From the NCBI GenBank assembly GCA_051747385.1, contig JBNJGB010000024.1:25797-89796 (forward strand): DNA of 64,000 bases. Direction: 5' to 3'. The DNA is from Myxococcota bacterium. GTDB taxonomy: Bacteria; Myxococcota_A; UBA9042; PHBI01; JACKFB01. This document shows, piece after piece, positions 1-64,000 of the stretch (position 1 is the stretch's first letter; each line of letters opens with the position of its first letter). The notes below the pieces were generated by a model that was given only the letters and a program-made list of their open reading frames with translations, did not search any database and had not been told where the DNA came from. Position numbers and translations under genes: made by a program.

Positions 1-1172
1 ACGAAGCGCTCGAACCACATGCCGATGTTGACGAAGATCGACAGGACGAACAGGGCGATGGGGCTGCGGCGGACCTTCTTGAACCACACGAACTGGGGCG
101 AGATGACGTTGCAGCTCACCATGATCCAGTAGGCCCAGGAGTAGTCGCCGAAGGCGCGGTTGACGAAGGCGAACGACTCGTAGGGGTTGCCGGAGTACCA
201 GGCGATGAAGAACTCCATCGCGTAGGCGTAGCCGACCAGCGAGCCGGTCAGGAGGATGATCTTCGCCATGTTCTCGAGGTGCTTGATGGTGATGAGGTGC
301 TCGAGATCGAAGATCTTCCGGATGGGGATGAGCAGCGTCAGCACCATCGCGAAGCCGGAAAAGATGGCGCCCGCGACGAAGTAGGGGGGGAAGATGGTGG
401 TGTGCCAGCCGGGGAGCTGGGCCACCGCGAAGTCGAAGGACACGATGGTGTGCACGGACAGCACGAGCGGCGTCGCGAGGCCGGCGAGGATGAGGTAGGC
501 GATCTCGTAGTGCTGCCAGTGCCGGTTGGAGCCGCGCCAGCCCAGGGAGAAGATGCCGTAGGCGATCTTCCGGGCCCGCGTCCTGGCGCGGTCGCGCATC
601 GTGGCGAGGTCGGGGATCAGGCCGACGTACCAGAACAGCAGCGAGACGGTGAAGTAGGTGGACACCGCGAAGACGTCCCAGAGCAGCGGGCTCCGGAACT
701 GGGGCCACATGCCCATCTGGTTGGGGATGGGGAACATGTAGTAGGCGACCCAGATACGGCCGACGTGGATGCCGGGGAAGAGACCCGCGCACATGACGGC
801 GAAGATGGTCATCGCCTCTGCCGAGCGGTTGATCGACGTCCGCCACTTCTGCCGGAACAGAAAGAGGATGGCGGAGATGAGCGTCCCGGCGTGGCCGATG
901 CCGACCCACCAGACGAAGTTGACGATGGCCCAGCCCCAGCCGACGGGGTTGTTCAGGCCCCAGACGCCGATGCCCTCCCAGATGAGCCACGCCACGCTGG
1001 CGCCCAGGACGCCCAGCAGGGACAGGCTCGCCAGGAAGACGATCCACCACTTCCGCCAGTCGGTGCGCTCCATCGGGGAGGCCACCGCGTCGGTCAGGTC
1101 CTTGAAGTTGTCCTTCCCGAGGACGAGCGGCGTGCGTCCGGAGACCGGATCCAGGTCGTAGTTCACCGACAT
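1..1172 (-). CDS. actC: ACIII subunit ActC (NrfD/PsrC-like polytopic quinol-interacting membrane subunit); C-terminus lies beyond the window start
   Basis: Not in the ORF track because it is truncated at the window edge. Minus-strand translation from the ATG at 1172 gives [53 protein letters not shown]..., a highly hydrophobic NrfD-type protein. The start is 4 nt downstream of the actB stop. Confidence 0.75.
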
Positions 1173-1176
1173 CTCG

Positions 1177-4100
1177 CTACACCAGTTCCGGGTTGGGGTT
1201 GCGGAGCTTCGCCAGGTACGAGGTCCGTGGCTTGACGTTCAACTCGCTCATCATCACGTAGTCGCGAGGCTGCTTCTTGGCGCGGGAGACGCGGCTGTCC
1301 GGGTCCGCCACGTCGCCGAAGACGATGGCGCCGGTCGGGCACGTCTGCTGGCAGGCGGTCTGGATGGCGCCGTCCTCCACCACGCCGTCGCCGTCGACCT
1401 TCGCGTCGATCTGCGCCTGGTTGATGCGCTGCACGCAGTACGTGCACTTCTCCATCACACCCCGGAACCGGACGGTGACGTCCGGGTTCTTCTGCATCTG
1501 GTGCAGCGGGTGGACGTCCTGGTTGAAGTTGAAGAAATTGAAGCGCCGGACCTTGAACGGGCAGTTGTTGGCGCAGTACCGCGTGCCGATGCACCGGTTG
1601 TAGGCCATGTCGTTGAGCCCGTCCGGGCTGTGGGTCGTCGCCGCCACCGGGCAGACGGTCTCGCAGGGCGCGTTCTCGCACTGCATGCAGGGGACCGGCT
1701 GGACGACGGCGTCGGGCTGGTCCGGGTCGTCGCCCACGTAGTAGCGGTCGATGCGGATCCAGTGCATCTCGCGGCCCTCGAGCACCCGCTCCTTGCCCAC
1801 GACCGGGATATTGTTCTCGGAGTTGCAGGCCACCGTGCAGGCGTTGCAGCCGATGCAGGCGTTGAGATCGATGCTCATGCCCCACTGCTGCTTGCCGGTG
1901 AGCGCAGGCTCCTCGAAGGGCGAGCGGATCATCTCCGGCTCGAGGATCTCCCCGTCCTCGACGAACTTCGGGTGCTCCCGGTACTCGGCGAGGGTGGCCT
2001 CCCGGGCCATGGGGCGCTTGTCGTACCCGAAGCCCGGCTCCAGCGTGTCGTGGTGCTGGGTGGTCGCGAGCGTGTAGGTGCCGGCAGCCTTCGTCACGCT
2101 GGCGCCACTCGCGAACCACTGCGCTCCGGTCGTGCGGAGCGTGTAGGTGTCGAAGCCGCAGTCGGCGGCGACGACGCCCAGGCTCTTCCGGCCGTAGCCG
2201 AGGGGGAGCACGACCGTGTCCTCGGCCACGCCCGGCGTGGGCCAGGCCGGGAGCTCGAGGCTGCGCCCGCCGTGGGAGACGGTGAGCATGTCCCCGGCGG
2301 TCACGCCGAGCCTGCCCGCCGTCTTCGGGGCGATGAGGGCGGCGTTGTCCCAGGTGAGCTTGGTGATGGGGTCCGGGATCTCCTGGAGCCAGCCGTTGTT
2401 GGCGAAGCGGCCGTCGAAGATCGTGGGATCCAGGATGAAGTCGATCTCGAAGCCCTCGGCGTCGCCGGCGTCGCCAGGGACGGCGCCCGCCAGGCCCTGA
2501 TAGGTCGGTGACGGGCCGGCCTCGCGGGCGGGCAGGTCGGCGACGCCGCGGTGGAGCCAGCGGCGCCAGTTCTCGTCCGACAGGGCCCCGTCGGTGGCGT
2601 CCTGCCAGAAGCCCTTCACCAGGTCGTGGCCCGTGAGCCACTTGCCCTCGACGATGCGCGCCGCGAGCTCGAGGATGCTCGACGTCTTGTGGAGCGGGGC
2701 GATGAGGGGCTGGACGATGGAGACGGTGCCGTCGGCGGCGCGGAGATCGCCCCACGACTCCAGGTAGTGGCTCGTCGGCAGGTGCCAGTGGGCGACCCGC
2801 GCCGTCTCGTCGCGGTGGGTGCCGGCGTGGAACACGGCCTCGGCACGGGAGAGCTTGTCCCCGAGCTCCAGGTCGGCCGGCGCCGTGTAGGCGGGGTTCG
2901 CGCCCAGGACGATCACCGTGTCGCAGTCGCCGGTGTCGAGCGCCTCGGCCAGCTCCGCCACGGAGTGGAGCTCCGGGAGGTCGTCCTCCGTGTACCAGTG
3001 GACGTGCTTCCCGTCGGCGCCGATCATGGTGTTGACCATGTGGCCGAGCGCGTGGACCCACGCGGGCTGACGCTCGCCGACGACCACCACGGAGCGGCCC
3101 CGGTTGTCCAGCAGGTCCTTCGCGATGGCCTTGACGTGCTCCGTGCCGCGAGGGTGGGCGTCGAAGGTCGCGTCGCCGAGCTTGCCCGCGGCGCCCGGAG
3201 CGTTCATCCCGTGGCCGTCCAGCAGCTCGGAGGCCAGGGCTTGGAGGAAGTCGCCCACCCGCGTTCCCTTCACGGCGAGGCGGTGGTCCGCCATGGCGGC
3301 CGTGACCGAGAACATCGGCCCGACCGCGTACAGGCGGTTCATCTCGTCCTTCGGGCCCTCGACCCGGCGGCCGTCGGAGAAATGCCGGGCCGCGGCGACC
3401 GCGTCCCCCTCGGTGTGGAGGAAGTCGCTGTCCAGGGAGACGACGACCTTCGCGCCCTCCAGGTCGTAGCGCGCGGCGGCCCTGTCACCGGCGGCGAGGG
3501 CGGCGCCGGCGCGCGCGTTGGCGGGCCAGGCCGGGTCCGAGACGACGATGCGGACCTGCGGGAAGGCCTCCTTGAAGGAGGAGAGCAGGCCCCGGAAGGT
3601 CGGCGAGACCACCGACTCCACCACGAGGGCCATGGAGGCGCAGTCGTTGTCGCGGGCGGCGGCCAGAGTCTCGTCGAACGCGGCCCAGGCCTTCTTCCAG
3701 GTGGTCTGCTGCTCGCCGTGGTACGGCTTCGTCGACCGCTCGGGGTCGTACAGCCCCAGGATCGACGCCTGCGCGTACGTGCTCGCGGCGCCGAGGGAGC
3801 CCGGATGCTCAGGGTTGCCCTCGATCTTGGTGGGCCGGCCGTCCTGGCTCTCGACCACCAGGGCCTGCACCGCGGCGCCGAGCTGGAAGGCCGTCGCGTA
3901 GAAGTTCGGGCGACCGGGGATGCGGTCCTCCGGACGCCTCGCGAACGGCATGATGTGCTCGGCCGGCTTCCGCACGCACCCTGCGATGCCGGTCCCCGCG
4001 AGGGCGGCGCTCGCGCCCATCAGCCCCATGAACTTGCGGCGGCTGACCCCGTCCACCTCCAGCTCGGCGGCGTCGGGCGTAAACTCCGGGGCGGGCGGCG

Positions 4101-4182
4101 CCGAGGGGCCGGGCGGCGAGGCCAGCTCCTCCAGGCTACGCCACTGTCGCCTGGTCTTCTTGGTGTCGCTCATCGGTGGCAC
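1177..4182 (-). CDS. actB: ACIII subunit ActB: molybdopterin-oxidoreductase-like domain fused to a 4Fe-4S ferredoxin domain, with a Tat signal
   Basis: 1001 aa. Twin-arginine motif [19 protein letters not shown]. Four Cys clusters: [46 protein letters not shown] and CTYCVQRI. The gene order with actA and actC is typical of ACIII. Confidence 0.85.
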
Positions 4183-4817
4183 CCCGAGCAGTGTTCAGGA
4201 GGGTTCACCGCGCGGGTCCGGTTCGGGTCCTGCGCCGGGTCGTAGTCGGCGGTGGCCGGATCCCACTCCATGTCGGTGACCTGGTCCAACGGCCGGAGGT
4301 TGGGCTCCGGATCCCGGTGGCAGTCCAGGCACCAGCTCATGGACAGCGGCTTCTGGAGGGTCACGACCTTCATCTGGTCGATGCGTCCGTGACACGACGA
4401 GCAGCCGACGCCCGCGGCCACGTGGACGCTGTGGTCGAAGTAGGCGTAGTCCGGCACCTGGTGGACGCGCACCCATGGCACGGGCTCTCCCGTCTCCCAG
4501 GACTCGCGGACCGGGGCCAGCTTCGGGCTCTCCGCGCGCACCTGCGTGTGGCAGTTCATGCACGTGGCGGTCGGCGGGATGGCCGCCTTCGCCGCCACCT
4601 CGACGGTGTTGTGGCAGTAGCGGCAGTCCATGCCCAGGTCGCCGGCGTGCAGCGCGTGGCTGAAGGGGACCGGCTGCTCCGGCCGATAGCCCACGTCGGT
4701 GTACCAGGGCGAGAACCAGTACCACACCGCCCCGACCACGCCGACCAGGACCAGCGGCGCGCCGACGCCGATGGCGGCGGGAATCTTGTTCGTCCAGCGG
4801 GGAAAGATGGCCGCCAC
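4170..4817 (-). CDS. actA: ACIII subunit ActA, membrane-anchored pentaheme cytochrome c
   Basis: 215 aa with an N-terminal TM helix and five CxxCH motifs (CRYCH, CMNCH, CSSCH, CLDCH, CSGCH). It overlaps the actB start by 13 nt. Confidence 0.85.
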   Translation of the reverse strand: MAAIFPRWTNKIPAAIGVGAPLVLVGVVGAVWYWFSPWYTDVGYRPEQPVPFSHALHAGDLGMDCRYCHNTVEVAAKAAIPPTATCMNCHTQVRAESPKLAPVRESWETGEPVPWVRVHQVPDYAYFDHSVHVAAGVGCSSCHGRIDQMKVVTLQKPLSMSWCLDCHRDPEPNLRPLDQVTDMEWDPATADYDPAQDPNRTRAVNPPEHCSGCHR

Positions 4818-5162
4818 GTCAATCCACCTTCGTCAACGGTTCCGTGGTTCGCAGCGTGCCGCCTGAGGCGACTGCCGGGCACTCGGACCCGGCGCTGGGA
4901 GGGCCGGATTTCGACCCCCCGGGGCGATATCGGGCGCGGACGGTACCAGCACGGTCGCCGGTAGGCAATAGCTCGATCGGGCCCTGTGGGCGACCCCGTC
5001 GGGCGTGCTGCATGTCGTTGGAACTATTCGTGTTCATGTGCTCTTCGCGAGCCTCGTGTGAGCCGCCCCGGAGCACCCTGTGCCGGGTGGGGGAGTGCCA
5101 CGGGGACATGGATCATTCGGAGGGGGCGGTGAGACTCCCATCCCCGCAGGGATCCCTGCCGG

Positions 5163-5846
5163 TCACAGGCGTCCCTCCTCGCCGGCCTCGCGCAGGACGT
5201 GCTGGGCGCGGTGGAACATCTCGTCGACGCCGTCGTCCGTGGACGAGTAGTAGCCGCGGATCCGGCCCAGGTCGTCCACGAGCACCAGCCTGGTGGTGTG
5301 GGCGATGTCGTAGACGTTCGCGTCGATCGGCTTCTTCTCGCCCATGGCCGTCCCGAATCCGTCGACCACGAGCGCCCGGATGTCTTCCTCGGAGCCCGTG
5401 AGGAAGTGCCACCGGTCGAAGTCCACGTCGTACTTCTGCGCGTACTCCCGCAGGACCTCCGGGCGATCGGTCTCGGGGTCGACGGTGACGCTGACCTGCT
5501 CCACCGGGACGCCCGCGCGCTCCACGCGCTCCGCCAGGTCGGCCATGGCGCCGGTGACCATGGGGCACGTGGTGGTGCAGGTCGTGAAGATGAAGCTGGC
5601 CACCCAGACGTCGCCCTCCAGCCCGTCGAGCCCGAAGGCGTCGCCGTCCTGGTCGACCAGCTCGAACTCCGGGACCTCTCCGAGCACCGGCGGCGGGTCC
5701 GGCACCTGGCGGAACAGGGGGCGGGACAGGGTGATGGCCAGGATCCCGAAGACGGTGCCCCACAGCCACGGGTGCTTGCGCAGGGAGCGCTGGATGGGGC
5801 CTCCGCGGTACGCCATGTCGTCCTGCCGAGCGGGCGCGTCGCTCAT
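5163..5846 (-). CDS. SCO1/SenC family copper chaperone (thioredoxin-like; cytochrome oxidase CuA assembly)
   Basis: CTTTCP (CxxxC) motif and an N-terminal TM anchor. The true start, MSDAPARQ at 5846, overlaps the permease stop as ATGA; the longer track ORF 5163..6608 is a frame run-on. Confidence 0.85.
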   Translation of the reverse strand: MSDAPARQDDMAYRGGPIQRSLRKHPWLWGTVFGILAITLSRPLFRQVPDPPPVLGEVPEFELVDQDGDAFGLDGLEGDVWVASFIFTTCTTTCPMVTGAMADLAERVERAGVPVEQVSVTVDPETDRPEVLREYAQKYDVDFDRWHFLTGSEEDIRALVVDGFGTAMGEKKPIDANVYDIAHTTRLVLVDDLGRIRGYYSSTDDGVDEMFHRAQHVLREAGEEGRL

Positions 5847-6703
5847 CGTCCGCTCCTCCCGTGCCGGCCGGAGACGAGGACGGCGAGGCCGCCGGCGGCG
5901 ACCGCGAAGCCGAGCAGGGCGAGCAGCGCCGTCCCGGGCCCGGCGACCGAGGCCGGGGCGACGCCGCCGTGCAGCGCGTGGCGCACCCCGTCGACCATCC
6001 AGGTCATGGGGTTCGCGGCCATCACGGCGTCCATCCAGCCCCCCTGGGGCGGGAACATGGCGCCGGAGACCATCCACAGCGGCAGGAGCAGCACGGCCAT
6101 GATGGCGTGGTAGCCGTGGGTGGAGCCCACGACCCAGGCCAGGCTGAAGCCCAGGCCGACCAGCCCGACGCAGCCCGTGACGAGCGCCGCCAGCAGGGGC
6201 AGCCAGGCGACGTCGCTCAGGGCGTAGCCCGCCAGCGGAGCGGCCAGCAGGCAGAGCAGCGCCTGGACCAGGGCCACCGTGGTCACGCCGGCGGTCTTGC
6301 CGGCCACCAGGGCGGCGCGGGACGCCGGTCCCACCAGGATCTGCTGCAGGAAGCCGTGCTGGCGATCCTCGATGACGGCCATGGTCGCGAAGACCGTGGT
6401 GAAGAGCACCACCATCACCAGGATCCCGGGATAGGACCAAGTGAGGTAGTCGACGCCGTCCAGGCCGGGGATCCGGAAGACCCCCGACATCCCGGCGCCC
6501 AGCAGCGCCCAGAAGATGAGCGGCTGGAGCACGACGCCGATCCAGCGGGAGCGCTCGCGGAGGAGGCGCAGCATGTCGCGGCGCCACAGCGCGCTGATCA
6601 CGCCCCACTCGACGGCGGCGGCCGAGGGACGCGCGCGCTCCTCGGCGGCGGCATCGGCCGCGTCGGGCCGGGGGAGGGTGTGCGCGGAGGAGGACGTGCT
6701 CAC
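5843..6703 (-). CDS. ABC-2 type transporter permease
   Basis: 286 aa with six predicted TM segments. It shows the ABC-2 family pattern and is start/stop coupled to the upstream ATPase and downstream SCO1. Confidence 0.75.
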   Translation of the reverse strand: MSTSSSAHTLPRPDAADAAAEERARPSAAAVEWGVISALWRRDMLRLLRERSRWIGVVLQPLIFWALLGAGMSGVFRIPGLDGVDYLTWSYPGILVMVVLFTTVFATMAVIEDRQHGFLQQILVGPASRAALVAGKTAGVTTVALVQALLCLLAAPLAGYALSDVAWLPLLAALVTGCVGLVGLGFSLAWVVGSTHGYHAIMAVLLLPLWMVSGAMFPPQGGWMDAVMAANPMTWMVDGVRHALHGGVAPASVAGPGTALLALLGFAVAAGGLAVLVSGRHGRSGR

Positions 6704-7656
6704 GCCGCCACCTCCACGCTCTCGTCCGCGTCCAGGGTGTTCCCCGTCCTCTCCAGGAAGACGTCGCCCAGGCCGGGGCGGCGGACGCTCACCGCGTTCA
6801 GGCGGCCGGGGGGCAGGGCCTCGACGATGCGCACCACGACCTCGTGGCCCCGCTCGCAGGTGACGTGCACCTCGCGGCCGTCCACGTGCGGGGACAGGCC
6901 GAGGTGCTCCTCGACGGCGGCGGCCAGCGCCTCGGGATCGTCGCCCTCGAGGACGACGCGATCTCCGCGGAGGTTCGACTTCAGGTCCTCGGGCGTCCCC
7001 TCCGCGACGACCCGGCCGCGGTCCAGCACCACGAGGCGGTCGCAGCGCTCGGCCTCGGCCGGGCGGTGCGTCGTCACCAACACGCCGGTGCCCGCGCGGA
7101 CGGCGAGGTCGGTCACCTGGCGCCAGGTGCGCTGGAACGCCGCCTCGTCGAGACCCGCCGTGGGCTCGTCCAGAAGCAGCAGGCGCGGGCCGTGCATCAT
7201 GGCCCGGGCCAGGTCCAGGCGGCGGCGCATCCCGCCGGAGTAGACCTCGACGGCCTCGCCGGCGCGATCCTCGAGATCCGCGTGGGTCAGGGCGCGCGCG
7301 ACGGCCTCGCGCAGGGCGTGGCCCGACAGGCCCCGCATCCGCCCCGAGAGCTGCAGGTTCTCACGCCCGGTCAGCTTCGCGTCGAGGCTCGGCGCCTGGA
7401 AGACGTACCCGAGGGCCGCGCGGGCCGCCCTGTCGATCCGCTCGAGGGTGCGCTCGAGGAAGCGGATGCTCCCCTCCTGCCGCGGGATCAGCCCGCCCAC
7501 GACGGACAGGAGCGTCGACTTGCCGCTCCCGTTCGGCCCGAGGAGGCCCACGACCTCGCCGGGGCCGACGTGGAGCGACACGCCGTCCAGGACGCGCCGA
7601 TCGCCGAAGCGATGGGCGAGAGCCTCGACCGCGAGCAGGGTGGGGGTGGGGGTCAT
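6700..7656 (-). CDS. ABC transporter ATP-binding protein (ABC-2/NosF-like), 318 aa
   Basis: Walker A GPNGSGKST, signature YSGGMRRR, Walker B LLLLDEPTAGLD. The start MTPTPT at 7656 overlaps the ctaB stop as ATGA; the track ORF 6700..8460 is a run-on. Confidence 0.85.
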   Translation of the reverse strand: MTPTPTLLAVEALAHRFGDRRVLDGVSLHVGPGEVVGLLGPNGSGKSTLLSVVGGLIPRQEGSIRFLERTLERIDRAARAALGYVFQAPSLDAKLTGRENLQLSGRMRGLSGHALREAVARALTHADLEDRAGEAVEVYSGGMRRRLDLARAMMHGPRLLLLDEPTAGLDEAAFQRTWRQVTDLAVRAGTGVLVTTHRPAEAERCDRLVVLDRGRVVAEGTPEDLKSNLRGDRVVLEGDDPEALAAAVEEHLGLSPHVDGREVHVTCERGHEVVVRIVEALPPGRLNAVSVRRPGLGDVFLERTGNTLDADESVEVAA

Positions 7657-8564
7657 GCGAGGAGGAGCCGGTCCAGCACGAACGCGATGGTGAGGAGGGG
7701 GAGATACGCGAGGGACGCGAGGAAGAAGTTGCGGGCCCAGCGGGGACCGGTCTGTGCGCGGAGGCCGGTGAGGCTCCAGGCGAGGAACCCGAGGCCCGAG
7801 CCCAGCGCCACCATCAGGTAGAGGGTGCCGGTCACGCCGAGGGGGGTGAGCAGGAGGCTCACGGGGAGGAGCGCGGTCGTCCAGGCGACCGCCTGGCGCC
7901 GGGCCACCTCGTCGCCGCGGACGATGGGCACGACGCGGATGCCGGCCCGGGCGTAGTCCTTCTTGCGGTACAGGGAGATGGCCAGGAAGTGCGGGAGCTG
8001 CCAGAGCAGAAGGATGCCGAAGAGCACCAGGGCGGGCTCGTCGATGCGGTTCGACGCGGCCGTCCAGCCCATGAGCGGCGGCATGGCGCCGGGCACGGCG
8101 CCGATGATCAGCGCGAGGGGCGTCCGGTACTTGAGCGGGGTGTAGACGGCGACGTAGGAGACCAGGGCGAAGGCGCCGAGGGCCGCCGTCAGGAGGTTGG
8201 TGGTCGTGGCGAGCACCCCCAGGGAGACGACGCCGAGCGTCACGCCGAAGACGAGGGCATTCCGGGGATGCATCCGCCCGGCGGCCACCGGGCGCCGCTT
8301 CGTGCGGGCCATGCGCCGATCGGGCTCGCGCTCCCACCACATGTTCAGGGCGTTGGCGGAGCCCACGGCCATGGCCGTCCCGAGGAGGGCGCCGATGAGG
8401 CCGACCCAGCCGGTCACCTCCGGAGCCAGCCAGAGGCCGGCCGCCGTCATCAGAAGGCACATCCGGGTGATGGACGGCTTGGTGAGGGCCGCGTAGTCGC
8501 CGACGACCTGGCGGAGAGAGCGGGGCGCGGCGGGCGCCGACGCCGTGTGGGGGGCCTGGCTCAA
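7653..8564 (-). CDS. ctaB: Protoheme IX farnesyltransferase (heme O synthase)
   Basis: UbiA-family polytopic protein with the typical LTKPSITRM...NMWWEREPD...VPGAMPPLMGW motifs. The start is uncertain: a TTG at 8564 overlaps the upstream stop as TTGA, and an AGGGGG Shine-Dalgarno sits 7 nt upstream. There is no in-frame ATG before the conserved N-terminus. Confidence 0.75.
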   Translation of the reverse strand: MSQAPHTASAPAAPRSLRQVVGDYAALTKPSITRMCLLMTAAGLWLAPEVTGWVGLIGALLGTAMAVGSANALNMWWEREPDRRMARTKRRPVAAGRMHPRNALVFGVTLGVVSLGVLATTTNLLTAALGAFALVSYVAVYTPLKYRTPLALIIGAVPGAMPPLMGWTAASNRIDEPALVLFGILLLWQLPHFLAISLYRKKDYARAGIRVVPIVRGDEVARRQAVAWTTALLPVSLLLTPLGVTGTLYLMVALGSGLGFLAWSLTGLRAQTGPRWARNFFLASLAYLPLLTIAFVLDRLLLA

Positions 8565-9019
8565 AGGATGACCCCCTGCTGGCCGGTGGTGCAGTACTGG
8601 ATGAGGGCCCGGTAGGCGTTCGTGCACGCCTTCTTGTTGGCGCGGGTCACGTCGTGCTCCTCGCACTTGTGATAGGTCCACTGCGCCCGCGCCGTCTCCG
8701 TGTCCCCGAGGCCGTCGCAGACCTCGCTGCGGTCCCGGGCGGCGAGGCAGTGCTCCATGGCCATGGGCACCGCGTGGTCGCAGAGGGTCTTCATCGCCTC
8801 GCAGCGACCGTTCCAGTCCAGCACCGCGGCCACGCATCCATCCGCGTCGAGTCGCACGCCCATCTCGTCGAACTCGGCCATGCTCTGCTGGATGTGCCGT
8901 TCGGAGGCGCGGTAGTTCCGGAAGGCGAGGACGCCCAACACGATCGCCAACACGAAAACGGTGCCGATCACCACGATCGCACCCCTGGCGGACCTCTCCT
9001 GTTGGTTGTCCTTCCCCAT
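8561..9019 (-). CDS. Hypothetical membrane-anchored Cys/His/Met-rich protein (152 aa)
   Basis: N-terminal TM helix (AIVVIGTVFVLAIVLGVLAF) followed by a soluble domain with 8 Cys, including CDHAVPMAMEHC. It is co-directional with and translationally coupled to ctaB. Confidence 0.5.
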   Translation of the reverse strand: MGKDNQQERSARGAIVVIGTVFVLAIVLGVLAFRNYRASERHIQQSMAEFDEMGVRLDADGCVAAVLDWNGRCEAMKTLCDHAVPMAMEHCLAARDRSEVCDGLGDTETARAQWTYHKCEEHDVTRANKKACTNAYRALIQYCTTGQQGVIL

Positions 9020-9180
9020 AGCGGCGCCTCTCTACGTGGACGAAGTGGGGCGTGTCAACGACGGGATCCGGGTTCACTTCTGGTTAAGTCGTGATTCCAG
9101 AAACCGCGTCGTTGAGCACGTTCAGCGCCCGTGGGGGCCAGGGCGTTGACGCGACCTCTCCGGGGGGTTACGGGCGAGGG

Positions 9181-10134
9181 ATGGTAGCACGCGAAGCCGA
9201 TCCCGTGGTCGTCGAGCGGGCGCTTTCGGTCCTCCGTGACGGCGGATGCGTCGCCCTCCCCACGGAGACCGTGTACGGCCTGGCCGTGGACGCCCGATCG
9301 GAGGCCGCGATCCGCCACCTGTTCGCGATCAAGGGGCGCCCGGCCGACCGCCCCCTGCCGGTCCTTCTGCCGGACGCCGGGGCGATGGGGGGCTGGGCCG
9401 AGGAGGTCCCGGAGGCCGCGCGGAGGCTGGCCGACGCGTTCTGGCCCGGCCCGCTCACCCTCGTCCTGCGGCGCGCGCCGGGCTTGCCCGACGTGCTGAC
9501 CGCCGGCGGCCCCACGATCGGGCTCCGCGTGCCCGATCACCCTGCGGCCCTGGCCGTGCTCCGCGCCTTCGGGGACGGCCTCGCGACCCCCTCGGCGAAC
9601 CGCCACGGGACGGTGAGCGCCACGAGCGCGGAGGGCGTGCGGCGGGACCTGGGCGAGGACGTGGACCTCGTGGTGGACGGCGGGCCGTGCGAGGTGGGCG
9701 TCGAGTCCACGGTGGTGGACGTCAGCGGACCGCGGCCCCGCGTCCTGCGCGCCGGAGCCGTCGGCCGGGAGGACCTGCAGCGGGCCCTGGGCTCGGACCT
9801 CCCGCTCGAGGGTGGCGAGGCCGGGGCCGTGACCGCGTTCCGGCCGGGGACTCGCACGGAGATCGTGCCCCGGGAGGCGATCGAGGCGCGGGCGCGCGGG
9901 TGCGTGGCTCGGGGCGAGGAGGTCGTGGTCCTCGTCACCCCGGGTCTCCTTGCGCTGCCCGAGGCGGTCCGGCGGGTGGGGCTCCCGGCCGACGAGGGCG
10001 AGCGGCGCCGGTCGTTCTACGTCCTCCTGCGGGAGGCCGACGCCGCCGGCGCGGACCGCGTCCTCGTGGAGGAGCCTCCCGATACCGCCTGGGGGCGGGC
10101 CATCCGGGAGCGATTGCGGGCGGCCTCGCCGTAG
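9181..10134 (+). CDS. tsaC: L-threonylcarbamoyladenylate synthase (YrdC domain plus Sua5 C-terminal domain)
   Basis: LPTETVYGLAVD motif, and GLRVPDHP. The ORF extends to 9091 but the M at 9181 (MVAREADPVV) fits the family N-terminus. Confidence 0.8.
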   Translation: MVAREADPVVVERALSVLRDGGCVALPTETVYGLAVDARSEAAIRHLFAIKGRPADRPLPVLLPDAGAMGGWAEEVPEAARRLADAFWPGPLTLVLRRAPGLPDVLTAGGPTIGLRVPDHPAALAVLRAFGDGLATPSANRHGTVSATSAEGVRRDLGEDVDLVVDGGPCEVGVESTVVDVSGPRPRVLRAGAVGREDLQRALGSDLPLEGGEAGAVTAFRPGTRTEIVPREAIEARARGCVARGEEVVVLVTPGLLALPEAVRRVGLPADEGERRRSFYVLLREADAAGADRVLVEEPPDTAWGRAIRERLRAASP

Positions 10135-10284
10135 GCGGGGCGCTCTCGCAGGTCGGAGCATCGATCGCCGCCGGGGGCGGCGGCGGTCCGACTGCATCGT
10201 CCCCGTGTCCTCCGCGCCTTCGCGGCTTGGCGCCTTTGCGCGAGCCTTTGGGAGCCGGGGAGAGGAGTCTGAACGACCCGCGTC

Positions 10285-10329
10285 CCCGAAAGGGAAAGGC
10301 CCCCGCCGCCTCGAGGGCGACGGGGGCCT
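10285..10329 (-). terminator. Putative intrinsic terminator downstream of tRNA-Glu
   Basis: On the minus strand, a GC hairpin (GGCCCCCGTCGCC-CTCGA-GGCGGCGGGGGCC, about a 12-bp stem) is followed by CCTTTCCCTTTC. Confidence 0.4.
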
Positions 10330-10332
10330 TCC

Positions 10333-10408
10333 TGGCGTCCCCAGAGGGAATCGAACCCTCGTTACCGGCTTGAAAGGCCAGCGTCCTGGGCCACTAGACG
10401 ATGGGGAC
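10333..10408 (-). tRNA. tRNA-Glu (anticodon TTC), CCA encoded
   Basis: Reverse complement is GTCCCCATCGTCTAGTGGCCCAGGACGCTGGCCTTTCAAGCCGGTAACGAGGGTTCGATTCCCTCTGGGGACGCCA. This is near-identical in architecture to canonical bacterial tRNA-Glu, with anticodon loop CTTTCAA. Confidence 0.85.
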
Positions 10409-10425
10409 CCGATCGGTCGTTGTCG

Positions 10426-10498
10426 TGAGCCGAGCGGGGGTCGAACCCGCGACCATTGGATTAAAAGTCCAGTGCTCTACCAGCTGAGCTATCGGCTC
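10426..10498 (-). tRNA. tRNA-Lys (anticodon TTT)
   Basis: Reverse complement is GAGCCGATAGCTCAGCTGGTAGAGCACTGGACTTTTAATCCAATGGTCGCGGGTTCGACCCCCGCTCGGCTCA. It folds as a cloverleaf with a GAGCCGA/TCGGCTC acceptor stem and anticodon loop CTTTTAA. Confidence 0.85.
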
Positions 10499-10536
10499 CG
10501 AGCGGGCAGCCTTCTAGCGGAGCCGCCCGGGCACCG

Positions 10537-11694
10537 TCAAGCCGTGCCCGTCGGAGCCTCGCGGCGGGCGCGCATCATCGCGATGAAGGGATCGAAGAGG
10601 TAGTGCGCGTCGTGGGGCCCCGGGCTCGCCTCGGGGTGATACTGGACGCTGTAGCACAGACGGGCCTCCGAGGCGAAGCCCGCCACGGTGTCGTCGTTCA
10701 GGTTCAGGTGCGTCACCCGCGCGCCCTCGGGGAGCGAGCCCGCGCGTACGGCGAAGCCGTGGTTCTGGCTCGTGATCTCGACCTTGTGGCTGTCCTCGTG
10801 GCGCACCGGGTGGTTCGCCCCGTGGTGGCCGAACTTCAGCTTGTAGGTGTCCGCGCCCATGGCCAGGGCCAGGATCTGGTGGCCGAGGCAGATGCCGAAC
10901 AACGGCACCTTCCCCACGAGCCCGGCCACCTCCTCGCGGGCGCCCGCCACGGCGGCCGGATCCCCGGGGCCGTTGGACAGGAAGACCCCGTCCGGCTCCA
11001 TGGCGAGGACCTCCTCTGCGGGCGTGTCCGCCGGGACGACCGTGACCTCGCAGCCCCGCTCGAGCAGGTGGCGGAGGATGTTGTTCTTCACGCCGAAGTC
11101 GTAGGCGACCACGCGGTACGGCCGCTCGGGCTGCGGGAAGGCCTTCGCGTCCGACGGGTCGAGGTGCTGCGGTCGCTCGATCCAGCAGTAGGGGCCCGGG
11201 GTGGTCACCTCGCGCACCAGGTCGCGCCCCACCAGCCCGGGGACGCCCGCCGCGATGGCCCGCGCCTCGTCGTCGCTCGGGGCGGGGCTGAGGATCACGC
11301 CCGGCTGGGCGCCGGCCTCGCGGATGTGGCGCACCAGCGCGCGGGTGTCCACCTCCGTGATGCCCACGACGTCGTGCTCGACCAGGTAGGAGTGGAGATC
11401 CTGCGTGCCCCGGTAGTTCGAGACCACCGGGCTCACGGCGCGGACGATCAGACCCGCGGCGAAGACGCGGCGAGACTCGGGATCGTGCGGGTTGACCCCG
11501 TAGTTGCCGATCTCCGGATAGGTCATCGTCACGATCTGCCCGGCGTAGGACGGATCCGTGAGGATCTCCTGGTAGCCGGTCATGGCGGTGTTGAAGACGA
11601 CCTCGCCGGCCGCCTGCCCTCGCGCTCCGAGGGCGCGCCCCTCGAAGATGGTGCCGTCCGCCAGGGCGACGACCGCCCGCTCCCGCTCGCTCAT
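10537..11694 (-). CDS. carA: Carbamoyl-phosphate synthase small (glutamine amidotransferase) subunit
   Basis: 385 aa. CPSase small-chain N-domain plus a class-I GATase with catalytic FGICLGHQ. Its start overlaps the pyrC' stop as ATGA. Confidence 0.9.
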
Positions 11695-12992
11695 GTCACC
11701 TCCGCGTCGCTCGCACGCCAGATTTCACGGCCGCCTACCAGGGTCCGGACCGCGCGTCCACGGAGAACGCGACCGACGAACGGTGTGTTCCTTCCCCGGC
11801 TCCGCAGGGTGGAGGCGTCGGGGATCCAGGTGGTGCGCGGATCGATCACGGTCAGGTCCGCCCGCGCCCCGGCCGCCACCGAGGTCGCCTCGATGCCCAG
11901 GACCGCCCTCGGCCCGGCCGACAGAAGCTCCACGGCACGCAGCGGGGAGATCACGCCCTCGTCCACCAGCATCAGCACGAGGGAGGCCGTGGTCTCGATG
12001 GCGCTGACGCCCGTGGCGGCCGCGTCGAACTCCCGGGCCTTGTCCTCCGCGTGGTGGGGCTGATGATCGCTGACCACGGCGTCGATGAGCCCCTCCGCCA
12101 GGGCCTGCCGGAGCGCCTCCCGGTGGTGTGCGGCCCGGAGCGGGGGCCGGACGCGCGCGTCGGGATCGTAGTGTTCCAGGGCCTCCACCGTGAGGCTCAG
12201 GTGGTGGCCGGTCACGTCGCAGGTGACGGGCACGCCCCGCTCCCGGGCGGCGCGCAGGGCCGCCAGGCCGTCGGCGGTGCTCAGGCGCTGCAGGTGCAGG
12301 CGCTGGCCTGTCAGCTCCGCCAGGAGCGTGTCCCGGGAGACCCCGATGGCCTCCGCCGCGGCCGGGCTGCCCGGGAGCCCCAGGCGGGTGGAGGCCAGGC
12401 CCTCGTCGCAGAGCCCCTCCAGGGTCGGCTCGGTCGGCGAGATGAACACGGGGATGCCGAAGCCGCCGGCGTACTCCAGGAGGCGCCGCATGAGGCGCGC
12501 GCTCCGCAGCGGGTGCTCGCCCTGGCTCACCGCCACGCAGCCGGCCTCCTTCAGCTCGCCGATCGGGGCCAGGGTCTGGTCCCCCAGGCCGGCCGTCGCC
12601 GCGCCCACCGGCAGCAGGCGCGCGCCCTCGGCGGTCTCGGAGCGCTCGAGGATCTGGCGGACCACCGCCTCGCGATCCGTCACGGGCCGGGTGTCCGGGG
12701 TCGTGCACACCGCCGTGTATCCTCCGGCGGCCGCGGCCCTCAGGCCCGTGTGGACGTCCTCCTTGAACTCGAAGCCCGGCTCTCGGAGGGCGCAGCGCAG
12801 GTCCACGAGGCCCGGGACGAGCCAGCAGCCCTCCAGGGACTCGACGCGATCGCAGGGCTGCGGGGAGACGTCGCCGTCGCCGGGCAGGGCCACGCCGGTG
12901 ATCCGATCGCCCTCGACGATGACCGTGCCCGGGGCGTCCGTGCCCTCCACGGGGTCGAGGATGCGGGCGTCGTTCAGGACCAGGCGTGCCAT
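11691..12992 (-). CDS. pyrC: Dihydroorotase-like protein, probably non-catalytic PyrC' type
   Basis: 433 aa amidohydrolase fold with conserved [11 protein letters not shown] and VSDHQPH. The N-terminal metal-binding HxH is replaced: [11 protein letters not shown] where the family has DxHVHLREPG. Confidence 0.8.
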
Positions 12993-12993
12993 G

Positions 12994-13929
12994 TCAGCCC
13001 TCCTCCGCGAGGCCGCCGCCGGCCACCAGGTACAGGACCGCCATCCGCGCGGCCACCCCGTTGGCGACCTGCTCCAGGATGACGTTGTGCTCGCCGTCCG
13101 CCACCTCCGGCGCGATCTCCACGCCGCGGTTCATGGGGCCGGGGTGCATGACGATGGCGCCCGGCTTCGCCAGGGCCAGCCGCTCCCGGGTGAGCCCGAA
13201 GTAGCGGAAGTACTCCCGGTCGTCCGGGAAGAGGTCGTGGCCCATGCGCTCCTTCTGGATGCGGAGCATCATCACCACGTCGGCGCCCTCCAGGGCCGGC
13301 TCGATGCGCCGGTGGGCCGTCACGCCCAGGTCCTCGAGGTGCGGCGGCAGCATGGTCGCGGGACCGGCCACCCGCACCCGGGCGCCCATGGTGGTCAGGC
13401 CGAAGACGTTCGAGCGGGCCACGCGGCTGTGGTCGATGTCGCCGACGATGGCGACCTCCAGGCCGTCCAGCCGCCCGCAGTGCTGGCGCATGGTCATCAT
13501 GTCCAGCAGGGCCTGGGTCGGGTGCTCGTGCCAGCCGTCCCCGGCGTTCACCACGGCCGCGTCGATGTGTCGCGTGAGCAGGCCCGGGACCCCGGCGGAG
13601 GCGTGCCGGACGACCAGGATGTCCGGGGCCATGGCCTGGAGGTTCCGGACCGTGTCGATGAGGGTCTCGCCCTTCGACAGGCTGGACGTCGAGGCGCTGA
13701 AGTTCAGCGTGTCCGCGGACAGCCGCTTCTCGGCGATCTCGAAGCTGCTCCGGGTGCGCGTGGACGACTCCACGAAGAAGTTCACGACGAGCACGCCGCG
13801 GAGCGCGGGCACCTTCTTCATGCGGCGCTCGTTGACGCGCTTGAAGTGCTCGGCCAGGTCCAGGATCGCCGTGAGCGTGTCCCGACCGAGGTCCTCCATC
13901 CCCAGGAGGTGTGGCAGCGTGATGGCCAT
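12994..13929 (-). CDS. pyrB: Aspartate carbamoyltransferase catalytic subunit
   Basis: 311 aa with STRTR, HEHPTQ and HPGP motifs. The start, [10 protein letters not shown] at 13929, overlaps the pyrR stop by 1 nt. Confidence 0.9.
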
Positions 13930-14486
13930 CAGGCCCCCTCCTTCACGTAGAGCGCGATGCGATCCTCCGGGGCGCCCTCCTCGATCAGCTCCACCTTGAC
14001 GGAGTGGCGCCGCTCCGTCGTGATCTGCTGGCCGACGAAGTCCGCCTGGATGGGAAGCTCCCGGTGGCCCCGGTCCACCAGCACGGCGAGCCGGATCCAC
14101 TCGGGCCGGCCGTAGTCGATGACCGCGTCCAGCCCGGCCCGCACCGTGCGCCCCGTGTAGAGGACGTCGTCGACGAGCAGCAGGCGCATGCCCGTGACGT
14201 CGAAGGGCATCTCCGTGCGGCCCACGACGGGCTGGGGCAGGCCGATGAAGACGTCGTCCCGGTACAGGGTGATGTCGATCATCCCCTCGGCCGGCCGGAT
14301 GCCCTCGTCCTCCTCGATGAGATCCACGAGCCTGCGGCCCAGGTGCACCCCGCCGCGGTGGATGCCGACGACGGCGAGGCGTTCGACGCCGCCCGTGGAC
14401 TCGACGATCTCGCGGGCGATGCGCCTCAGCGCCCGTCGAATGCCGTCGGCGTCGAGGAGGATGCGCTGGAGACGAAGCTCGCCCAT
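13929..14486 (-). CDS. pyrR: PyrR bifunctional pyrimidine regulatory protein / uracil phosphoribosyltransferase
   Basis: 185 aa with the PRPP-binding loop [13 protein letters not shown]. Confidence 0.85.
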
Positions 14487-14493
14487 GGTTCCC

Positions 14494-15555
14494 TCAGTCG
14501 AGCCAGGTGAACAGGCGCGAGGTGTCCCGCGCCCACCAGATCACGAACGCGTTGCCCTTGATGTCGTCGAAGTCGACGAAGCCCCAGAAGCGCCCGTCCT
14601 CCGACCGATCCCGGTTGTCGCCCATCACGAGGACGTGATCCTCCGGGACCACCACGTCGGGCCAGGCCTCGTTGGCGCCGGCGTCACCGATGTAGCGGCC
14701 GTGGCTGTCGCGGAGCGGCCAGTCGGGCTGGTTGACGCACCGGGCCCGGCCGAACACGCCGCCGCCGGGCGGGGTGAGCATGTGCTGGGTCGTGTACGTC
14801 GTGCCGTCGACCGTCTCCTCCTGCCGGACGCAGGGGCACTCGGCCACCGCGGCGCCGGCCTCGTCCCGGCCGCTGTCGTACACGGCGCACCGCGCCTCCC
14901 CCAGCACCTCCGTCGGGACCGGTTCGCCGTTGATCCACAGCCGGTTGTCCTCCAGGCGGACCCGGTCGCCGGGCAGCCCGATGACCCGCTTGATGTAGTC
15001 CTCGCCCTTGTGGGCGCCCGCGTGGTCGAACTCGAAGACGATGACGTCGCCGCGATCGGGCTCGTCCCAGTGGACCATGCGGTGGGACGAGAAGGGCACG
15101 TACAGCCCGAAGGCGATCTTGTTGACGAAGAGGCGATCCCCGATGTGCAGGGTCGGCAGCATGGACCCGCTGGGGATGGAGAAGGCCTCGAAGAAGAACG
15201 ACCGGATGAGCAGCGCCAGGCCGACGGCCCAGGCGATGGCCTCCACGTACTCCCGGAGCATGGTCTTGCGCCAGGAGCCGAAGTGCTCCTCGAGGGAGCG
15301 GTCGAGGGCCTCGGTCGCGGTCGCCAGCCTCTCCAGGTCGGCGTCGCGGCGCCCCCTGGCGGGGAGCGCGTCCCGCACGGCGTCCAGGTCCCCCCGCACG
15401 GTCTCCACCGCGGCCGAGCCAGCCCGCGTGCCCTTCTTCCGGACGAGCGTCGTGGCCTCCCGCACCAGCTCGCGGGCCCGGCGAACGAGTCGCTTGCGGG
15501 AGACCCCCTTGGAGCCTCCTCCGCGAGACGACCGGGTGTTGCCAGGCGGAGACAT
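14494..15555 (-). CDS. lepB: Signal peptidase I with a long basic N-terminal extension
   Basis: SGSMLPTL (Ser box), GDRL, KRVIGLPGD and GDNRDRSEDGRFWG boxes. Confidence 0.85.
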   Translation of the reverse strand: MSPPGNTRSSRGGGSKGVSRKRLVRRARELVREATTLVRKKGTRAGSAAVETVRGDLDAVRDALPARGRRDADLERLATATEALDRSLEEHFGSWRKTMLREYVEAIAWAVGLALLIRSFFFEAFSIPSGSMLPTLHIGDRLFVNKIAFGLYVPFSSHRMVHWDEPDRGDVIVFEFDHAGAHKGEDYIKRVIGLPGDRVRLEDNRLWINGEPVPTEVLGEARCAVYDSGRDEAGAAVAECPCVRQEETVDGTTYTTQHMLTPPGGGVFGRARCVNQPDWPLRDSHGRYIGDAGANEAWPDVVVPEDHVLVMGDNRDRSEDGRFWGFVDFDDIKGNAFVIWWARDTSRLFTWLD

Positions 15556-15650
15556 CCGAGCTCCGGAGCAGGGGTTCTTCGCGGCGCTCAGCGCATGGCG
15601 CGCGGCTCGCGCACGGCTTATAGGTGCCGGGGATCCCCGGTGTCAACGCC

Positions 15651-15836
15651 TCAGGGGCCGCCGAGCAGGGCGGTCGCAAAGTCGACCGCCCTCCCTTGCC
15701 TTTGCCCTTGCCCTTGCCCGTGCCTGCTCTCAGACGCGCAAAACCCATCGTTTCCGAGCGGGTGCAATCCGGGGCCGGGCGCCGTACCGCCGCACGGCCC
15801 TGACCTTTCCGACTTTGCGATTGCCCTGAGGGGCCG
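15651..15836 (+). mobile_element. Family A MITE-like element, copy 1 (core 15666..15826 plus flanking 10-bp direct repeats)
   Basis: From 5' to 3': AGGGCGGTCG, then a 9-bp hairpin (GGGCGGTCG-caaagt-CGACCGCCC), then five CCCTTG-type hexamers, then a conserved CCATCGTTTCCGAGCGGGTG box, ending in GCGATTGCCC. The ends form an imperfect terminal inverted repeat (GGGCGGTCGC versus GGGCAATCGC). Flanked by tcaggggccg and tgaggggccg. Confidence 0.5.
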
Positions 15837-15850
15837 AGTCGCCGCGCCCG

Positions 15851-17677
<1,827 letters not shown>

Positions 17678-17760
17678 CGGGCTCCTGATGCGTGGGCGCG
17701 GGACGCGCCCGGGGCTCGTGGGGGCGAACGGACAGGGGGTAGAGCGCGCGAGGGCGCGGA

Positions 17761-18705
17761 CTATTCCCCGGCGGCCACCGCGGCGCGGAACCACGGGGCG
17801 CTGCGGGTGAGGCCCTCGCGGAGGCCCACGGCGGGCTCCCAGCCGAGCACCCGGCGGGCGAGGGCGATGTCCGGGCGGCGCACCTTGGGGTCGTCCGCCG
17901 GGAGATCCCGGTGGATCACCTCGCTGGTGCAGCCTCCGAACAGATCGATGCAGATGCGGGCGAGCTCGAGGATGCTGTGCTCGTCCGGGTTGCCCAGGTT
18001 CAGCGGGCCGGCCTGGTCGCCGTGGACCATGCGGACGACGCCCTCGACCAGGTCGTCCACGAAGCAGAAGCTCCGCGACTGGGAGCCGTCCCCGAACACG
18101 GGAAGGGCCCGGCCGCGCAGCACGCGCTCCATGAACGTGGGGACCACGCGGCCGTCGCCGAGGCGCATGCGGGGGCCGTAGGTGTTGAAGATCCGGATGA
18201 TTCGGCCGTCGACGCCGTGGACGCGCCGGTACGTGGAGGTCGCGGCCTCCGCGAAGCGCTTGGCCTCGTCGTAGCAGGCGCGCGGCCCCACGGGGTTCAC
18301 GTGGCCCCAGTAGTCCTCCGGCTGGGGGTGGACCTGGGGATCGCCGTACACCTCGCTCGTGGACGCCAGGAGGAACACGGCGCCCTGGTCGCGTGCCGCC
18401 TCCAGGCAGTGCAGCGTACCCTCGGATCCGGCGCGGAGGGTCTCGACCGCCAGGCGCGCGTAGTCCACCGGGCTGGCGGGAGACGCGAAGTGAAGGATGG
18501 CGTCGGCGGCCGGCGCGTCGCCGAGCCCGTCCACGACGTCGGCCTCCACCAGATCGAAGCGGGGCTCTCGCTCCAGCCCCGCCAGGTTGGCGCGCGCGCC
18601 GGTGGACAGGTCGTCGACCCCGACGACCTCGTGGCCGTCGGCGACGAACCGCTCACAGAGGTGCGAGCCGATGAAGCCCGCGCCGCCGGTGATGATCACC
18701 CGCAT
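17761..18705 (-). CDS. UDP-glucuronate decarboxylase / NAD-dependent sugar epimerase-dehydratase (UXS-like)
   Basis: [12 protein letters not shown] Rossmann motif and the catalytic YDEAKR (YxxxK). Confidence 0.85.
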
Positions 18706-18748
18706 CTGGAATCGCTCTCCCCACGCGCGTCGAGGTCCGTGGCGCCGG

Positions 18749-18943
18749 TCAACCGTCCCCCTCGTCGCCGATGGCGAGCCCGAGCTGGGTGGGGAGGCGA
18801 TCCCGGTACTTCTCCAGCGCCAGGTCGATCCCCTCGCGGATGAACTGCGCCATGGGCGTGCCGGTCACCTGGCTGAGCAGCTTGAGCTGCCGATCCTGCT
18901 CGACGGTGATGTAGATGGTCGTCGCGACCTTCCTGCTCGCCAT
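18749..18943 (-). CDS. Ribbon-helix-helix (CopG/Arc-like) small DNA-binding protein, 64 aa
   Basis: TIYITVEQDRQLKLLSQVTGTPMAQFIREGIDLAL fits a beta-strand plus two-helix RHH fold. No toxin partner is present. Confidence 0.5.
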   Translation of the reverse strand: MASRKVATTIYITVEQDRQLKLLSQVTGTPMAQFIREGIDLALEKYRDRLPTQLGLAIGDEGDG

Positions 18944-19030
18944 GCCGGCCTCCGTGGCCGCGCGAAGCTAGCGGGGCCCCGCGGGCCTTGTCAATGACGG
19001 GCGTCGGTCGGGGCGGAGCGCCAACGGCGA

Positions 19031-19256
19031 CTCACAGCTCCTCACGTGGCGCGAGACGAAGTGCTCGCGCAAAGACGTGAAGACGCAAAGGAAAACGGCA
19101 CGCTCCGGCCCGGGTCGCTCGCTGCTGGCCTGCCGGTGGCCTGGCAGCCTCGGCCGAACCGGTGTGCGAGCGGTTTGCTGGCCTTCGAGGTTCGGCGGCG
19201 CGGCGCGCGATTGTCCGCGAGATCGCGGTATCCCGAGATGTGCAGGGCTGTGAGCC
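19031..19256 (+). mobile_element. Family B MITE-like element, copy 1
   Basis: About 80% identical over roughly 225 bp to 45052..45275. Ends form a terminal inverted repeat (ctcacag ... ctgtgagcc). Contains a conserved hairpin GCGCGAG-acgaagtg-CTCGCGC. Confidence 0.45.
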
Positions 19257-19373
19257 TCCGGCGAGGGTCCTGCGCCCGGCCGTCCGTGGAATTTCGGGGG
19301 CGTGCGCGTGCTTGTCTACGGGTGAGCCCACAACTATAGTCCGCGCGCCTTCCAGCGCGCAGGAGCCAGGCGA

Positions 19374-21035
19374 ATGAGCGAGCGCGACGACAAGCAGCGG
19401 GGCGGCAGCGTCTCGGCCACCGACGAGGGGGTCGAGCCGGCCGCCGCCGGGCGCCGGCCCACGGTGGTCCGGGTGGGCCAGGGGGAGCAGGCGCCGGAGC
19501 CCGAGCCGACGCCCGAGGAGCGCCCGAAGCCGGCGCCACGGGTCGAGGTGGAGACCGACGGGGACTTCGCCGCGCTCCTCGCCGAGCAGGAGGCGGGCGG
19601 AGATCAGCCCGACGGCTTCCGGCCCGGGGACAAGGTCGAGGGCGTCGTGGAGGTGGTCAGCCTCCACGGAGACGAGGTCTTCCTGGACCTGGGCGGCAAG
19701 GTCACGGGCTACGTCCTGAAGGAGGAGCTCCGCGATCTGGAGGGTCACCTCACCGTCGAGCAGGGCGACCGCCTCGAGGGCGTGGTCGCCGGCATGGACG
19801 CGAACGGCGTCCGGGTCCGCACGTCCGTGGGCCGCGGGGTCCGGGACCGCGAGGCCATCATCGAAGCGTACGAGGCCGGCCTGCCCGTCGAGGGGAAGGT
19901 GGTCGACGTCAACAAGGGCGGCTTCGAGGTGGAGGCCGCCGGGGGCCGCGCGTTCTGCCCCATGAGCCACATGGACCTGTTCCGGCCGCCCGAGCCGCAG
20001 GAGTACGTGGGCCGCACGCTCACCTTCAAGGTGCTGGAGCTCCGGGAGGGCTCGCCGGTCCTGTCCCGCGCGGAGCTCCTCCGGGAGCAGCGGGCCGAGC
20101 AGGCCGCCGAGCTCAGGGAGCGCCTCGTGCCGGGCGCCCGGCTGCCGGGCGTGGTCCGGAGCATCCAGAAGTTCGGCGCGTTCGTGGACCTGGGCGGCGT
20201 GGATGGCCTGGTGCACACGAGCGAGCTGAGCTGGGGCCACGTGGACGATCCCCACGAGGTGGTCTCCCTCGGCCAGGAGGTGGAGGTCGTCGTCCTCGAG
20301 GTGGACGAGGACCGAGACCGGGTGGGGCTGTCCATCGCCCGGGCGCAGGGTGACCCTTTCGAGGACGCCATGCAGGCCATCCAGGTGGGCAGCGTCGTGG
20401 ACGGCACGATCGTCCGCCTGACGAACTTCGGGGCGTTCGTGAACCTGGCGCCCCACGTGGACGGGATGATCCACGTCTCCGACATGGCCCACCACCACGT
20501 GCGGCACCCCAAGGAGGTGGTCTCCAAGGGGGATCACGTGCGCGTGAAGGTCACCGGCATCGACCTGGGGCAGCGCCGCATCGGGCTGAGCCTCAAGGAC
20601 CTCTCCGACGACCCGTGGGACAGCGCCGAGGAGCGATACTCCCCGGGGACCGTCGTGAAGGGCACCGTCGCCCGGATCGCCCAGTTTGGCGTCTTCATCG
20701 ACCTCGAGCCCGGCGTCACGGGACTGCTGCACGCCAGCGAGAGTGGCGTCCCCCAGGGACAACCCCTGCAGTCCGCCTACAAGCCCGGCTCCGAGGTGGA
20801 GGTGCGCATCCTCCGCGTGGACTCGGACGAGCGGAAGATCGGGCTCACCGTGAAGGACGAGTCCGAGCGGGCGGCGAAGCCGCGTCCCAGGGGCGGTGGA
20901 CCCCGGCGTGGCAGTCCTCGCGGCGGCGGGCAGCCGAAGGTCTGGCGCGATCGGGAGGCGCAGGAGCCCGCCGGCGACAAGGGCCTCGGGACCCTGGGGG
21001 AGAAGCTGATGAAGGCCCTCGAGAAGGACGACTGA
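19374..21035 (+). CDS. S1 RNA-binding domain protein (ribosomal protein S1-like, 5-6 S1 repeats)
   Basis: 553 aa with repeated G-x-V/I...GFGAFVDL...GL(V/I)H.S(E/D) S1 motifs and an acidic/basic low-complexity N-terminus. Confidence 0.8.
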   Translation: MSERDDKQRGGSVSATDEGVEPAAAGRRPTVVRVGQGEQAPEPEPTPEERPKPAPRVEVETDGDFAALLAEQEAGGDQPDGFRPGDKVEGVVEVVSLHGDEVFLDLGGKVTGYVLKEELRDLEGHLTVEQGDRLEGVVAGMDANGVRVRTSVGRGVRDREAIIEAYEAGLPVEGKVVDVNKGGFEVEAAGGRAFCPMSHMDLFRPPEPQEYVGRTLTFKVLELREGSPVLSRAELLREQRAEQAAELRERLVPGARLPGVVRSIQKFGAFVDLGGVDGLVHTSELSWGHVDDPHEVVSLGQEVEVVVLEVDEDRDRVGLSIARAQGDPFEDAMQAIQVGSVVDGTIVRLTNFGAFVNLAPHVDGMIHVSDMAHHHVRHPKEVVSKGDHVRVKVTGIDLGQRRIGLSLKDLSDDPWDSAEERYSPGTVVKGTVARIAQFGVFIDLEPGVTGLLHASESGVPQGQPLQSAYKPGSEVEVRILRVDSDERKIGLTVKDESERAAKPRPRGGGPRRGSPRGGGQPKVWRDREAQEPAGDKGLGTLGEKLMKALEKDD

Positions 21036-21040
21036 GGGGC

Positions 21041-21742
21041 GTGCGGAGAGGCAGGCCGAACTCGTCCCGCGCGGCCCTGGTCGTGGGGTTCCTGGTCCTG
21101 GGCGCCGGTGGCCTGACCGCCTGCCCCGAGTGGTTGGAGATGCCTCCGCCGCAGGGCGGGGACACGGGGGCGCCCGAGCCCGTGGCCCTCGAGGGTCCGC
21201 CGGTCCACCTGCCCTCGCGGGGGCCGAGGGTGGACGGCGCGGGGCCGCTGGTCCCCATGACCCCGGGGCTCCGGGTTCCGGACGGCTACTGGACGCGGGT
21301 GCGCCTGGACGCCGCCGACCTCCTGCTTCCCTGGACCTGGGCGGTCGCCCACACGACGTCGGACGGGGAGGGGCCCCACCTGGTCCTCCGCCTGCTGGCG
21401 GCCGAGGGCCCCGTGGCGCCGGACGCGCGGGCCCTCCGCGCCGTCATTCCGCTGGCCGTTCCGGAGGGGACGCGCCTGGAGGCCCTGGAGGGGCTCGAGC
21501 TGGGACCCGAGGCGATGGCGCAGGCCACGATCGGCCTTCGGACCGACGCCCGGAACCGCTGGCTCGTCACGCCTCGCCGCCTGGCGATCACCTCCGTGCG
21601 CCCCCGCGTGGTCGTGGGCACGCTGGAGGGCGTGGCGCGGCGCGGATCCCAGGGACGGCGCGAGCGCGTGTTCCAGGCGGGGTTCCTCGCCCTCCGCGCC
21701 GACCGGGGGCCGGAGGCGGCCGGAGCACCGCCCGGCGGCTGA
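21041..21742 (+). CDS. Hypothetical lipoprotein (start uncertain; possible GTG)
   Basis: Signal/lipobox ALVVGFLVLGAGGLTAC. No in-frame ATG. The protein-like composition contrasts with the Arg/Pro-rich overlapping frames. Confidence 0.4.
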   Translation: MRRGRPNSSRAALVVGFLVLGAGGLTACPEWLEMPPPQGGDTGAPEPVALEGPPVHLPSRGPRVDGAGPLVPMTPGLRVPDGYWTRVRLDAADLLLPWTWAVAHTTSDGEGPHLVLRLLAAEGPVAPDARALRAVIPLAVPEGTRLEALEGLELGPEAMAQATIGLRTDARNRWLVTPRRLAITSVRPRVVVGTLEGVARRGSQGRRERVFQAGFLALRADRGPEAAGAPPGG

Positions 21743-21821
21743 CAGTCGCCGCGGCTTTCCAGTAGCCTCGGGGTATCCCACCAAGCGTCGAGCGGCGCGT
21801 GTCCCCGCGCGGAGGTGCAGC

Positions 21822-22880
21822 ATGGCCCGAGTCCGGCACGAGGGTCCGCCGAAGGTCGTCGTCGTCTCCGGTGACGCCGGGTTCCGCCGGGAGGCGAGCG
21901 AGGCGCTCGGGACCGACCACGAGGTGTCGACCGAGGCGAGTGCGGGCGGCGCCGCGGCCACCGTGGAGGAAGGCCGCGTGCGCGCGGTGGTGTGCGACGA
22001 GAGCCTGGGCGACGACGCCCTCTTCACGCTCGCGGTCGCCGCGAGGCAGGCGCCCGCCGCGGCGCGGATCCTGGTCGGGCCTGCCGAGGATGCCGACCGC
22101 GTCGTCGAGGCCGTCAACCGGGCGGGGATCCACCGCTACGTCCGCGCGCCGTGGAGGGCGGAGGCTCTCGCGGACGCCGTGCGGGAGGAGATCGAGCGCT
22201 CCCGGCGCGGGGAGGTGGAGCTGGCGCGGGCGACACGCTCCCTGGGCCACGACCTCCGCGGCCCGCTGCAGACCATACAGGGATACGCGGAGCTCCTCTC
22301 CTTGAGGTTCCGGAGCCAGCTGGACGAGTCCGCCGGCCGCTTCCTGGACAACCTGCTGGAGGGCGTCGGCCGCACGTCCAAGCTCCTGGAGGCCATGCTG
22401 TCCTACCTGACCGCCCGGCGGGCCGTGCTCGAGCCCGAGGCCGTGGCCCTGGACCGGGTGGTCGACGCGGCCCGGGCCAACGTTGCGGGCGTCCTGGAGG
22501 AGGCCGAGGCCGACGTGGAGGTGGGCGACCTGCCCGCGGTCCGCGGCGATCAGGCCCGCCTCGGGACGGTCATGGAGCACCTGCTGGCCAATGCCGCCTG
22601 CTATCGGCGGGGTCCGGGCGTGCGCATCCGGGTGGACGCCCAGCGCCGGGACGGGGAGGTCGAGGTGAGCGTCCGGGACGACGGCCGGGGGATGCCCGCC
22701 GAGGACGCCCCGGCCGCCTTCGACCCGTTCGTGCGGCTCTGCAGCGACGACGAGGTCGTCGGGGAGGGGATGGGCCTCGCCATCGCCCGGGTCCTCGTGG
22801 AGAAGCACGGCGGCCGCATCTGGCTCGAGACCGAGCCCGACCGCGGCACCACGGTGCGGTTCACGCTCCCTGCAGCCTGA
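21822..22880 (+). CDS. Histidine kinase with an N-terminal receiver-like (possibly degenerate) domain
   Basis: H-box SLGHDLRGPLQTIQGYAELL and HATPase_c motifs DDGRGMP and GEGMGLAIARV. The N-terminal roughly 120 aa are receiver-like (VVCDESLGDD). Confidence 0.75.
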   Translation: MARVRHEGPPKVVVVSGDAGFRREASEALGTDHEVSTEASAGGAAATVEEGRVRAVVCDESLGDDALFTLAVAARQAPAAARILVGPAEDADRVVEAVNRAGIHRYVRAPWRAEALADAVREEIERSRRGEVELARATRSLGHDLRGPLQTIQGYAELLSLRFRSQLDESAGRFLDNLLEGVGRTSKLLEAMLSYLTARRAVLEPEAVALDRVVDAARANVAGVLEEAEADVEVGDLPAVRGDQARLGTVMEHLLANAACYRRGPGVRIRVDAQRRDGEVEVSVRDDGRGMPAEDAPAAFDPFVRLCSDDEVVGEGMGLAIARVLVEKHGGRIWLETEPDRGTTVRFTLPAA

Positions 22881-22940
22881 CAGGTCTGCGCACCCCGAGC
22901 ACCGGCGCCGCCGTGTCCCTCCGCTCGCCGGACCACGACG

Positions 22941-23762
22941 CTACAGGAGCAGCGACCACACCGGGCGGGTGAGGCGCAGGCCCAGGAACATCAGCGCGGG
23001 GCCGTACTTCTTCCGGCTACGCAGGAAGCGGTACTGGCCCATGAGGAACGGCGGGGCGAGGAAGGCGTCGGCGAGGTCCTGGGACTCGCGCGCGTTGACC
23101 TCCTTCAGGCGCTCGCGGGTGGCGCCGGCCCGGAAGCGGCGGGGGCGCCCCTCTTCGACCCAGGACTCGGCGATCTCCTGGGCGCGCGGGATCAGGTCCT
23201 CGGGGGCCGTCACCTCGTCGACCAGCCCGATGTCGAGGGCCTCCCGGGCCGTAGGCTTCCAGCCCTCCTCGCCGAGCATGCGCCGGGCGGCGGCCTCGCC
23301 GACGAGGTTCGGCAGGTGCTCGGTGGAGCAGCCCTCGGGGGGCACGCCGAGGCGCGCGAACGGTGTGGAGAACGTCGCCCGCTCGGAGGCGATGATGGCG
23401 TCGCACAGCGTGGCCGACGTGACCGTCGCGCCGATGGCCGGGCCGTTCACGGCGACCAGGATCGGCTTGTCGAAGTCGATGAAGTGGTCGAAGACGGCCT
23501 GGTTGTGGCTGGCGATCAGGTCCCGCAGCTTGCGCGGGTGGTCCAGCTGGATGGTCGACGAGAGGTTCACGCCGGCGCTGTAGTAGTCGCCCGCGCCCGT
23601 GAGCACCAGCGCGCCGACGGCGTCGTCGGAGGCCGCCTCGTCCATGGCGCCGAAGAGCGCCTCCATCATCTCCAGGGTCCAGCCGTTCAGCCGGCGCGCG
23701 TTGTTCATCGTCAGGGTGCGCACCCCGTTGTTCGTGGACACCAGGACCAGCTCGTCGGACAT
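22941..23762 (-). CDS. Enoyl-CoA hydratase/isomerase family protein
   Basis: Crotonase-fold motifs (LVLTGAGDYYSAGVNL, ILVAVNGPAIGATVT). The true start is MSDELVLV at 23762. Confidence 0.8.
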   Translation of the reverse strand: MSDELVLVSTNNGVRTLTMNNARRLNGWTLEMMEALFGAMDEAASDDAVGALVLTGAGDYYSAGVNLSSTIQLDHPRKLRDLIASHNQAVFDHFIDFDKPILVAVNGPAIGATVTSATLCDAIIASERATFSTPFARLGVPPEGCSTEHLPNLVGEAAARRMLGEEGWKPTAREALDIGLVDEVTAPEDLIPRAQEIAESWVEEGRPRRFRAGATRERLKEVNARESQDLADAFLAPPFLMGQYRFLRSRKKYGPALMFLGLRLTRPVWSLLL

Positions 23763-24039
23763 GGCTCTCCCTCGTGGGCGATGGTGGCGCGGTCGCTCCG
23801 TGCGCGAGCAGCCTACACGCGAGCCGGGGGAGGTGCACCGTCGCGTCGGAGGGCGGCCTGATGCGCTCCGAAATCCGTGCGTGTCAGAGGGCTTCCAAAG
23901 GGGTACCATGCCCCCCGGCCGCAGACGGCCCGTCACCCCCTCGCTGTCGCCCGCTCCGAGCCGCGGCTCGGCGCCGCGGGGCGCGTTGACAGGCTCTCGC
24001 GGCCGGTGCTAACCGACGGCCCTTGCAGCGGAGGAGACC

Positions 24040-25218
24040 ATGCGCGAAGTCGTCATCGTCAGCGGTGCCCGGACTCCCATCGGCAGCTTCAACGGCGCGT
24101 TCGCGTCGGTCCCGTCCCCCAGGCTCGGGGCGGTGGCCATCCGAGCGGCCCTCGACCGGGCGGGCGTGGACCCGGCGACGGTCGACGAGGTCCTCATGGG
24201 CTGCGTGCTGCAGGCGGGCATCGGCCAGGCTCCCGCGCGGCAGGCCTCCATCTACGCCGACGTGCCGACCTCGGTCGGCGCGAGTACGGTCCACAAGGTG
24301 TGCGGCTCCGGCCTCAAGACGGTCATCATGGCGAGCCAGATGATCCGCTGCGGCGACGCGGACATCGTCGTGGCCGGCGGCATGGAGAACATGACCATGG
24401 CGCCGTATCTGCTGCCGAAGGGCCGCAACGGCTATCGCATGGGTCACGGCAAGGTCCTGGACGCCATGGTCCTCGACGGCCTGTGGGACGTCTACAACGA
24501 CTACCACATGGGCTCCGCCGCGGAGCTGTGCGCCCGCGAGTGCAACGTGCCCCGCGAGGCGCAGGACGACTTCGCCAAGGAGAGCTACCGGCGCGCGAAG
24601 GAGTCCGTCGAGAAGGGCTACTTCGACAGGGAGGTCGCCCCGGTGGAGGTCCCCCAGCGCAAGGGAGACCCCCTGGTCGTGGACAAGGACGAGGAGCCGG
24701 GCCGCGGCAAGCCGGAGAAGTTCCCCAAGCTGCGCGCCGCCTTCGAGAAGGAGGGCACGGTGACGGCGGCCAACGCGTCCAGCATCAACGACGGCGCCTC
24801 GGCGTGCGTCGTGATGAGCGCGGACAAGGCCAGGGAGCTGGGCCTCACGCCCATGGCCCGCATCCTGTCCGCGGGGGCGCACGCCCAGGACCCGGAGTGG
24901 TTCACCACCGCGCCCACCGGCGCCGTGAAGGACGCGGTCGGCAAGGCCGGCCTGGAGCTGGGCGACATCGACCTCTTCGAGATCAACGAGGCGTTCTCCG
25001 TGGTGGCCCTGGCGGTGGGCGATCAGCTCGGCATCGACATGGACAAGGTCAACGTCCGCGGCGGCGCCGTCGCCCTGGGGCACCCCATCGGGGCGTCGGG
25101 CAACCGCATCCTCGTGACGCTGCTGCACGCCCTGCAGGACCAGGGCGGCCGCTACGGCTGCGCCGGCATCTGCCTGGGCGGGGGCGAGGCCATCTCGGTG
25201 GTCGTCGAGCGCGTCTGA
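24040..25218 (+). CDS. Acetyl-CoA C-acetyltransferase (thiolase II)
   Basis: VCGSGLKTV active-site Cys, [18 protein letters not shown]-terminal [12 protein letters not shown]. Confidence 0.9.
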
Positions 25219-25276
25219 GTCAGCCGACAAACCCGCCGGGGCGGGGCGACCGCCCCGGCCGCGAAGGGAGCAGACC

Positions 25277-26125
<849 letters not shown>

Positions 26126-26150
26126 CGCACCGGACCGAGGAGACCCCCAC

Positions 26151-26933
26151 ATGCCGTACGATCACCTGCTGTACGAGCGCGAGGACTCGGTCGTCCAGCT
26201 CACCATCAACCGGCCCGAGGTGCGGAACGCCCTGAACCGGAAGACCCTGGTGGAGCTGAGGCGCGCCTTCTTCGACTTCCGGCACGACCAGGACGCCCGC
26301 GTGCTCATCATCACGGGGGCGGGCAGCAAGGCGTTCGTCGCCGGCGCCGACATCGCCGAGATGTCCGACATGACCCAGGAGCAGGCGGAGGAGTTCGCCA
26401 AGCTCGGTCAGGCGCTCACCATGGAGATCGAGGGCGTGCCGAAGGCCGTCATCGCCGCGGTGAACGGCTTCGCCCTCGGCGGCGGCTGCGAGCTGGCGAT
26501 GGCCTGTGACTTCATCCTCGCCAGCGACAACGCCCACTTCGGCCAGCCGGAGGTGAACCTGGGGCTCATCCCGGGCTTCGGCGGCACCCAGCGGCTGGCC
26601 CGCATCGTGGGCCGCGCGAGGGCCAAGCAGCTCATCTTCACCGGCGAGATCATCGACGGCGCCCGGGCGCGGGAGCTGGGGCTGGCCAACGCCGTGTACA
26701 CGCAGGACGAGCTCCTGAAGCACGCCCACGACATCGCCCGGACCATCGCCTCGAAGGGCCCGCTGGCGGTGGGCGCCGCCAAGCGGTCGCTCAACCGCGG
26801 CTACGACCTGAGCCTCGAGGTCGGCCTCGAGTTCGAGTCGATGCTCTTCGGGACGATGTTCAAGACCGAGGACATGCGGGAGGGCACCAGCGCCTTCCTC
26901 GAGAAGCGAAAGCCCGCCTTCAAGGGCGAGTAG
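26151..26933 (+). CDS. crt: Enoyl-CoA hydratase (crotonase)
   Basis: LIITGAGSKAFVAGADI and AAVNGFALGGGCELAMACD motifs. Confidence 0.9.
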   Translation: MPYDHLLYEREDSVVQLTINRPEVRNALNRKTLVELRRAFFDFRHDQDARVLIITGAGSKAFVAGADIAEMSDMTQEQAEEFAKLGQALTMEIEGVPKAVIAAVNGFALGGGCELAMACDFILASDNAHFGQPEVNLGLIPGFGGTQRLARIVGRARAKQLIFTGEIIDGARARELGLANAVYTQDELLKHAHDIARTIASKGPLAVGAAKRSLNRGYDLSLEVGLEFESMLFGTMFKTEDMREGTSAFLEKRKPAFKGE

Positions 26934-27009
26934 GACGAGCGTCCCCGCCGGTCGAACAGTCTGCGGCCCGCGCACGGACGCATCGGCCCCCACACGGAAG
27001 AGGAACCCG

Positions 27010-28167
27010 ATGGACTTCCAGCTCACCGAGGAGCAGTCGCTCCTCCAGCAGATGACCCGAGACTTCGCGGAAAACCGCGTCCGCCCGCAGGCCGCGGAGC
27101 TCGACCGGGACCACCGCTATCCGGCGGACCTCGTGGCCGAGATGTCCGAGATGGGACTGATGGGCATGTGCGTCCCCGACGAGTACGGGGGCTCCGGCAT
27201 GGACGCGATCTCCTACGTCATCGCGATGGAGGAGATCTCCCGGGCGTGCGCCTCCACGGGCGTCATCATGAGCGTCCAGAACTCCCTGGTCTGCGACCCG
27301 ATCCTGAAGTTCGGCTCGGAGACCCAGAAGCGCAAGTGGCTGGTGCCCCTGGCCAAGGGGGACCTCCTGGGCTGCTTCGCCCTGTCCGAGCCGGGCACGG
27401 GCTCGGACGCCGCCGCGCAGACCTGCATGGCCGTCAAGGACGGCGACGAGTGGGTCATCAACGGCACCAAGAACTGGATCACCAACGGGCCCCAGGCGGA
27501 CGTCTGCGTCCTCATCGCCATGACCGACCGGTCCAAGGGGACCCGGGGCATCATCGCCTTCGTCGTCGACCTGAACCAGGAGGGCGTCGAGCGCGGCAAG
27601 CCCGAGGACAAGCTCGGCATCCGCGGCTCCGGCACCTGCAGCCTCATCTTCGAGGACTGCCGGGTGCCCGACGCGAATCGGCTCGGCGAGGTCGGCGACG
27701 GCTTCAAGGTGGCCATGGCCACCCTGGACGGCGGGCGCGTCGGCATCGCGTCCCAGGCCCTGGGCATCGCCCGCGGCGCGTTCGAGGCGGCCACCTTCTA
27801 CGCCCAGGAGCGCACGGCCTTCGGCGGCCCCATCGCCCGCCTGCAGGCCATCCAGAACAAGCTGGCGGACATGGCGGTGGAGATCGACGCCGCCCGGCTG
27901 CTCACCTACCGGGCGGCCCAGCTCAAGGGGCAGGGCAAGCGGTTCTCCAAGGAGTCCGCCATGTGCAAGCTCTACGCCTCGGAGATGTCCCACCGCGTCT
28001 GCCACCAGGCGCTGCAGGTCCACGGCGGCTACGGCTACGTGAAGGAGTACGCGGTCGAGCGGCACTATCGGGACCAGCGCATCACCGAGATCTACGAGGG
28101 GACGAGCGAGATCCAGCGGCTGGTCATCGCCCGGTCCGTGCTCAAGGAAGCCGAGTCGAGGATGTAG
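27010..28167 (+). CDS. Acyl-CoA dehydrogenase (butyryl/short-chain type)
   Basis: ACAD N, middle and C domains; YEGTSEIQRLVIAR and catalytic region ERHYRDQRITEIYEG. Confidence 0.9.
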   Translation: MDFQLTEEQSLLQQMTRDFAENRVRPQAAELDRDHRYPADLVAEMSEMGLMGMCVPDEYGGSGMDAISYVIAMEEISRACASTGVIMSVQNSLVCDPILKFGSETQKRKWLVPLAKGDLLGCFALSEPGTGSDAAAQTCMAVKDGDEWVINGTKNWITNGPQADVCVLIAMTDRSKGTRGIIAFVVDLNQEGVERGKPEDKLGIRGSGTCSLIFEDCRVPDANRLGEVGDGFKVAMATLDGGRVGIASQALGIARGAFEAATFYAQERTAFGGPIARLQAIQNKLADMAVEIDAARLLTYRAAQLKGQGKRFSKESAMCKLYASEMSHRVCHQALQVHGGYGYVKEYAVERHYRDQRITEIYEGTSEIQRLVIARSVLKEAESRM

Positions 28168-28171
28168 GCCC

Positions 28172-29314
28172 ATGGACCTGGAGCTGACCGGCGAGCAGGC
28201 GCAGATCCGCGACCTGGCCCGGGACTTCGCGCGCCGGGAGCTGGCGCCGAAGGCCGCCGAGCTGGATCGCACCGGCCGTTTCCCGACGGAGTCCTTCCGG
28301 GCGCTGGGGGAGCTGGGCCTGCTGGGCGTCAACGTGCCCGCGGCATACGGGGGCGCGGAGGCCGGGGTGCTCTCCCTGACCATGGCGCTGAACGAGGTGG
28401 CCTACGCCTGCGCGTCGACGGCGGTGGGCATGAGCGTCACCAACATGGTCGCCGAGACCATCGCCCGCTTCGGCTCCGAGGGCCTGGCCGGGAGGTACGT
28501 CCCCCGGCTCACCTCCGGCGAGGCGGTGGCCGGGGCGTTCTGCCTGTCCGAGCCCGGCGCGGGCACGGACGCGGCCGGGCTGCAGGCGACCGCGCGCAGG
28601 GAGGGCGACCACTACGTGCTCAACGGCACGAAGATGTGGATCACCTCAGGGGATCACGCGGGCGTGTTCATCGTCATGGCGCGCACGGGGGCTCCGGACA
28701 GCCGCCACGAGGGCATCAGCGCCTTCGTGGTGGAGCCGTCCTTCGAGGGCTTGTCCACCGGCAAGCCGGAGGAGAAGTGCGGGCTCAAGGGCTCGTCCAC
28801 GGTCCCCGTCATCCTGGAGGACTGCGTCGTCCCGGCGGACAACCTCCTCGCCGACGAGGGGATGGGCTTCACCATCGCCATGGCGGCTCTGGACGGCGGC
28901 CGCATCACCATCGGCGCCATGGCCAACGGCATCGCGCGGGCCGCCCTCGACGCCGCCTCGACCTACGCCCTGGAGCGGAAGCAGTTCGGCAAGCCCATCG
29001 GGACCTTCCAGGCCATCCAGCACAAGCTGGCCGACATGGCCGTGGGGATCGAGGCCTCGGAGCTCCTCGTCCGGCGGGCGGCGTGGCTCAAGGAGCGCGG
29101 CGAGCGCCGCTTCACCCGCGAGGCCGCCATGGCGAAGGTCCACGCGACGGAGAACGCCAAGCGGGTGACGGACGAAGCCATTCAAATCCACGGCGGCTAC
29201 GGGTATACGCGGGAGTATCCCGTGGAGAGGTACATGCGGGATGCGCGCGTGACCACGATCTTCGAGGGCACCACGGAGATCCAGAAGGTGGTCATCGCCA
29301 GGGAGATCCTCTGA
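28172..29314 (+). CDS. Acyl-CoA dehydrogenase, second paralogue
   Basis: Same ACAD architecture; FEGTTEIQKVVIAREIL. It is 4 nt downstream of the first ACAD. Confidence 0.9.
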   Translation: MDLELTGEQAQIRDLARDFARRELAPKAAELDRTGRFPTESFRALGELGLLGVNVPAAYGGAEAGVLSLTMALNEVAYACASTAVGMSVTNMVAETIARFGSEGLAGRYVPRLTSGEAVAGAFCLSEPGAGTDAAGLQATARREGDHYVLNGTKMWITSGDHAGVFIVMARTGAPDSRHEGISAFVVEPSFEGLSTGKPEEKCGLKGSSTVPVILEDCVVPADNLLADEGMGFTIAMAALDGGRITIGAMANGIARAALDAASTYALERKQFGKPIGTFQAIQHKLADMAVGIEASELLVRRAAWLKERGERRFTREAAMAKVHATENAKRVTDEAIQIHGGYGYTREYPVERYMRDARVTTIFEGTTEIQKVVIAREIL

Positions 29315-29326
29315 AGTGGAGAGACC

Positions 29327-29758
<432 letters not shown>

Positions 29759-29768
29759 GCGGCGTCGC

Positions 29769-30308
29769 ATGAGCGAGTCCTCCGACGAGGAGCTCATGCG
29801 GCGCTACGTGAGGGACGGCGAACGCCGCGCCTTCGAGGAGCTGTTTCGCCGATACGGGGCGCGGCTGCACGGCTTCTTCCTTCGCGCCGTGGGCGACGAC
29901 ACCGAGGCGAGGGATCTCGTCCAGAAGACGTTCCTGCACTTCCACCGGGCGCGGAAGGACTTCGATCTGTCCCGCGAGGTGCGGCCGTGGCTGTACACCA
30001 TCGCGGTGAACGTGCGGCGGGAGTTCTTCCGGCGGCGGAAGCGCAAGCCGGAGACCGCGCTGGACACCGAGGTCCACCCGACCCCGGTGACCATGCCGAC
30101 GGCGAGCACGTCGATCCAGCGCCTCGTGCAGCGATGTCTGGACCAGCTCCCGGACGGTCAGCGCGAGGTCATCCTGCTGCACTGGTACGAAGAGCTGAGC
30201 TTCCCCGAGATTGCGGAGTTGCTGGGCGCCTCCGTGTCCGCCGTGAAGGTGCGCGCCCACCGGGGCTACAACAGGCTCCGCGAGATGTTGGGCGAGGGCC
30301 ACGCGTGA
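29769..30308 (+). CDS. ECF-family RNA polymerase sigma factor
   Basis: Sigma-70 region 2 (DLVQKTFLHFHRARKDF) and region 4 (FPEIAELLGASVSAVKVRAHRG). Confidence 0.85.
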   Translation: MSESSDEELMRRYVRDGERRAFEELFRRYGARLHGFFLRAVGDDTEARDLVQKTFLHFHRARKDFDLSREVRPWLYTIAVNVRREFFRRRKRKPETALDTEVHPTPVTMPTASTSIQRLVQRCLDQLPDGQREVILLHWYEELSFPEIAELLGASVSAVKVRAHRGYNRLREMLGEGHA

Positions 30309-30352
30309 CGAGACGTGTAACCAACCCCGCCCGGAGAGCGTAGGGGACAGAG

Positions 30353-31075
30353 ATGGACGAGCCGATCCCCACCGACCCGAACCTGCTGCAGGACCGGGAA
30401 GAGATCCGCCGCGCGGCCCCGCGCGACGCGGAGCTGGACGCCCTGTTCGAGCGGGTCGCCGAGGAGACCGTCGACCGGGAGCCGGGGCTCCTGGACCGCC
30501 TCCGTGAGATGCCGACCCGCTGGCGGATCCTCCTGGTGGTGGCGCTGGCGGTGCCCGGCGCGGGCGCGATGCTGGCCGCCATGGGCATCCGGCCCGACCT
30601 GTCGCCGGGCGGCGCCGTTCGCTACCTCTCCACCCTGAGCATCCTCGTCGCGACGGTCTCCCTCGCCGTGGCCCTGAGCCTCCGGGGCCCACACCGGCGG
30701 CCCGTCGGCCGGTGGGCGTGGGCGTTCACCATCGCCGCCCTGCTGCTCCCCGTCTTGCTGGCGTTCCTGCCGAGCCTGTGGACCGGCGAGACTCCCAGCG
30801 TCACCGGACTCGCCGGCCCGGGCCTTGCCTGCCTGGGCCTCGGCCTGGCCACGGCCGCCATGGTCGGAGGCCTCGTGCGAGTGTTCCAGCGCTCGCAGCC
30901 CGGCACCGACTGGCACCTCACGGCCATGGCCGCCGCCGGGGGCCTCGTGGCCTTCACGACCGTGGAGCTTCACTGCGCGTCGAACGACCTGCTCCACCTG
31001 GTCATCGGCCACGGCCTCATCGGCCTTGTCTTCGCCGTCGTCCTCTGGGTGGTCGTGCGCCTGCGCCGCGAGTGA
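30353..31075 (+). CDS. Putative membrane anti-sigma factor (DUF1109/NrsF-like)
   Basis: About 85-aa cytoplasmic N-terminus followed by about six TM helices, immediately downstream of the ECF sigma gene. Confidence 0.45.
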   Translation: MDEPIPTDPNLLQDREEIRRAAPRDAELDALFERVAEETVDREPGLLDRLREMPTRWRILLVVALAVPGAGAMLAAMGIRPDLSPGGAVRYLSTLSILVATVSLAVALSLRGPHRRPVGRWAWAFTIAALLLPVLLAFLPSLWTGETPSVTGLAGPGLACLGLGLATAAMVGGLVRVFQRSQPGTDWHLTAMAAAGGLVAFTTVELHCASNDLLHLVIGHGLIGLVFAVVLWVVVRLRRE

Positions 31076-31200
31076 CGCGAGGCCTCGCGCAACGAATCGC
31101 CTCCAATCCGTCACGAGGAGGAGGGTGGGCGGGGGTGGGCCACCCGCGCCGGCGAGGTCGCCTGGCGACCATCCACACCTCCCCAGCTCCAGAGGGCTCG

Positions 31201-31244
31201 CGCCAAGTCACCAAGCCGCCAAGCCGCCAAGCCGCCAAGCCGCG
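31201..31244. repeat. Octamer tandem repeat (CCAAGCCG), about 4.5 units
   Basis: ccaagtca ccaagccg ccaagccg ccaagccg ccaagccg read directly. A nearby GTCCAC x3 hexamer run sits at 31384..31402. Confidence 0.6.
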
Positions 31245-31492
31245 GATCCCAGCGGGAAGTTGGAGCAGGACCGCCGTCCGCGGCGGTCACTCGCCGCTCC
31301 AACGGCGTCGGCAGCACGACGGGGCCCGGCCCCGAGCCCACTTTCGGTGCGACCAAGACGTCGTGCCCGGTGAGCGCGACCACGTCCACGTCCACGTCCA
31401 CGACCCCGTTTCGCGGCCTCTCGGCGAGTCGTGACCCATCGGCGGGCGACGCCGCCGGCGCTGCGCTGGCCTGTCGTGGTGACGCCGAGAGC

Positions 31493-32239
31493 CTACTCGT
31501 CGCAGTACCCGGCGCCCTGGTAGTAGCTCGAGCAGGCCGTGAAGTCGTCTCCGCAGGGCTGGGCGGCGGTGGTGTCGCACAGGCGGCGGCAGCCGTTGCC
31601 GACGCAGACGAGGCCGGCCTTGCAGGCGGCAGCCTCGTTGTCGCACGGGTCCTCCACGTCGCCGTCGCCGGCGGGGAGGCACACGGGCTCCGGCTCGCCG
31701 TCCACGAGGTAGCATCCCTTGCCGTCCTCGCAGTCCTGGGCGAGGAGGTCGCAGGTCTCGTAGATGCCCTCCTGCGCGCAGACCGAGTACGGCGAGTCCT
31801 GCAGGTTCAGGCAGTCGCCGTTGTCCGGGCAGTGGATGGGCGTCTCGCAGAAGGTGTAGCAGCGGAACTCGGTCTGGTTCAGCGACAGGCAGATGCCCTC
31901 GGTGCAGCTTCCGTCGACGTCCTCGCCGCACCGGGCGCCCGGCTCCAGCCCCCCGGCCTGGACGCAGCTCGGCTCGGTGGCGTCCTGGTCGGCGTACGTG
32001 CAGTTCTCACCCGCCGCGCAGCCCTCCTGGGTGATGGGATCGCAGGCCCCGGCGCCGGTCGTGTCGTCGCCGGCGGAGTCGCCGGGACCGGTGGAGTCCT
32101 CGCCGCCGGAGGCGTCGGGATCGCCGCTCACGGTGTCCGTCGTCCCGTTGTCGCCGTCGTCGTCGCAGGCGACCTGCAGGAAGGGGAGTGCCGCGAGGCA
32201 CAGGACGGCGGCGAACCGGGAGATGGCGCGGGTGGACAT
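31493..32239 (-). CDS. Secreted Cys-rich repeat lipoprotein (myxo-type disulfide-rich repeats), 248 aa
   Basis: Signal/lipobox MSTRAISRFAAVLCLAALPFLQVAC. Three tandem Cys-rich repeats of about 58 aa (C..C..G.NC........C...G). The true start at 32239 lies inside the spurious 600-aa track ORF. Confidence 0.75.
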   Translation of the reverse strand: MSTRAISRFAAVLCLAALPFLQVACDDDGDNGTTDTVSGDPDASGGEDSTGPGDSAGDDTTGAGACDPITQEGCAAGENCTYADQDATEPSCVQAGGLEPGARCGEDVDGSCTEGICLSLNQTEFRCYTFCETPIHCPDNGDCLNLQDSPYSVCAQEGIYETCDLLAQDCEDGKGCYLVDGEPEPVCLPAGDGDVEDPCDNEAAACKAGLVCVGNGCRRLCDTTAAQPCGDDFTACSSYYQGAGYCDE

Positions 32240-32307
32240 GGGCGTGCTCCTGCCTGCTCGGGACATCGGCGTGATGATGGGAGGAGGTCCCGCTCGACGC
32301 AAGGGAA

Positions 32308-35028
32308 TCACCCCCCGGACGGGAGGGGCTCCCAGCGACACACGAGGCCGGGCTCCGGAGGCTCGCCGCGCCGCTCGAGGATCAGCACGGGATAGTCCCG
32401 CCCGTACTTGAGTCGCGGGTCGCGGAAGACCTTCGCGAGCCTGAACCAACGCCTGGTCGTGGGCAGCTTCCGCATCCGCCGGGGCGTGAAGTAGCTCCGG
32501 GACGTGGACACCAGGAAGCGCACGTCGTCGGCGCAGACCTCGTTCCAGTAGGCCTCCTCGTCCAGGAGCCCGGAGCGGAAGCGCTTGTTGTTGGTGTCCG
32601 CCTCGTCGGCCGCCAGCCGGCGGTCGGAGGCCAGCGCGACGAGCGGCGCCGAGGTGGAGGCGCCGGCGAGGGTCTCGTGAGGCTCGCTGCGCTCCCGGAT
32701 CCACGCGGCGATGTCGGGCAGGGACGAGAACAGCCGCTTCTTGTTCCACAGGTAGTGGCGATAGCCGCGCTCCATGTCGCCCTTGAGCCGGTGATCCCCC
32801 CAGAACAGCGCCCGCACGGGAGCGTCTGCGACCTCCGGCAGCACCGCCGCCTCGGTCCACTCGTAGTCGTTGCGCTGGCCCAGGTCCCGGAACTCGCTCG
32901 GGAAGATGTGGTTGGCCTTCGCGGCCCAGGGCTCCCAGAGGGACAACAGGGCGAACGCGACCGTGGCGGTGGCCAGGCGAGCCGCGCCGAGGCGGTGCTC
33001 CCTGGGACCCGTGACGGCCGTCCAGGCGAGGCGGACGCCACGCTGGAAGACGTAGCCCAGGCAGAGGGCCAGCGCGGGGTAGATGAGGGTGAAGTAGAAG
33101 CTGTACAGCTCGCGGAACATGCTGAACTGGACGAACAGCGCGAGCCCCACGCACCAGACGATGGCCGCCGTGCCGTCCGCGCCGTCGCGCCAGAACCGCC
33201 GCGGATCCACGAACCGCCACAGGGGGCCGGGGCGATCGCGGCGGAGGAGCCAGGAGGCGGCCCCGAGCACCGGGGCCAGAAGTCCGGCCGTCCACAGGTG
33301 CGCGTGATAGTAGACGTCCTTGGTGAAGGGCTTGCCGTCCACCATCACCTTCAGGTTGTGCGTCAGGGCGGCCGGCAGGGATTTTCCGCCGCCCATCAGC
33401 GGGATCATCCGCTGGTCCTGGAACTCCTTCAGGCCGTGATAGCGGTACACGCCGTCCACGAACGCGTCACCCGCGGCCAACAGGAAGACCAGGTTGATGC
33501 CTCCCCACACGGCGACGAAGGCCGCGATCTGGCCCACGGCGAAGCGGCGATCCCGGAACAGGCCCAGGGCGAGGAGGGCGCAGACGGCGGCCATGCTGTA
33601 GAAGCCGGTACACGCGGCGAGGCCGAAGAGCACCCCGGCGGTCCGTCCGCGGCCGGACAGGCTCTGCCACAGGCCCAGCGCGAGCCACATCACGGTGAGG
33701 TTCACGCCGGTCATGTTCGTCGTGGCCTTCAGGGTCTCCGCCGCGAAGAGGAAGGCGACCACGGCGAAGGCCGCCCCGATCCGCCCGAAGCCGCGGCGCC
33801 CGACCGCCCACACGGACAGGCCGGCGATGGCGCCCGCCAGCACGCTGAAGACCTTGGCCAGGGTCAGGGACCAGCCGAAGATCCAGAAGAAGAACGCGGG
33901 CAGCAGGATGTGCAGGGGCGGGTGGGCGAAGAAGAAGTCCACGTACGGCCAGCGGCCGCTCCGCGCCAGGTCGGCGGCCATGTAGAAGTAGATGTTCTCG
34001 TCGGTGTTCGACGGCCCCATGGCGTGGAGCTTGAGCAGGGCGTAGAGGACGAGCACCGCCGCAGGGACGGCCAGGTCCGCGGCGACCCCGACACGCCGGC
34101 GCGGGAGGGCCGGGAGCGGAGCGTCCTCCAGGTCGACCAGGAGGCCCGTGCCCTCGAGGGCGAGGAGAAGCAGCAGGGCAGCGATCAGCAGGCCGCCCGC
34201 CACCTGGCCCGATGCTGCCCCGTCCAGGAGGAGGGGCGCCAGGAGGTGGTGGGCCGCCACCAGCCACGCGCCCACGGCCGCGAGGTGGAGGGCGGGAGGG
34301 TGGCGGGCCCGGGAGCGCTCGGCCTCGTCCCCGCCGCGCCAGGCCACGCGGCCGACGTCCAGCCAGGCGGCCCCCACCGGGAGGAGGCCGAGGACGAGGA
34401 CGGCTCCGGCGAGCAAGTCGACGCCGCGTTCGCGCAGGAGGTCCAGGCCCGTCATGACGGGGACGTGCGCCTCGTTGAGGTGATACCAGGGGACCAGCAG
34501 GACGGCCGTGGCCCACAGCAGCGCCACGGCCCCGACCGCCACGGGGAGGCGCGCCGAGGGGCGCAGCAGGGCTGCCCGGGCGGCGGCGGCGAGCGCCACG
34601 AAGGGCAGGGCGCTCGGGAAGCCCACGAAGTGGCCGTGGGCGTGGGCGAAGGGCGAGAGGTGCCACTCGGGGTGGCGTCCGAACAGCGCCATGGCGCCCA
34701 GCCACGCCGCCAACAGGCCTCCGCCCCGGATGAGGCGCCGCGTCGGACCGTCGAGCCGGGTGGAGACGAGCGCGAGCACCGCGCCGAGGCCGGCCAGGAG
34801 GCGGCCCAGGTCCCACAGGCCCGAAAAGCGCAGGTGGTCCTCGGCCGGGGAGGCCAGGGCGGCCGCCACGAGGACGATCGCGGCGGCCGCGAGGGGCCCG
34901 AACCTCTCCAGGGGCCCGGCGGGGCGCGGCGGTCGTGGTTCCGGCGCCGGTCCAGAGCGGTCCTCGGGCGGGGCGGGCGTTGCCCCTCGGGCCTCCCTGC
35001 GCTCGTGGCGTCGCCTACGCTTCGCCAC
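32308..35028 (-). CDS. Large polytopic membrane protein, glycosyltransferase family 39/ArnT-like (putative)
   Basis: 906 aa with more than 15 predicted TM helices and a soluble C-terminal domain. The central region resembles PMT/ArnT-type lipid-linked sugar transferases (family call is low confidence). Confidence 0.6.
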   Translation of the reverse strand: MAKRRRRHERREARGATPAPPEDRSGPAPEPRPPRPAGPLERFGPLAAAAIVLVAAALASPAEDHLRFSGLWDLGRLLAGLGAVLALVSTRLDGPTRRLIRGGGLLAAWLGAMALFGRHPEWHLSPFAHAHGHFVGFPSALPFVALAAAARAALLRPSARLPVAVGAVALLWATAVLLVPWYHLNEAHVPVMTGLDLLRERGVDLLAGAVLVLGLLPVGAAWLDVGRVAWRGGDEAERSRARHPPALHLAAVGAWLVAAHHLLAPLLLDGAASGQVAGGLLIAALLLLLALEGTGLLVDLEDAPLPALPRRRVGVAADLAVPAAVLVLYALLKLHAMGPSNTDENIYFYMAADLARSGRWPYVDFFFAHPPLHILLPAFFFWIFGWSLTLAKVFSVLAGAIAGLSVWAVGRRGFGRIGAAFAVVAFLFAAETLKATTNMTGVNLTVMWLALGLWQSLSGRGRTAGVLFGLAACTGFYSMAAVCALLALGLFRDRRFAVGQIAAFVAVWGGINLVFLLAAGDAFVDGVYRYHGLKEFQDQRMIPLMGGGKSLPAALTHNLKVMVDGKPFTKDVYYHAHLWTAGLLAPVLGAASWLLRRDRPGPLWRFVDPRRFWRDGADGTAAIVWCVGLALFVQFSMFRELYSFYFTLIYPALALCLGYVFQRGVRLAWTAVTGPREHRLGAARLATATVAFALLSLWEPWAAKANHIFPSEFRDLGQRNDYEWTEAAVLPEVADAPVRALFWGDHRLKGDMERGYRHYLWNKKRLFSSLPDIAAWIRERSEPHETLAGASTSAPLVALASDRRLAADEADTNNKRFRSGLLDEEAYWNEVCADDVRFLVSTSRSYFTPRRMRKLPTTRRWFRLAKVFRDPRLKYGRDYPVLILERRGEPPEPGLVCRWEPLPSGG

Positions 35029-35998
35029 GGAGGATCTCCGCCAGGACGCGGTTCGCCTCGGTGTAGGGGTCCGTGTCCCGCGCGATGAGGCGGTCCAGCA
35101 GGGCGTGCTGATCCTCCCGGGGGCCCAGGGCCTCCGCCATCCGCTCCACCAGGTGGTCGCGGACGATGGTCTCCAGCACGTGGGCGGCCCGGTCCCGGAG
35201 GCGGGCCACCTTCGCCGCGTCGTCCGACGGCCGATCCTGGTGGTCGTGCACCGCCTTCAGGAGGTCCGGGATGCCCTCGCCGCGCACCGCCACGGTGGGC
35301 ACGATGGGCGGGCGCCAGTCCCCCTCGTCCTCCGCCAGGCTCTGCAGGGCCCGGATGTCCCGGATGGTGCGGTCGACGCCCTCGCGGTCGGCCTTGTTGA
35401 TGGCGAAGACGTCGGCGATCTCCAGGATGCCGGCCTTGATGGCCTGGATGTCGTCGCCCAGGCCCGGCACGAGCACGACGACCGAGGTGTGGGCCAGCTT
35501 GACCACCTCCACCTCGTCCTGGCCCACGCCGACGGTCTCGAGGAGGACGACGTCGAAGCCCATGGCGTCGAGGATGGACACGACGTCGGCCGTGGAGCGG
35601 CTCAGCCCGCCCAGGTGTCCCCGCGTCGCCAGGCTGCGGATGAAGACCCCGCGATCCGTGGCGTGGTCCGACATGCGGATCCGGTCGCCCAGGATGGCGC
35701 CGCCGGAGAACGGGCTGGACGGGTCCACCGCCACCACGCCCACCCGGAGGTCCTGGTCCCGGTAGTAGCGGATGATCCGGTCCGTCAGGGTGGACTTCCC
35801 GGAGCCCGGGTTGCCCGTGATCCCCACGATGCGCGCCCGCCCCGTGTGGGGATACAGGCGCTTGAGGATCTCGACGGCCACCGGCTGGCGATCATCCACC
35901 AGGCGCATGGCCCGGCCGGCGGCGCGCTCGTCTCCCTCCAGGATGCGCCCGACGAAGGCGTCGAGGGCCTCGGGATCAGCGGTCACAGGTCGTCGCAT
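35015..35998 (-). CDS. meaB: Methylmalonyl-CoA mutase-associated G-protein chaperone MeaB/ArgK
   Basis: P-loop GNPGSGKST, DxxG and NKAD motifs. The true start, MRRPVTADPE at 35998, lies inside track ORF 35015..36085. Confidence 0.85.
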   Translation of the reverse strand: MRRPVTADPEALDAFVGRILEGDERAAGRAMRLVDDRQPVAVEILKRLYPHTGRARIVGITGNPGSGKSTLTDRIIRYYRDQDLRVGVVAVDPSSPFSGGAILGDRIRMSDHATDRGVFIRSLATRGHLGGLSRSTADVVSILDAMGFDVVLLETVGVGQDEVEVVKLAHTSVVVLVPGLGDDIQAIKAGILEIADVFAINKADREGVDRTIRDIRALQSLAEDEGDWRPPIVPTVAVRGEGIPDLLKAVHDHQDRPSDDAAKVARLRDRAAHVLETIVRDHLVERMAEALGPREDQHALLDRLIARDTDPYTEANRVLAEILRGEA

Positions 35999-38069
35999 GG
36001 CCCTGGGGTCCCTCCCACGTCGCGGAGGCGGAGGACTCGGTCTCGCGCCAGCGCGCACCGGCGGCGCGCCACGCCCGAAGCTCACGACGGAGCAGCGCCT
36101 CCCGGAGGCTCTCCGTGTCGGACGTCTCGGTCCGGGCCCAGCCCTCGTCGCCGCGCGCCAGCCAGCGCGAAGGCTCGTCCCCGCCGGGCTCGAGCAGAGC
36201 GCGCTCGCCCTGGACGACGAGCGCCGCCTCCCGGTGGGCCGAGAAGGCCGGGGTGGGCCACGCCGCGGGGACGATGGCCCGGACGTCCACGCCCTGGACG
36301 CCGTCGGGCGGGTCGACGCCGGCGAGACCCCACACCGTCGCGGCGAGGTCCGTCAGATCCACGGCCGAGTCCGACGCGGGCACCGGCGCGCCGACGACCC
36401 ACGCGGGCACGTGGGCGACCTCCGTGTGCATCGCCACGTCGCCAGGGAGGGCGCCGGCCCCCACACCCGCCACCACGACCACGGCGTCGGGCGCCAGGGT
36501 GCGCGCCTGCTTCACGAAGTCCCCGACGGCCGCCATCACCTCGTCGGCCTTGCCCTTCCGGAGCACCTCGAGGAACGCGCGGTCCCGCTGGTCCAGGGTG
36601 CGCCGTCCGGCGCGGACGTCGGACAGCACCTCGCGCGTGGTGGCGGGGTCCCACGGGGGATCGCCGCGCCCGCCCCAGTGCTCCTTCCAGGCCTCGCCCC
36701 GGGGCAGCCACGGCGGCCCGGTGTCCCCCAGGAGGGCGGCCGCGAAGACCTTGCCGTCCCCGGCCTCGCGCAGAGCGTCGACGAGGCTCGTGAGCACCGG
36801 CGCGGCGTGGGGCAGCAGGTCGCCGCCGGAGGCGAGGAGAGAGTCGTCGAAACCGCGCACCGGCGAGGCCTCGCCACCCAGCGGCACCGGGCCGGCGCGC
36901 AGGATGGTGTCCCACCCGGCGTCGCGGAGGCTCTTGGCCAGGGTCGGAATCTCGTCGTTCAGGCGGTCCGAACGCGCCTGCACGCCGTGGCCCGCCGGAT
37001 ATCGGCCGGTCCACAGCGACGCGACGGCGGGCCGCAGGTCCAGCGCGGAGGTCCACGCGCTGGTCAGCAGCGTCGCGTCCGGCAGGTCGTCCTCGCCGAC
37101 GTCCGTCGCACGGAGCCCTCTCACGCCGACGAGGATGATCTTGTCCGCGGTGGTCTTCGCCGGCGGCGTCTCCGACCGGGTGCCGGGGACGGTGAGGGTG
37201 GGGGCCACGAGGCCCGCGGCGCCGCCTCCCTCCCCCTCGACGCCGAGGCGGAGCCACACCGGCGACCGGCGGCCGCCCCGGGAGAGGTCGAGGTTCCACG
37301 GCATCTGCAGGGCGGCCGGCAGGGCGGCCACGCGGTCGACGGCGCCCTCGGCGCTGATACGCTCCACGACCACGCGGAGCTTCGAGGCGTCGCCGCGAAG
37401 CCGGACGCCGGACGTCTCCAGGGCCTGCTCGGGCTGCAAGGGCGCGGGCATGGTCACCTGCACGCCGCGCTCGAGCCAGAGCACGTCGCCGGCGGCCAGC
37501 GGTCCGGCGGGGGCCTCCCCGGGGGGGGCCGCCTCCGTGTCGAACACCACCGCGTGGAGGAGGGCGCGGACGTCGCGCGGCATCCCGGGACCCTCCGGCG
37601 CTGGGCGCGTGACCTTCGAGAAGGTCATCGTCAGGCGGCGCCGCCCGGCGTCGTCCGGCTTTATCGCCAGGCCTGCGCGCTGCCACCCCTCCTCCAGCGG
37701 GTGGGTGCCGAGCTCGCGGTCTCCGAGGGTCACGGTGAGATCCCGCGGGCCGTGGGCCGGGCGGAGGAGCAGGTCCATGCGCCTGGCGCCGGCGGGGACG
37801 ACGACCTGGAGGACGGCGCGGGGGTGGGTCACCGGTCGATACGACCAGCCCTCCCCGTCGCAGCCGGGCTCGCCGAACGCGTAGGTCCCCTCCGGGCCGG
37901 CGGCGGTGAAGAAGCCCGGCCCTGAGGCGTCGACGCGGCCGGTCCCGTATGCCGCCAGCCGGATCAGGTCGGCGGAGTCCAGGCGCCCGGGGAGGGCGGC
38001 CGTCGCCTCCGGGGCGAGCGCCGCGAAAACCAGGAGGGCCAGCGCGTGACGAGCGAGGATCCGGATCAT
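35976..38069 (-). CDS. Secreted alkaline-phosphatase/sulfatase-superfamily protein with a degenerate active site (pseudo-sulfatase), 698 aa
   Basis: Signal peptide MIRILARHALALLVFAALAPEATAA. The central region aligns to the sulfatase N-terminal domain (ILVGVRG..., SLWTGRYPAGHGV, LAKSLRDAGWDT), but the CxPxR formylglycine motif reads LRPAV. The upstream 185 codons of the track ORF cross a repeat element and are not coding. Confidence 0.55.
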   Translation of the reverse strand: MIRILARHALALLVFAALAPEATAALPGRLDSADLIRLAAYGTGRVDASGPGFFTAAGPEGTYAFGEPGCDGEGWSYRPVTHPRAVLQVVVPAGARRMDLLLRPAHGPRDLTVTLGDRELGTHPLEEGWQRAGLAIKPDDAGRRRLTMTFSKVTRPAPEGPGMPRDVRALLHAVVFDTEAAPPGEAPAGPLAAGDVLWLERGVQVTMPAPLQPEQALETSGVRLRGDASKLRVVVERISAEGAVDRVAALPAALQMPWNLDLSRGGRRSPVWLRLGVEGEGGGAAGLVAPTLTVPGTRSETPPAKTTADKIILVGVRGLRATDVGEDDLPDATLLTSAWTSALDLRPAVASLWTGRYPAGHGVQARSDRLNDEIPTLAKSLRDAGWDTILRAGPVPLGGEASPVRGFDDSLLASGGDLLPHAAPVLTSLVDALREAGDGKVFAAALLGDTGPPWLPRGEAWKEHWGGRGDPPWDPATTREVLSDVRAGRRTLDQRDRAFLEVLRKGKADEVMAAVGDFVKQARTLAPDAVVVVAGVGAGALPGDVAMHTEVAHVPAWVVGAPVPASDSAVDLTDLAATVWGLAGVDPPDGVQGVDVRAIVPAAWPTPAFSAHREAALVVQGERALLEPGGDEPSRWLARGDEGWARTETSDTESLREALLRRELRAWRAAGARWRETESSASATWEGPQGHATTCDR

Positions 38070-38174
38070 GCCAACCGTCCGTAGCCGTGGCCGGTTCCGC
38101 CGTTGTCGGGACGCCCATCCTGGGGCGTGGAACGGAGTGCGGTTAGCACGCGGCTTCGCGCCGTGTAAAGGCAC

Positions 38175-38371
38175 CCGCCGGGTTCGGCCAGGGCGGTCGC
38201 ACAGTCGACCGCCCTCCCTTGCCTTTGCCCTTGCCCTTGCCCTTGCCCTTGCCCTTGCCTGCTTTCGAAGGCGTAGAGTCCATCGTTTCCGGGCGGGTGT
38301 CATGCGGTGCCGGGCGTCGGACCGCCGCGCGACCCTCCCTTGTCCGACTTTGCGATTGCCCCGCGGGTTCC
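38175..38371 (+). mobile_element. Family A MITE-like element, copy 2 (core 38190..38361)
   Basis: Same hairpin; seven CCCTTG hexamers (copy 1 has five); the CCATCGTTTCCGGGCGGGTG box; the GCGATTGCCC end. Flanked by direct repeats cccgccgggttc and cgcgggttcc. Confidence 0.5.
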
Positions 38372-38424
38372 CCTGGGCGGCGCGACGTTGACGCCCGGGG
38401 GGCGAGGCGCCAGCATCCACGCTC

Positions 38425-38913
38425 ATGAAGCGATCATCCGTGTTGTTCGTGTGTCTGGGAAACATCTGTCGCTCGCCCCTCGCCGAGGGGGTCTTCCGCG
38501 ACGAGGTCGCACGCCGCGGGGTGGAGGGCCTCGTCCGCGTGGACTCCTGCGGTACCGGGGGCTGGCACGTGGGGGAGGCGCCCGACCCGCGGAGCGTCGA
38601 GGTGGCGCAGCGGCACGGCCTGGACATCAGCCACCAGCGGGCCCGGCAGCTTCGCGGCGAGGACTTCTACGAGTTCGTCTGGATGATCCCCATGGACCGG
38701 TCCAACGAGCGGGTGCTCGCGGCGTCCCGGCCGGACGACCACGACGGCCTCGTCCGGCGGTACACGACCTTCGTGCCGGGCCGCGCCCCGGAGGACGTCC
38801 CGGACCCGTACTACGGCGGCCCCCGGGGCTTCGACGACGTGTTCGACCTCATCCGGCGCGGGGCAGGCCCCCTGCTGGACGAGATCCTGGCGGACCTCGA
38901 GGCGCGCCGATGA
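38425..38913 (+). CDS. Low-molecular-weight protein-tyrosine phosphatase
   Basis: P-loop CLGNICRSP at the N-terminus and a DPYY loop; 162 aa. Confidence 0.9.
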   Translation: MKRSSVLFVCLGNICRSPLAEGVFRDEVARRGVEGLVRVDSCGTGGWHVGEAPDPRSVEVAQRHGLDISHQRARQLRGEDFYEFVWMIPMDRSNERVLAASRPDDHDGLVRRYTTFVPGRAPEDVPDPYYGGPRGFDDVFDLIRRGAGPLLDEILADLEARR

Positions 38914-39767
38914 ACCTCCCGGGCACGGTGGAGGACCTGATCCGCGACGCCACCGGCCACCCGCCCAAGGCCGTCCGCCCGGTCGGCGGGGGCTGCATCA
39001 ACCAGGCGGCGCGCGTGGAGACGGACGGCGGGGCCGTCTTCGTGAAGTGGAACCCGGGCTCGCCTCCGGGCTTCTTCGGGGCCGAGGCCGACGGACTGGA
39101 GCGCCTGGCCGCCACACGGACCGTGCGCGTTCCCGGGGTCCGGGCCGTCGACGACGAACGGCGCGTGGGCGCCATCGTGATGGACTGGGTGCCGGACGGA
39201 CGCGATCGCTCGGCGGCGATGGAGGACGCCGGGCGCAGGCTCGCCGAGCTGCACGCCCGGAGGGGCCGTCCGCCCGGCCTGGAGCGGGACAACTTCATCG
39301 GCTCCATCCCGCAGCGGAACACGCCCCCGCCGGACGGCCGCTGGCTCACGTTCTTCCGGGAGCAGCGCGTCCACGCCCTCGCAGGCGCCCTCCCGGCGCG
39401 GGTCCGGCGGGACCTGGAGGCGCTGGACCTCGAGGGCCTCCTGACGGAGCCGGAGGGTGGCTGCGCGCTGCTCCACGGCGACCTGTGGGGCGGCAACGTC
39501 ATGGTGGGCGAGGGCGGCGCCGGCTGGATCGTCGATCCCGCCGTCTACCACGGCCACCCGGAGGTCGACCTGGCCATGACCCGCCTGTTCGGCGGGTTCG
39601 GCCCGCGGTTCTACGACGCCTACCAGGAGGTGGCGGGGCCGTTCGACGCGGATCTGGACGCTCGCCTGGAGGTGCTGAACCTCTACCCCCTGCTGGTGCA
39701 CGTGCACCTGTTCGGCGGCGCCTACCTGGGCCAGGTGGAGGCGGTGGTCCGCCGCTTCGCACGCTAG
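38910..39767 (+). CDS. Fructosamine/ribulosamine-3-kinase family protein (FN3K homologue)
   Basis: Kinase-like fold with LLHGDLWGGN and PAVYHGHPEVDLAM. The ATG at 38910 overlaps the phosphatase stop as ATGA. Confidence 0.85.
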   Translation: MNLPGTVEDLIRDATGHPPKAVRPVGGGCINQAARVETDGGAVFVKWNPGSPPGFFGAEADGLERLAATRTVRVPGVRAVDDERRVGAIVMDWVPDGRDRSAAMEDAGRRLAELHARRGRPPGLERDNFIGSIPQRNTPPPDGRWLTFFREQRVHALAGALPARVRRDLEALDLEGLLTEPEGGCALLHGDLWGGNVMVGEGGAGWIVDPAVYHGHPEVDLAMTRLFGGFGPRFYDAYQEVAGPFDADLDARLEVLNLYPLLVHVHLFGGAYLGQVEAVVRRFAR

Positions 39768-39867
39768 CCTCGCTTCGCACGCTAGCGTCGCGGGCCGGGC
39801 GGTTTTCTGGACGGATCGGCGGGCGGGCGCCACCTTCGAGGCGAACGAAGCACGGAGGACGCGCCCC

Positions 39868-40206
39868 ATGGTCGCCATCTGGTTCGATCCCTCGACCGCC
39901 GCCACCGATCGCCTCACCGCCAGCGTCACCGTCGGCTCCGCCGCCGAGACGACGCGGACCCTCGACGTGGGCGTGCGCTCCATCGGGCGCCGAGGCGTCG
40001 TGCTGAAGACCGCCGGCGACCTGGGCGGCGCCCGCCACGCGTGGATGGATCTCGCGCTGCCCGGCGGACGCAGCATCCGGCCCCTCGTCGAGATCGGCCG
40101 GTCGGACCAGGGGCACACCCCCGTGCGCTTCAAGCACCTCTTCCCGCGGGATCGCGAGGCCCTCGAGGCCTTCCACCTCTCCCGGGCGACGACCTCGGGC
40201 TACTGA
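39868..40206 (+). CDS. Small hypothetical protein, possibly PilZ-like
   Basis: 112 aa. A C-terminal VRFKHLFPRDREALEAF segment resembles the PilZ-domain C-terminus. Weak call. Confidence 0.3.
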   Translation: MVAIWFDPSTAATDRLTASVTVGSAAETTRTLDVGVRSIGRRGVVLKTAGDLGGARHAWMDLALPGGRSIRPLVEIGRSDQGHTPVRFKHLFPRDREALEAFHLSRATTSGY

Positions 40207-40213
40207 ACACCGT

Positions 40214-40999
40214 TCAGGAGCTGATCGGCCCCTCGGCGTCGCGCTCCGGCCGGGTCGGAAAGGCGTGGACCGTCGCCGGGATCCGGTCGGCGAGCGGCGC
40301 CAGCAGATCCGGGATCTCGTGCCACCGGTAGATCTGGCTGAAGTGGCTCAGGACGAGGTGGTCGCACACGAGGCGGTCGGCGCGCTCCAGCAGGTCCCGC
40401 AGGTGGACGTGCCCGCCCGCGCGGCAGTCGTCGTAGTCCTTCCGGTCGTCGAGGAACGTGCACTCGATGAGGAGGGTCGCGGCGTCGGCGACGTGGGGGC
40501 TCCGCTCGAGCACCTCGGGCAGGGTGTCCCCGGTCACCGACAGGAGGCGGCGCTCGACGGGGGCGGTCACCTCCACGCCCGACTTGCGCAGCCGGGCGAT
40601 CTCCGGGCCCGGCACCCCGTGGTACTCGGCCTTCAGCTTGTCCACCGTGTGGATCACGCTGTAGCCGAGCGACGGCACCGGGTGATAGGTCCGGAAGGGG
40701 ACCAGCTCGAGGCCGCGGCGCAGGGGATAGCGCGCGCCGGGCTCGGCGGCGACGAGGTGATAGCGGCTCTCGAAGCGCTGGATGCGATCCCAGGCGGCGA
40801 TGAGCTCCCGGACGGCGTCGGCCATCTGGGCGGGCACGTACACCGTGGGCGGCGCCATCCTGTAGAGCTGGCGCAGCGCCAGGAGATACGGCAGGCCGGC
40901 GGCGTGGTCCATGTGCGTGTGGGTCAGGGCGAGGTGATCGCAGCGCAGGGCGTCGCGGTGGCCGCGGCCCACGTCGATGGCCAGCTTCCACTCCGGCAC
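40214..40999 (-). CDS. Metallo-beta-lactamase-fold hydrolase (RNase Z-like family); N-terminus probably extends to about 41075
   Basis: HxHxDH motif THTHMDHAAG and a downstream conserved Asp/His. The given start is the first canonical GTG. The conserved N-terminal strand (EIREFSLRGFSLGG) lies upstream in-frame with no ATG, GTG or TTG. Confidence 0.6.
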   Translation of the reverse strand: MPEWKLAIDVGRGHRDALRCDHLALTHTHMDHAAGLPYLLALRQLYRMAPPTVYVPAQMADAVRELIAAWDRIQRFESRYHLVAAEPGARYPLRRGLELVPFRTYHPVPSLGYSVIHTVDKLKAEYHGVPGPEIARLRKSGVEVTAPVERRLLSVTGDTLPEVLERSPHVADAATLLIECTFLDDRKDYDDCRAGGHVHLRDLLERADRLVCDHLVLSHFSQIYRWHEIPDLLAPLADRIPATVHAFPTRPERDAEGPISS

Positions 41000-41173
41000 G
41001 ACGACGCAGGTCTCGACGCCGCCGAGGGAGAAGCCTCGCAGGCTGAATTCGCGGATTTCGGCACCCCCCGGACCCGTCGGTGGAACGTCGCCCCGGCGCG
41101 GCGCGGAGCGTCTTGTGGGCGTCGTGCGGCCCGTGGTACAAAGCGCCGGACCTCGCGCGAGGAGGATCGTCGC

Positions 41174-41746
41174 ATGCACACGCCCGTACGTCGATGGGTA
41201 CGCCTCTCCCCCTCCGCCCGGTGGGGAGCGGCGCTCGCGGCCGTGGTCGCCCTCGCGTTCGGCCTCGTCGCGTGCAAGGAGGAGCTGGATCCCGAGGTCG
41301 TCGGCCGCGGCCTGCCGGACACGGGCAGCACGGGCACCCCGACGCCCGAGATGGCGCAGCGGTGCAAGCTCGACGAGAAGGTGGACGCCCCCGAGGAGGG
41401 CACCCCCGAGCGCGTGGTGGCTCGAGTGCTCGGGGCTGCGAAGGCCGCCGGAGACGAGGACGACGAGGCAGAGTTCCAGCGCTTCTTCGGCCAGTTCGCC
41501 GAGGGACAGGACGAGAGCTGGGCCCGGTCGCAGTACTGGAAGGCCGCCCGCAAGCACGCGGACCTGTTCGTCTACGGCGGGGGCGGCGACGAGCCGGTCA
41601 CCTACGTGATCTGCCGCCGCCAGGAAAAGGACGGCGGGGTGACGCTCTACCTCGGCTCCAAGGACACGCAGAAGAAGTCCCACGTGCCCATCACCCTGGA
41701 GAAGCAGGAGGACGGGGCGTGGAAGGTGACGAAGTTCAGCCCCTGA
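41174..41746 (+). CDS. Hypothetical lipoprotein, 190 aa
   Basis: Strong GGAGGA Shine-Dalgarno 7 nt upstream of the ATG. Lipobox AAVVALAFGLVAC. It forms the C-terminal part of spurious track ORF 40265..41746. Confidence 0.7.
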   Translation: MHTPVRRWVRLSPSARWGAALAAVVALAFGLVACKEELDPEVVGRGLPDTGSTGTPTPEMAQRCKLDEKVDAPEEGTPERVVARVLGAAKAAGDEDDEAEFQRFFGQFAEGQDESWARSQYWKAARKHADLFVYGGGGDEPVTYVICRRQEKDGGVTLYLGSKDTQKKSHVPITLEKQEDGAWKVTKFSP

Positions 41747-41803
41747 GCGGCCCGCGCGGGCGCGCGGCGCGACGCGTGGTGTGACACGAGAGAGGCGAGG
41801 CGC

Positions 41804-43540
41804 ATGAAGACGTGGATGCCAGCCGCAGGCGCGGCGCTGCTCATGGTCCTGGTCGCCGGGTGTGACACCGGTCGGGAGACGGCCCCGAGCACCATGGAGG
41901 TGCACGCCCTGAGCGGCGGGTCGTGCGCCGAGGGCGCGTCCATCGACCCGCTCCAGGACCTCGAGGAGGTGGAGGTGAGCCTCAGCCGCTTCGACCCGGA
42001 GGCGGAGGAGGGCGACGGGTTCGAGGTCATCCGCTCCGTCAGCCGGAGCGTCTCGGACATGAGCTTCACCCTGTCGGGCGTCCCGGAGACCACCGGGGTG
42101 GGGCATCGGATCGTGCTCTCCGGCGAGGGGCAGCAGGCCCGGTGGTACGCCGCGGACATGGACGTCACGGTCCGACGGAACACGGACAACCCCGTGGACC
42201 TGCTCCTGACGCGATTCGGAGGCTTCTCGTGCGTCCCGACGGACACGAGCCTGGTCAACGCGGTCTTCCCGGCCGCCGCGGAGCTGGGGGATGGCCGGCT
42301 GTTCATCAGCGGCGGATTCACGCAGCTCCTGAGCGATCGCCAGGGTGGAACCTACCTGGGCGCCCCGAGCAGCCAGGCGTTCATCTTCGACCCGACCACG
42401 GGTCTGGTGGACGAGGTCATCGACATGGGCGAAGGAGAGGGCCGCGCCGGCCACGCCGTCGAGTTCATCCCGTCGCCCACCGGCGAGGACCGGGGCAAGG
42501 TCCTCATCCTCGGGGGCATGACGCGGCTCGGCGTGGACTCGGGCGCCGGCTTCCCGTTCACCTTCGACAAGGAGGACGGGCGGCGGGACTTCCTGCTGTA
42601 CGACCTGTCCACGTCGTCGTTCGTGGAGGGCACCGACGACGCCATGCAGGTGAAGCGTGGCTTCCCGCGCACGCACCTCATGGCGGACGGCACCGTCGTC
42701 GTCACCGGCGGTGGCCAGTGGCCCCAGGAGGCGTCGACCGACTACCAGGAGGTCGAGGTCTTCGACCCGCAGCAGCAGGCGGGGGCGTGGTTCGTTCCCG
42801 GCACGGCGGGCTTCATCAGCGACTGGCCCCGGACCGGACACAGCCTCAGCTTCCTGGGCAACACGCCCGAGCAGGGCCTGACGCAGCTCCTCGTCTGGGG
42901 CGGTACGACGCCGCCGGGGCAGCGGAAGGGCACCGACTCGGTGGCCGAGATCATGACCCAGTCCTCGCAGCAGGTGGAGGGGATCGACGGCTCGTTCTCG
43001 CCCGTCACCGTCCAGGTCCAGAACCCGGATGACGGCGTGCCGTTCACCTTCTTCCACGAGATGACCCCGCTCGGCGAGCAGGACTTCCTCCTGACGGGCG
43101 GCGTGCGGGCCCAGTGCGCAGGCCAGGGTCAGGACTGCACGCTCCGGGCGCCGGCGGCGGACGAGGCCTGGCACGTCCACATCCAGACCGGCGGCGACGA
43201 CCCGGTGGCTCAGGTCCGCAAGGTGCCGGGCATGGGCGCCGGTCGCGTCTTCCACTCGGCGCACCTCAGCGCCCCGGGGGGCGTCGCGGTGGTCGGTGGC
43301 CTGGCGGGCACGAATGCGGTCCAGACCGACAAGATCATGCTGTTCGACGAGGCCGACTCCTCCTGGGCGGCCGATCCGGCCGGCGGCGACCGGTTCGAGG
43401 GGCGTGGCGCGCATCTCGGGGTCACGCTGGGCTCGCGGGCCGCGCTGCTCGTCGGCGGCGAGACCAACCTCACCGACCTGGACGGCAACACCGGCGCCTT
43501 CGTCGAGGTGTTCGCGCCGTCCAATCTCCACACTCCCTAG
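41804..43540 (+). CDS. Kelch-repeat (galactose-oxidase-like beta-propeller) lipoprotein, 578 aa
   Basis: Lipobox LLMVLVAGC. Repeated Kelch signatures GRLFISGG, KVLILGG, TVVVTGG, LLVWGG, FLLTGG, VAVVGG, ALLVGG. Confidence 0.75.
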   Translation: MKTWMPAAGAALLMVLVAGCDTGRETAPSTMEVHALSGGSCAEGASIDPLQDLEEVEVSLSRFDPEAEEGDGFEVIRSVSRSVSDMSFTLSGVPETTGVGHRIVLSGEGQQARWYAADMDVTVRRNTDNPVDLLLTRFGGFSCVPTDTSLVNAVFPAAAELGDGRLFISGGFTQLLSDRQGGTYLGAPSSQAFIFDPTTGLVDEVIDMGEGEGRAGHAVEFIPSPTGEDRGKVLILGGMTRLGVDSGAGFPFTFDKEDGRRDFLLYDLSTSSFVEGTDDAMQVKRGFPRTHLMADGTVVVTGGGQWPQEASTDYQEVEVFDPQQQAGAWFVPGTAGFISDWPRTGHSLSFLGNTPEQGLTQLLVWGGTTPPGQRKGTDSVAEIMTQSSQQVEGIDGSFSPVTVQVQNPDDGVPFTFFHEMTPLGEQDFLLTGGVRAQCAGQGQDCTLRAPAADEAWHVHIQTGGDDPVAQVRKVPGMGAGRVFHSAHLSAPGGVAVVGGLAGTNAVQTDKIMLFDEADSSWAADPAGGDRFEGRGAHLGVTLGSRAALLVGGETNLTDLDGNTGAFVEVFAPSNLHTP

Positions 43541-43603
43541 GAGCGGTGCCGGGATCCCGGCCGCCGCGTCCCACGACTCGTTTCCAGGCGAGGAGACCCT
43601 CCC

Positions 43604-44995
43604 ATGCTCCACCCGCGGGGGAAGACGTACCGCACCCTGGCCGTCCTGACGGCCGTGGGCGTGTTCAACCTCGAGATGGTCGCGCTGATGCACGGCCGGC
43701 TCACGCTGCCGACGGCCCGGGCGCAGGCCCAGCCGGAGGCCCCGGCCCGAGCGGCCGCGGAGGAGCGCCGCGTCGCCCTCATCGTGTTCCCGAGGCGGAG
43801 CGCCGACGAGGGGGACGCCCAGGTCCTTCAGACGCTGATGCGCCAGGAGGTCGAGCGGTTGAAGGACGTGAGCGTCGTCACCGGCTCGCCCGATCCCGCC
43901 GAGGACGCGCAGTCCGTGGCGGCCGACCTCGTGGAGGCGGGCTTCCGGGCGCTGAACGTGCGGGATCACGTGGAGGCCGAGGCGAGGCTCTCGGAGGCCT
44001 ACGAGAAGCTCATCCGTCACACGGGTCCGCTGGACCGTCGCCTGATGGCGCGGGCCCTCAAGGGGCTCGGCGTGGCCCGGGTGATGGCCGGCCAGATGCG
44101 CGCCGGCAAGGACATGATGCGCGCGTCCCTGAACCTGTGGCCCGAGCAGATCCCTCCAGAGTACGGCTACACGCTCGACGTGCTGAACGCCTTCAAGGAC
44201 GTCCAGCGCCAGCGGACCGAGCAGGCCAGCGGCTCCGTCGACGTGGTCACCGAGCCTGCGGGGGCCGAGGTGCGCATCGACGGCGAGGTCCGGGGATACT
44301 CTCCGGTGAGCGTGCCCGACCTGGCCCCGGGGATGCACTGGGTTCAGGCCCAGCTCGACGGGTACGTCCGCCAGGGCTCCCTCGTGGAGGTGCCCTCCGG
44401 CGAGGCGGAGCAGGTGCGGTACTCGCTCCAGGCCCGCCAGGATCACGACGCCTACAGCGACGTCATGGGCGACGTGCAGCGGCGCTTCGGTTCCCGGCGC
44501 GTGGTCGGGCGGGCCAACCCGAAGCTGATCGACATGCTCCGAGCGGACGACGTCCTCCTGGTGCAGGTGGACCCGCGGGGCAACGGCTATCGCCTGACGG
44601 CGTGGCACGGTGACGCCGAGGGCGTCGAGCAGGCGAAGAAGACGATCCAGCGTGACGCCGACTTCCTGTCGAACATCCAGTCCTTCCTCACCGCCACCCT
44701 GGGCGCCGAGCTGGGCGCCGAGGAGGCCGCCCTGCGGCTGGACGCGCCGCCCAAGAGCAGCGTGCTGGCCACGGGCGAGGAGGAGGAGGACCTCTACATC
44801 GACCCGGACGACCCCATCCTCAAGAGCCCCGAGGAGGAGGAGGAGGAGAGCGTCACGAGCAAGTGGTGGTTCTGGGCCATCGTGGGCGGGGTCGCCGCGG
44901 GCGCCGTTGCTGGCGGCGTGGTCCTGTTCTCCGGCACCGACGCTGGTTCCGGCCCCACCGGCGACATCACCGTCGACCTCCACGGGCTCCAGTAG
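43604..44995 (+). CDS. PEGA-domain protein with a C-terminal TM anchor
   Basis: Signal-like N-terminus; PEGA domain (VDVVTEPAGAEVRIDGEVRGYSPVSVPDLAPGMHWVQAQLDGY); acidic stretch; TM helix WWFWAIVGGVAAGAVAGGVVLF. Confidence 0.65.
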   Translation: MLHPRGKTYRTLAVLTAVGVFNLEMVALMHGRLTLPTARAQAQPEAPARAAAEERRVALIVFPRRSADEGDAQVLQTLMRQEVERLKDVSVVTGSPDPAEDAQSVAADLVEAGFRALNVRDHVEAEARLSEAYEKLIRHTGPLDRRLMARALKGLGVARVMAGQMRAGKDMMRASLNLWPEQIPPEYGYTLDVLNAFKDVQRQRTEQASGSVDVVTEPAGAEVRIDGEVRGYSPVSVPDLAPGMHWVQAQLDGYVRQGSLVEVPSGEAEQVRYSLQARQDHDAYSDVMGDVQRRFGSRRVVGRANPKLIDMLRADDVLLVQVDPRGNGYRLTAWHGDAEGVEQAKKTIQRDADFLSNIQSFLTATLGAELGAEEAALRLDAPPKSSVLATGEEEEDLYIDPDDPILKSPEEEEEESVTSKWWFWAIVGGVAAGAVAGGVVLFSGTDAGSGPTGDITVDLHGLQ

Positions 44996-45041
44996 AACCG
45001 CCGTCCCCGGCGCCCCGAGCCGGCAAGCTGCAGTAGGATCG

Positions 45042-45285
45042 CCGTCCCCGGCTCACAGTTCGTCAGATGTCGCGAGACGAAGGGCTCGCGCAAAGACGCG
45101 AAGCCGCAAAGAAGGACGGCATGCTTCGGCTCGGTGTGCTCGCTCTCGGCCTGCCGGTGACGCGGCGGTCTCGGACGAACCGGTGTGCAACCGGTTCGCT
45201 GGCCTTGGGGTCCTGGCGGCTTGGCGCGCGATTCTCTTCGAGGCCCCGGCATTTCGAGTTGTGTAGGCCTGTGAGCCGTCCCCGG
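45042..45285 (+). mobile_element. Family B MITE-like element, copy 2 (core 45052..45275) with a perfect 10-bp target-site duplication
   Basis: Terminal inverted repeat ctcacag ... ctgtgag. The core is flanked immediately on both sides by CCGTCCCCGG (45042..45051 and 45276..45285). It lies in a convergent intergenic region. Confidence 0.5.
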
Positions 45286-45288
45286 CGG

Positions 45289-48200
45289 TCAGTAGATCAG
45301 CTCGAAGCCGGCCGCCGCCGTCGACTCCGTGTGGGCCTCGCCGTCCGTGCCCTCCGGGAGGGACTGGTTGGCCAGGTAGGCGCCGGTGGCGCTGGTGATG
45401 CGGACCACGACGCCCACGCTCCGCGTCTCTCCGGCGGCCGCGTCGTAGAGCAGGGACAGCGGGATCGCCGCCTCGACGGCCTCGTCCCCGGCGTAGACGG
45501 CGCCGTCGATGAGCCAGGGCAGGTCGGCGGGGAGCGACAGGCCGCGCCAGCCGGCTCCCACGGCCGCGGGGTCGTCCACGGCGGGCACGTAGCTGTCCAT
45601 GTCGAGGGTCGCGAAGCCCACCTCCGCGCCGTACCCGGCCTGGGTCACGCGCAGGACGCTCGCGACGGCGTCGTCGACTGCGTGGTCGCCGTCCGTGAGC
45701 GCTGACAGGTCCGTGACGCCGCTGCCGGCGCCGAGGTCGGTGTCCACGTACGCGACGAGGGCGTTGCCGTCGTGGGCCTTCCCCTCCACGGCGAGGTACA
45801 TGAGCTCGCCGTCGCTCGCCGCGTGGAGAGCCGAGAGCGTGTTCCCCGTGCCCCAGTCGCTGGCGATCGTGTTCGTGGCGAGGAGCGTGGCGCCGGTCCA
45901 CTCGTCCAGGGTGCCGTCCATCGTGGGGCGATAGCCCAGGCGGGTGGTCGCGGTGCCCTCGTCGCAGGCGACGACCACCTCCGCCTCGCCGGGCGCGTGG
46001 GGCGGCGCCGTGAACTGCAGGGGACCGGGAGCGTCCCCCCAGGTGGTGGTCGCCGCGATCCCGTCGACGGTGACGCCGCACGAGCCGTCGAGCCCGGCGC
46101 CCGCGACGGCGACGGTCGTTCCTCCGCCGTGGGTGACCGAGCGTGGCTCCAGCGCGGTGACCCCGACAGCTCCCTCCAGGATCTCCACCGTGGAGAGGTC
46201 GGCGGGAGAGAAGCCGTCCACGGCGCCGGTGCGGTCCACGTAGAGCCAGGAAGAGCCGCCGGTGACCGAGAAGCGCATCGTCGCGGCCCAAGTGCCCGGG
46301 GGCGGCTCCACCGCGCCGGTCCAGACGTCGTTGTGGCCCTCCTCGTGGCTGTAGGCGGCGTCGGTCCAGGTCCAGCCCTCGTCAGAGCGGGGATCCGAGC
46401 CCGCGGGGCCGTAGCCGGCCTGGGCCGTGATCCCGAAGCCGGCGCCGTCCCCCTCCGTCACGCCTGGTTCATAGACCTGCGCGGAGAGCACGGGGCCCGG
46501 CTCTCCCTCGGAGGCGGTGAGCTCCTCGGCGACGTCCAGGCGTCCCCAGTCGGGGAGATCGGGCTCGTACGTGAAGGCATCCGGCGCGACGACGCTCTGA
46601 CCGTCGGGATTGTCCACCGCGACGTCGACGGTGCCGATGGGGGCCGGGGGCGTGACCGCGGAGATCGATCCGCTCCCGTCGGCCACCTCCACGTCGGAGG
46701 CGCTGAGCGAACCGAAGCGCACGGCGGCCCCCGCGGCGAAGTTGGCCCCTGTGACGGTCACGGTCGTTCCCCCACCGGTGGGGCCCGAGGCGGGCGTGAC
46801 CTCGTCGATGCTCGGAGCGTTCGCCACCTCCACGAAGGCGTAGCCGCCCGGATAGGTGGCGGAGCCTCCGTCCGGCGCGGTGATCGTCACGTCCACGGTC
46901 CCCGCCGCGTGCGCGGGGGTGATCACTTCGGCGGAGGCGGTCTCGACGGTCTGGACCGTGGCCTCCTCTCCTCCGAAGCGCACGGTGACGCCCTCGACGA
47001 AGCCGCTCCCGGACAGGGTCACCGGGGTCCCGCCGGTCGCGCTCCCGTGATCGGGCGCGATCAGCAACAGCTCGATGGGCGCCGTCTCCGGGACGCAGGC
47101 GCCGTCCTGGCAGACCTCGCCGTCGCCGGTGCAGGGCGCCTGGGGGCCGCACTCCGGTACACAGACACCGTCCTGGCAGACCTCGCCCGCGTCGCACGGG
47201 TCGTCCTCGTCGCACTCGGGCCCGGTGTCGGGCACACACGTACCGTCCTCGCAGATCCCACCGCCGGGGCACGGGTCGTCCTCGTCGCACTCGGGCCCCG
47301 TGTCGGGCACACACGTACCGTCCTCGCAGATCTCACCGCCGGGGCACGGGTTGTCCGCGGCGCACTCGGGCCCCGTGTCGACCACGCAGGCGCCACCCCG
47401 GCAGACCTCGTCCCGTCCCGTGCAGGGCGTGTCGGGGCCGCACTCGGGGGCAGGGTCGTCGGGACAGACGACCACCGCGGTGTTCATCTCGACGCCCTTG
47501 CTGTCCATGGACTGGACCACGTCGTGCGGCTGCCAGCCGCCCGCGCACTCGGCCTCCGCGGACACGCCCCGGGGCGTCGCGTCCCCGTCGACCTTGTACT
47601 CCTGGGCCACGTCCGGGTCCGCGTCCCCCTTGGCGAACACGAAGACGAACTGCGCCTCCTGCCCGGCCTGGAGCAGCCCGTCGTGCGGCCCGAGGTACAG
47701 GGAGTGCTGGTAGGTGAGCACGCCGTCCCCCGCCTGAGCGTCGCCGCGCGCCCCGTCGTCCAGGAGCTGGATCGGCGTCCACGAGTTCATGGTGCCCTTG
47801 ATGAACACACGGTGGCTCTCGAGGGTGACGGCGCCGACCCAGTCCTCGTGCAGGCCCTCCAGGTCGAGGAAGACCTCGAGGTCCCGATCCCCGTGGGCGG
47901 GGACGGTCATCCCCGGGACGTCGACGCGACCCGTGGTGCCGGCCGGTACCTCGAGCTGCCCGTTGGAGCCGCGCCAGATCCACCGCAGATCGGCGTTGAG
48001 GAGGCCGTACGAGAGCAGCCGATCCTGCTCGGCCCGGTAGCAGGCCACCACGCTCCAGACGTGGTCCCCGGCCACCTCGCCCTCGGGCTCGTGTCCGCCC
48101 GCGCTGACGGGCCCGTCGTCGAACAGCGGCGGATAGGGGCCCTCCTCCGGGAGCCAGCTCGAGGCGAACTCCAGCGTGTTCGTCGCCTCGTCCCAGGAGA

Positions 48201-48474
48201 AGGAGCCGGTCCAGATGAGCTCGCCCTCGCCGTAGGTCCGGTTCGCGGTGTCGTCCACGGCGAACGCGAGCGCGGCGTGGTCGTCGGGGCAGGGGTTCGT
48301 GGCGGGGTTGGCGGTCGCGTCCTCCGTGCTGCCGCCATCCATGGCGTCCCCGGAGGTTGCGTCGGGGCTCGTGTCGGCGGGGAGGGGCCCGGTGTCTTCG
48401 CCGTCGGGCCCGTCACATCCGGCGGCGATGGCCAGGGCGATCGTCGCCGCGAGAGTCCAGGTGCGCACCGTCAT
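45289..48474 (-). CDS. Giant secreted lipoprotein with myxo-type Cys-rich tandem repeats and three IPT/TIG-like domains (adhesin-like), 1061 aa
   Basis: Lipobox TIALAIAAGC. Five tandem units of DTGPEC..DxPC.GGEIC.DGxCVP (nucleotide-level repeats 47100..47420). IPT-like GGTPVTLSGSGF, GGTTVTVTGANF and GGGTTVAVAGAGL. Confidence 0.8.
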   Translation of the reverse strand: MTVRTWTLAATIALAIAAGCDGPDGEDTGPLPADTSPDATSGDAMDGGSTEDATANPATNPCPDDHAALAFAVDDTANRTYGEGELIWTGSFSWDEATNTLEFASSWLPEEGPYPPLFDDGPVSAGGHEPEGEVAGDHVWSVVACYRAEQDRLLSYGLLNADLRWIWRGSNGQLEVPAGTTGRVDVPGMTVPAHGDRDLEVFLDLEGLHEDWVGAVTLESHRVFIKGTMNSWTPIQLLDDGARGDAQAGDGVLTYQHSLYLGPHDGLLQAGQEAQFVFVFAKGDADPDVAQEYKVDGDATPRGVSAEAECAGGWQPHDVVQSMDSKGVEMNTAVVVCPDDPAPECGPDTPCTGRDEVCRGGACVVDTGPECAADNPCPGGEICEDGTCVPDTGPECDEDDPCPGGGICEDGTCVPDTGPECDEDDPCDAGEVCQDGVCVPECGPQAPCTGDGEVCQDGACVPETAPIELLLIAPDHGSATGGTPVTLSGSGFVEGVTVRFGGEEATVQTVETASAEVITPAHAAGTVDVTITAPDGGSATYPGGYAFVEVANAPSIDEVTPASGPTGGGTTVTVTGANFAAGAAVRFGSLSASDVEVADGSGSISAVTPPAPIGTVDVAVDNPDGQSVVAPDAFTYEPDLPDWGRLDVAEELTASEGEPGPVLSAQVYEPGVTEGDGAGFGITAQAGYGPAGSDPRSDEGWTWTDAAYSHEEGHNDVWTGAVEPPPGTWAATMRFSVTGGSSWLYVDRTGAVDGFSPADLSTVEILEGAVGVTALEPRSVTHGGGTTVAVAGAGLDGSCGVTVDGIAATTTWGDAPGPLQFTAPPHAPGEAEVVVACDEGTATTRLGYRPTMDGTLDEWTGATLLATNTIASDWGTGNTLSALHAASDGELMYLAVEGKAHDGNALVAYVDTDLGAGSGVTDLSALTDGDHAVDDAVASVLRVTQAGYGAEVGFATLDMDSYVPAVDDPAAVGAGWRGLSLPADLPWLIDGAVYAGDEAVEAAIPLSLLYDAAAGETRSVGVVVRITSATGAYLANQSLPEGTDGEAHTESTAAAGFELIY

Positions 48475-48544
48475 CCCGCTCCCTCCTCCGCGCCCGCTCG
48501 GGCCGGGTCGAGTCGGGGAACGCTAGCGATCGCCTCGGACGACG

Positions 48545-48645
48545 GTCAAGGACCCGGTACCGTCTCGGGGTGTCTCGCCGGTGTCTCGAACGCCGAGCGC
48601 CGAAGCCCCGCCGGAGCGGGCCGGGTCGCACCCCACCGTCTCGGG
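48545..48645. promoter_or_regulatory. Array of GTGTCTC(G) direct repeats plus an inverted repeat in a divergent promoter region
   Basis: accgtctcggggtgtctcgccggtgtctcg, then about 25 nt on, accgtctcgggtgtctcggccggtgagacaccc. GTCTCG occurs six times, with a 9-bp inverted repeat GGGTGTCTC/GAGACACCC. Confidence 0.3.
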
Positions 48646-48756
48646 TGTCTCGGCCGGTGAGACACCCAGGCAGCTCCGAGGCGCCCCGAAGCCCGTCACG
48701 ACGGCGCGCCGGGGCTGGTACGGCCCTTGCTGGAAGCCCGCGCCGGGAGGTGACGA

Positions 48757-50328
48757 ATGAACGCGAAGGCGAGCGGCGTGGGTCTGGTGGGCATCGAAGG
48801 CGTCCTGGTCGAGATCCAGGTCGGCTACCAGGAGGGTCTCCCGGGGCTCGACATCACGGGACTCCCGACGGCGACCATCCGGGAGGCGCGGCACAGGGTG
48901 AAGTCCGCCGTGCGCGCGACAGGCTACGAGTGGCCCGACGTGCGGCTGCTGGCGAACTTCGCGCCCGCGGATCTTCCCAAGGCCGGGACGGCCTACGACC
49001 TGCCGCTCGCGGTGGCGGCCCTGATCTTCGGCGAGCAGGTGCCCCAGGCAGCTGCCAGGGACGCCGTGTTCTTCGGAGAGCTCGCGCTGGACGGCTCCGT
49101 CCGGGCGGTGCCCGGGGCCATCAACGCGGCCCTGGCTGCGCGCGAGGCCGGCCGCCGACGTCTGTTCACCGCCGAGGCGGTGGCCGGCGAGGCCGCCGCG
49201 GTCCCGGACGTCGAGGTCATCCCCGTGGCCAGCCTCGTGGACCTCGTGGAGGGGTTGCACGGGAAGCGTTCACTCCAGCCCGCCCGGGCGACCGTGCTGG
49301 ACGGCCTCCCGCCCGCGGCGGTGGATCTGCGGAACGTGCGGGGACAGCACCGGGCGCGGCGCGCGATCGAGGTGGCCGCGGCCGGCGGCCACAACCTGCT
49401 CCTCATCGGCCCGCCGGGCTGCGGGAAGACCCTCCTGGCGCGGGCGCTGCCGGGGATCCTGCCGGGCATGGACCTGGAGGAGAGCCTCGAGGCTACGCGG
49501 ATCCACAGCGTGCGCGGCTTCACGAGCCGGTCCAAGGGTCTCCTGCGGCGGCGTCCCTTCCGGGCGCCGCACGCGACCGCCTCGTACGCAGCGCTGGTGG
49601 GGGGCGGGAACCCGCCCAGGCCCGGGGAGGTGAGCCTGGCGCACCGGGGCGTGCTCTTCCTGGACGAGACGCCGGAGTTCCTGCGCTCGGCCCTCGAGTC
49701 GCTGCGCGCGCCGCTGGAGGATCGCCATGTCACGATCTCGCGGTCCGGGCGGCAGGTGTCCTTCCCGGCGTCGTTCGCGCTGGTGTGCGCCATGAACCCG
49801 TGCCCGTGCGGGCACAAGGATGATCCGGCGCGACCGTGCCGGTGCACGCCGCGGCAGATCGCGACGTACCGGCGGCGGATCAGCGGGCCCCTGCTGGATC
49901 GGATCGACATCCAGGTGGAGCTGAGCCCGGTGCGAAGCGAGGCCCTGGCCTCCACGGAGCCGGGGGAGGGGTCGGACGCCGTGCGATCGCGGGTCGTCTC
50001 CGCGCGGCAACGGCAGCGCGTCCGGAACCGGGCGGGCGGGCGGCTCGTGACGAACGCCGAGCTCGACCTGGACGGCCTGGAGACCCACGCGGCGCTCGGG
50101 GAGGAGGAGCGGCTGCACCTGGCCCGCGCGGCGCGCGTGCTGGGGCTCACGGCCCGGTCGTGGCACCGCGTCATCCGCGTGGCGCGGACGATCGCGGACC
50201 TGGACGGCCGCGACGAGATCGGGCGGACGGACCTGTCCGAGGCCCTCACCTACCGCGTCCTGGATCGCGGCAGGCCGGGCCGGAGGGGGACGGCGAAGGC
50301 CGGCCGCAGCGGCGGATTCGCGGGCTGA
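48757..50328 (+). CDS. comM: YifB/ComM family Mg-chelatase-like AAA+ ATPase
   Basis: N-terminal Lon-like domain, Walker A GPPGCGKT, Walker B LFLDE, C-terminal Mg-chelatase domain; 523 aa. Confidence 0.85.
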
Positions 50329-50419
50329 CGAGGACGGTTCGAAGCCTGCGACCGATCGCCGAGGGACGGCGGGGGGCGTGGGCCGGAGCGGCGCGCCGAG
50401 GGCGCGCGGGAGGAGAGCG

Positions 50420-51466
50420 ATGAGCAAGGGCTCGGACAAGGGCATGAAGGGACTGTTGGGGCGCGTCGAGAAGCGCTTCGGGAAGGGAGCTGTGATGCAC
50501 ATGGACGACGCGAGGGACAGCGGGATGCGGGTGTTCTCCACGGGGTCGCTGGCCCTCGACGTGGCCCTCGGGGCCGGAGGCCTGCCGTACGGCCGCGTGG
50601 TCGAGGTGTACGGCCCGGAGTCGTCCGGCAAGACGACCCTGGCGCTCCACGCGGTCGTGGAGGTCCAGAAGGCGGGGGGCCGCGCGGCCTTCATCGACGC
50701 GGAGCACGCGCTGGACATGCGCTACGCGGAGGACCTGGGCGTGGACTCGTCGCGGCTGCTGGTGAGCCAGCCGGACTGCGGCGAGCAGGCCCTGGAGATC
50801 GCGGAGATGGTCGCCAGGAGCGACGAGATCGACCTCGTCGTCGTCGACTCGGTGGCGGCGCTGACCCCGCGCGCCGAGATCGAGGGCGAGATGGGCGATC
50901 AGCACGTCGGGCTGCAGGCGCGGATGATGGGCCAGGCGCTCCGCAAGCTCAACGCCGCGGCGAACCGCAACCAGACGGCCGTCCTGTTCATCAACCAGCT
51001 CCGGCAGAAGATCGGCGTGACCTTCGGAAGCTCGGAGACGACCACGGGAGGCAACGCGCTGAAGTTCTACGCCTCCGTCCGCCTGGACATCCGGCGCATC
51101 GGGGCGGTGAAGGACGGCGACGGGAACGCCATCGGCAACCGCACGAAGGTGAAGATCGCCAAGAACAAGCTCGCGCCGCCCTTCCGCATCTGCGAGTTCG
51201 AGATCATCTACGGCCGCGGGATCTGCCGCGCCGGCGAGGTCCTGGACATGGGCATCGAGGCCGGCTTCGTGACCAAGTCCGGCTCCTGGTACGCCCTGGG
51301 CGACGAGCGCCTGGGGCAGGGCAGGGAGCGGGCGCGCGCGGCCCTGCGGGCGGAGCCCGAGCGTCTGGACGCGCTCGTGGCGCAGCTCCGCGAGGGGCTG
51401 ATCGGCGAGGAGGCGGCGGGCTCCGCCGGCTCGGAGGACCAGGCGTCGCTGTCGGACGCGGCCTGA
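50420..51466 (+). CDS. recA: Recombinase RecA
   Basis: [10 protein letters not shown]-loop and highly conserved RecA core. GGAGGAG Shine-Dalgarno upstream of the ATG at 50420; the track ORF begins 14 codons earlier. Confidence 0.95.
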
Positions 51467-51495
51467 GCGGCGGGCAGAGCCCGCGGGAGGAAGAC

Positions 51496-51885
51496 ATGTC
51501 TGTGAACAACGTGCTGCTGGTGGGACACCTCGGGGCGGACCCGGAACTCCGGGCGACCGCGTCGGGGAAGTCGATGTGCAGGCTGAGCGTGGCCACGAAC
51601 CGGCCCAGGCGGGACGGCGCGGAGGCCGACCCCGACTGGCACCGGGTGGTGACCTGGGAGCGCACCGCGGAGAACTGTCACCGCTTCCTGCGCAAGGGGC
51701 GGATGGTGGCCGTGGAGGGGCGCATCCAGTCCCGGCGGTGGGAGGACGGCGACGGGAGGGCGCGCTGGACGACGGAGATCGTGGCGCATCGCGTGACCTT
51801 CCTCGGCGGCCGGGGGGCCGGCGACGGAGGGCGGGAGGCCCGCGCGCCCGCGCCCGAGCCGGTTCCGGACGCGCTGCCCTTCTGA
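51496..51885 (+). CDS. ssb: Single-stranded DNA-binding protein
   Basis: OB fold (NNVLLVGHLGADPELR...GKSMCRLSVATNR), a Gly-rich linker and an acidic C-terminal tip ending DALPF. Confidence 0.85.
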   Translation: MSVNNVLLVGHLGADPELRATASGKSMCRLSVATNRPRRDGAEADPDWHRVVTWERTAENCHRFLRKGRMVAVEGRIQSRRWEDGDGRARWTTEIVAHRVTFLGGRGAGDGGREARAPAPEPVPDALPF

Positions 51886-52118
51886 CGTGGAGCGGACCGT
51901 CCGCCGCGTCGTCGGGCCCGGCCGGGTGCGGCGGCGCGGTGGTCGATTCGGTGGTCGTACACCGGCGGGAGGTGCGCTACGATGACGCCCCGTCGACGCG
52001 ATCCGCTGCGGCGGACGGGCGGGCGCCGGGACGGGCGGCGGGGCACCCGTCGACGAGAGGAACCAGCGCGGGGCGGCGTCGGCGAGACGCGTCGGCCCGG
52101 ACGCCGAGGGAAGGTGGC

Positions 52119-53519
52119 ATGAGCGACACGCTGAAGATCGTGAACCCGTGGTCCAACGAGGTGGCGCTCGAGCTGGCCCTCGACGACGCCGCCGAGATCG
52201 ACCGGAAGGTCTCCGCCGCCCGGGAGGTCGCGGACGAGTGGCGCCACACGCCGGTGCACGAGCGGGTGGCCCTCGTGGAGCGCTTCGTGGACGTCGTCCT
52301 GGCGGAGCACGAGGAGGTGGCCCGCGCCATCACCCGCCAGATGGGCAAGCCGATCAGCCAAGCGCGCGGGGAGATCGGCACCCTGCTCGATCGGGCCCGC
52401 ATGATGATGGACCTGGCGCCGAACGCGCTCGCGGATCGCTCGGTGGCCATCGGCGACGGCATCCACCGGACCCTGGCGCGGGATCCCCTCGGCGTGGTGG
52501 TGGACATCGCGGCCTGGAACTATCCGCTGATCATCGCGGTGAACGTGGTGGTGCCGGCCGTGCTCGCCGGCAACGCGGTGCTCCTGAAGCACGCGAGCCA
52601 GACCGCCGGCCTGGGCCTGTGGTTCCAGCAGGCGTTCCGGAAGGCCGGCGCCCCCGAGGGCCTGGTGACGGCCGTGACGGTGCGAGGGCGCGACGCGGCG
52701 GGGCTCGTCCGGCATCCGCTGGTGGACGGTGTGTTCTTCACGGGCTCCACCGAGGCCGGGCGCGACGTGTACGCCAACGTAGCGACGCGGACGGAGGGCT
52801 TCATCGACGCGGGCCTGGAGCTGGGTGGCAAGGACCCGGCCTACGTGCGGAAGGACATGCCCCTGGACGTGGCGGTGCCGGCGCTCGTCGGCGGGACCAT
52901 GTTCAACGCGGGGCAGTCCTGCTGCGCCGTGGAGCGCATCTACGTCCACGAGAGCCTCTACGAGGCGTTCCTCGGCGGCGTCGTGGAGGAGGTGGGCAGG
53001 TGGAGGCTCGGCGATCCCGAGGTGTCCGACACGCTGCTGGGGCCGCTGGCCTCGGAGTCGGCCGTGGACACCATGGTCGCCCAGGTGGAGGACGCCGTGG
53101 CCAAGGGAGCCAGGCTGCTGGCCGGCGGCGAGCGGCCGTCCGGGAGGGGCTGGTCGTTCCCGGCCACGGTGGTCGCGGACGCCACCCACGAGATGGACGT
53201 CATGCGGGAGGAGAGCTTCGGGCCCATCATCGGCATCGCGCCCGTGGCCGACGACGAGGAGGCCGTCCGGCGCATGAACGACACGCGGTACGGCCTGACC
53301 GCCTCCGTGTGGACCCGGGATCACCACGCCGGCGCGGCGCTCGGCCGGCGCGTGCAGGCCGGTACGGTCTTCGTGAACCGCTGCGACTACGTCGACCCGG
53401 CCCTGCCTTGGACCGGCTTCGGGGACAGCGGCAAGGGGGTCACCCTGTCCGAGGTGGGCTTCGAGCACCTGACGCGGGTCCGGGGGCTGCACGTGCGGCC
53501 CCTGTCGCTCATGGGTTGA
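52119..53519 (+). CDS. NAD(P)-dependent aldehyde dehydrogenase family protein
   Basis: Catalytic Glu box ELGGKDP and Cys box FNAGQSCCAVER. The start at 52119 has a GAGGGAAGGTGG Shine-Dalgarno; the upstream part of the track ORF is a run-on. Confidence 0.85.
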   Translation: MSDTLKIVNPWSNEVALELALDDAAEIDRKVSAAREVADEWRHTPVHERVALVERFVDVVLAEHEEVARAITRQMGKPISQARGEIGTLLDRARMMMDLAPNALADRSVAIGDGIHRTLARDPLGVVVDIAAWNYPLIIAVNVVVPAVLAGNAVLLKHASQTAGLGLWFQQAFRKAGAPEGLVTAVTVRGRDAAGLVRHPLVDGVFFTGSTEAGRDVYANVATRTEGFIDAGLELGGKDPAYVRKDMPLDVAVPALVGGTMFNAGQSCCAVERIYVHESLYEAFLGGVVEEVGRWRLGDPEVSDTLLGPLASESAVDTMVAQVEDAVAKGARLLAGGERPSGRGWSFPATVVADATHEMDVMREESFGPIIGIAPVADDEEAVRRMNDTRYGLTASVWTRDHHAGAALGRRVQAGTVFVNRCDYVDPALPWTGFGDSGKGVTLSEVGFEHLTRVRGLHVRPLSLMG

Positions 53520-53523
53520 GCGC

Positions 53524-54318
53524 GTGGAAGGCGAGATGATCATCCAACCGCTTCCGCTGGAGCGGGTCGGCCCGGGCGGCGATCTGCGCGAGGCCTTCCT
53601 GGCCGTCCAGGAGCCATGGCAGGACCGCGGGCTGGTCCGGTGGATCGACCTCGTGCGGCCCGACGGCCGGTGGCCGGTCGAGGTGGTCGGCGCGTGGCCC
53701 GAGGGGCGGCCGGAGGCCCTGTCCGGGACCATCGTCTGCGTCTGGGCGCCGGAGGTCCTGTCCCGCTTCGACGACCTGCTGGAAGGATCGGGCCCCGATG
53801 GAGTGCGCGGCGACTCCCGGCCGACGGACGGCGCGTGGCACCTCATCGCCGTGACCACGGTGCCGGAGACCCGGGGGACCGGCCTGGGCCGCCGCCTTGC
53901 CCGGGGCGCCCTGCGCGTGCTCGGCGATCGGGACCCCACCACCACGGTCTGCACCTTGTCTCCCGCCGTGGGGCTGGCGGATCTGGCGGAGCAGGTGCCC
54001 GGCGAGAGCTTCGAGGAGCGCGTGCGGGCCGTGCTGTGGCGGGTCTCCGACGACGAGGGCCGCCCCGTCCTCCGCATCCAGCGGTTCCACTTAGGCAACG
54101 GCGCGACCCTGGGGGCCGTGCTCTTCGACAGCCGCCGCGACGACGCGTCGAGCGGGTGCGTGACCCTGCGGTTCGACTACTCGCTCGACCCGGCTGAGCA
54201 GCGGGCCAACCTGGGGTCCTTCCGCCGATGGGTCGAGGACCGCCGGCGCCGGCTTCGTGCCGGGGAGGGACGCTCCCTGAGTCGCCGCGAGGGTGCTCTG
54301 CTGCTGGCCGACACCTGA
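53524..54318 (+). CDS. Malonyl-CoA decarboxylase (MCD)-like protein, short form
   Basis: C-terminal RFHLGNGATLGAVLFDSRRDDASSGCVTLRFDY matches the MCD catalytic-domain signature (RFHLxNGA...S.G.mvNYrY). At 264 aa it is shorter than characterised MCDs. Confidence 0.55.
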   Translation: MEGEMIIQPLPLERVGPGGDLREAFLAVQEPWQDRGLVRWIDLVRPDGRWPVEVVGAWPEGRPEALSGTIVCVWAPEVLSRFDDLLEGSGPDGVRGDSRPTDGAWHLIAVTTVPETRGTGLGRRLARGALRVLGDRDPTTTVCTLSPAVGLADLAEQVPGESFEERVRAVLWRVSDDEGRPVLRIQRFHLGNGATLGAVLFDSRRDDASSGCVTLRFDYSLDPAEQRANLGSFRRWVEDRRRRLRAGEGRSLSRREGALLLADT

Positions 54319-54428
54319 GCCTCGCAGGGCTGTGGCCGGGGCGCCCCGTTTTGAGGCCGCCGTGGCCCGTGATAGTGTCTCGTTTCCGAGCCCCGACCAC
54401 TCGGGCAGCGGGGCTCTGGGAGGTGGGC

Positions 54429-56255
54429 GTGGCGTCAGGGACCGATAGCGGGGCGGGCGATGCCCTGATCGGCAGGACGCTGGCCGGGCGATATCGGGTC
54501 GATCGGCTCCTGGGGCGGGGCGGCATGGGCTCCGTGTATGCGGCAGAGCACATGGCGATCGAGCGGCCCGTTGCCCTGAAGGTGCTGGCGCCCCACCTCT
54601 CGGAGGATCCGGCGCAGGTGGAGCGCTTCAACCAGGAGGCGCGCGCCTCCAGTCGGCTGGAGCACCCCAACACCATCCGGGTCTTCGACTACGGACAGTC
54701 CGAGGACGGCCAGCTCTTCCTCGCCATGGAGCTTCTCGAGGGCGAGGAGCTGTCGCGGGTCATTCGTCGGGAGGGGGCCCTGGAGCCGGCCCGGGCCGTG
54801 CGCATCGCCCGGCAGATGGGCAAGTCCATCGGCGAGGCCCACCAGGCGGGTGTCATCCACCGGGACCTGAAGCCGGACAACGTCTTCCTGAGCCAGATCT
54901 ACGGCGAGCGCGACTTCGTGAAGGTCCTGGACTTCGGGATCGCGAAGTTCACGGACGGGTCGCCCGCCCAGCAGTCCCTCACCCAGACCGGGTTCATCGC
55001 GGGCACGCCATTGTACATCGCCCCCGAGCACGCCCTGGGTCAGCAGGTCACGGCTCGGACGGATCTCTACTCCCTCGGCGTGATGCTCTACGAGATGCTC
55101 ACGGGTGTGCTCCCGTTCCGGGCGGACACCCCGCTGGGCATCGTGATGAAGCACATCCACGAGGCGCCGCCGCCCCTCCGGGAGAAGAAGCCGGACCTGG
55201 AGATCCCGCGGGATCTCGAGGCCCTGGTCCTCCGGCTGCTGTCCAAGAAGCCCAAGGATCGCCCGGCCAGCGCGAAGGAGGTCGGGGACGCGCTCGACGC
55301 CGTCGATTTCAGCGGCTCCTCCGCCCCCCCGGCCAGGCGGTTCAAGGACTTCGGGGTGGGCCAGGAGGAGGAGACCGTCCTGTCCGGGGCTGCGATGGAT
55401 CCGCACGAGGCGCAGCCGTCGCACGCGCCCGAGGCCGAGGTGCACGAGCCGACGCCGGCCCGGATGCCGGCCGTGGCGCGCCGCTCCCACCCGGGGACCC
55501 TCGCGTCCCGACCGAGCACCAGCGGCGCCGGGGCTCCGGCCGAGACGGGGGCCATCGGCGTGGGGCAGGGGCAGCCTGCGACGACCGGGTCCGGGGGAGA
55601 CACGAGTCCGTGGGCGGTGGCGGGCGCCGTCCTGGCGGCCATGGTCGTGATCCTCGGCGGCGGCGTGACCCTCTGGTTCACGGCGGGGCCGGGCGCAGCC
55701 GAGGAGGAGCCCCCGGCGGCTTCGGCCACCGCGTCGCAGGAGACGACAGGCGCGGAGGGCACCGAGGCGGCCGGCGCCGAGACGAACGAAGAGCCCGTGC
55801 CGATCCGGGACGACCGATCGCGGACGGCGGCCGCCGTGCCGCCCGCGGACGGGGAGGCTGGCGCCGAGGACGAGGCCGGCGCGGAGGTGCACGACACCGT
55901 TTCGGCCGAAGGCGAGGGCGCGGAGGAGGAGGCTCCCGAGCCGGAGCCCGCCCGGGTCGAGATCCGGACGCAGCCGGTCGGGGCGGAGATCGTCGACGGC
56001 GAGGAGAGCCTCGGGCAGGCGCCGGTGGAGGTCTCCGTGGAGGCGGGGGGTGAGCGCTCCCTCACGGCGCGCCTGGACGGCCACCGGGACGCTGAGATCA
56101 CGGTGCCGTCCGACGCCGAGGGGCCGGTCGAGGTGACGCTGGAGAAGGTCCGGCCCGAGCCGACCGCGCGCCCGAAGAAGGGGCCCACGAAGCCACGCGC
56201 CAGCAGGAAGGGCGGCGGCTCGGAGGAGCCCGTCTGGAAGGACTGGGACGAGTAG
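54429..56255 (+). CDS. Ser/Thr protein kinase with a TM segment and a C-terminal PEGA domain
   Basis: GRGGMGSVY...ALKVL, HRDLKPDN, DFGIAK and APE motifs; TM helix WAVAGAVLAAMVVILGGGVTLWF; C-terminal PEGA (VEIRTQPVGAEIVDGE...). GTG start with a GGAGG Shine-Dalgarno; the upstream track extension overlaps the previous gene. Confidence 0.8.
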   Translation: MASGTDSGAGDALIGRTLAGRYRVDRLLGRGGMGSVYAAEHMAIERPVALKVLAPHLSEDPAQVERFNQEARASSRLEHPNTIRVFDYGQSEDGQLFLAMELLEGEELSRVIRREGALEPARAVRIARQMGKSIGEAHQAGVIHRDLKPDNVFLSQIYGERDFVKVLDFGIAKFTDGSPAQQSLTQTGFIAGTPLYIAPEHALGQQVTARTDLYSLGVMLYEMLTGVLPFRADTPLGIVMKHIHEAPPPLREKKPDLEIPRDLEALVLRLLSKKPKDRPASAKEVGDALDAVDFSGSSAPPARRFKDFGVGQEEETVLSGAAMDPHEAQPSHAPEAEVHEPTPARMPAVARRSHPGTLASRPSTSGAGAPAETGAIGVGQGQPATTGSGGDTSPWAVAGAVLAAMVVILGGGVTLWFTAGPGAAEEEPPAASATASQETTGAEGTEAAGAETNEEPVPIRDDRSRTAAAVPPADGEAGAEDEAGAEVHDTVSAEGEGAEEEAPEPEPARVEIRTQPVGAEIVDGEESLGQAPVEVSVEAGGERSLTARLDGHRDAEITVPSDAEGPVEVTLEKVRPEPTARPKKGPTKPRASRKGGGSEEPVWKDWDE

Positions 56256-56261
56256 GGGCCG

Positions 56262-56524
56262 CAGGCGGCTTGGACCGCGCGTCGTGCATATCTCGTCGAG
56301 AACCCGCGAAACGTGGTGTGGTCGGCGCACAGCGACCCCACGCGAGCCCGGAGCCCGCCGTCCAACGAACGCGACCGGCGCGCGGGACCGAGGCTGTCCC
56401 CGGCCGCGCGCCGGATACGCCGGTGGGAGTCGCTCCTTCAGGCACGGGCATGGGCAAGGGCAAAGGCAAGGGCGCGAGGCCACTTGCCGAGTTGAGCATG
56501 ATCGACAGGCGGCTTGGACCGCGC
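56262..56524 (-). repeat. Degenerate family A-related element, copy 3, flanked by 19-bp direct repeats
   Basis: Contains the hexamer core in reverse orientation (ggcacgggcatgggcaagggcaaaggcaaggg at 56441..56475) but lacks the hairpin. Flanked by identical caggcggcttggaccgcgc at 56262..56280 and 56506..56524. Confidence 0.4.
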
Positions 56525-56571
56525 CCGCCGGCGCGCTATCTTCCTCCGCGTCGCGACGTCCGGGAGGCACC

Positions 56572-57705
56572 GTGGCGCGAAGATCGAGCAGCAGAGCGTT
56601 CCGTCCCCTCATCCTGGCCCTGGTGGCGTGCCTGCTCCAGGTCGGCGGTCCGGCGCACGCCGCGACCCCGGAGGAGCGAGAGGCGTATCGCCTCTACCAG
56701 GCGGCGGCCGAGGATTTCGACGCGCGGGACTTCGAGGCCGCCGCGGAGAAGCTCGGGCGCGCCCATGACCTGTTCCCCAAGCCGATCATCCTCTTCAAGA
56801 AGGCGCAGGCCCTGGAGAACCTGGGCCGATTGGAGGAGGCCCGGGACGCCCTCGAGGAGGTGGAGCCGGACAGCCGGGGCCTGAAGGCCAAGGTGCAGGC
56901 AGCGCGCCGGCGGCTGGAGGTGCTGCTCGCGGAGCCGGTCAAGGTGTCCGTGCTGACCGGCGAGGTCACCGGTGCGCGCATCCTGCTGGACGGCGAGGAC
57001 GTGGGGAAGACGACGCCCGCCGTGCTGGACCTGGAGCGAGGAGAGCACGTCCTGCGCATCGAGCGGGAGGGCTACGAGCCTCACGTCATCGATCCGCTGG
57101 TGGTGCGCGGCCGCGATCCCATCGTGGCCGAGGTCGACCTGGTGCGGGCCACCGGACGGCTCCGGATCGAGGTGAGCGGAGGGACCTTCGAGGACGTGCA
57201 GGCGAGCCTCGACGGCGAGCCTATGGAGGCCGATCCCGTGGGCCGGACCGTCGTCCGGAGCGTCCCGGTCGGGGCGCACCGCGTCACCTGCCACGCCGAG
57301 GGCGAGTCCCCGGTCGCGCACGAGGTGACGGTGGAGCAGGACCGGGTGACGACTGTCCGCTGCGCCCTCGCGCCCGGCATCTCCTCGGGTCGCGCCTGGG
57401 CCGCCGGCAGCCTGCTCGTCGTCGGAGGCGGTACCTTCGCGTACGGCGGATGGCTGGTGAAGTCCTACCTGGACGACGTGGATCATGCCGACGCCACGAA
57501 CCAGGACCTGGACTCCAACAAGCAGATCTTCGGCCCGGTCCTCCTCGGGGTCGGCTCGGCGGCCATCGTGACGGGCACGGTGCTGCTGGCTCGGCGTCCG
57601 GACGCGTCCGGGGATGACGCGCCGAGCGAGGCCGCGCTGCCGCTCACGCCGCAGCTCGGCGTGCGGCCCGGCGGCGGATGGGTCGGCCTCGGCGGGAGCT
57701 TCTAG
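56572..57705 (+). CDS. Secreted TPR-like plus tandem PEGA-domain protein with a C-terminal TM anchor
   Basis: GTG start with a GGGAGG Shine-Dalgarno. Signal peptide ending PAHA-A. Two PEGA-like domains (VKVSVLTGEVTGARILLDGEDVGKTTP..., LRIEVSGGTFEDVQASLDGEPM...). C-terminal TM. Confidence 0.65.
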   Translation: MARRSSSRAFRPLILALVACLLQVGGPAHAATPEEREAYRLYQAAAEDFDARDFEAAAEKLGRAHDLFPKPIILFKKAQALENLGRLEEARDALEEVEPDSRGLKAKVQAARRRLEVLLAEPVKVSVLTGEVTGARILLDGEDVGKTTPAVLDLERGEHVLRIEREGYEPHVIDPLVVRGRDPIVAEVDLVRATGRLRIEVSGGTFEDVQASLDGEPMEADPVGRTVVRSVPVGAHRVTCHAEGESPVAHEVTVEQDRVTTVRCALAPGISSGRAWAAGSLLVVGGGTFAYGGWLVKSYLDDVDHADATNQDLDSNKQIFGPVLLGVGSAAIVTGTVLLARRPDASGDDAPSEAALPLTPQLGVRPGGGWVGLGGSF

Positions 57706-58206
57706 CCCGGCCTTCTCACCATCCGCCGGCTGCAGCGTGGGATCCGCCCGCGTCTCCGGCGCGTGCTCCCTCCGGCCACTTCGACGTACTGTGAGTACTC
57801 CGGGTCGCTGCGCTCCCCGGCTCTACCGGTCTTGCGGACCGGCGCTGCGGCGCGCTGCGCCGCTTTCAGTGGCCGCCAGTCCGCGCCAAGCCGGATCCAC
57901 GGGCGCCTCCCGGCGCTTCGCTCGGCGTCTCGTGAGAAGCCCGGGCTAGCCTCGACACTGGCCCAACGGGAGCGGTCCTGTTTGGTGCTCCAGCAGCGTT
58001 CGACGGCGCGGACCGCGGGTCTCCGAGGGATATGCGCGCGGATCGGCCAGGCGTGAAGCGCCGGTGCCGCGTCCCGAAGGCGCTGCGAAGCAGCGCGGCA
58101 GCGCTCCGCGCTGCCAACGGAACCGTAGAAGGCCGATCTGAACGAAACCGCCTCGGGCGCGCCTGGTCCGCGATACCCTACAGACTCCTCGCGCCGGGAG
58201 CCGTGG

Positions 58207-59862
58207 TCAGCTCTCGGGTGTCGGGCTCGGAGGCTCCGCGGCCGCGACCGGCTCGTCGCCCGGGGGCGCCATGGGCAGGGTCAGCTCCACGCGCGTGCCT
58301 TCGCCCTCGGTCGAGCGCACGACGATGGCGCCCCCAGCCTCGGCGACGTACGCGTACACGAGCGAGAGTCCGAGGCCCAGCCCCTTCGTGGCGCTGGGAG
58401 CCTTGGTGCTGGCGTAGGGCTCGAAGACGCGGTGAAGGGTGTCCTTCGGGATCCCCACGCCCGTGTCGCTGACGGCGATCCGGATGCAGGGCTCGTCTGG
58501 CAGCGACGGAAACCGGCGCCGCAGCGCCGTGGTCGGCTTGGCGGCGCTCACCTCGACCCGGAGATGCCCCCCGTGCGGCATGGCGTCGAGGGCGTTGCGG
58601 AAGATCTGCTCCAGGCTGTCCGCGAGCTGGACCCGATCCGTGCGGGCCTCCATCGGTCCCGAGCTCACCTCCACGTCCACGTGCACCTCCGGCGGCGTCC
58701 GGCGCGCGAGTCCCTGGGCGGTGTGCCACACGAGATCGGCGACGTCGACACACTCCGTTGGCGAGGCGCTCCTCGAGCGGAGGCGGGACAGGCTGTGGAC
58801 GAGCTGGGTCACCTGGCCCGCCGCGTGCGCCACCTGGTTGAGGTAGCGGCGCTTCCTGGCGTCCGTCTCCCGCGCGAGCAGCAGCTCGACGTAGCCGGCG
58901 ACGGCGGTCATCGTGTTGTTGATGTCGTGGGCCATCCCCCCCGCGAGCCTCGCGGTGGCCTCCATGGACTCCATCTGGCGCATGCGTATCTCGGTCATCC
59001 GCTGCTCCGCCACGTCCTCCAGCAACACGAGCAGCTTGTCCACGACGCCGCCCTCCCGGAAGATCGGCACCCCGGTGTAGACGACCCACACCTCCTTGCC
59101 GGCGACGGTCGTCATGCGGACCTCGCGACTAAACGGACGCCCGGCCAGGAGCCCGCGGAACTGGGGTTGGATGCCCGCCTCCTTGTACGGGACCAGGTCG
59201 CCGATGTTGTACCGGAACGCCTCGGTCAGCATCGAGGGCGGCATCCCGATGATCCGCATGTAGGCGTCGTTCATGGTGATGATCCGGCCGTCGGCGTCCG
59301 CCAGCAGGATGCCCGTGGGGGTGTGGTCGAACACGGATCGGAAGAGGCGCTCGCTCTGTCGCAGCCGGCGGGTGGACTCCTCCACCTCGGTGCGATCCTC
59401 CACCGTGAGCACATGGCAGTGAGGCTCGTCGGCGCCCTCGGGATAGGGCCGGGCGCCAGCGCGGATGAATCGGCGCGAGCCGTCGGGGAAGCGGATCTCC
59501 ATGGGTTCCGGGGGCACCGGGTGGCCGGTGCGGATGGCGCGTGGCAGCGGAAGCTCGTCGAACGGAATCGGCCGACCGTCGGAGTCGAGAGGTCGAGAGA
59601 TCATTCTCTCTGGTGCGAGGCACCACGTGCCCGGCTCCTCCACCTGAAACATCGTGCGGAATGCCTGGTTCAGGTACAGGAGGCGGTGCGGCGATGCAGC
59701 ATCCACGATCAGGACCCCGATGGGGAGCCGGTCGAATACTGCGCTGGGGACTCGATCCTCGTCCACTCTCTCGCTCCCGTTGCGACTTCGACCAAGGGGC
59801 CCGTCCCGGTCCGGGAAGCCGCCACAAGACCCCACCTTGTCCTCTGTCCCGATGCCTGTCAA
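58207..59862 (-). CDS. PAS-domain sensor histidine kinase (two PAS domains, HisKA, HATPase_c)
   Basis: H-box MAHDINNTMTAVAGYVELL, G1 DTGVGIP and G2 GLGLGLS motifs. The N-terminal extent is uncertain. Confidence 0.8.
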   Translation of the reverse strand: MTGIGTEDKVGSCGGFPDRDGPLGRSRNGSERVDEDRVPSAVFDRLPIGVLIVDAASPHRLLYLNQAFRTMFQVEEPGTWCLAPERMISRPLDSDGRPIPFDELPLPRAIRTGHPVPPEPMEIRFPDGSRRFIRAGARPYPEGADEPHCHVLTVEDRTEVEESTRRLRQSERLFRSVFDHTPTGILLADADGRIITMNDAYMRIIGMPPSMLTEAFRYNIGDLVPYKEAGIQPQFRGLLAGRPFSREVRMTTVAGKEVWVVYTGVPIFREGGVVDKLLVLLEDVAEQRMTEIRMRQMESMEATARLAGGMAHDINNTMTAVAGYVELLLARETDARKRRYLNQVAHAAGQVTQLVHSLSRLRSRSASPTECVDVADLVWHTAQGLARRTPPEVHVDVEVSSGPMEARTDRVQLADSLEQIFRNALDAMPHGGHLRVEVSAAKPTTALRRRFPSLPDEPCIRIAVSDTGVGIPKDTLHRVFEPYASTKAPSATKGLGLGLSLVYAYVAEAGGAIVVRSTEGEGTRVELTLPMAPPGDEPVAAAEPPSPTPES

Positions 59863-59966
59863 CGGACTTCCCCGGAGGGCGCGACACGCTGTGACCGGCG
59901 CCCGGAACCGCGGCCTGTTCGGGGTTTCGCCTTGCGTTTCGGGGGCGCGGCGTCTGTAGTGGCGTC

Positions 59967-61202
59967 ATGGCGACCGACGGACCCGACAGCCCTGCGCGAC
60001 CCGACGACCGCCGCGCCCTGACCCACGTGGGCGGGCGCGTCCGACTGATCGGCGACGGCGCGTTCGCGGACCTCCTCGAGGACGCGGCCTGTCCGCCCGG
60101 GGAGGACGACGGGCGAGCCCTGACCCACGGGTTCCACACGTGGCCCGCCCGCATGCACCCGCACACGGCCCGGGTGCTGGTTCGCGCCGCGCCGGCCGAG
60201 GGCGCGATCCTGGACCCGTTCATGGGTGGGGGCACCGTGCCGGTGGAGGCGCTGCGCGCCGGTCGGGCGTGCCACGGCGCGGACGTCAACCCGGTGGCCC
60301 TGGAGGTCGCTTGGGCCCGCACGCGGGTGTGGTCGCGAGAGCGCCTGGAGGCCCTCGAGGCCCGCGCGGGCGAGGTCGTGGCCACCGCCAGGAGGCTGCG
60401 CGCCCAGGCCGGCGTGCCGGACGACCTGCGCCGCCGGGAGGGGCGCTGGTACGATCCGCCGGCCCTGGCGGAGGTCTGGAGCCTGGCGGAGGCCATCCGG
60501 GCCGAGGGGGATCCGAGGCTCGGTCGCATGCTGCGGGCGTGTCTGTCGTCGCTCCTGGTGAAGGCCTCTCGACAGGAGTCCGACACGGTGCCCCGGAAGG
60601 CGCGGAAGCACCGCTGGGTGCCGAAGGGCCGGGTGGAGCGCTGGTTCCGCCGCCGCGTGCGTGAGGTCTGCGGGCGTCTGGCGGATCTGGCCGCCGAGGT
60701 GCCCGAGGGGACGCCGCCGCCGCGCCTGTCCGTGCGGGACGCCCGGGCCCCCCTGCCGGGGCGGATGGGGCCGGTCGCGATGGTGGTGACCTCCCCGCCG
60801 TATCCGGGAGTGTACGACTACGCGGAGTACCAGGACCGCCGGTATGCGGCCCTCGGGCTCGAGTCGCGGGCCGCCCTGCGGGACGAGATGGGGGCGCGAC
60901 GGGACGTGAAGAAGCGCGGCTGGATGTCCGCCGCCTGGCGGTTCGAGCAGGACCTCGGCGCCGCCATGGCACGCTGGCGGGAGGCCCTGCGGCCGGACGG
61001 CCTGGCGGCCCTGGTCATCGGCGACGGCGAGCACGGGGAGGGCGTCATCCGGGTGATGCCTCTCCTGGAGCGCGCCGCCGGGGAGGCCGGGCTGGGCGTG
61101 CGGGCCGCGGCCAGCCAGGCGCGACCGGTGCACGGCCCGGCCCGCCGCGCCGGAGTGAAGCAGCGAGAGGAGCACGTGGTGATGCTGGGGGTGGAGCGTT
61201 GA
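59967..61202 (+). CDS. SAM-dependent methyltransferase with N6-adenine/N4-cytosine-type motifs (motif I then motif IV); DNA versus RNA substrate unresolved
   Basis: Motif I ILDPFMGGGTVPVEA followed by HGADVNPVALEVA (UPF0020-like), and motif IV VVTSPPYPGVY about 190 aa later; 411 aa. Confidence 0.6.
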   Translation: MATDGPDSPARPDDRRALTHVGGRVRLIGDGAFADLLEDAACPPGEDDGRALTHGFHTWPARMHPHTARVLVRAAPAEGAILDPFMGGGTVPVEALRAGRACHGADVNPVALEVAWARTRVWSRERLEALEARAGEVVATARRLRAQAGVPDDLRRREGRWYDPPALAEVWSLAEAIRAEGDPRLGRMLRACLSSLLVKASRQESDTVPRKARKHRWVPKGRVERWFRRRVREVCGRLADLAAEVPEGTPPPRLSVRDARAPLPGRMGPVAMVVTSPPYPGVYDYAEYQDRRYAALGLESRAALRDEMGARRDVKKRGWMSAAWRFEQDLGAAMARWREALRPDGLAALVIGDGEHGEGVIRVMPLLERAAGEAGLGVRAAASQARPVHGPARRAGVKQREEHVVMLGVER

Positions 61203-61633
61203 GCGGAGAGGACGGCTGGAGCGACGAGCGGACGCCCCTCGCCGAGGTGCGGGAGCGGCTGCGGGCCTTCAACCGGGACCGGGAGTGGGGCCAGTTCCAC
61301 AAGCCCAAGGACCTGGCCATGGCCGTCACCATCGAGGCCGGAGAGCTCCTGGAGCCGTTCCTCTGGAAGGCGGAGGGCGAGGACCTGGACGTGGACCGCA
61401 TCCGCGAGGAGATCGCGGACGTGATCATCTGCGCCGTGAACCTCGCCGGGCGCCTGGACATCGACCTCCTCGAGGCCGTGGAGGCCAAGATCCGCCGCAA
61501 CGCCGAGAAGTATCCCGTCGAGCAGGCCCGCGGGCGCGCCGACAAGTACGATCAGCTCGACCAGCGGAGCGCAGGGCCTCGCGCCAAGGCGCCAAGCCGC
61601 GAAGCCGCGGAGAGTTCGGGAAAGATGGAGTAG
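61199..61633 (+). CDS. MazG-like nucleotide pyrophosphohydrolase (all-alpha NTP-PPase), 144 aa
   Basis: EWGQFHKPKDLAMAVTIEAGELLE...EEIADVIICAVNLA matches the MazG/NTP-PPase helix-metal-binding pattern. The TTG start overlaps the methyltransferase stop as TTGA. Confidence 0.6.
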   Translation: MSGEDGWSDERTPLAEVRERLRAFNRDREWGQFHKPKDLAMAVTIEAGELLEPFLWKAEGEDLDVDRIREEIADVIICAVNLAGRLDIDLLEAVEAKIRRNAEKYPVEQARGRADKYDQLDQRSAGPRAKAPSREAAESSGKME

Positions 61634-61718
61634 GAGCGTCGTCCTCGGCGGCGCCCCACGAGAGACAGTCGGGGCGGCGGCGCCGCCGGCGATGGATGCT
61701 CCTCGCCGCCAAGCCGCG

Positions 61719-63330
61719 TCAGAGCTTCCTGTACAGCGCCCAGCGACCCTGGCGCGCGACGAGCTCGACGCGGCGATCCCAGCGGCCGAAGGGATTCCTC
61801 GGGTGCTCGGGACCGCCGTCGCGCACGAGGAAGTAGTCGTACCAGCGGCCGTGGCGCGGGAAGCGGAATCGGTGCGGCGTCCACTCCCAGCGGTTCGGCA
61901 GGCGGGGCGGGGCGGCGCCGTCGGCGTAGCGCACCGGGGATTGCGGGAAGTCCACGAAGGAGAAGGTCGCGACCCCGCCGCGCTCGACGACGTAGTACTG
62001 CCCGAAGTGCAGGTAGGGCGCGTGGTTCACCACCTCGCTGCCCCGGTCGAAGATGAGCGCCGTGAGGCGCTTGCCCGGCGCGGCCTGCCGGACCACCTCG
62101 CGGACGGCGCCGGCCTCGTCCTCGAAGGCCTCGAACTTCTCCACGTGCACCGATGCAGCCCACAACGACAGCGCGGTGGCGGGGACGACCAGCAGCCACG
62201 GCCGCGCGGGGAGGCGCCGCCACGTGAGCGTCGCGAGGCCGAACAGGACCACCAGGGGGGCGAGCCGGTGCGAGATGGGCCAGATCCACTTGTAGGAGAT
62301 GGGCGACAGCAGGTAGATGCCCGCCATCACCACGGCGAGGATCTCCGGCGTGCGCTCCCGGAGCCAGGCCCGCCGCGGGCCGTAGTCGGCGATCTCCTCC
62401 GCCGCCGGGGACGAGCGCCGGAACAGGAAGAGCACCAGGCCGAGGGCGAGCAGGGCGAAGAGGAGGACGTCGTCCGCGTCGCCCCGGTAGGCGTCCAGGA
62501 GCTGGCGCGGGAAGGCGGACAGGCGGTCGAGCATGGGCTCCCAGCGGACGTCCACCGGGGAGACGTTCCGGCCGCCGTGTCCCTGCTGCCACTCCTCGGC
62601 GCCCGCCAGGATCCGCGAGCGCCCGATCCACACGCCGAGCAACGCGACGGCGGGGACCAGGTGGAGGCCCTGGCGCCACCAGTGCCGCGGGTGGAGCCCC
62701 CGGGGCGTCGTGAGGCCGACGATACCCGCGAACAGCCCGTACAGGAGGAACGGCTGGGCGTGGCTGTAGAAGAGCAGCACCGTGAGCGCCACGAGGCCTG
62801 TCCAGCGGATCCAGGAGAAGTCGTCGATCAGGCGCCGGAGCACCGCCAGCGCCCATAGCAGGATCGGGAACGCGGCCACGTAGTTCACGAAGCCCATGAA
62901 CAGGAACGTGTTGTAGGCCAGCGGCGCGGCGAGGAGCGCCACGGCCGGGTCCCGGCCGAAGGCGCGCAGGTAGGCCGCCATCGCCAGGGGCAGGCCGGCC
63001 GCGTACAGGGAAAGGACGACCCGGTTCGCCACCTCCAGGGGCATGAGCCAGGCCAGGGCGTCCACCGCGAAGTAGTAGGCCAGGTACTGGGTGTCGGCCA
63101 GGTGGACCTCGTAGTAGGGCGCCATGCCGAAGGCCGGATCGGCGAGGTCGTGGAGGATGCGGATCGTCGCCAGGTGCTGCGGCAGGTCCATGAACGGCAG
63201 CAGCGACGTCACCCACAGGGGCACCACCAGGGCGACCAGGCTGACCAGCAGCCCGGCGACCAGCCAGGGATCCCGACGGACGGCCGACCAGAGGGGTCGG
63301 GCGGCTGTGGGCGCGGGCTGGGACACGGTG
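61719..63330 (-). CDS. Hypothetical polytopic membrane protein with a C-terminal soluble domain
   Basis: About 11 predicted TM helices after WLVAGLLVSLVALVVPLWV. The track ORF 61719..63689 runs through a repeat element; the real start is probably near 63330 (GTG or internal Met, unresolved). Confidence 0.5.
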
Positions 63331-63393
63331 GCGCTCCTCTCCGGCGGGGCGTCGCCGTGGACGACGCCGGGGCAGCGGCTTATAGCGAGGGCG

Positions 63394-63600
63394 AGGGGGC
63401 TTCGGCAACCGGGAGGGGGCTTCGGCAACCGGGAGGGGGCTTCGGCCAGGGCAATCGCAGACTCGAAGAACTGTGGGCCGTTCGGCGGTACGGCGTCCGG
63501 CGCCGGATTGCACCCGCTCGGAAACGATGGACTTTGCGCGTCTGAGAGCAGGCAAGGGGGGCGGTCGACTTTGCGACCGCCCTGGGGCTTCGGCAACCGG
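63394..63600 (-). mobile_element. Family A MITE-like element, copy 4 (core 63449..63583, reverse orientation), flanked by tandemly repeated 16-20-bp direct repeats
   Basis: The reverse complement carries the same hairpin, one CCCTTG unit, the CCATCGTTTCCGAGCGGGTG box and the GCGATTGCCC end. Flanks: gggggcttcggcaaccggga repeated two and a half times on one side and ggggcttcggcaaccgg on the other. Confidence 0.5.
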
Positions 63601-63660
63601 GCCGTGTTGCGGACTCGCGCGCGTGTTAGCGTGGATCGCCACAGACCAGGAGGATCCGCC

Positions 63661-64000
63661 ATGGGCGACGAAGCCGCCGCCTTCCCCACCCACCTGAGCC
63701 TGGAGGACGCCTCGGAGCGCGTGCACGAGGCCGTCGAGGCTCACCTCGCGCGGGCCGAGCCCGAGATCGTGGAGGTCCCCATCTGGGAGGCCCGCGGCGG
63801 CGTGCTGGGCCGCGACGTGCTCGCGGATCGGGATCAGCCCCCCTTCGATCGCTCCGCCATGGATGGCTACGCCGTGCGCTCCGCGGACGTGGGCGAGGGC
63901 GGGGCGACGCTGAGGGTGGTGGGGGACCTGCCGGCCGGAGCCTCGTGGGATCGAGGGCTGGCCCCCGGCGAGGCCCTGGCCATCATGACGGGCGCGCCGG
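63661..64000 (+). CDS. moeA: Molybdopterin molybdotransferase MoeA, N-terminal part (continues beyond the window)
   Basis: ATG at 63661 with an AGGAGGAT Shine-Dalgarno. Translation MGDEAAAFPTHLSLEDASERVHEA...DQPPFDRSAMDGYAVRSADV matches the MoeA N-terminal domain. Not in the ORF track because it is truncated. Confidence 0.75.
   Translation, partial: MGDEAAAFPTHLSLEDASERVHEAVEAHLARAEPEIVEVPIWEARGGVLGRDVLADRDQPPFDRSAMDGYAVRSADVGEGGATLRVVGDLPAGASWDRGLAPGEALAIMTGAP

What the first reader, a model, noticed from the sequence alone, without database searches (positions are those of the whole stretch)
59967..61633. Orphan SAM-dependent methyltransferase TTGA-coupled to a MazG-like NTP pyrophosphohydrolase
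The 411-aa protein has a motif I (ILDPFMGGGT) and a distant SPPY motif IV typical of amino-methyltransferases acting on nucleic-acid bases. No restriction endonuclease is adjacent. Its stop overlaps the TTG start of a 144-aa all-alpha MazG/NTP-PPase-like protein. One reading is a methyltransferase plus nucleotide-pool sanitiser (hydrolysis of methylated or non-canonical dNTP/NTP). Another is a small defence or modification module. I do not know this pairing as a described system.
Basis: inference. Interest (0 to 1): 0.55.

Follow-up and report, generated by a model that had tools for sequence, protein, structure and literature searches.

The report
Orphan methyltransferase coupled to dCTPase-like enzyme
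A Myxococcota chromosome carries a conserved two-gene operon that joins an uncharacterised nucleic-acid methyltransferase with no restriction partner to a relative of the human enzyme DCTPP1, which destroys methylated DNA building blocks; the pairing looks real and old, but what it methylates is still unknown.

Summary
A 411-aa SAM methyltransferase (59967-61202, motif I DPFMGGGT, motif IV TSPPY) ends in a TGA that overlaps the TTG start of a 144-aa MazG-like protein (61199-61633).

The second protein is a clear DCTPP1/RS21-C6 homologue (E 4e-19). Its metal ligands and Trp sandwich are intact.

The pair is not a chance neighbour. A MazG-like gene follows the methyltransferase in 9 of its 10 closest species-level relatives, and in two other branches of the family. 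Twelve of 15 co-directional pairs keep the same NTGA overlap.

The setting is chromosomal and syntenic (PAS kinase, MoeA, DNA pol III chi). I found no nuclease, no defence-system hit, no phage relatives and no GC anomaly, so the defence reading is not supported.

The methyltransferase family occurs in more than 587 species. It is a circular permutation of beta-class N4/N6 DNA methylases with a basic helical insertion. Sequence profiles favour DNA methylases, but the fold is closest to tRNA m2G methyltransferases, so DNA versus RNA is unresolved.

Most family members (66 of 80 loci) lack the partner.

My best reading, at moderate confidence, is methylation plus sanitation of the methylated-nucleotide pool. 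I rate it a new variant of a known kind, of moderate interest.

The parts
59863..59966 (+). Intergenic region between the divergent PAS histidine-kinase gene and the methyltransferase gene; presumed promoter region of the two-gene operon.
   Evidence: ORF map. The consensus scan found no sigma-70-like promoter and no terminator between 59700 and 61900. The operon boundaries are therefore inferred from gene orientation only.
59967..61202 (+). Gene for a 411-aa SAM-dependent amino-methyltransferase with no restriction partner. It is a permuted relative of beta-class N4/N6 methylases.
   Evidence: The AlphaFold2 model has pLDDT 89.3. More than 587 species-level genomes encode a relative.
60207..60236 (+). 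Motif I (SAM binding), ILDPFMGGGT, residues 81-90.
   Evidence: D83, P84, F85, G87 and G89 are invariant in 28 family members. This region matches the C-terminal part of Pfam N6_N4_Mtase.
60336..60698 (+). Largely helical, basic insertion (residues 124-244) between motif I and motif IV; the presumed target-recognition module.
   Evidence: Secondary structure of the AlphaFold2 model. It has 30 K+R against 19 D+E across residues 120-250. It carries family-wide conserved residues (L167, L193, S194, K199, S201, D206, E233, L238). It has no match in PDB by sequence profile.
60792..60803 (+). Motif IV (catalytic), SPPY, residues 276-279, within the conserved stretch TSPPYPGVYDY.
   Evidence: S276, P277, P278, Y279, Y283, D284 and Y285 are invariant. 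This stretch aligns to motif IV of the putative DNA methylase TTHA0409 (2zie), but in permuted order.
61199..61202 (+). TTGA overlap of the methyltransferase stop and the MazG-like start (translational coupling).
   Evidence: The same NTGA overlap is present in 12 of 15 co-directional homologous pairs. Two more pairs have an 8-nt overlap.
61199..61633 (+). Gene for a 144-aa all-alpha NTP pyrophosphohydrolase of the MazG-like / DCTPP1 (RS21-C6) type.
   Evidence: PF12643, 58.3 bits. PDB sequence matches: 2a3q and 6sqw (DCTPP1), E 4e-19. 2432 homologues were found.
61334..61420 (+). Catalytic core of the MazG-like protein: metal ligands E46, E49, E71 and D74, with W56 of the Trp sandwich. C78 lies just beyond, at the position of DCTPP1 Tyr102.
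   Evidence: Alignment to mouse DCTPP1. Residue roles are taken from PMC13291643.

Best explanation
This is a chromosomal, vertically inherited two-gene operon, not a mobile or defence element.

Gene 1 encodes a SAM-dependent methyltransferase of an uncharacterised family. The family is a circular permutation of the beta-class N4/N6 amino-methylases: motif I comes first, then a basic helical insertion of about 120 residues, then the catalytic TSPPY motif. The insertion is conserved across the family rather than variable, so the enzyme probably has one fixed target. I favour the N4 of cytosine in chromosomal DNA. A base in rRNA or tRNA is the main alternative.

Gene 2 is translated by re-initiation at a start codon that overlaps the stop of gene 1. 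It encodes a DCTPP1-type all-alpha nucleoside-triphosphate pyrophosphohydrolase with a complete catalytic site.

Proposed logic: turnover of the methylated nucleic acid releases methylated nucleotides. Salvage kinases could convert these to triphosphates, and polymerases would then insert them at random positions. The pyrophosphohydrolase returns them to monophosphates. This is what DCTPP1 does with 5-methyl-dCTP in mammals.

Shown here: gene structure, homologies, intact active sites, conservation of the pair and of its overlap, absence of a nuclease, and the syntenic housekeeping context.

Inferred: the methylated atom, DNA versus RNA as target, the substrate of the hydrolase, and the functional link itself.
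For: The partner is a DCTPP1-type enzyme.
- PDB sequence matches have E 4e-19.
- Metal ligands E46, E49, E71 and D74, the Trp sandwich W30/W56 and H34 (equivalent to His51) are invariant. Residue roles come from PMC13291643.
- DCTPP1 is described as preventing misincorporation of methylated dCTP (PMC13291643 abstract).

The pairing is conserved.
- Nine of the 10 closest genome loci carry it, as do L081, L082/L083, L085 and the P0040 locus.
- It also appears in two other branches of the methyltransferase tree (L039/L057; L060/L071/L080).
- The NTGA overlap is kept in 12 of 15 co-directional pairs, including the distant L039 and L080.

The link is reciprocal.
- The closest MazG homologues form one clade.
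- At least 14 of them sit on contigs of exactly the same length as contigs carrying methyltransferase homologues.
- In a metagenome survey seeded with MazG, the methyltransferase is upstream in 3 of 7 loci of the Cys/Ser/Thr-78 subfamily and in 0 of 50 loci with Tyr/Phe at that position.

The methyltransferase looks like a nucleic-acid amino-methylase.
- Its motif IV is TSPPY.
- The best PDB profile hit is the putative DNA methylase TTHA0409 (E 1e-15, three permuted segments). N4-cytosine DNA methylases, MboIIA and CcrM follow.
- Pfam N6_N4_Mtase hits 27 of 28 members.
- PADLOC Type II methylase model PDLC03364 covers residues 53-317.
- The protein has a net positive charge.

The context is housekeeping.
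- Synteny: PAS kinase / methyltransferase / MazG / MoeA / DNA pol III chi.
- GC content is normal.
Against: - 66 of 80 methyltransferase loci have no MazG-like gene nearby. These include the Polyangiaceae, the Planctomycetota and Chondromyces crocatus. L006 and L086, inside or next to the linked clade, have lost it.
- Members of the same MazG subfamily occur without the methyltransferase. Neither gene strictly needs the other as a neighbour.
- All adjacency cases could descend from one ancestral operon. The number of independent events may therefore be as low as one.
- The DCTPP1 cytosine filter His38 is Leu or Val in all bacterial homologues examined.
- Tyr102 of the deoxyribose pocket is Cys here. 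Base and sugar specificity may therefore differ from DCTPP1.
- No biochemical or methylome data exist.
Confidence: 0.4

Rival explanations
1. Operon by descent only. Two independent housekeeping genes, a fixed-target methyltransferase and a general NTP house-cleaning enzyme, became overlapped in an ancestor of this lineage. They have stayed together because separating overlapping genes is costly, not because their chemistries are linked.
For: - The MazG-like family is widespread in phyla that lack this methyltransferase. Homologues at 50-55% identity occur in MAGs labelled Chitinophagaceae and Opitutales, and 0 of 50 aromatic-78 loci are linked.
- Most methyltransferase loci lack the partner.
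- Unlinked members of the same MazG subfamily exist.
- The whole block is syntenic with unrelated genes such as MoeA and holC.
- Four-nucleotide overlaps are common in compact high-GC operons (general knowledge).
Against: - Adjacency with the same overlap survives to about 37% methyltransferase identity (L039, L080). It is seen in three parts of the methyltransferase tree.
- Two loci keep the genes adjacent in convergent orientation (L060, L071).
- Gene order around the pair is otherwise poorly conserved.
Confidence: 0.35
2. The methyltransferase acts on RNA (for example m2G or m4C in tRNA or rRNA) rather than DNA. If the partner is linked at all, it cleans methylated ribonucleoside triphosphates. 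This overlaps with the best explanation and differs only in the substrate.
For: - A collinear sequence match to Trm11 covers profile positions 32-115 of alignment A1.
- UPF0020 is hit by 14 of 28 members.
- The insertion and the family are conserved lineage-wide, as is typical of RNA-modification enzymes.
- A pseudouridine synthase is the divergent neighbour in L085 and L086.
- Replacement of the deoxyribose-pocket Tyr102 by Cys/Ser/Thr in the linked MazG subfamily could relax exclusion of ribose (inference).
Against: - There is no THUMP or other RNA-binding domain. The N-terminal region before the Rossmann core is only about 60 residues.
- Motif IV is SPPY. The characterised m2G enzymes have D/N-PP-Y/F/H (family knowledge, from memory).
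- N6_N4_Mtase outscores UPF0020 throughout the family.
- The best profile hit is a DNA-methylase-type protein.
Confidence: 0.3
3. A restriction-modification remnant or anti-phage defence module, in which the MazG-like protein depletes nucleotides during infection.
For: - Generic PADLOC Type II methylase models match the methyltransferase.
- Nucleotide-depleting enzymes and MazG proteins are known in phage-host conflict (general knowledge).
Against: - No nuclease is present in the window or in any inspected relative.
- MazG and both flanking genes have no PADLOC hit.
- The chromosomal synteny is conserved and the phylogeny looks vertical.
- There are no relatives in 2.9 million viral contigs.
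- GC content is normal.
- The recognition module is conserved, whereas in R-M systems it varies.
Confidence: 0.03
4. A pre-replicative nucleotide-modification pathway. The pyrophosphohydrolase makes (d)CMP from (d)CTP, and the methyltransferase methylates the free nucleotide. This resembles the phage T4 dCTPase plus dCMP hydroxymethylase logic.
For: - The two enzymes are translationally coupled.
- The hydrolase has an intact dNTP-type active site.
- The methyltransferase has no solved full-length analogue and an insertion of unknown role.
Against: - The methyltransferase carries a large basic insertion and has polymer-methylase relatives.
- No kinase, polymerase or other pathway gene is conserved alongside.
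- Most family members work without the hydrolase.
- No viral relatives exist.
Confidence: 0.05

Closest known systems
DCTPP1 / RS21-C6 (mammalian all-alpha dCTP pyrophosphatase 1; PDB 2a3q, 6sqw, 2oig)
   Same: Homology is clear (E 4e-19 over residues 14-124). Both belong to the same Pfam family, PF12643. Conserved features are the metal ligands, the Trp47/Trp73 sandwich, His51, Phe41, Phe50, Ile101, Tyr129 and Asp98. The proposed role, removing methylated dCTP so that it is not incorporated, is the documented role of DCTPP1 (PMC13291643, PMC4491611).
   Different: His38, which hydrogen-bonds the cytosine O2, is Leu. Tyr102 of the deoxyribose pocket is Cys (Cys, Ser or Thr across the linked subfamily). 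The loop after Trp73 is 7 residues shorter. The substrate is untested. Here the gene is physically coupled to a methyltransferase gene; in mammals the link to DNMTs is only metabolic.
Beta-class N4/N6 DNA amino-methyltransferases (Pfam N6_N4_Mtase: TTHA0409/2zie, N4C methylases 8s9m, M.MboIIA, CcrM, M.RsrI)
   Same: Motif I (DPFxGxGT) with the preceding HP...A...L segment, motif IV (T)SPPY with the preceding D-A-R, and the following L.P.GR..V..GD strand all align at sequence level. The S-P-P-Y variant is the one associated with N4-cytosine methylases (PROSITE N4_MTASE pattern, from memory).
   Different: The order of the halves is reversed: motif I comes before motif IV. An insertion of about 120 helical residues sits between them. 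The Pfam match covers only about 50 residues and barely passes the cut-off for the window protein (27.3 against 26.7).
Trm11 / Trm14 / TrmN (UPF0020 tRNA m2G methyltransferases)
   Different: Only the Rossmann core of about 180 residues aligns (TM 0.36). There is no THUMP domain. Motif IV is SPPY rather than D/N-PP-x. The helical insertion is absent from those enzymes.
Lineage-wide orphan DNA methyltransferases (CcrM, Dam; the orphan 4mC methylase of Leptospira, PMC7708080)
   Same: There is no cognate nuclease. The gene is conserved across a large clade with conserved synteny and a conserved recognition module, which fits a regulatory or housekeeping role rather than defence.
   Different: The architecture and family are different. 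DNA as substrate is not shown. None of those enzymes is known to be operon-coupled to an NTP pyrophosphohydrolase (my literature searches found none).
House-cleaning NTPases for modified nucleotides (Maf/ASMTL, RdgB, MazG proper)
   Same: The concept is the same: hydrolysis of modified (d)NTPs that arise from nucleic-acid turnover. ASMTL is reported to hydrolyse N4-methyl-dCTP among other substrates (PMC12470816).
   Different: Maf and RdgB have a different fold. In the held literature I found no described pairing of such an enzyme with the methyltransferase that would create the modification.
Phage T4 gp56 dCTPase with dCMP hydroxymethylase
   Same: A dCTP-hydrolysing enzyme is paired with a base-modifying enzyme (from memory).
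   Different: That system is viral, works on free nucleotides and replaces cytosine completely. Here the context is cellular and chromosomal, and the methyltransferase is of the polymer-modifying type.

Membership tests
MazG-like / DCTPP1 all-alpha NTP pyrophosphohydrolases (PF12643) | Profile score above the curated cut-off | tested here: met
   58.3 bits against a cut-off of 27, covering profile positions 3-85 of 85.
MazG-like / DCTPP1 all-alpha NTP pyrophosphohydrolases (PF12643) | Metal-binding E-x-x-E ... E-x-x-D set (DCTPP1 Glu63, Glu66, Glu95, Asp98) | tested here: met
   E46, E49, E71 and D74 are invariant in all 139 aligned sequences.
MazG-like / DCTPP1 all-alpha NTP pyrophosphohydrolases (PF12643) | Tryptophan sandwich for the base (Trp47/Trp73) | tested here: met
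   W30 and W56 are invariant. Residue roles come from PMC13291643.
DCTPP1 proper (cytosine- and deoxyribose-specific) | His38/His51 dyad that reads cytosine O2 and N3 | tested here: not met
   His51 is kept (H34). His38 is L21, and it is Leu, Val or Ile in nearly all bacterial homologues.
DCTPP1 proper (cytosine- and deoxyribose-specific) | Deoxyribose pocket Phe41/Ile101/Tyr102/Tyr129 | tested here: not met
   F24, I77 and Y105 are kept. Tyr102 is C78. That position is C, T or S in all 62 linked or in-clade sequences, and Y or F in 66 of 77 others.
DCTPP1 proper (cytosine- and deoxyribose-specific) | Hydrolysis of dCTP and 5-modified dCTP to dCMP plus PPi | not testable with these tools
   Needs an enzyme assay.
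Beta-class N6_N4_Mtase (PF01555) | Profile score above the curated cut-off | tested here: met
   The window protein scores 27.3 against 26.7, which is marginal and covers the motif I region only. 27 of 28 family members match, best E 5.7e-18.
Beta-class N6_N4_Mtase (PF01555) | Catalytic (D/S)PP(Y/F) and SAM-binding FxGxG motifs | tested here: met
   S276-P-P-Y279 and F85-M-G-G-G89 are invariant in the family.
Beta-class N6_N4_Mtase (PF01555) | Linear order: catalytic half, then recognition domain, then SAM-binding half | tested here: not met
   The order here is motif I (81-90), then the insertion (124-244), then motif IV (276-279). The match to 2zie is in three permuted segments.
N4-cytosine DNA methyltransferases | [LIVMF]-T-S-P-P-[FY] signature (PROSITE N4_MTASE, recalled from memory) | tested here: met
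   V-T-S-P-P-Y at residues 274-279. Relatives have T/S-S-P-P-Y.
N4-cytosine DNA methyltransferases | Produces m4C in DNA at a defined motif | not testable with these tools
   Needs a methylome or LC-MS.
UPF0020 / Trm11-Trm14-RlmL RNA m2G methyltransferases (PF01170) | Profile score above the curated cut-off, and fold similarity | tested here: met
UPF0020 / Trm11-Trm14-RlmL RNA m2G methyltransferases (PF01170) | N-terminal THUMP (or equivalent RNA-binding) domain | tested here: not met
   There is no THUMP hit. Only about 60 residues, partly disordered, precede the Rossmann core.
UPF0020 / Trm11-Trm14-RlmL RNA m2G methyltransferases (PF01170) | Motif IV with Asp or Asn (D/N-P-P-Y/F/H) | tested here: not met
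   Ser276 is invariant in 28 members. Trm11 has DPPY at the aligned position.
Type II restriction-modification system | Cognate endonuclease gene next to the methylase | tested here: not met
   The flanks are a PAS kinase, the MazG-like gene, a membrane ORF and MoeA. No nuclease domain appears in the window or in L081-L086.
Known anti-phage defence systems (PADLOC) | Match to a system-specific model, and a defence-island context | tested here: not met
   Nearly all of the listed hits are generic MTase_II models. The few system-specific ones (HmaB, mad2, DUF1156_MTase) match only the roughly 40-60 residues around motif I, at E about 1e-7 to 6e-5. MazG, the kinase and the membrane ORF have no hit. 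The synteny is housekeeping.
Lineage-conserved orphan methyltransferase (CcrM/Dam-like in logic) | No nuclease, clade-wide conservation, conserved recognition module and synteny | tested here: met
   More than 587 species genomes carry it. There are 32 invariant columns, some inside the insertion. Synteny is shown.

The most novel reading that the evidence does not exclude
A bacterial counterpart of the mammalian DNMT-DCTPP1 relationship, hard-wired as an operon. An orphan, circularly permuted N4-cytosine (or other amino) methyltransferase sets a fixed epigenetic or RNA mark. A dedicated, co-translated pyrophosphohydrolase has a remodelled sugar/base pocket (Tyr102 replaced by Cys, Ser or Thr) and is specialised to destroy the corresponding methylated triphosphate. 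This would protect the fidelity of the mark.
Probability: 0.25. Interest if true: 0.65.

Novelty: new variant of a known kind. Interest (0 to 1): 0.45.

Why it matters
Both parts belong to known superfamilies, but the combination does not appear in the literature I could search.

If the link is functional, it would be the first prokaryotic case in which a methyltransferase carries its own sanitiser for the methylated nucleotide. That would give a genetic handle on an open question: do bacteria need to keep salvaged methylated nucleotides out of DNA or RNA?

Independently of the partner, the methyltransferase family is large (more than 587 species of Myxococcota and Planctomycetota), orphan and conserved. 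It is architecturally distinct, being a permuted beta-class core with a new insertion, and has no characterised member. It is a candidate lineage-wide epigenetic or RNA-modification enzyme.

Tried and rejected
Pfam and NCBIfam on the single protein could not separate DNA from RNA methylase. Both hits sit at threshold. Scanning 28 members helped only modestly.

A stop-to-stop ORF clustering of the 80 loci was swamped by shadow ORFs in this 72% GC DNA. A crude GC3 gene caller mis-joined genes. I replaced both with HMM/tblastn detection and with the gene calls returned by the look-up of encoding contigs.

I looked for other conserved partners in the unlinked lineages. I found only an ECF sigma factor, a ferredoxin and MoeA, none of them informative.

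I looked for informative domain fusions in longer family members and found none.

The exact-sequence look-up of the window protein found no contig on record.

A viral-contig scan found no relatives.

Eight literature searches found no description of the pairing and no usable myxobacterial methylome.

The defence reading was considered and rejected for the reasons listed under the rival explanations.
Full report
**1. Observation**

The window is 70-77% GC throughout, apart from the first 2 kb (65%). Its methyltransferase is identical to a protein of a Myxococcota MAG on a 100-kb contig (P0001).

ORF 59967-61202 (+) encodes 411 aa. ORF 61199-61633 (+) encodes 144 aa and starts at a TTG whose last two bases are the first two of the upstream TGA stop.

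The TTG is a credible start for three reasons:
- It is the first start codon in the frame.
- Homologues carry ATG or GTG at the identical position.
- The conserved N-terminal motif W/Y-S-D-x-x-T (residues 7-12) lies upstream of any alternative start.

Motif I (ILDPFMGGGT, residues 81-90) and motif IV (SPPY, residues 276-279) are present. Their key residues are invariant in 28 family members.

The flanks are a divergent PAS histidine kinase (58207-59862) and a convergent membrane ORF with no family assignment (61719-63689), followed by the start of MoeA. No nuclease is present.

**2. The second gene**

It scores 58.3 bits on Pfam MazG-like, against a cut-off of 27. Its best solved relatives are mouse and human DCTPP1/RS21-C6 (E 4e-19), then an archaeal pyrophosphatase (4qgp).

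I took residue roles from a recent DCTPP1 structural paper (PMC13291643) and mapped them onto the window protein.
- Conserved: the four metal ligands (E46, E49, E71, D74), the tryptophan sandwich (W30, W56), His51 (H34), Phe41, Phe50, Ile101, Tyr129 and Asp98. These positions are invariant or nearly so in the 57 in-clade sequences.
- Changed: His38, which reads the cytosine O2, is Leu. This is so in essentially all bacterial homologues.
- Changed: Tyr102, which lines the deoxyribose pocket, is Cys.

The enzyme is therefore almost certainly an active NTP pyrophosphohydrolase of the DCTPP1 type. Its base and sugar preference cannot be read off from DCTPP1.

**3. The first gene**

Single-sequence Pfam is ambiguous: N6_N4_Mtase 27.3 bits and UPF0020 22.5 bits, both at threshold and both covering only the motif I region. 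Across 28 members, N6_N4_Mtase matches 27 (best 6e-18) and UPF0020 matches 14 (best 3e-9). A PADLOC Type II methylase model covers residues 53-317 (3.5e-19).

A family profile searched against PDB sequences gives these results:
- Best hit: the putative DNA modification methylase TTHA0409 (2zie, E 1e-15), in three segments that are in permuted order (motif IV, the following strand, then motif I).
- Next: Trm11 (6e-12, collinear), two unnamed methyltransferases, N4-cytosine DNA methylases, M.MboIIA and CcrM.

The AlphaFold2 model is confident (pLDDT 89.3, pTM 0.89). It shows a Rossmann core interrupted by a helical insertion (residues 124-244) that is basic and contains family-invariant residues.

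My conclusion is that this is an amino-methyltransferase for a nucleic-acid base. It is evolutionarily a circular permutation of the beta-class N4/N6 enzymes and is collinear with the Trm11 group. The invariant TSPPY fits the N4-cytosine signature (recalled from PROSITE), so I favour DNA m4C. RNA is not excluded; I put it at about 0.3.

**4. Distribution and context of the methyltransferase**

At least 587 GTDB species-representative genomes encode a relative. Most are Myxococcota (including Polyangiaceae, Sandaracinaceae, Sorangium and Chondromyces) and Planctomycetota. No relative was found in 2.9 million viral contigs.

In the window's own clade the neighbourhood is syntenic: a PAS kinase or an S4-pseudouridine synthase upstream, then the methyltransferase, the MazG-like gene, MoeA and DNA polymerase III chi. 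The window keeps this order. It has one extra membrane ORF inserted before MoeA.

This is the pattern of a vertically inherited housekeeping gene, not of a restriction-modification or defence island.

**5. Is the pairing real?**

The 80 best genome loci were chosen only by the methyltransferase. A MazG-like gene is adjacent in 14 of them:
- 9 of the 10 closest loci (45% identity or more). The exception, L006, has MoeA directly after the methyltransferase, which indicates a clean loss.
- L039 and L080, co-directional.
- L060 and L071, convergent.
- L057, 1.8 kb away.

Further look-ups add L081, L082/L083, L085 and the P0040 locus. L086 and Chondromyces crocatus lack the partner.

On a neighbour-joining tree of the methyltransferases, the linked loci fall in three separate parts.

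The stop/start overlap is NTGA in 12 of 15 co-directional pairs, including the distant L039 and L080. It is 8 nt in two more pairs.

The reverse direction agrees:
- The 40 or so closest MazG homologues form one clade.
- At least 14 of them lie on contigs whose length equals that of a contig carrying a methyltransferase homologue.

A metagenome survey seeded with the MazG alignment returned 80 diverse loci.
- Tyr/Phe at position 78: none of the 50 loci with enough upstream sequence has the methyltransferase.
- Cys/Ser/Thr at position 78: 3 of 7 do. By my own hypergeometric calculation from those counts, p is about 0.001, not corrected for phylogeny.

All linked MazG genes belong to this small-78 subfamily. 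So do some unlinked ones (P0169, P0156, L093, L100, L110).

The simplest history is an ancestral overlapped operon that has been kept in some lineages and broken in many others.

**6. Mechanism**

The evidence supports a two-gene operon with translational coupling. My best explanation (0.4) is methylation of a fixed nucleic-acid target, plus hydrolysis of the corresponding methylated triphosphate that would arise from turnover and salvage. This mirrors the documented DCTPP1 function of preventing incorporation of methylated dCTP (PMC13291643; PMC4491611). ASMTL, a Maf-family house-cleaning enzyme, is reported to hydrolyse N4-methyl-dCTP among other substrates (PMC12470816).

The main rival (0.35) is that the two genes are independent housekeeping functions kept together by descent. 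The frequent loss of linkage and the wide distribution of the MazG-like family are what this rival predicts.

Defence (0.03) and a free-nucleotide modification pathway (0.05) are poorly supported.

**7. Novelty**

Both proteins belong to known superfamilies and are already annotated generically: 'DNA methyltransferase' or 'hypothetical', and 'nucleotide pyrophosphohydrolase'.

Three things are new:
- The recognition that the methyltransferase family is a large, orphan, permuted family with an uncharacterised insertion.
- Its conserved, overlapped operon with a DCTPP1-type enzyme.
- The subfamily-specific change in the sugar pocket of that enzyme.

Eight full-text searches found no prior description. 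I rate it a new variant of a known kind, with interest 0.45.

Noticed in passing
window 61719-63689 (-): A 656-aa ORF with several hydrophobic segments and no Pfam, NCBIfam or PADLOC match. It sits between the MazG-like gene and MoeA. Syntenic relatives (L081, L085) have nothing there, so it looks like a lineage-specific insertion. The first 120 or so residues of the ORF may not be coding.
   Followed up: partly
window 63688-63999 (+): N-terminus of a MoeA (molybdopterin molybdenumtransferase) homologue, cut by the window end. It is 53% identical to the MoeA that follows MazG in L081, which shows that the synteny block is retained.
   Followed up: partly
MazG-like residue 78 (window 61430-61432) and homologues in L001-L010, L039, L057, L060, L071, L080 and L088-L090: The position equivalent to DCTPP1 Tyr102 (deoxyribose pocket) is Cys, Thr or Ser in every methyltransferase-linked MazG-like protein, and Tyr or Phe in most other bacterial homologues. 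This may mark a change in sugar or substrate specificity, or it may only mark the lineage.
   Followed up: partly
L006 7219-8589; L086 9221-11257: Two close relatives have lost the MazG-like gene. In L006, MoeA follows the methyltransferase directly. In L086, a convergent Ser/Thr kinase abuts it.
   Followed up: partly
L084 9317-9967 (Chondromyces crocatus CP012159) and 11 Polyangiaceae loci (L022, L035, L037, L044, L049, L050, L053, L059, L062, L063, L074): In this branch the methyltransferase is followed, on the same strand, by a 2Fe-2S ferredoxin. In C. crocatus a called 105-aa ORF with no family overlaps the methyltransferase stop by 4 nt. Its reality is doubtful, because the GC3 pattern favours the opposite strand.
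   Followed up: partly
window 54228-57705 (+): A Ser/Thr protein kinase with a C-terminal PEGA domain is followed by a TPR/PEGA protein. PEGA-domain proteins also recur in the syntenic neighbourhoods of relatives (L081, L082, L085).
   Followed up: no
window 10333-10498 (-): Adjacent tRNA-Glu(TTC) and tRNA-Lys(TTT) genes. These are the only Rfam matches in the window.
   Followed up: no
L039, L052, L054 (record titles): High-GC, myxobacterial-type loci carrying this methyltransferase are binned in MAGs labelled Cognaticolwellia or Enterobacterales. This is probably mis-binning or mislabelling.
   Followed up: no
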